A stretch of DNA of 20,000 bases, taken from an uncultured virus (IMG/VR IMGVR_UViG_3300005201_000719) (taxonomy: Duplodnaviria > Heunggongvirae > Uroviricota > Caudoviricetes). Where the stretch lies: the IMG/VR virus record IMGVR_UViG_3300005201_000719; one strand, 5' to 3'. A model generated the notes under the pieces. The model ran no database searches, was not told where the DNA came from, and saw only the letters and a program-made list of their open reading frames with translations. This document shows, in pieces, positions 1 to 20,000 of this stretch; within the stretch, counting starts at the first letter, position 1, and the number at the start of each line of letters is the position of its first letter. Made by a program: the position numbers and the translations under genes.

Positions 1-144
1 ATCATGTTTACTACACAACACGTCCCCGCAATTACCTTCAAAGGCACATTCCGAACAATGGCAGCATAAACATTCCGAAGGCGGTGTTTTGCAGCAATTC
101 ACTTCCACAGGCACAATCGCCTTTCCTAAAGGTATGTCAATCAA
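1..144 (-). CDS. Small Cys-rich phage protein, partial (runs off window edge)
   Basis: Not in ORF track. TTG at 144 preceded by AAGGAGG; reads MIDIPLGKAIVPVEVNCCKTPPSECLCCHCSECAFEGNCGDVLCSKHD with no stop before position 1; overlaps end of 137..406. Confidence 0.6.
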   Translation of the reverse strand, partial: MIDIPLGKAIVPVEVNCCKTPPSECLCCHCSECAFEGNCGDVLCSKHD

Positions 145-406
145 TTTGTGCCTCCTTCTTCGATATATTTTCTAAAGGCTTGCCTCCGGCTTTTTTAACC
201 TCTTCCTCAGTAATACTAAATTCAAGCTGGTCCCCATATTCCATAAACCTATCCGCGTTTTCGTGTAGCTTTTTTAGCATCAGGTTATAGCCTTTGTAGG
301 TACGCAGTTTATTAAAGCGCAAAAAACAATCGTGGCTGTCAAACCACTGGATAACGTGCCTAAGTGCCGTTTTGTAGCCGACTGTAAAGCGCAGGTCAAA
401 GATCAC
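137..406 (-). CDS. Hypothetical phage protein (89 aa)
   Basis: GTGA start/stop overlap with upstream gene; same strand as the operon. Confidence 0.7.
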   Translation of the reverse strand: MIFDLRFTVGYKTALRHVIQWFDSHDCFLRFNKLRTYKGYNLMLKKLHENADRFMEYGDQLEFSITEEEVKKAGGKPLENISKKEAQID

Positions 407-594
407 TGTTTCGCCTCCACTTCAATCTTTTTGATTTCATGGGTCTTAAAATTCAACGTTAAAAGAGGATGCTTATCAGGAGGACGTATCACTTCTTTTT
501 TCAAGCCGATGTCAACATAATCATCGTCAATCTCTAAATACTTGACATTAAAAGCCTCTGATTCTCCGTTTGCAAAATGAATAATAGCTTTCAT
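403..594 (-). CDS. Hypothetical phage protein (MKAIIHF..., 63 aa)
   Basis: ATG at 594 with GGAGG RBS and ATGA overlap with the DUF3560 stop; shorter than ORF-track call 403..687. Confidence 0.7.
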   Translation of the reverse strand: MKAIIHFANGESEAFNVKYLEIDDDYVDIGLKKEVIRPPDKHPLLTLNFKTHEIKKIEVEAKQ

Positions 595-1397
595 TCTGAT
601 ACCTCCAGCTTTGAAATTAAATCTTTGGCTATGCGGACAGCGATTTCGGTTCTTTGACGTTGCCACGCTCCAACTGATGGGGCCCACCGGAAACCGTGCT
701 TTTTAAGCATTGTTCGTATTTCCTCTGACGGTTTCCCATCAAAAATAAATTGAACGCGGTTTATATCCACATCGACACGCATCTCTCCGCCAGAGAATGT
801 GATTATTTCCGCAGCCATGGTGTCAAGTTTCGACAGTGATTCCAGTTTTTCTTTTATACGGTGGATTTCAGCGTTGTTATTGCTTAGTTTCCAACTCTCA
901 AACGGTCCGGATTTTTGCACCCGCGAATAGGCTGTCTTCATTTGTTCGTCAACCTCTGCGGCCGTTTCATCCGACAACCCCGGATATCCTTTCATGGTTT
1001 TATGTTTTCGCCAGTATGCATTCGCAGATTTCATCCATTCCTGCGCTTGCTCAAGGTTTGCCAGTTTTTCCTTATACAGATTGGCCGCTTCTGGATTGTC
1101 TCCGCTGATAGAACTATTGTTCTCTGCGGTATCAGCTCTGCCGGCGTAATGGTCGGCCTTCTCACCCGCCGCGGCGGATTTACGGTGTGCTGTTTCAATC
1201 TTCTTTATAGCCGCCCGATGCCTTCCTTCTGAGTGATGGCCTACTAATATGGGTTGCCCAAAAGGGATGGCGCTCCCGATATTTTCAGCTTTCTTGTGCT
1301 GTGCTTCCGCTTCTTTCCGTGCTTTTTCAGCACATTCATTTAAGCGATCTATTTTTTGTTCTTTCCGATCTTCGTAATCGGTTCTTCCGATTGGCAT
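591..1397 (-). CDS. DUF3560 domain protein
   Basis: IPFGQPILVGHHSEGRHR motif and C-terminal F.GKP...R..LK..GFRWAPS.GAWQR, typical of DUF3560 proteins of plasmids and phages; ATG at 1397 with GGGAGG RBS. Confidence 0.85.
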   Translation of the reverse strand: MPIGRTDYEDRKEQKIDRLNECAEKARKEAEAQHKKAENIGSAIPFGQPILVGHHSEGRHRAAIKKIETAHRKSAAAGEKADHYAGRADTAENNSSISGDNPEAANLYKEKLANLEQAQEWMKSANAYWRKHKTMKGYPGLSDETAAEVDEQMKTAYSRVQKSGPFESWKLSNNNAEIHRIKEKLESLSKLDTMAAEIITFSGGEMRVDVDINRVQFIFDGKPSEEIRTMLKKHGFRWAPSVGAWQRQRTEIAVRIAKDLISKLEVSE

Positions 1398-1549
1398 TCT
1401 TTCCTCCCATCTTGTGTACCCGCAGTTTTCGGGCAATTTGCCATAGCGACATTGGCGGGGCAACCGGCCCAGTAACACCAGGCCGGATCACCGTCGTCAG
1501 CAAGGTAGTCTCTGCATTTAATCCGTTTGCAAACTACCACCTCGCTCAT
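1349..1549 (-). CDS. Small Cys-rich hypothetical protein (66 aa)
   Basis: ATG 3 nt after ParB stop with AAGAGG upstream; six Cys; 3' end overlaps the DUF3560 start. Confidence 0.5.
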   Translation of the reverse strand: MSEVVVCKRIKCRDYLADDGDPAWCYWAGCPANVAMANCPKTAGTQDGRKECQSEEPITKIGKNKK

Positions 1550-1552
1550 GTT

Positions 1553-3214
1553 TTAATCATTCCTCTTTTTACCGGAACCGGTCTTTTTAACAGGTTTTTT
1601 CGCCGCAGGTTTTCTCTTGCCCTGGGCTGGTTTGGCTTCTGTTTCTGTCTTTACAGGAGCAGGCGGAGCTTTCGGCTTCGGTATCATCGCCTGAATATCA
1701 GGGCGGTATAATTCCATGACCCTTTCTTTACTTACACCCAGCCATTTGAGGAAACCCATGTGCCTGCCATTTTCCAAATCGTCCGGATCTGGCAAATCAT
1801 TTTCACAAAATGAAACGGCAGATAATAACAAAAACAGTTTTTCTTTGGAGAGTTTGGTTAGGTCTGGAATTTGTTTCTCGGAATAATCGCTCCCCATGAA
1901 CAGCTTGAAGATTTTTTTTGTCTGATCTCCAATACGGTCAAAAATCTTTTCTTTCAAATACCATTCGATGTCCGATTCCGCAGGCTTCACTTTCAAACGT
2001 TCTTCAAGAAGCGGCAAAAAGTGTTTTTTCTGGAGTTTGTCATCCATTTGCCATGGATACAATTTGTTAGAATTCGCTTCCAACGATTTAATGGCGGTTA
2101 CGGTTTCTTCCTTTGACAGCCCCAGCAATTTTACGGCAGGTGCAAAACGGCTTTCTGAAACCGGACGCTGGTGTTCCGCCGCGCTAATTCGTTTTTCTTC
2201 TTTCCAGTATACGGCTTTGATTTCCAGATTACCGTTACTCGAAAGGGACATTTTGAAACACGGCTTTGCGTTTTTACATGGCTTGTCATCGGGGTTGTTA
2301 TAACCAGCACGAATTAACGTGTACTTTGCATTGTCAATTTTGACTTCCTTTCCCAAAATCCTGCGGAGCGATTGATCGCCGTATGCAATAAGAAATGTTT
2401 CCTCATGGGTTTTATGCCGCGTTTTCAGATTCTTGAGCTTTGTAGATAGCAGTGCTTTCCATTTCTGTAAATAGCACTCATGATTCAAGCACGAATCGTC
2501 CGTGTGGGTAAGTTCCGGGAACAGGCTTTTGTCCTCAAAGAACGTTCTTGTTTTGCAGGTTTCGCACTGCCCATCGGCGATGCACTTGTAGAGGTTATCA
2601 TGCTGCCGTTGCGACACAAAGGAAATGGCTTCATAATCGCCAATTTCTCTTTTGTGGTCTTTATACTTTTCGCAGAACGCCTTTTGCCCTTCCGTGTCCA
2701 GCGTTTTAAGCATAGCCGCAGCATGAAGGGAAATAATGCCGTTCCGGAACAGGGCTTTGACCTCATCAATAAGATCCAGAAGCTGTAACCGCTGGTAAAT
2801 CTCATTTACTTTACGGTCAAACCTTTTAGAAAGAACCTGAATGGTCTCCCCGTTCACTAAAAGCTTTTGAAAAATAGTCGCTTCATCAAGCGGGTGCATG
2901 GCAAGCCGATTGATGTTTTCCGACCCGGCGATCTCGTCGGCGTGTTCGATCTCATCCCCTTCAAGTATGCGACAGGGTATGTCTTCCCAGCCGAGCTGGG
3001 TTACAGCCCTTACGCGCCGGCGCCCGGCAACGACTTCAAAAAGCTCTGCGCTTTCACCTTCATCAACTTCCTCGATTGTCGGTTTCACGACAATGGGGTT
3101 AATGACGCCGATTAACTTAATGTCCCTAGCGAGGGTTTCAATTTCCCCTTCACCGCCGTAGGTGCGGTTACCAGAAAACCGCAAAGCGGCCAATGCAATT
3201 TTTTCTTCTCTCAT
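1553..3214 (-). CDS. Large ParB/RepB/Spo0J-family protein (ParB CTPase domain, HTH, Cys cluster, Lys-rich tail)
   Basis: LARDIKLIGVINPIVV, VVAGRRRVRA (GxRR motif), SENINRLAMHPLDEA; later CETC...CLNHEC; ATGA overlap with the SSB2 stop. Confidence 0.9.
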   Translation of the reverse strand: MREEKIALAALRFSGNRTYGGEGEIETLARDIKLIGVINPIVVKPTIEEVDEGESAELFEVVAGRRRVRAVTQLGWEDIPCRILEGDEIEHADEIAGSENINRLAMHPLDEATIFQKLLVNGETIQVLSKRFDRKVNEIYQRLQLLDLIDEVKALFRNGIISLHAAAMLKTLDTEGQKAFCEKYKDHKREIGDYEAISFVSQRQHDNLYKCIADGQCETCKTRTFFEDKSLFPELTHTDDSCLNHECYLQKWKALLSTKLKNLKTRHKTHEETFLIAYGDQSLRRILGKEVKIDNAKYTLIRAGYNNPDDKPCKNAKPCFKMSLSSNGNLEIKAVYWKEEKRISAAEHQRPVSESRFAPAVKLLGLSKEETVTAIKSLEANSNKLYPWQMDDKLQKKHFLPLLEERLKVKPAESDIEWYLKEKIFDRIGDQTKKIFKLFMGSDYSEKQIPDLTKLSKEKLFLLLSAVSFCENDLPDPDDLENGRHMGFLKWLGVSKERVMELYRPDIQAMIPKPKAPPAPVKTETEAKPAQGKRKPAAKKPVKKTGSGKKRND

Positions 3215-3561
3215 AAATCGATCTCCTTACTCTTTGATACAGGGCGGAATTCAACATGTTCCGCCACAACGATTACTTTGGAATGGGACTTGCCCTCCGA
3301 ATCATGCCACCGTTCCTGTTTGAGCCGTCCAACTACTCGGACAGGACGGCCCTTGTGTCCAAGGTTGTAGCAGTTCTCCGCCAGCTTTGCCCAGGTTTCC
3401 ACGTCAAAGAAACTTACTTCCCTTTCCAACCCAGAATCAAGTTTGAAGAACCGATTGGAAGCAATGGTAAAATTGCAAATGGGAGTTCCTTTGGGGGTAA
3501 CCCGGTACAGTGGGTCCCGTACCAGATTACCTTCGATTAAAATCGAGTTGAGGTTATTCAT
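3211..3561 (-). CDS. ssb: Single-stranded DNA-binding protein 2 (short OB-fold, no acidic tail)
   Basis: MNNLNSILIEGNLVRDP...SFFDVETW..LAE....GHKGRPVRVVGRLKQERW; ATG at 3561 with GAGG RBS. Confidence 0.92.
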   Translation of the reverse strand: MNNLNSILIEGNLVRDPLYRVTPKGTPICNFTIASNRFFKLDSGLEREVSFFDVETWAKLAENCYNLGHKGRPVRVVGRLKQERWHDSEGKSHSKVIVVAEHVEFRPVSKSKEIDL

Positions 3562-3571
3562 CTGCCTAACC

Positions 3572-3994
3572 TCAAAATGGAATGTCTTCATAAGGCGGAT
3601 ATCCATCACCTGCTGATGATTGGGGTTCCTGTGTTTGCCCTGATCCGCCGTCAGAACCTGCCGATGATCCGCCTAAGAGCTGAACAGATGAAGCGGTAAC
3701 CGTAACCTTGCTTCTTTTTTGTCCGTCCTTTTCCCAGCGTTCCTGGGTCAATTCTCCAACCACGGCGATCTGTTTTCCTTTTGACAGGTACTGCTTAAGG
3801 TGTTCTGCGAGTTGTCCCCAGAGGACAATTTCAAAAAATCCCGGCTCATCTTTCCACTGATCTTCGATTTTCCGTTTCTTATTTACGGCGATAGAAAACT
3901 TCCCAACCGCTTTCCCGGCAGTGGTAAATCTAAGATCCATGTCGTGGGTTAAACGCCCGATTAAAAAAACTTGATTCACATCTGAAACCGACAT
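3572..3994 (-). CDS. ssb: Single-stranded DNA-binding protein 1
   Basis: NQVFLIGRLT.D..LRFT..G..V..FSIAVN...YLSKGKQIAVVGEL; Gly/Ser linker; C-terminal EDIPF tip. Confidence 0.95.
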   Translation of the reverse strand: MSVSDVNQVFLIGRLTHDMDLRFTTAGKAVGKFSIAVNKKRKIEDQWKDEPGFFEIVLWGQLAEHLKQYLSKGKQIAVVGELTQERWEKDGQKRSKVTVTASSVQLLGGSSAGSDGGSGQTQEPQSSAGDGYPPYEDIPF

Positions 3995-4006
3995 ATCTAT
4001 TACCCC

Positions 4007-5131
4007 CTAAAAAATGTCCAGTTGTTCACCGGAGTCACCCGTTTCTGCTTCGGCAGCTTCGGCCATTGCGTGTTCCTGCACAGCCGGCTGTTCTTCTTCC
4101 TTTGTGGGAGGAACGTTCTTTTTCCCCTTTCCGGATTTCGCACCATCGCCATTCGGATTAACTGTAGATGTAGTAACGGTATCGGCCTGCTTTGATTTCG
4201 GAGCGTCCAGCCGTTTGTAGAGTTCCGCTTTTTGTTTTTCCAGCAAGTCAGTTACAAAGGCGAGTTTGAGATCGGTCCTCTCTTTGGGTAACGTGGTAAG
4301 TTCTTTCGCTATCAAGTCCCTGACTTGATCCTTTTCGGCGATAGTAAATACCCTTTCGCCAAAATCTTCGCTATCGAGGATATTCCCGATTTCGGTCATT
4401 GTGTTTTTAAGCTGTTGTTCCGGAGAAGGCGGCGGCGGAGCGGCGCCTTCATTAAGCCAGGCAATCAGTTCCTTGCCAAATCTTTTACCGGGCCTGTCGA
4501 TAAACTTGTCCTGAAATTTGCTGGTGCGATCTTTGGTGACATGGCCGACATGGTTTGCATCCATGGTCATGGCCATGGTGAATTCGTACTCAAACCCTGC
4601 CCGCTGGACTGCGGCAGTACCGACTTTGTTAATAGTGGTTTTGCCCTTATCGTCCTTGTCGACAGAGTATTCCGTTTTAGACCGGCAGGTGACTATCACA
4701 TGGCCAGGGTAACTGAGCATAGCTTCAATCAGCTTCTTTTGTAGCGGCGTCCCCTGTGCCCATGCCCTGAATGACGTATTGCCGCCCGTCATCGTATTGG
4801 CAATGCGATCCACACGTTCTACAAGGGCGTCCCAGGCATGGGACGTGCTGTCAATGATGACAATTTCATACCCGCCTTTTGCGGCCGCTTCCAGCGCCTC
4901 GATGTAGTTCTCAATCTGAAACTCCTGCAAATCCAAAGTGTCAAACGCGAACCTATCGGCGTACAGCGATGCCGAACCATGTTCTGAATCAATGAGGGCA
5001 ATTTTTCCTTTTATTGCCTCAGCCATGCCGTCAGCGGTTGCCAGGGCGGTATATGTTTTTCCGCTCCCTGATATACCGTCAATCGCAAGCCTAAGCCGCG
5101 ATTTTGTTTTGACTGCCTTCTTAAATTCCAT
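4007..5131 (-). CDS. AAA_24 / Sak4-like phage recombination ATPase
   Basis: Walker A GISGSGKTYTAL, IALIDSEHGSASLY, Walker B IVIIDSTSHAW, QRAGFEYEFT; ATG at 5131 with TAAGGAG RBS; lies between nuclease and SSB. Confidence 0.88.
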   Translation of the reverse strand: MEFKKAVKTKSRLRLAIDGISGSGKTYTALATADGMAEAIKGKIALIDSEHGSASLYADRFAFDTLDLQEFQIENYIEALEAAAKGGYEIVIIDSTSHAWDALVERVDRIANTMTGGNTSFRAWAQGTPLQKKLIEAMLSYPGHVIVTCRSKTEYSVDKDDKGKTTINKVGTAAVQRAGFEYEFTMAMTMDANHVGHVTKDRTSKFQDKFIDRPGKRFGKELIAWLNEGAAPPPPSPEQQLKNTMTEIGNILDSEDFGERVFTIAEKDQVRDLIAKELTTLPKERTDLKLAFVTDLLEKQKAELYKRLDAPKSKQADTVTTSTVNPNGDGAKSGKGKKNVPPTKEEEQPAVQEHAMAEAAEAETGDSGEQLDIF

Positions 5132-5175
5132 AGAAAACTCCTTATGTTCCCCGGCTTTCACCGGGGAGATTGTGG

Positions 5176-6054
5176 TTAGGCCGCTTCCGCCTCATTAGCA
5201 GTAGCGACATTGTTGTGGTAAAAATCGCAGTACTCACAACAAGAACAGTATTCGGTGCAGCGTACCGATTCCCCGGGACGTACTTCAACAGAATGCCCAG
5301 CGCCCAAATCGGCAGCCAATTTTTCCGCTTCATCGGAATTGTCCAGAACACGCACGGCGTTTTTGCGGCCTTCCTTCCGGACAGCGTATTTTGTGGGCTT
5401 TTCCCAGCGTTCCTTTGCGGAACAGGGCGGGATTTCGTTGTCCTCCGCTTCCAGATACTGCTTGTATTCGGCGACTTTGGCTTTTATGAAGGTTTCGATT
5501 TCCGCAAGAGCTTCTTCGGTAACCTCAAACTCATAGACATACATGGGCAGTTGCGGATATGATGAATCACGCTTGGCGTCCCGCTTGGAATGGTCTTTGA
5601 TCAAGGCGACAAACCGGCAAGTTTTAACCTCAATTCTGTTCTTTCGCAGGAGCCAAGCGTAAATCAGCCCCTGCTTTCTCCAGTCCTCAAAGTCCTGAAA
5701 CTTAATTTTCCAGACAGACACGCTTTTGTAGTCCGACAGGACGCCGGTCTTCATGTTGTAGTTGTCAATCCGACCAGTAACGATGATGCCGTCCACATCA
5801 TAGGAAATAAATTCCTCTGCGAATTCATCAGCGCCTTCATCTTCCAGTACCGAATGAATAGCAGTCCCGATAACCGCCCAGAAGCGTTCCGAAACATCTT
5901 CCTCAAGGCGGTCCCAGTGGCGATCCCGGAGTAGTATCTGCTTTGTACCAGTTAACAACGTGGTCGCAGATAACCGCCCAGGATCATTGTGCTTCCGGAC
6001 AGTACACGCTTTGACCAGTGCTTCCGGAAGGTTCATTTTGTTAGTTATTTTCAT
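5176..6054 (-). CDS. PD-(D/E)XK (Cas4/RecB-like) phage exonuclease
   Basis: GTAIH, TGRID...LSDYK, QGLIYAWL, C-terminal RCTEYCSCCEYCDFY Cys cluster; AAAGGAG RBS. Confidence 0.85.
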   Translation of the reverse strand: MKITNKMNLPEALVKACTVRKHNDPGRLSATTLLTGTKQILLRDRHWDRLEEDVSERFWAVIGTAIHSVLEDEGADEFAEEFISYDVDGIIVTGRIDNYNMKTGVLSDYKSVSVWKIKFQDFEDWRKQGLIYAWLLRKNRIEVKTCRFVALIKDHSKRDAKRDSSYPQLPMYVYEFEVTEEALAEIETFIKAKVAEYKQYLEAEDNEIPPCSAKERWEKPTKYAVRKEGRKNAVRVLDNSDEAEKLAADLGAGHSVEVRPGESVRCTEYCSCCEYCDFYHNNVATANEAEAA

Positions 6055-6105
6055 TCACTAACTCCTTTCTCCAAATATATTTTGAGTCGCGACGCGACTT
6101 TTTCC

Positions 6106-6870
6106 CTAAAACAATTCCCCCTGGATATATTCCAGAGCCGGGGGTAGTGTTATTTCTTTTTCCTCATGCGTTTCCACTTCCTGCAATTCTGGATTGGCAA
6201 TAATGTCGCGCATTTGTTCAGCTCTTAACCGAAAGTCCATACCAGCCATGTGATAGCCAATGGTTTCCCTATGCCAGTACGTCTCATCAGGGAACAATGC
6301 ATTACCGCAGATAATCACCGCTGGGACAGCTAATAAACTTAATTGAATAAATGTCATTCGTGCACATCTTGGATCAATGTCTATACCGTGGAAGAAAACG
6401 TCCTGCTGGTAGTTAATCCCACGTTTCTTCATTACCGACGCGCCGGCAATAAGCATACCGCCCGCACCACAGCAAGGATCGCATATTTTAATAACACGGT
6501 CTTTTGAGCAATCGGTATCCCCGATTGCTACTTCCGCCATGAGTTGTGAAATATGAAAAGGCGTGAAAAACTGTCCGCTTCTTGAATTGGTCAGCTCTCC
6601 TATAGTAAAAACTTCTCCTAAGAAATCCTGTTCCTTTTCTTCAAGGGCTTCGATGGTCATATACAATAGTTCAGAGAGTTGCTTTAATTCTTCAGCGGTA
6701 TACTGTTTTGAGATTTGTAGATATTCTTCTTCGACAGCTTTATCATTTTTCCATGGTGCGTATAGTGTTGCCGAGGCAAGTACCAGCCAATCATTGAAAA
6801 TTTCATATCTATGCTTAGAGGGTTTTATTTTATCAAGTAACTTAACAAAGTTTTGCGCTTGTTGTGTCAT
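6106..6870 (-). CDS. Short N6-adenine DNA methylase-like protein (SAM-binding motifs; no NPPY/F seen)
   Basis: DFLGEVF, GQFFTP, DPCCGAGGML (motif I), GIDID, GNAL; protein ends soon after. Confidence 0.85.
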   Translation of the reverse strand: MTQQAQNFVKLLDKIKPSKHRYEIFNDWLVLASATLYAPWKNDKAVEEEYLQISKQYTAEELKQLSELLYMTIEALEEKEQDFLGEVFTIGELTNSRSGQFFTPFHISQLMAEVAIGDTDCSKDRVIKICDPCCGAGGMLIAGASVMKKRGINYQQDVFFHGIDIDPRCARMTFIQLSLLAVPAVIICGNALFPDETYWHRETIGYHMAGMDFRLRAEQMRDIIANPELQEVETHEEKEITLPPALEYIQGELF

Positions 6871-6882
6871 ATACTCTCCGAT

Positions 6883-6912
6883 AAACCGCCCGGGTTGCCC
6901 CGGGCACGGTTT
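6883..6912 (-). other. GC-rich intergenic hairpin with GCAA tetraloop
   Basis: Minus strand AAACCGT-GCCCGGG-GCAA-CCCGGGC-GGTTT, directly 5' of the MTase-like gene RBS. Confidence 0.6.
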
Positions 6913-6917
6913 GTCAA

Positions 6918-7196
6918 TTAGACTGCCTTCCTTTCATACTGAGCGAAAGACAATTCTTCTTTCTTGATTTTGCTGAGTTCGCAAAACACGACTTTGAACG
7001 TGTTAATTTCTGCGGCGGTTATCTTACTGTTGGACGGATACAAGGCTTCGACCTTCCCCACAAAACTCGACACCACAAACGATTCATTCGGAAACACCGC
7101 TTTGAGCGCCCCTTTTACCTGTCGGGCAACCCGATCCCCGTTGAACGTTCGTTCTTTCTTCGCTTTCTTTTCTTTCTTCTCTGTTTTCTGGTCCAT
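6918..7196 (-). CDS. Hypothetical basic phage protein (92 aa)
   Basis: ATG with AAAGGAG RBS; first gene downstream of the hammerhead cleavage site. Confidence 0.75.
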   Translation of the reverse strand: MDQKTEKKEKKAKKERTFNGDRVARQVKGALKAVFPNESFVVSSFVGKVEALYPSNSKITAAEINTFKVVFCELSKIKKEELSFAQYERKAV

Positions 7197-7249
7197 GATG
7201 AAACTCCTTTAGCCTTCATGGTTTGTTTGTTCAAGCGCAACGCGCCTAG

Positions 7250-7314
7250 GCTATCGCCGACTGTTTTCAGTTTCGACCGGGAGCCACCCGGCCAGTCATC
7301 AGGACGAATAATCC
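7250..7314 (-). ncRNA. Type I hammerhead ribozyme
   Basis: Minus strand: TCGTC-CTGATGA-CT-GGCCGGG(TGGCT)CCCGGTC-GAA-ACTG(AAAA)CAGT-C-GGCGA. Full catalytic core, three stems, GUC triplet; 2-nt insertion before stem II. Confidence 0.85.
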
Positions 7315-7659
7315 GTTTTCTTTATTCTTCTTAATAATTTCCTCCACCATGGCTTTTAACTCCTGCGTATCTTTATCAGATAGCGGGCCAAAATCACCCC
7401 CAACGTCAGCACATAGGAAAATATCACCCATGATTGGGCTTCCGTGTTTGTCAGTTCCGTATAGGTAGCTGCCGACCTCGTTCAATTCGCTGTCGTTCAA
7501 TAGTCCTTCGTCATCTACAACCATGAAGAACTTACGGCTTAACCTTGTAGGCCTTACCGCCTCCGCATAACCGCTTTTGAATTGCTTTTGCATTTGCTCA
7601 AACGTAAAATCACCGGTTGTTACTTCGTTTTTTGTTGTGATCAGTATTGCTTTCATCAT
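7267..7659 (-). CDS. DUF3846-like phage protein
   Basis: MVVDDEGLL...LNEVGSYLYG...HGSPIMGD motif; TAATG overlap with upstream gene. Confidence 0.75.
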   Translation of the reverse strand: MMKAILITTKNEVTTGDFTFEQMQKQFKSGYAEAVRPTRLSRKFFMVVDDEGLLNDSELNEVGSYLYGTDKHGSPIMGDIFLCADVGGDFGPLSDKDTQELKAMVEEIIKKNKENGLFVLMTGRVAPGRN

Positions 7660-8501
7660 TAACCCCCAATCCCCATTTTTTTGATTATCTCGTTAGGTGA
7701 TAATCTGTATGCGGTTTTGAACTCAACGTAAAACTGGTTTTGTTTTAGTATTCCCAATTTTCGTAGTTTACTATCTCGTTCTTCCATGCTGCTCCCGTAT
7801 CTGTGTTCTAATGTTTGGCCATATCCGTGTGGAAAATCTGAATCTGTTAATTCAGGGGTTGTTTCCAACCAGCGAAAACCGTGACGTCGAAAGAACGAAG
7901 GGTGTATCAGTGCATAGGATATTTTCAGTGGGTTACTAGGCTGTCTCCAGTGTTTTACCTGTACGCTTTTAATTGCCCACTCTGATGATTTTGTAAATGT
8001 ATCCATTATATTAAGGCCGACACGGTAGCCTTGAGTTTCCAGTGTTGTAATTACATCTAGCATTTTCTTTCCGGCGACTACAACCATGTTTGCGTCTGTT
8101 GCTGCCATCACGCTCATGCAATATACAATCGTGATGACTTTTGCCTTCTGTTCGCTTTGCTGGGTTGTTATCATACTCGTTGGGTAACCGGCTATGGCAT
8201 TAGGCACATGAGGTGCATACCCTACGACATTCACTGAGGGCATATTTTTAGGTTTGTTTTCCATGTGCGTTATGCGAATACCTGTTGACGTCATTTGATC
8301 AAGCCCTTCTTTGTAACCGTTCAAAGCCAACATGGTCGCTTCTTCATAGCTATTAGTCATGGAAAAATCGTAATCATTATCATGGCTTGACAGTCTCTGA
8401 TCTTCAAATACGTTGTTAGGTTTTCGCTTGTCTATGATGCCGACATATTCCGCAAGGCTGTTAAATTCTTCGTATATGATGTTTATTCCGTCATGTATCA
8501 T
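7659..8501 (-). CDS. vWA-like (CobT-like) partner of the AAA+ ATPase
   Basis: Coupled (ATGA) to a MoxR/CobS-type ATPase; VVGYAPHVPNAIAGYP, hydrophobic strand ITIVY, LE..GYRV, HPSFFRR, GYG; MIDAS motif is degenerate. Confidence 0.6.
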   Translation of the reverse strand: MIHDGINIIYEEFNSLAEYVGIIDKRKPNNVFEDQRLSSHDNDYDFSMTNSYEEATMLALNGYKEGLDQMTSTGIRITHMENKPKNMPSVNVVGYAPHVPNAIAGYPTSMITTQQSEQKAKVITIVYCMSVMAATDANMVVVAGKKMLDVITTLETQGYRVGLNIMDTFTKSSEWAIKSVQVKHWRQPSNPLKISYALIHPSFFRRHGFRWLETTPELTDSDFPHGYGQTLEHRYGSSMEERDSKLRKLGILKQNQFYVEFKTAYRLSPNEIIKKMGIGG

Positions 8502-9706
8502 GCTGCCACCATCTCTCTTAAAACCCTTGTGTATTCATTTGCGCTTGTGTCCATATTGCTGTAGATTGTTCGCAAATCATCTTTTGCCAGACTGCGTATC
8601 AGCCCTATTTGAATAGCTTCTGTTTTCCCAAATACAGCGCTTAATTTTGCAAGCCTTTCTATAGACCGATAGGAAACTACAAATTTTATTTTCGCGGCCT
8701 GTACTGCCATGCGGAAACTGCGTACAAAATGGACCAATTCATGATTGCCGTTAGCGACCGCCTCTTCGATTACGGCACTGTAGTCGATTTCCACAATGGC
8801 GAACCTGTCCAGCGATGCAGCGTCTAACTGGTAACGACCGGTGTACTCGATGTCCGCGCCCGTACCGTATGTGTTGCCTGCGGCTACAATGCGGAAATCC
8901 TCATGGGCGTTTACCCTACCAGTGGGAAAGTCAAAATAACGGTTTGCTATAGCAGCGTTCAGAATGACAAGTACCTCGGGTGTGGATGCGTCGATTTCGT
9001 CCAACATGAAGATCCCGCCGTTGGTAAAAGCCTTATAAAACTGCGTTTCGTGGTAATTGCCGTTTGCGTCTATGAAGCCTGTCAATTTGTATTCCTGCGT
9101 AACGGCGTTTGAAAAGTAAAACTCCATACTCAGGGCTTCGCTTATCTGTTTGCAGATAACGTTCTTTCCGCTCCCTGCCGGCCCTGTCAGAAATACCGGG
9201 ATGTCGGCAGATACCAGTTTAAGAACTGTCTCAAACTTTTCATGGACTATGCCCTCTATGACTTTGTTTCCGGCAGGGCTTTTCACTTCAATTTTCTTTG
9301 GCAGAGTACCGTATGTTTCGCTGATGTAGTGGTCAATCTGGTCTTTCGACATAGTGATTACATTTTCAACGGCAATACTGGCAACCGCCTGGGCAATTAA
9401 AGCATCCAGTGCGGATGTCGTTTGTGATTGGGGAATTGGAGCTGACGCGGGTATTGATGATGTCATGCCTGTCAATACTTCCTGTGTCTTGCCATTTTCC
9501 CAGACGGCCCGGCAGGAATCGAATAATGACTCTGCTTCTTCCCGGCAACGTTCAAATATCTTGAACGGTCTCCCGGAATTGACCTCGCAATAATTATCTA
9601 GGGGATCGTAAATATACGAGCCAAAAATAATGAGAGGCTTGTACTCAGTCGCGTCATGTTCAATAACGCAAGTTACGGAGCCTTTTCTTCCCAAAACTAC
9701 TTTCAT
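8498..9706 (-). CDS. MoxR/CobS-type AAA+ ATPase (AAA_5)
   Basis: Walker A GPAGSGKN, Walker B FMLDEID, sensor AAGNT, LDAASLDRF; ATG at 9706 with AGGGGG RBS and ATGA overlap. Confidence 0.92.
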   Translation of the reverse strand: MKVVLGRKGSVTCVIEHDATEYKPLIIFGSYIYDPLDNYCEVNSGRPFKIFERCREEAESLFDSCRAVWENGKTQEVLTGMTSSIPASAPIPQSQTTSALDALIAQAVASIAVENVITMSKDQIDHYISETYGTLPKKIEVKSPAGNKVIEGIVHEKFETVLKLVSADIPVFLTGPAGSGKNVICKQISEALSMEFYFSNAVTQEYKLTGFIDANGNYHETQFYKAFTNGGIFMLDEIDASTPEVLVILNAAIANRYFDFPTGRVNAHEDFRIVAAGNTYGTGADIEYTGRYQLDAASLDRFAIVEIDYSAVIEEAVANGNHELVHFVRSFRMAVQAAKIKFVVSYRSIERLAKLSAVFGKTEAIQIGLIRSLAKDDLRTIYSNMDTSANEYTRVLREMVAA

Positions 9707-10026
9707 GCTACTACCCCCTGTTCTTCGCTTTCCGATTTGCCACAATTACGCAAAGGAACCGAAACTCCGAGAGAATAATAAAGAACTTCCTCTCTGCCGA
9801 TAGAGAGGGCGGCAAGCGCAACGTCCGCCATGATACTTACTGCTTCGTCCCGCCTCATTTTGATTCTGGAAAGGGTACTTTGCATAACCCCCACGAACAA
9901 ACAAAACCCACCAGGATTGTCCGTAAATGTTTCTTTTATGTAAGTCACCCTCGGACTCGCTGATATGGTGGACAACGGGAGATCAAAAACTTTTTCACAA
10001 ATTACTTGGGCCTCAGCTAGCTTCAT
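9703..10026 (-). CDS. Hypothetical phage protein (MKLAEAQ...)
   Basis: AAGGAGG RBS before GTG/ATG at 10029/10026; overlaps both neighbours. Confidence 0.7.
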   Translation of the reverse strand: MKLAEAQVICEKVFDLPLSTISASPRVTYIKETFTDNPGGFCLFVGVMQSTLSRIKMRRDEAVSIMADVALAALSIGREEVLYYSLGVSVPLRNCGKSESEEQGVVA

Positions 10027-10685
10027 CACAGCACCTCCTTTTGACCGAACCAAAATGAAAAGCAATCCATTGTGTGTACCGATTCGTTGGCGAGTTCCCA
10101 AAGCAGACTATGTGCGGTTTGCCCAGCTTCATAATCACCATCTCGTGCTGATTTAATAAGGAAGGGAAGGCTTGCTATAGCCTCGTCAAATTCTTCTTTG
10201 GTGCTTTTACCAAACTTGCCTATGACTTTGGCTATTCCATTCACCTTGTATCTCGTTTCGTGGCGTTTCTGGAAGCCAAAGAAGCTTGTAATATCTTCCC
10301 ATGTTCCCCCTGCCAATTCTTCTTTGAAGTTGTTTTCTTTTCCCCATACTTCGGATCGGCCTTTAATTCGCTTATGGCCTGATTCTGGGGTGATTGTATA
10401 AACCACATCGCCGCTTTCCATTTCGCAGAAGCGGAAATCATCATAGATTTCTCCATCCAGAGGGCAGTTGTTTTTGAAGAAAACGAACATCCTGTCAACA
10501 TTGATTTTTGATGATGTTGCAATCTGTTTTACTTTAGGGAACATTGCGTCAAGCCTTGGCTTGAGTTCTTCATCTTCACAGAACCAGTCATACCAACCGG
10601 CATCTATCATCGTGTCCCTATCGGAGTTTTGATACCTTCCGTTTTCGTAGTTACGGATAAATTCTCTGACGGTTATTTCGCTCAT
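10026..10685 (-). CDS. Hypothetical phage protein (AGWYDWFC...FFKNNCP...YDDFR)
   Basis: 219-aa ORF with ATGA coupling; motif-like aromatic/Cys blocks; function unknown. Confidence 0.8.
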   Translation of the reverse strand: MSEITVREFIRNYENGRYQNSDRDTMIDAGWYDWFCEDEELKPRLDAMFPKVKQIATSSKINVDRMFVFFKNNCPLDGEIYDDFRFCEMESGDVVYTITPESGHKRIKGRSEVWGKENNFKEELAGGTWEDITSFFGFQKRHETRYKVNGIAKVIGKFGKSTKEEFDEAIASLPFLIKSARDGDYEAGQTAHSLLWELANESVHTMDCFSFWFGQKEVL

Positions 10686-11185
10686 GCTGGTATCCGTCCT
10701 TTGGTATCCAGCTCGATTCTTTTGCCGTCGAGCTTATATACAAGCCATGCACCTTTTGGATATTCACCTTTGTTTATGCCTTTCATTAAAAGGGCGCTTG
10801 CTTGATTTTCTGAAACGGCGTCGATAATCCCTACACGCCGTTCGTATTCGTTGTCACCTTCTGAATCAACATACCAATCCAAAACTTCAAAGTGCAAAGT
10901 TTTTGGTTCGGTACAGGATTTAGATTCCGGTGAAGCGTTACTGGTCTCATCATTGAGGAAGTTTTTCATTGCAGGAAAGAATTCTTTTCTGACGCACCAG
11001 CCGGAACTCACCCAGAAATAAGTACCGCCAAAAGGATTTTCTTTCTCTACAAAGTTGTAGAGCGTCATACCGCTGTCATCTGCTAAGGCTATGACCATGT
11101 TTTCGCCATCACCTTTGGCGATGCTGTGCTTGGGGTTGCCTTTGATTTCAAGCCACTCAGCCAAATTTTTAGGTTCTTTCATCAT
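10682..11185 (-). CDS. Hypothetical phage protein (167 aa)
   Basis: ATGA overlaps at both ends. Confidence 0.75.
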   Translation of the reverse strand: MMKEPKNLAEWLEIKGNPKHSIAKGDGENMVIALADDSGMTLYNFVEKENPFGGTYFWVSSGWCVRKEFFPAMKNFLNDETSNASPESKSCTEPKTLHFEVLDWYVDSEGDNEYERRVGIIDAVSENQASALLMKGINKGEYPKGAWLVYKLDGKRIELDTKGRIPA

Positions 11186-11436
11186 TTGGAACCTGCCTTC
11201 TGGACTTCCTTGTAGCCATGCCGTTCCATATACTTTTTTGCGGCCCGAAGCGTTTTGAACTCTTTACCCATGGCATAGGGTATTTTTCCTCTGAATCGGC
11301 GGCTGTATAATTCTATTTGCTCATCGCCTTCCGCACGAAATCCAGAACCTATACCGGGATAGTTGTAAGATTGAATACGCCCTTCGATTCTGCCTTTTTC
11401 AAAATGAATGATCAGTTCTTTTTGTTCCTTTCTCAT
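11182..11436 (-). CDS. Hypothetical basic phage protein (84 aa), first gene after internal promoter
   Basis: AAAGGAG RBS, ATG at 11436. Confidence 0.8.
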   Translation of the reverse strand: MRKEQKELIIHFEKGRIEGRIQSYNYPGIGSGFRAEGDEQIELYSRRFRGKIPYAMGKEFKTLRAAKKYMERHGYKEVQKAGSK

Positions 11437-11505
11437 CTAAATCTCCTTTGGCCTCTATAGAGGGCCTTTCGGCTTCCGGGGCTTCCGGCAGCCGTTTATT
11501 AAGTG

Positions 11506-11712
11506 TTCTAGTATCGGAATACTAGAATATATATTAAAAATACCCCCGCCGTAGGGGCCTGTCAAGGTTTATAGCCAAATTTTTTGAAAATTCTCCAAAA
11601 ATCGTGTTTTTTTTGGGATTTTTTAGTGTTCTGGTATTCCGAAAGTGGGTCATTTTGACCCATATAGCTGTGTCATTTTGACCCACAAAATGTCCCATAG
11701 TCGGAATACTAT
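11506..11712. promoter_or_regulatory. Operator-like palindromes and repeats between divergent genes
   Basis: TTCTAGTAT-CGGA-ATACTAGAA (11506-11527); TGGGTCA-TTT-TGACCCA (11646-11662) and TGTGTCA-TTT-TGACCCA (11669-11685); TCGGAATACY at 11514, 11633 (reverse) and 11701. Confidence 0.7.
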
Positions 11713-12349
11713 TACCATTTTTTTCTTGATCTGGTATGCTTTTTTGATGTAGACTGTTCCTTATGGAAGGAATCACAGCACTACAAATGTCCCAGATTTT
11801 GGGCATCTCAGCAGACGGTGTAAAAAGGCGGCTCCAAAAAAGAGGCATCAAACCGTTTATGTATTTAGGTCCCACTGGTTTGTACAAAGAAGCTGATCTG
11901 GAAGCCATAAAAAAAGATGGTGTCATGGGGCGGCCGAAAAAAGATCCGACAGCGAAAACCACCCCAAAGAAAAAGGCAAAAAAGACAGCTAAAAAACCCT
12001 GATAGGGAAACAGCTCTCCCTGCCTCTCCGGAATATGCTCCGGCTGCTTTGCCAGGGCTTCTTCCCTTTTAAGCTGATCCTCTATAAGCAACTCAAGCAA
12101 AGATTTCACTCTCCGGTATAAGCTGTTGTTTTGATCTGCTACCTCAAAAGAATCCCGTCGATGGCGCCGCGCCATACGGAGGATAGTATCGGGGTACATA
12201 TTGATTGCTTTTGGATAGATACTTACGACATCAGTTTTCAGTTCATTGCCGTGGAATTCATGGCCGATAGGATAGCAGTCGATAACTTCTTTTACAGCAT
12301 CGCTCATAGAGTTGAGTTTTTTCTCTTTTTCCTGCCGGCTATCTGCCAT
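11534..12349 (-). CDS. Hypothetical phage protein; first ~114 aa look protein-like, the rest is antisense read-through
   Basis: ATG at 12349 with GGAG RBS; after QGELF (12008-12022) the frame runs antisense over 11763..12002 and the operator region. Confidence 0.6.
   Translation of the reverse strand: MADSRQEKEKKLNSMSDAVKEVIDCYPIGHEFHGNELKTDVVSIYPKAINMYPDTILRMARRHRRDSFEVADQNNSLYRRVKSLLELLIEDQLKREEALAKQPEHIPERQGELFPYQGFLAVFFAFFFGVVFAVGSFFGRPMTPSFFMASRSASLYKPVGPKYINGLMPLFWSRLFTPSAEMPKIWDICSAVIPSIRNSLHQKSIPDQEKNGNSIPTMGHFVGQNDTAIWVKMTHFRNTRTLKNPKKNTIFGEFSKNLAINLDRPLRRGYF
11537..11565 (-). promoter_or_regulatory. Sigma70-type leftward promoter
   Basis: TTGACA (11565-11560), 17-nt spacer, TATTTT (11542-11537). 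Confidence 0.65.
11763..12002 (+). CDS. Small HTH DNA-binding protein with GRPKK motif and Lys-rich tail
   Basis: ITALQMSQILGISADGVKRRL (HTH-like), MGRPKK, TTPKKKAKKTAKKP. Confidence 0.8.
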   Translation: MEGITALQMSQILGISADGVKRRLQKRGIKPFMYLGPTGLYKEADLEAIKKDGVMGRPKKDPTAKTTPKKKAKKTAKKP

Positions 12350-12371
12350 GGAAAACGCTCCAGTAGTTAAG

Positions 12372-12395
12372 TCCCGCCCCACGAGGGGGACGGGA
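12372..12395. other. GC-rich stem-loop 16 nt downstream of the lectin-fold gene stop (candidate DGR target hairpin)
   Basis: TCCCG-CCCC-ACGA-GGGG-GA-CGGGA; no U-tract. Confidence 0.6.
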
Positions 12396-12411
12396 TGTTA
12401 GATAGGTGTGG

Positions 12412-13275
12412 CTACGCCACACAGAAGCCGGGGGCAACGCCACCCACCTCAGACGCACCGTAGTAATAGCTATGACCATAGTGGCTGCAAGTACAGAAAT
12501 TGGCGGCGGACGAAGCCGAGGCAGATGATGTCCAGTACCAGTGCGTATCATCTTCCCAAACCTTGATCCTGTTTTTGATTTGCGAGAAAAAAGAAAGTTG
12601 AAAAGGCTCATCATAAAAATTAGATTCAGGTTCCCAGTATTCCCCGTCACCAAATAACTCCGTTGCCGTAGGCAGAGTAATCTCCAGCCCGTCATTGTTT
12701 TCAAGTAACAAATCGGATATGTCCATCGCGTTGAGAAAGTCTGTATTGAGGTATTTAGCCAGAGCGCTTTCGGAGAAGCCCCCTTTGTTTGTATCTTTGG
12801 CGTTAATGGCGGATCTGAAAATTATATCTTCAAAGTTGAATAAGGCCTTACCATTCTCTGTTACTTCGACGAGCTGTACCTTCGATTCGATGTGCCGAGC
12901 AGGAAAGTCTAAACCGTCATAGCTTGCTGCAGGTACGTCAAACGAAACGCGGATAAAATCGCCAAAATTAAAATTCTCTACCGCCTCTGCCGGCGCAGTA
13001 CGGATATAGTCTTGTACCGCTTTGAACGCATGACGCCAATCACTGGCTCCCAAGTACCGTGTGAGATCGCGCGTTTCACCGGGGGCACGATTACCTTTCT
13101 CAGCGGTGTTTGCTTTTCCCGGTTTGTATCCCAGATCGCCAGGTACATCATCAACAGGCATCACTTTGAGTTTCAGCGGGGTAACTCTTTGCCGATACTT
13201 GCTCGAAAACTCAATGACTTCAAATCCGGCTTTGTTCATTGCCGAAATTGCCCTGTTCAATAAATCGTTAATCAT
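12412..13275 (-). CDS. DUF6273-like C-type-lectin-fold protein with DGR variable-region-like C-terminus
   Basis: SALAKYLNTDFL, ITLPTATELFG, WYWTSS...NFCTCSHYGHSYYYGASEVGGVAPGFCV; ATG at 13275 with AGGAGG RBS. Confidence 0.8.
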   Translation of the reverse strand: MINDLLNRAISAMNKAGFEVIEFSSKYRQRVTPLKLKVMPVDDVPGDLGYKPGKANTAEKGNRAPGETRDLTRYLGASDWRHAFKAVQDYIRTAPAEAVENFNFGDFIRVSFDVPAASYDGLDFPARHIESKVQLVEVTENGKALFNFEDIIFRSAINAKDTNKGGFSESALAKYLNTDFLNAMDISDLLLENNDGLEITLPTATELFGDGEYWEPESNFYDEPFQLSFFSQIKNRIKVWEDDTHWYWTSSASASSAANFCTCSHYGHSYYYGASEVGGVAPGFCVA

Positions 13276-13304
13276 AAAACCTCCTAAGTTCAAAATTGAA
13301 CTAC

Positions 13305-13403
13305 TGGACCGGGGCGGAATCGAACCGCCGTTTTGACTGGTCGGGAAAAGGAGGTTTCAGAGGAAACCCGCCCACCCATGCCATACCACTAGACCACCGA
13401 TCC
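13305..13403 (-). ncRNA. tRNA-like RNA (99 nt) with extended, non-canonical anticodon arm
   Basis: Acceptor GGATCGG/CCGGTCC+A, T8G9, D arm GTC-TAGTGGTAT-GGC, T arm GGCGG-TTCGATT-CCGCC; 49 nt in place of the anticodon/variable region. Confidence 0.8.
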
Positions 13404-13407
13404 AAAA

Positions 13408-13505
13408 CCGCACAGAGCCGCGGCGTACACCCATGAACCTTCTGTGCCTATCCGTGCGTCCACGGACGGAAACTTCCGGCAGGTTTGGTTTAGCCCTCTG
13501 TGCGG
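13408..13505 (-). ncRNA. Structured 98-nt RNA between two tRNA-like elements
   Basis: Perfect 10-bp closing stem CCGCACAGAG/CTCTGTGCGG; inner AACCT/AGGTT, TGCC/GGCA and hairpin TCCGTG-GACG-CACGGA. Confidence 0.6.
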
Positions 13506-13506
13506 A

Positions 13507-13587
13507 TGGGGACGGCAGGGGGCGAACCCTGCATGGCCTAGGCGCGCTGCCACTGGGCCGATTTGTATGACACCGCACCACATCCCC
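13507..13587 (-). ncRNA. Degenerate tRNA-like RNA (81 nt)
   Basis: Acceptor GGGGATG/CGTCCCC+A, T8G9, weak D stem GTG/TAC, T arm GCAGG-GTTCGCCC-CCTGC (one extra nt), middle arm GGCC...GGCC without a canonical anticodon loop. Confidence 0.65.
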
Positions 13588-13789
13588 GGTAGGACACCCG
13601 ATTTATATCCCGCTCGCTCCCTACTATCGCGGTTGCCCGTCTCTCCGGGCTGCCAAGCCTCTACTCCGTTCTGCCTCGGGCTTCCTACAGCTTCTCATCC
13701 AGTCGGATTTTGGGTGGGACTACATACGGCGTTGTACCCACAAATTCCGGACAGCCAGTACCTACACTATCCGTACCGTAAATTTTGAT

Positions 13790-13861
13790 TAGCAGGGGCT
13801 GGAATTGAACCAGCGACATCCGGCTTATGAGGCCGGCAAGCTACCGCTGCTTTACCCTGCC
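13790..13861 (-). tRNA. Phage tRNA, anticodon CAT (initiator Met-like), no encoded CCA
   Basis: GGCAGGG TA AAGC AGCGGTA GCTT G CCGGC CTCATAA GCCGG ATGTC GCTGG TTCAATT CCAGC CCCTGCT A: complete cloverleaf. Confidence 0.95.
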
Positions 13862-13868
13862 TGGTTTT

Positions 13869-13979
13869 TTACCTCCTTTCTTTTCTTCCACGGAAAAACT
13901 TATGCCTCTTGTGGTTGTTAACCAGCCACAAGCCGATAAAACCGAAAACCCCGGCGATTACCAGAATCAATACGATCAT
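13869..13979 (-). CDS. Small single-pass membrane peptide (36 aa)
   Basis: Not in ORF track. MIVLILVIAGVFGFIGLWLVNNHKRHKFFRGRKERR*; ATGA overlap with the upstream stop. Confidence 0.65.
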   Translation of the reverse strand: MIVLILVIAGVFGFIGLWLVNNHKRHKFFRGRKERR

Positions 13980-14572
13980 TTTTTTTGCGCTTCTTTCGGC
14001 GGTTCATCAGCCGGTTTCTTTTCTTCCTGACATGAGACCTTGATCGTTTCCATGCAGTTTGTAGATATGACAAGAACGTCCGTAGGAACAGTAATGTCCC
14101 CGGATGATTTTGATTTTCTCAAAATGATTTCGTCATAATCTTTGTTCTTTGAATTGGCCACAACCGCGCGGGCGTTAATAATGGCGCCGCGGTTAATTTC
14201 CTGACCTATCGATCTGAGAATGGCGTCAACAATCTCCGTTGTCTTTTCTCTGACAAGCCCGTATGCAGATTTAGTCCGCAGATTGGTATCCAGCTTTTCA
14301 AGATAATTCTTGACGACCTCGTTTCCCTTTGTTGAAACCACACTGCAAAGCAAATCCTTCTGTTCGCTGGTCAATTCAAGGTTATTTTCCATGAAGGAAT
14401 TTACCCTAAGATCATCAGCAAGCTTATTCGTAAGATCGCCAAAAAGATCATCAAGTGCATTAAGCCTGATCACCGATTCAAAAATATCGTGAACGGTTTC
14501 AACAATTTGCTCGTCTATTACCGGCCTGATGTCCTCAAAATCCGGTTGCTGATTTTGTACAACTTTCTTCAT
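13976..14572 (-). CDS. Hypothetical phage protein (198 aa)
   Basis: ATG 2 nt after the rusA stop, with AAGGAG upstream. Confidence 0.8.
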   Translation of the reverse strand: MKKVVQNQQPDFEDIRPVIDEQIVETVHDIFESVIRLNALDDLFGDLTNKLADDLRVNSFMENNLELTSEQKDLLCSVVSTKGNEVVKNYLEKLDTNLRTKSAYGLVREKTTEIVDAILRSIGQEINRGAIINARAVVANSKNKDYDEIILRKSKSSGDITVPTDVLVISTNCMETIKVSCQEEKKPADEPPKEAQKK

Positions 14573-14574
14573 CC

Positions 14575-14979
14575 TTATTCTCCTTCAACGATTATTTGTG
14601 CTCCAGGTTTTCTGTCGGCGTAGTATTTCCCCGCGTCAGTCCTGTATACCTGGGCATCATCTTTCCAAACGCCGACATCGGACATTGAATCCATCACGGC
14701 CTTGAGTAAATTGTCTGTATCGGGCCGCTTTGTATGTGGTACGTTAAGGCTGTTTCCGGCGTTCTTCATTTTCTTTGGTCGGGGCAAATAAAAGCACACT
14801 CGCAATATCACCGGTCCGACAATGGTAGGGCGGCGGCACGGAAGAAACGCTGCTTCGATTTGTGCTTTCCATGCTTTGACCTCAGATGAGTTGGAATAAA
14901 AATTCCCATACTGTCCCAAGCGCGGCCTTGATTGCGCCCTGGGTATACCGTTGACGAACAGGTGATACAGAACTTTCAC
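14575..14979 (-). CDS. rusA: RusA-family Holliday junction resolvase
   Basis: G.PRAQSRPR, FYLPRPK, HTKRPDTDNLLKAVMDSM...VWKDDAQV. Confidence 0.93.
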   Translation of the reverse strand: MKVLYHLFVNGIPRAQSRPRLGQYGNFYSNSSEVKAWKAQIEAAFLPCRRPTIVGPVILRVCFYLPRPKKMKNAGNSLNVPHTKRPDTDNLLKAVMDSMSDVGVWKDDAQVYRTDAGKYYADRKPGAQIIVEGE

Positions 14980-15146
14980 TACCGCAAATCTCCGATGGGG
15001 TAGTTGCTCATTGCCTCTTTTATGGCAAGCCCCAGATTGATTACCCGATCACACAACCGGCGCAGTACCGGGATCTTCTTATGCCCCATGCGCTCGCCGA
15101 AATCTTTGATCCGCGTTCCACAGCGGTAAACAAAACCTTTAATCAT
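14979..15146 (-). CDS. Small hypothetical protein (55 aa)
   Basis: Not in ORF track. GGGAGG RBS, MIKGFVYRCGTRIKDFGERMGHKKIPVLRR...GDLR*; TAGTG overlap with the rusA start. Confidence 0.7.
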   Translation of the reverse strand: MIKGFVYRCGTRIKDFGERMGHKKIPVLRRLCDRVINLGLAIKEAMSNYPIGDLR

Positions 15147-15495
15147 AAATCGTTCCCTCCCGTAGTTTTGCGGGGGCTGCTCCGAATGGCGTTGTCAGAC
15201 CCCCGCTTTGAATGTCAATTCTTTTTTTGTCAGCTACATCACACACCTCCTTTTTATCCTTTGGCTTAGTGGCGGCCGGAACTTCTTTTTTCTCCAGCCA
15301 GTCACTAATGTCCGCAGAATCCATAAACCTTTTCCCGGCGTCCAGCAAAAACCACTTGAACGGAAGCGTCCCGTTTCTCATGTGCCTGTAGTACCAGTCC
15401 TTTCCGAGCCGGGTTATCTTCACGGCTTCATCGACTGACAGCAGTTGGCCGCGGACCGACTTCAAAACTTGCGGTACTGCGTTGCTTTGCCTCAA
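15139..15495 (-). CDS. Excisionase/AlpA-like winged-HTH protein (Cro/Xis position)
   Basis: LLSVDEAVKITRLGKDWYYRHMRNGTLP...KRFMDSADISDWL; probable TTG start at 15495, 5 nt after GGAGG (ATG at 15507 is an alternative). Confidence 0.8.
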   Translation of the reverse strand: MRQSNAVPQVLKSVRGQLLSVDEAVKITRLGKDWYYRHMRNGTLPFKWFLLDAGKRFMDSADISDWLEKKEVPAATKPKDKKEVCDVADKKRIDIQSGGLTTPFGAAPAKLREGTIYD

Positions 15496-15507
15496 GCCTT
15501 CCTCCAT

Positions 15508-15599
15508 AAAAAAAAGGGAATTGCCATCCTGGCCCTTTCGGGTGGAGGTGTTCTGGGCACCCCCGGATAGCAATTCCCTGTTTCACCCTGCCCAGAACA
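15508..15599 (-). promoter_or_regulatory. Structured leader: branched terminator-like element plus upstream complementary site
   Basis: GGGAATTGC/GCAATTCCC stem followed by U8; inner hairpins GGGGGTG-CCCAGAA-CACCTCC and CCC-GAAA-GGG; 11-nt inverted repeat 15549-15559 / 15589-15599. Confidence 0.7.
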
Positions 15600-15652
15600 A
15601 GGTATCTTCTTCTTTAAGCCTTCCGGAGCTCCTAAAAGCCACGGAAGACCGA

Positions 15653-15758
15653 GCCACTTTAGTGGCGTTTATCTCACTATAAAGCCAAAATAATGGCTTC
15701 GTCAAGCGGTAAAGCCACTTTTTTGGCTTTTTTTTTCAGAAAAAGCCGAAATTATTGC
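15653..15758. promoter_or_regulatory. Lysis/lysogeny switch: four GCCA-N6-TGGC operators and leftward sigma70 promoter
   Basis: Sites at 15653-15666, 15684-15697, 15714-15727 and degenerate 15745-15758 (GCCG-N6-TTGC); TTGACG (15705-15700), 18-nt spacer, TATAGT (15681-15676) on minus. Confidence 0.85.
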
Positions 15759-15759
15759 T

Positions 15760-16182
15760 ATGAATTCAAAATTTTGGGAAAATGTTCGCGAGCAGATAAA
15801 AGACAAGAAAGATAGTCAGAAGTGGCTTGCGGATGCCTCGGGGGTTGGACGGACAGCGATAAACAATGGTATTGCCAAACTGAATAAGCCAGAAACCAAG
15901 GGAAATACCGTAATAAACAGTCCGTCAGCCGACAATGCCTTTGCCATTGCACGGGTTCTAAAAACAACGGTTGAAGAACTGGTAGCCGGTCCGATTGGCG
16001 CTGAGTATGTCCGGCAGCTTTATGCCGCCAAGGGGTTACTATGGGAGCCTCCCGGGCGTATCGCCGACATCGTGGCGGTGCTGGACGCCGTAGACGATGA
16101 AACGCTGGATACAGTCAGGACAATGCTTCTCCCGCTGAAAGAAAAAAAGGGAGACGTTGCATCCGGTTTGGCGACAGGGTGA
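15760..16182 (+). CDS. XRE-family HTH repressor (CI-like, no peptidase domain)
   Basis: FWENVRE.IK....SQKWLADASGVGRTAINN...PSADNAFAIARVLKTTVEELV; divergent from the early operon; no SD, possibly leaderless. Confidence 0.9.
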   Translation: MNSKFWENVREQIKDKKDSQKWLADASGVGRTAINNGIAKLNKPETKGNTVINSPSADNAFAIARVLKTTVEELVAGPIGAEYVRQLYAAKGLLWEPPGRIADIVAVLDAVDDETLDTVRTMLLPLKEKKGDVASGLATG

Positions 16183-16203
16183 TGTACTTAAATTGAAGGA
16201 ATT

Positions 16204-16497
16204 ATGCCAAGAAAGGTAGATCCGGAATTATTGCGGAAGCTCGCAGCAGAAAATAGAAGGCAAATGGAAGAATGCGGTCTCAAACTGTACGAATGGTCTA
16301 CTTGTGGGGATGAGCGTGTCAGCCCGGCTCATGCTTTAATGGAAGGAAAAATCTGTAAGTGGGCAGATCCTACGGTTTGCTCGACCAATGGGAAAACGTG
16401 GAAACCCCGCCCGAAAGGAGCGCCTCACGCCCACCCCGGGGAAGAGGAAGGCTGCCGCTGTACCGCAATGAGCTACAGCAAAGAACTTTTGGATTAA
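16204..16497 (+). CDS. Stand-alone phage minor head protein (MuF/SPP1 gp7) C-terminal domain, 97 aa
   Basis: YEWSTCGDERVSPAHALMEGK...W.DP...HPGEEEGCRC motif; AAGGA RBS. Confidence 0.8.
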   Translation: MPRKVDPELLRKLAAENRRQMEECGLKLYEWSTCGDERVSPAHALMEGKICKWADPTVCSTNGKTWKPRPKGAPHAHPGEEEGCRCTAMSYSKELLD

Positions 16498-16505
16498 GTT
16501 TTGGG

Positions 16506-16565
16506 AAAAAAAAGCTGCCCGTTCCAACAGTAGTCTTGAGGGAAAACTGATGTACACCGGGCAGC
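16506..16565 (-). terminator. Stem-loop with U8 tract on minus strand (terminator or small RNA 3' end)
   Basis: GCTGCCCG (16514-16521) / CGGGCAGC (16558-16565), A8 at 16506-16513; large internal region. Confidence 0.55.
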
Positions 16566-16667
16566 GATAGGTTCACAAAGTAAACCCAATTATCATTGTT
16601 AGCAATAATCGCATTGTTTGTCAACAAAGTTAGCGGAAAAAATTATATTCTCAAAGATAATAATGCT

Positions 16668-16853
16668 ATGGATAAGCAAGTTGTCTCAAAAGGGTTCCGC
16701 ATTTCAGTAAAGGCAGACGAGGTTTTGAAGGAAGTGTCAAAACGGGACTTTCGGGACTTCCCAACCGTTGTAAGGTATTCGCTCCTTGCGTACGTCCAAA
16801 AGCAGCACCCGGATTTGTACGATGCCCTTGCCGCGGAATTCACCCCGCAATAA
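16668..16853 (+). CDS. Small ribbon-helix-helix-like DNA-binding protein (61 aa)
   Basis: VSKGFRIS (beta strand), helix ADEVLKEVSKRD, helix FPTVVRYSL; ATG at 16668. Confidence 0.7.
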   Translation: MDKQVVSKGFRISVKADEVLKEVSKRDFRDFPTVVRYSLLAYVQKQHPDLYDALAAEFTPQ

Positions 16854-16963
16854 GCCCTTTACGGTCCAAAGTATTGCCAGACACCTCGTTTTTGGACGTC
16901 CAGGGTTATTGTCTTATATACCATCCTCTTTTATACTCACTGGTACTGAATAAGGAGTTACCA

Positions 16964-17365
16964 ATGAGAAAAGCCGTTTTTATCGTTTTTCTGGCCGCAA
17001 TAGCCGTGTCCGCGTGGGCCGGAACAGAGTTCCGGGATGCCTGCCGGAAGATTATTTATTCGGCCAATCCTGTTGACGAGGTTGCCAAGATAAATGATGA
17101 CCGCCTGCGGTCGCTGACGCGGTTCGCCTTGGGGATAGCCGCCGAGGGCCAAGACCCCCTAAACGAGAATGACGCCCTGATGTTTGCCTTCCTCGGTCGT
17201 GTGGAAATGCGGCGCCGACAGGCTACAGCAAACGAGTTCTCCCTGTTCCTGCAGGAAGAAAGGGAAAAACTACGCCCCTATATCAAGGGGAGCGGCGACG
17301 TCACGGCATACGTCAAAATGGATAACTGGATCGATATGTACCAGTTAAAGCTCATTACCGGATAA
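16964..17365 (+). CDS. Secreted/periplasmic hypothetical protein (133 aa)
   Basis: TAAGGAG RBS; signal peptide MRKAVFIVFLAAIAVSAWA with A-x-A cleavage site. Confidence 0.8.
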   Translation: MRKAVFIVFLAAIAVSAWAGTEFRDACRKIIYSANPVDEVAKINDDRLRSLTRFALGIAAEGQDPLNENDALMFAFLGRVEMRRRQATANEFSLFLQEEREKLRPYIKGSGDVTAYVKMDNWIDMYQLKLITG

Positions 17366-17372
17366 TACGTTA

Positions 17373-18668
17373 TTACGACGCCTTAAACTTGATGACGTTC
17401 GGCGGATCTTCCTTTGGCGGTTCCGCCGCTTTTTCCGTTGCCTCTGTAATAATACTCCCAATATCACGGATCGTCTTACTTGTTGAATGAAGGTAGTTTA
17501 TTGTCGTTTTCAGATCCGAGTGGCCTAACAGTTCTTGAATGTATCGTAAAGAAACGTTCCTTGCCTCCAGCAATGACGCCAGGGAATGACGCGAGCTGTG
17601 CGGAACAATTTCACGGCCGTTTAATTCTATCCCAGCTTTATTAAGCCATTTCTCAAAATGAGCGCCTATCCACCAAGCTGAGGGGATACTCCCGTCCTTG
17701 CGAGAAAACACAAATTCATGTTGGCCGTTTTCGGCCCACAGTTTTTTTATTGCCGCCTGTAGGATTGGATCAAATGGGGCTTTTCTTTCCTTTTTCCCTT
17801 TCGGTGGCCCCAGCACCTTGTCTTTATAGTCAAACATTTGCCATGCCCTGCGAACCATTATCTTTGGGGTGTGCCAGTCCAGATCCTCAGGCTTCAAAGC
17901 AAATACCTCAGCTCGGCGTAAACCAGAAAGGAACATCGCGCCGCACACCGCCAGATCCATAGTCTCAGTTAGAATACCCGGCATGAATAGCTGTAGCATT
18001 TCATCTTCCGGAAGGTGGTCTCTTGTCTTGCCTTCATATTTTGTAAGGTCAATGTACATGAATGGGTTTAGCCATTTGCGGTTTTTTCGTTGATATTGTT
18101 TGAACGCCATTTTGAAAAACTTTATAACGCCGGTCGCAGTACGAGTGCCGCCTAACATCTGATCGGATTCCTTTTTTCCTATCAACTTTTTTTTAACGGA
18201 TAATCGGGACATGAATTCCAAAATATCTTCTTCTTCAGTCTCAGCCATTTTTAACGAGGCTATCACATCGTTTTTTATGTGGCACTCATAATAACTTTTA
18301 TAAAAATTAAGAGAGTCCACGGAATACGGGCGGTTCTTTGAGGCATTGATTCCTGTCCGCGGGCTGGTATCTATCCGGGTGAACTTTTTCATCCAATCGC
18401 CGACCGTGATGTCTTCTGTAGAAATACGCCGGGCGCTCCCATCTTCTTCCAGCCTTTTTTTCAAGTACTGGACAAGGGCGAACACGGCGGTTTCCGCAGC
18501 GACTTTTGTTTGGGGGTATCGGTGATTTGCCAATTCTGTTGGCAGGTGTTTGAAGCTCTTGCGAAACCACTCGTCGCAGACGCGCTCTGGAAGGCCGCAG
18601 GAGGGATGAAGGGTAAGACGGTACGATTTGGAATCAGTACGGCGGATGATGGAATAGGGCTTTGGCAT
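17373..18668 (-). CDS. int: Tyrosine recombinase / phage integrase
   Basis: SGLRRAEVFALK (R), PKGKK (K), HSSRHS (HxxR), LLGHSDLKTTINY (H, Y); adjacent to tRNA 3' end; AAGGAG RBS. Confidence 0.97.
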   Translation of the reverse strand: MPKPYSIIRRTDSKSYRLTLHPSCGLPERVCDEWFRKSFKHLPTELANHRYPQTKVAAETAVFALVQYLKKRLEEDGSARRISTEDITVGDWMKKFTRIDTSPRTGINASKNRPYSVDSLNFYKSYYECHIKNDVIASLKMAETEEEDILEFMSRLSVKKKLIGKKESDQMLGGTRTATGVIKFFKMAFKQYQRKNRKWLNPFMYIDLTKYEGKTRDHLPEDEMLQLFMPGILTETMDLAVCGAMFLSGLRRAEVFALKPEDLDWHTPKIMVRRAWQMFDYKDKVLGPPKGKKERKAPFDPILQAAIKKLWAENGQHEFVFSRKDGSIPSAWWIGAHFEKWLNKAGIELNGREIVPHSSRHSLASLLEARNVSLRYIQELLGHSDLKTTINYLHSTSKTIRDIGSIITEATEKAAEPPKEDPPNVIKFKAS

Positions 18669-18700
18669 GGGTAGGCATCTCCTTCTTTGAAAAAGAATTA

Positions 18701-18784
18701 GTACCGATTTGGTACCGATGCCATTCGGAACAAGAAAATTAAAGAATTGACATTCTCGTAATTCCTTATCCTGTAAAGAATTAC
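18701..18784. repeat. att-proximal sites: tandem GTACCGAT repeats and inverted repeat
   Basis: GTACCGAT at 18701 and 18712 (11-bp period; candidate arm-type sites); GTAATTCCTTA-N5-TAAAGAATTAC at 18758-18784. Confidence 0.6.
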
Positions 18785-18789
18785 CTAAC

Positions 18790-19018
18790 TTCCCCAGGGA
18801 GGATTTGAACCNNNNNNNNNNNNNNNNNNNNNNNNNNNNNNNNNNNNNNNNNNNNNNNNNNNNNNNNNNNNNNNNNNNNNNNNNNNNNNNNNNNNNNNNN
18901 NNNNNNNNNNNNNNNNNNNNNNNNNNNNNNNNNNNNNNNNNNNNNNNNNNNNNNNNNNNNNNNNNNNNNNNNNNNNNNNNNNNNNNNNNNNNNNNNNNNN
19001 NNNNNNNACAACCGGGGA
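18790..19018 (-). tRNA. Host tRNA (probably tRNA-Gln) serving as integration site; middle hidden by the N gap
   Basis: 5' TCCCCGGTTGT at 19018-19008 pairs with 3' GGTTCAAATCCTCC-CTGGGGA-A at 18811-18790; U1-A72 suggests Gln (Asn possible); anticodon not visible. Confidence 0.8.
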
Positions 19019-19028
19019 TAGTGCTTTT

Positions 19029-19057
19029 AGGGTACTACAACGGGCAAAAACTGTCAA
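19029..19057 (-). promoter_or_regulatory. Sigma70 promoter of the host tRNA
   Basis: TTGACA (19057-19052), 17-nt spacer, TACCCT (19034-19029), 10 nt before the tRNA 5' end. Confidence 0.7.
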
Positions 19058-19072
19058 TTGGCGGGCGCTGCC

Positions 19073-19600
19073 CTATTCGCCGTGGTACTGAATCAGGGTG
19101 GTGATGGGGGTGGGGGCCAGGATCTTCTCGTAATTCAGAAAGGGAAGGCCGACTACGCCGAAAATTTCCGGCACGGTTGCGCCGCCGGCATGGAGCAGTT
19201 CTCTGGCGGCGTTAAGGGTGCCCCCGGTGGCGATAAGATCGTCCAACAGAAGTACTCGCCTGCCCTTGGGGATATCTTCCTGATGTATTTCTATTTCCGC
19301 CTGGGCATACTCCAAAATGTATCTTTTGGACAGGGTGATGCCGGGGAGCTTTCCCTTTTTTCGTATCAACAGCAGGGGGATTCCCATGCGAACGGCAAAG
19401 GGGGCGGCAAAAACAAAGCCCCGGGCTTCTATGGCTGCCACGGCGTCGATATTTTTACCGCTGTAGAGCGTAACCATGGCTTCTATGCAATGACTAAAAG
19501 CCTCCGGCTTTGTCAGGATGCTTGTAATGTCGTAGTAAAGAATGCCTTTTTTGGGGAAATCCGGGACTTTTCTGATGTAGTCATCCAGGTTCAATGACAT
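19073..19600 (-). CDS. apt: Adenine phosphoribosyltransferase
   Basis: IRKVPDFPKKGILYYDITS, EARGFVF, RKKGKLPG, YILEY, LLLDDLIATGGT. Confidence 0.98.
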   Translation of the reverse strand: MSLNLDDYIRKVPDFPKKGILYYDITSILTKPEAFSHCIEAMVTLYSGKNIDAVAAIEARGFVFAAPFAVRMGIPLLLIRKKGKLPGITLSKRYILEYAQAEIEIHQEDIPKGRRVLLLDDLIATGGTLNAARELLHAGGATVPEIFGVVGLPFLNYEKILAPTPITTLIQYHGE

Positions 19601-19610
19601 AGGATTTCCG

Positions 19611-20000
19611 TTAGCTTTTTGGGGTTCCCGCCAGAACCTTTTTGGTCCAGGCTTTTACGTCGCCTTCGCCCAGGAATGTATCCGGGTACAGGGCTGCTTC
19701 CGAATCGCGCAGAATCCCGCGGACGGAATCCGCCGCTCCTTTTGAAGATGAAAAGACACCGCAGGGTCTGCCGGCCAGGTTTATATGGGCCAACACAGTG
19801 GAAAGCTGGGAAAAACAAGGCGGATTGGGCGATTCCGCGCCAATAAAAAAGGCGTCAGAGGCCAATAATTGCGTTACGTCAAACTGTTCCGCCGGCATAA
19901 CCACCGCCTTCCAGGGGGGGGTTAGAGCCAGAGCCATAGCATCGGCCATTCCGCGGGTAGAGTCCGCCGTATCAATTACAATAAGCGCAAGCTGTTCCAC
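19611..20000 (-). CDS. Host hypothetical flavodoxin-like fold protein (start at or beyond window edge)
   Basis: alpha/beta pattern, DAFFIG, HINLAGRPCGVFS; co-oriented with apt. Confidence 0.65.
   Translation of the reverse strand: MEQLALIVIDTADSTRGMADAMALALTPPWKAVVMPAEQFDVTQLLASDAFFIGAESPNPPCFSQLSTVLAHINLAGRPCGVFSSSKGAADSVRGILRDSEAALYPDTFLGEGDVKAWTKKVLAGTPKS

What the first reader, a model, noticed from the sequence alone, without database searches (positions are those of the whole stretch)
13305..13861. tRNA-punctuated non-coding RNA cassette in the phage early operon
Seen: on the minus strand a bona fide tRNA(CAT) (13790-13861), a ~200-nt hairpin-rich spacer, tRNA mimic 1 (13507-13587), a 98-nt closed-stem RNA (13408-13505) and tRNA mimic 2 (13305-13403) are packed together. 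Only 1 and 4 nt separate the last three elements. Both mimics keep a 7-bp acceptor stem, U8, T arm and discriminator but have lost a normal anticodon arm. Known: RNase P and RNase Z recognise mainly the acceptor/T-arm half of tRNA. Inference: the mimics are processing signals that cut the early transcript into discrete small RNAs, and/or decoys for tRNA-targeting defence nucleases. I do not recognise this as a described RNA family; it is the best candidate for a new system in the window.
Basis: partly seen in the sequence, partly recalled or inferred. Interest (0 to 1): 0.85.

Follow-up and report, generated by a model that had tools for sequence, protein, structure and literature searches.

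The report
Phage tRNA-like RNA displaying ribosomal anti-Shine-Dalgarno
A prophage carries, next to a real tRNA, a conserved tRNA-shaped RNA whose enlarged "anticodon" loop shows the same nine bases that the ribosome uses to grip messenger RNAs, which suggests an undescribed way for phages to interfere with the start of protein synthesis.

Summary
The window is the early operon of a Treponema-type prophage. The tRNA-Met(CAT) at 13790-13861(-) is real. "Mimic 2" (13305-13403, -) is also real and is the key element. It scores as a tRNA in Rfam (39.5 bits, cut-off 29) but has a 21-nt loop where the 7-nt anticodon loop should be. I found 10 homologues in related phage and prophage loci. Acceptor and T stems covary strongly: 99.2% of cells are paired and 9 of 12 pairs change on both sides. 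The loops are 11-21 nt long, and 10 of 11 carry ACCUCCUUU (L004 has ACUCCUUU). That is the pairing core of the 3' tail of 16S rRNA, which reads GGAUCACCUCCUUUCA in the host family. Five further phage contigs show the same motif in the loop of other tRNA-like backbones. No Rfam family other than tRNA matches, and five of six literature searches were aimed at such an RNA and found none. Most likely the RNA is cut out by tRNA-processing enzymes and pairs with Shine-Dalgarno sites; whether it acts in cis or in trans is unresolved. Mimic 1 has three looser relatives. The 98-nt RNA has no homologue and remains unverified.

The parts
13790..13861 (-). tRNA with anticodon CAT. Whether it is initiator, elongator Met or Ile2 is not resolved.
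   Evidence: ARAGORN; Rfam RF00005 at 66.7 bits. Homologous CAT tRNAs lie upstream of the anti-SD tRNA-like RNA in L004, L008, L009 and L041.
13588..13789 (-). Structured spacer. The block 13680-13789 is homologous to L004:845-950. The hairpin at 13633-13652 is identical to L006:2362-2381.
   Evidence: blastn between loci: 59 nt at 91.5% identity and a 20-nt exact match. Two-sequence consensus fold with 2 compensated pairs. Alone its fold is not unusual: z = -1.14.
13507..13587 (-). tRNA-like element 'mimic 1': 7-bp acceptor stem, U8, one long hairpin with a 13-nt loop, and a T arm with a non-canonical loop.
   Evidence: Folds. Acceptor and T stems match L041:2265-2389, L062:1329-1455 and L010:2490-2579, with compensated changes (sequences). 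No Rfam hit and no R1 hit.
13406..13507 (-).
   Evidence: MFE -43.3 kcal/mol, z = -2.36. No homologue in the held loci or in GenBank phages. No Rfam hit.
13305..13403 (-). Anti-SD tRNA-like RNA ('mimic 2'): acceptor stem, D arm, extended anticodon stem, 21-nt loop, T arm, discriminator A.
   Evidence: Rfam tRNA 39.5 bits. Covariance model R1 63.2 bits. 11-member family with 99.2% of cells paired and 9 of 12 pairs changed on both sides.
13347..13355 (-). ACCUCCUUU in the loop, the same nine bases as the anti-Shine-Dalgarno core of the 16S rRNA 3' tail.
   Evidence: Present in 10 of 11 family members; L004 has ACUCCUUU. The 16S 3' end in the host family reads GGATCACCTCCTTTCA in 6 of 6 loci read.
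13273..13285 (-). Shine-Dalgarno AGGAGG (13280-13285) and ATG (13273-13275) of the next gene, 29 nt after the tRNA-like RNA.
   Evidence: Read. AGGAGGUUU is complementary to AAACCUCCU of the loop.
12412..13275 (-). DUF6273 protein gene, the usual downstream neighbour.
   Evidence: Pfam PF19789 at 27.1 bits. 36 homologues. The fold search found no informative match.
13869..13979 (-). 36-aa membrane-peptide ORF that ends 7 nt before the tRNA.
   Evidence: Read; weak PHROG 'membrane protein' hit, E 0.021. In L010 the homologous peptide gene abuts the DUF6273 gene with no RNA cassette between them.
15676..15705 (-). Promoter-like site upstream of the early operon, the likely source of the transcript that carries the cassette.
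   Evidence: TTGACG-18-TATAGT, 10 of 12 matches. This is a consensus match only.

Best explanation
The cassette is a modular island of non-coding RNAs inserted between two genes of a Treponema-type prophage early operon. It holds a genuine tRNA(CAT), structured spacers, a loosely conserved tRNA-like RNA (mimic 1), an unverified 98-nt hairpin RNA, and a well-conserved tRNA-shaped RNA (mimic 2). Mimic 2 keeps the parts of a tRNA that the processing enzymes and the L-shaped fold need: a 7-bp acceptor stem, a D loop with GG, and a UUCGAUU-type T loop. Its anticodon loop is replaced by an 11-21-nt loop that ends in ACCUCCUUU, the same bases with which 16S rRNA pairs with Shine-Dalgarno sequences. 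Proposed mechanism: the early polycistronic transcript is cut by RNase P at the 5' end and by RNase Z or exonucleases at the 3' end (inferred). This releases a stable tRNA-like RNA. Its loop then pairs with AAAGGAGGU-type ribosome-binding sites and competes with 30S subunits (inferred). That would damp or re-programme SD-dependent initiation. The first candidate target is the strong AGGAGGU site 10-12 nt downstream of the element, either in cis before cleavage or in trans afterwards. Other host or phage mRNAs are equally possible targets. Shown here: the structure, the family, the conserved motif and its identity with the 16S tail. Inferred: processing, loop exposure, pairing and the effect on translation.
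For: Rfam tRNA match at 39.5 bits with a 41-nt insert at the anticodon position. Eleven family members were found by neighbour-gene and motif searches. On acceptor and T stems, 99.2% of cells are paired against 77.7% in shuffles, 9 of 12 pairs change on both sides, and 0 of 500 shuffles reach the observed score; slid controls give 34-64%. Stems drift while the loop motif stays: ACCUCCUUU in 10 of 11 members and ACUCCUUU in 1. The host-family 16S rRNA ends in GGATCACCTCCTTTCA. Only the pairing core is conserved; the preceding CA of 16S is kept in 3 of 11. The discriminator base varies (A, G, U), which argues against a fixed aminoacylation identity. ARAGORN gives no call or gives inconsistent anticodons (Arg-CCG, Stop-TTA, Arg-CCT, Lys-CTT). 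The same motif sits in the loop of other tRNA-like backbones in five more phage contigs, one of them resembling the tRNA-like domain of tmRNA. No promoter-like site lies inside the cassette on the minus strand. The cassette is absent between the same two genes in L010. In 8 of 11 loci the next gene starts 23-29 nt downstream with a GGAGG- or GGGGG-type SD.
Against: There are no expression data, and no sequencing run was listed. Thermodynamic models do not agree that the motif is exposed. Mean unpaired probability is 0.8-1.0 in 6 of 16 elements but about 0.3-0.45 in the window copy, L004, L009, L011, L041, L352 and L359. In several of these the G-rich 5' strand of the stem can pair with CCUCC instead. 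A loop identical to the ribosome's own anti-SD has no target specificity. Duplex energies against the window's 19 start regions do not single out one gene; the DUF6273 site ranks third, and 126 of 1068 background windows reach -12 kcal/mol. The phage's own genes also use SD sites, so a global inhibitor would hit them too. The link to DUF6273 is biased by how I searched, and the strong SD is also present in L010, which lacks the element. Two members found by motif alone (L062, L065) precede other genes at 87-111 nt.
Confidence: 0.45

Rival explanations
1. Pure processing punctuation. The tRNA-like elements exist only so that RNase P/Z cut the early transcript into separate RNAs or mRNAs with defined ends. 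The excised pieces have no function of their own.
For: The cassette sits inside an operon with no promoter-like site of its own. The acceptor/T half is well kept. In 8 of 11 loci the 3' end lies 23-29 nt before the next start codon, so cleavage would give a short defined leader. A stable hairpin precedes the element in most loci and could protect the upstream fragment.
Against: A cleavage signal does not need a loop motif kept in 10 of 11 diverged members, nor a D arm with GG. It would not be expected to re-appear on unrelated tRNA-like backbones.
Confidence: 0.15
2. Decoy. The RNA imitates the 16S 3' tail and/or a tRNA anticodon loop. It would soak up a host defence RNase or a factor that binds or cuts these sites, for example enzymes that remove the anti-SD or cut anticodon loops.
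For: It combines a tRNA body with the 16S tail sequence. A preprint reports that target-activated Cas13a leads to cleavage of tRNA anticodon loops and to removal of the anti-SD-containing 3' fragment of 16S rRNA (passages of 10.1101/2021.11.10.468108). L065 matches 12 consecutive bases of the tail, AUCACCUCCUUU.
Against: Only the 9-nt pairing core is conserved. The bases 5' of it differ from 16S in 8 of 11 members. No nuclease or anti-defence gene is recognisably linked.
Confidence: 0.15
3. Dedicated cis-regulator of the DUF6273 gene. While still part of the mRNA, the loop pairs with the adjacent SD as a pseudoknot and blocks translation until RNase P/Z separate the two.
For: Nine of 11 members precede a DUF6273 gene. 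Loop and SD can form 6-9 bp in every locus (my reading). The DUF6273 SD is the longest match to the anti-SD among the window's genes.
Against: The sample is biased by the gene-based search. L062 and L065 precede other genes. L007 and L010 have the gene without the element, and L010 has the same SD. Nested folding cannot test a pseudoknot, so one search is uninformative.
Confidence: 0.15
4. Decaying tRNA pseudogenes with no function.
For: The window's mimic 1 has a degenerate T loop and no detectable D arm. The 98-nt RNA has no homologue.
Against: For mimic 2, compensatory changes keep 99.2% of stem cells paired, and one loop motif is fixed across loci whose neighbouring protein is only 45-57% identical.
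Confidence: 0.05

Closest known systems
Canonical tRNA (Rfam RF00005)
   Same: Cloverleaf with 7-bp acceptor stem, D arm with GG, T arm with a UUCGAUU-type loop and a 3-4-nt variable region. It scores above the Rfam cut-off.
   Different: The anticodon loop is 11-21 nt with no consistent anticodon. The discriminator varies. ARAGORN fails or gives contradictory identities. It cannot decode in the ordinary way.
3' tail of 16S rRNA (anti-Shine-Dalgarno)
   Same: Nine identical bases, ACCUCCUUU, and up to 12 in L065.
   Different: The bases sit in a hairpin loop of a small tRNA-shaped RNA, not at a free 3' end inside the 30S platform.
C-rich-loop regulatory sRNAs that mask ribosome-binding sites (RsaE/RoxS, RNAIII type; recalled, not tested)
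   Same: A pyrimidine-rich loop complementary to SD sequences. The proposed mode of action is the same.
   Different: There is no sequence or Rfam relationship. The scaffold is a tRNA fold made by processing, not a terminator-ended primary transcript. The motif is the full ribosomal anti-SD.
Phage T4 RNAC/RNAD, stable small RNAs encoded with the T4 tRNA genes
   Same: Phage small RNAs of unknown function. A passage of PMC9697503 calls them 'RNAs of yet unknown functions'. That they lie in the tRNA cluster and are matured by tRNA enzymes is recalled.
   Different: No homology was tested. No anti-SD loop is known to me in them.
tmRNA and YrlA/Y RNA (bacterial tRNA-like RNAs)
   Same: They use a tRNA-like acceptor/T module joined to another functional module. 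One analogue (L355) matches the tmRNA model end to end at 29.7 bits, below its cut-off of 47.
   Different: There is no tag ORF or pseudoknots. The ends are not permuted as in YrlA. Scores are far below the cut-offs in the window: YrlA 15.0 against 69, tmRNA_permuted 11.6 against 47. No Ro-like gene is recognised nearby.
Engineered 'tRNA scaffold' for expressing foreign RNAs in bacteria (recalled)
   Same: A functional RNA is inserted at the anticodon arm so that the tRNA body gives processing and stability.
   Different: That is a laboratory design. Here the arrangement is natural, and I found the motif on tRNA-like backbones that share no evident sequence.

Membership tests
tRNA (RF00005) | Cloverleaf scoring above the Rfam gathering score | tested here: met
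   39.5 bits against 29 for window 13305-13403. Relatives score 41-45.6 bits.
tRNA (RF00005) | 7-nt anticodon loop with a readable, conserved anticodon | tested here: not met
   Loops are 11-21 nt. ARAGORN gives no call in the window and contradictory anticodons in relatives.
tRNA (RF00005) | Aminoacylation and decoding on the ribosome | not testable with these tools
   The only hint is that the discriminator varies among A, G and U.
tmRNA | tRNA-like domain plus tag reading frame and pseudoknots | tested here: not met
   ARAGORN finds no tmRNA. Rfam tmRNA_permuted scores 11.6 against 47.
YrlA / bacterial Y RNA | Match to the Rfam model, with a Ro (Rsr) partner gene | tested here: not met
   15.0 bits against 69, on the T arm only. 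No Ro-like family among the ORFs scanned (27, 16).
SD-masking C-rich sRNAs | Exposed pyrimidine-rich loop complementary to SD | tested here: inconclusive
   The motif is present in every member. Predicted exposure ranges from 0.27 to 1.0.
SD-masking C-rich sRNAs | Demonstrated pairing with target ribosome-binding sites and repression | not testable with these tools
   Duplex energies are not specific.
tRNA-punctuated transcript processing | RNase P/Z cleavage at the element's ends within a polycistronic RNA | not testable with these tools
   Context only: no promoter-like site inside the cassette on the minus strand. No RNA run was listed.
T4 RNAC/RNAD-type phage stable RNAs | Sequence or structure homology | not tested
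   No model was at hand. GenBank phage blastn with the cassette matched only the tRNA part.

The most novel reading that the evidence does not exclude
Phages have repeatedly grafted the ribosome's own anti-Shine-Dalgarno sequence onto tRNA-shaped carriers. This would make a new class of translation-initiation hijackers. In the moderate form, an abundant, processed tRNA-like RNA masks SD sites across the transcriptome and shifts translation towards weak-SD or leaderless messages. In the boldest form, the tRNA body docks on the small subunit and supplies an anti-SD in trans, for example to ribosomes whose 16S tail is blocked or removed. It might work together with the co-encoded CAT tRNA, which carries the A11:U24 pair that I recall as an initiator feature.
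Probability: 0.3. Interest if true: 0.9.

Novelty: new variant of a known kind. Interest (0 to 1): 0.8.

Why it matters
tRNA-like RNAs and SD-masking small RNAs are each known. A natural tRNA scaffold that presents the ribosomal anti-SD itself has not, to my knowledge, been described, and none of the five searches aimed at it found one. If it pairs with SD sites, phages would have a simple RNA-only way to tune or seize translation initiation. It would also be a natural counterpart of the engineered tRNA scaffold. The motif, the covariation and the recurrence on different backbones make the idea directly testable with a 100-nt RNA and a loop mutant. The finding also shows that tRNA finders silently drop or mis-assign such genes in phage genomes.

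Tried and rejected
- **Whole-genome searches for the window:** none is held.
- **Sequencing runs:** none was listed, and no RNA holder was listed.
- **GenBank phages, blastn:** 24 records, and all match only the tRNA(CAT) part of the query.
- **Rfam:** at gathering score and at E<=10 it gave nothing but tRNA. The weak SOX2OT, Plastid-ycf2, YrlA and tmRNA rows are chance-level or T-arm-only.
- **First strict loop pattern:** it found only the already known contig.
- **L063:** a chance match, the reverse complement of an SD next to a start codon.
- **Scan for mimic-1-like 3' ends:** By my reading it was dominated by tmRNA-like 3' ends and ordinary tRNAs.
- **Relaxed anti-SD/T-arm scan:** 88 of 119 loci were ordinary tRNAs whose anticodon stem is CCUCC.
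- **Nested folding of element plus downstream start region:** this cannot represent loop-SD pairing, which is a pseudoknot, so the result says nothing.
- **Duplex energies against start regions:** they were not specific.
- **DUF6273 protein:** the structure model had mean pLDDT 70.4, and Foldseek against the PDB had no match at E<=0.001. The neighbour's function stays unknown.
- **ORFs that overlap the cassette** (64, 74 and 114 aa): no PHROG match. I did not run a deep protein search on them.
- **Short intron reading of the enlarged loop:** rejected. Loop length varies from 11 to 21 nt while the 3' motif is fixed, and I know of no bacterial splicing route for such inserts (recalled).
- **att-site fragment reading:** rejected. 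The element is complete, internal to the operon and far from the integrase gene (17373-18668).

Full report
**Context.** PHROG and Pfam scans show a prophage. There is an integrase (17373-18668, -) and a cI-like regulator (15760-16182, +). A long minus-strand early operon carries an excisionase/HTH protein, RusA, two SSBs, a Sak4-like protein, an exonuclease, methylases, ParB-like and primase-like proteins. The best promoter-like site on the minus strand lies at 15705-15676. No promoter-like site lies in the minus-strand interval that holds the RNAs. The only terminator-like site nearby on that strand (13968-13947) is weak and sits inside a small ORF. The cassette is therefore most simply part of the early polycistronic transcript. 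This is an inference.

**The observation.**
- ARAGORN finds one gene in the window, tRNA-Met(CAT) at 13790-13861. Rfam gives it 66.7 bits.
- In a permissive Rfam scan of 13150-14000, 'mimic 2' (13305-13403) matches the tRNA model end to end at 39.5 bits (cut-off 29). It has 41 nt where the model has 13, at the anticodon stem-loop.
- Nothing credible matches mimic 1, the 98-nt RNA or the spacer. YrlA (15.0 against 69) and permuted tmRNA (11.6 against 47) touch only the T arm.
- Mimic 1 folds as acceptor stem, one long hairpin and T arm.
- The 98-nt RNA folds with a 10-bp closing stem, with z = -2.36.

**Relatives.** No genome is held for the window, and GenBank phages match only the tRNA. I therefore used the flanking genes.
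- The downstream ORF (12412-13275) is a DUF6273 protein with 36 homologues, mostly metagenomic and one from a Treponema MAG.
- Its alignment retrieved 27 metagenome, 9 genome and 21 viral loci.
- Among the 10 loci with a full-length homologue, 8 carry a tRNA-like element directly upstream: L004, L005, L006, L008, L009, L011, L031 and L041. Two do not: L007 and L010.
- In L010 the small membrane-peptide gene that precedes the cassette in the window abuts the DUF6273 gene. The cassette therefore behaves as an insertion.
- A motif scan of viral contigs added L062 and L065, plus one chance hit, L063. Their downstream genes are not DUF6273.
- A covariance model built from six members (R1) was run over 57 sources (264,877 bases). 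It recovered all 11 elements at 25.7-98.4 bits, with the window at 63.2. It also found ordinary tRNAs and other tRNA-likes, but not the window's mimic 1.
- In 151 genomes of the family of the MAG that holds L031, only that MAG has the element. All other hits are ordinary 73-nt tRNAs at about 47 bits or less.

**Structure.**
- In the 11 sequences the acceptor stem is paired in 75 of 77 cells and the T stem in 55 of 55. Many changes are compensated.
- On the MAFFT alignment, 99.2% of 129 cells pair, against 77.7 +/- 2.2% in shuffles. Nine of 12 pairs change on both sides. No shuffle out of 500 reaches the observed covariation score, and sliding the partners drops pairing to 34-64%.
- T loops are UUCGAUU-like in 10 of 11 members. 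Eight keep a D arm with GG. The discriminator is A, G or U.
- ARAGORN either does not call these genes or assigns Arg(CCG), Stop(TTA), Arg(CCT) or Lys(CTT). This is what one expects for a non-decoding loop.

**The loop.** The anticodon stem is 4-10 bp, sometimes with bulges, and closes a loop of 11-21 nt. The loop starts with UUU(C)C and ends with ACCUCCUUU followed by U or A; L004 has ACUCCUUU. I read the 3' end of 16S rRNA in six genomes of the host family, and all six read GGATCACCTCCTTTCA. The loop therefore carries the nine bases that pair with Shine-Dalgarno sequences; that these nine are the pairing core is recalled knowledge. The CA that precedes them in 16S is present in only 3 of 11 members, and L065 matches 12 bases.

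It was dominated by ordinary tRNAs whose anticodon stem happens to be CCUCC (88 of 119 loci). It and a narrower scan with 11 hits showed the same motif in the loop of other tRNA-like backbones: L352, L355, L357, L359 and L285. L352 and L285 pass the Rfam tRNA cut-off. L355 resembles a tmRNA tRNA-like domain, at 29.7 bits against a cut-off of 47. I take this as recurrence of one design, a tRNA-like carrier plus an anti-SD loop.

**Mechanism.** What is shown is a conserved, structured, tRNA-shaped RNA with a fixed anti-SD motif, embedded in an operon. What follows is inference.
- tRNA-processing enzymes should release it, because the acceptor/T half they recognise is intact.
- The tRNA fold should make it stable.
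- The loop should pair with SD sites.

Only the pairing core is conserved, which favours pairing over recognition of the rRNA tail by a protein. I could not decide between cis and trans action.
- In 8 of 11 loci the next start codon is 23-29 nt away, and loop and SD can form 6-9 bp.
- The DUF6273 SD (AGGAGGU) is the longest match to the anti-SD among the window's genes.
- Against a dedicated cis role, L010 has the same SD without the element. L062 and L065 precede other genes at 87-111 nt. My sample is also biased towards DUF6273.
- Nested folding cannot model the pseudoknot, and duplex energies are unspecific.

Results against the model are these.
- Predicted exposure of the motif is high in six elements but low (about 0.3-0.45) in the window copy and six others. 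In several of these the G-rich 5' strand of the stem can pair with CCUCC. This could be a switch, or it could mean that the loop is not free.
- There are no expression data.
- The phage's own genes use SD sites too.

**Other parts of the cassette.**
- CAT tRNAs accompany the element in 5 of 11 loci. All five have A11:U24 and an initiator-like D arm (features recalled), but their 1:72 pairs and anticodon stems differ. Identity is open.
- The spacer after the tRNA is homologous to L004:845-950 and has two compensated pairs.
- Mimic 1 shares its acceptor stem (GGRRAYG with CGUYYCY) and T stem with L041:2265-2389, L062:1329-1455 and L010:2490-2579. All 28 acceptor cells and all 20 T-stem cells are paired by my reading. 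In L041 and L062 the relative sits directly before the anti-SD element. The inserts differ, and the window copy has a non-canonical T loop.
- The 98-nt RNA has no relative.
- The DUF6273 protein gave no structural lead.

**Comparison and novelty.** The element passes the sequence and structure test for tRNA but fails the defining 7-nt anticodon loop. It fails the tests for tmRNA and YrlA.
- It resembles SD-masking C-rich sRNAs in its presumed action. In architecture it resembles the engineered tRNA scaffold. Both comparisons are recalled.
- It resembles T4 RNAC/RNAD in being a phage small RNA of unknown function next to tRNA genes (passage of PMC9697503).
- Five full-text searches did not find a paper that describes such an RNA. 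I read only the listings and the passages named. The terms covered tRNA-like with anti-SD, enlarged anticodon loops, tRNA-like prophage sRNAs, anti-SD mimics, and CCUCC with tRNA-like. A sixth search looked only for the T4 RNAC/RNAD comparison.

I rate it a new variant of known kinds, with a real chance of being more.

Noticed in passing
L069:1501-1601 and L071:1501-1616 (Treponema MAG G001, chromosomal): Two tRNA genes score 55.8 and 54.6 bits in Rfam but are not called by ARAGORN. They share one tRNA body and have a 28- or 43-nt extra hairpin in the anticodon arm. Removing the insert would leave a CUUCUAA-type loop (anticodon UCU). They may be short-intron tRNAs or host tRNA-scaffolded RNAs.
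   Followed up: partly
L004:1345-1370, L009:2309-2336, L065: about 1395-1430: A hairpin in three cassettes has a covarying stem (three different stems) and an invariant C-rich loop, UUCCCCUCCCAAAU. This is a second possible SD-binding loop. The window has only a looser relative, GUCCCACCCAAAAUCC, near 13710-13725.
   Followed up: no
L114, L117, L141, L149, L171, L179, L181, L187, L211, L219 and L230 (viral contigs): Many phage contigs hold tRNA-like genes of 94-127 nt with canonical acceptor, D and T arms and large, unrelated inserts at the anticodon or variable position. This suggests that tRNA-scaffolded RNAs are common in phages.
   Followed up: no
L355:973-1044: A 72-nt RNA has an acceptor stem with G3:U70 and a T arm that match the tmRNA model end to end (29.7 bits, cut-off 47). 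The whole middle is replaced by a stem-loop that carries ACCUCCUUUUU.
   Followed up: partly
window 13633-13652 and just upstream of the element in L004, L006, L008, L009, L011, L031 and L065: A stable CCGG/CCGG-type hairpin, often with an AGGGA-containing loop, directly precedes the anti-SD tRNA-like RNA in most loci. In the window it is separated from the element by mimic 1 and the 98-nt RNA.
   Followed up: no
L001:3610-4130: In a phage whose upstream gene is 68% identical to window 13976-14572, the place of the RNA cassette is taken by an ORF. Its sequence looks HNH-endonuclease-like to me, but I ran no family scan on it.
   Followed up: no
window 3211-3609 and 3572-3994 (-): Two adjacent, overlapping SSB-family ORFs, both matching phrog_44.
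   Followed up: no
window 13790-13861 (-) and L004, L008, L009, L041: All five phage CAT tRNAs have an A11:U24 pair. L004 and L009 also have three G:C pairs at the base of the anticodon stem (initiator-like features, recalled). L004 has C instead of U at position 33.
   Followed up: partly
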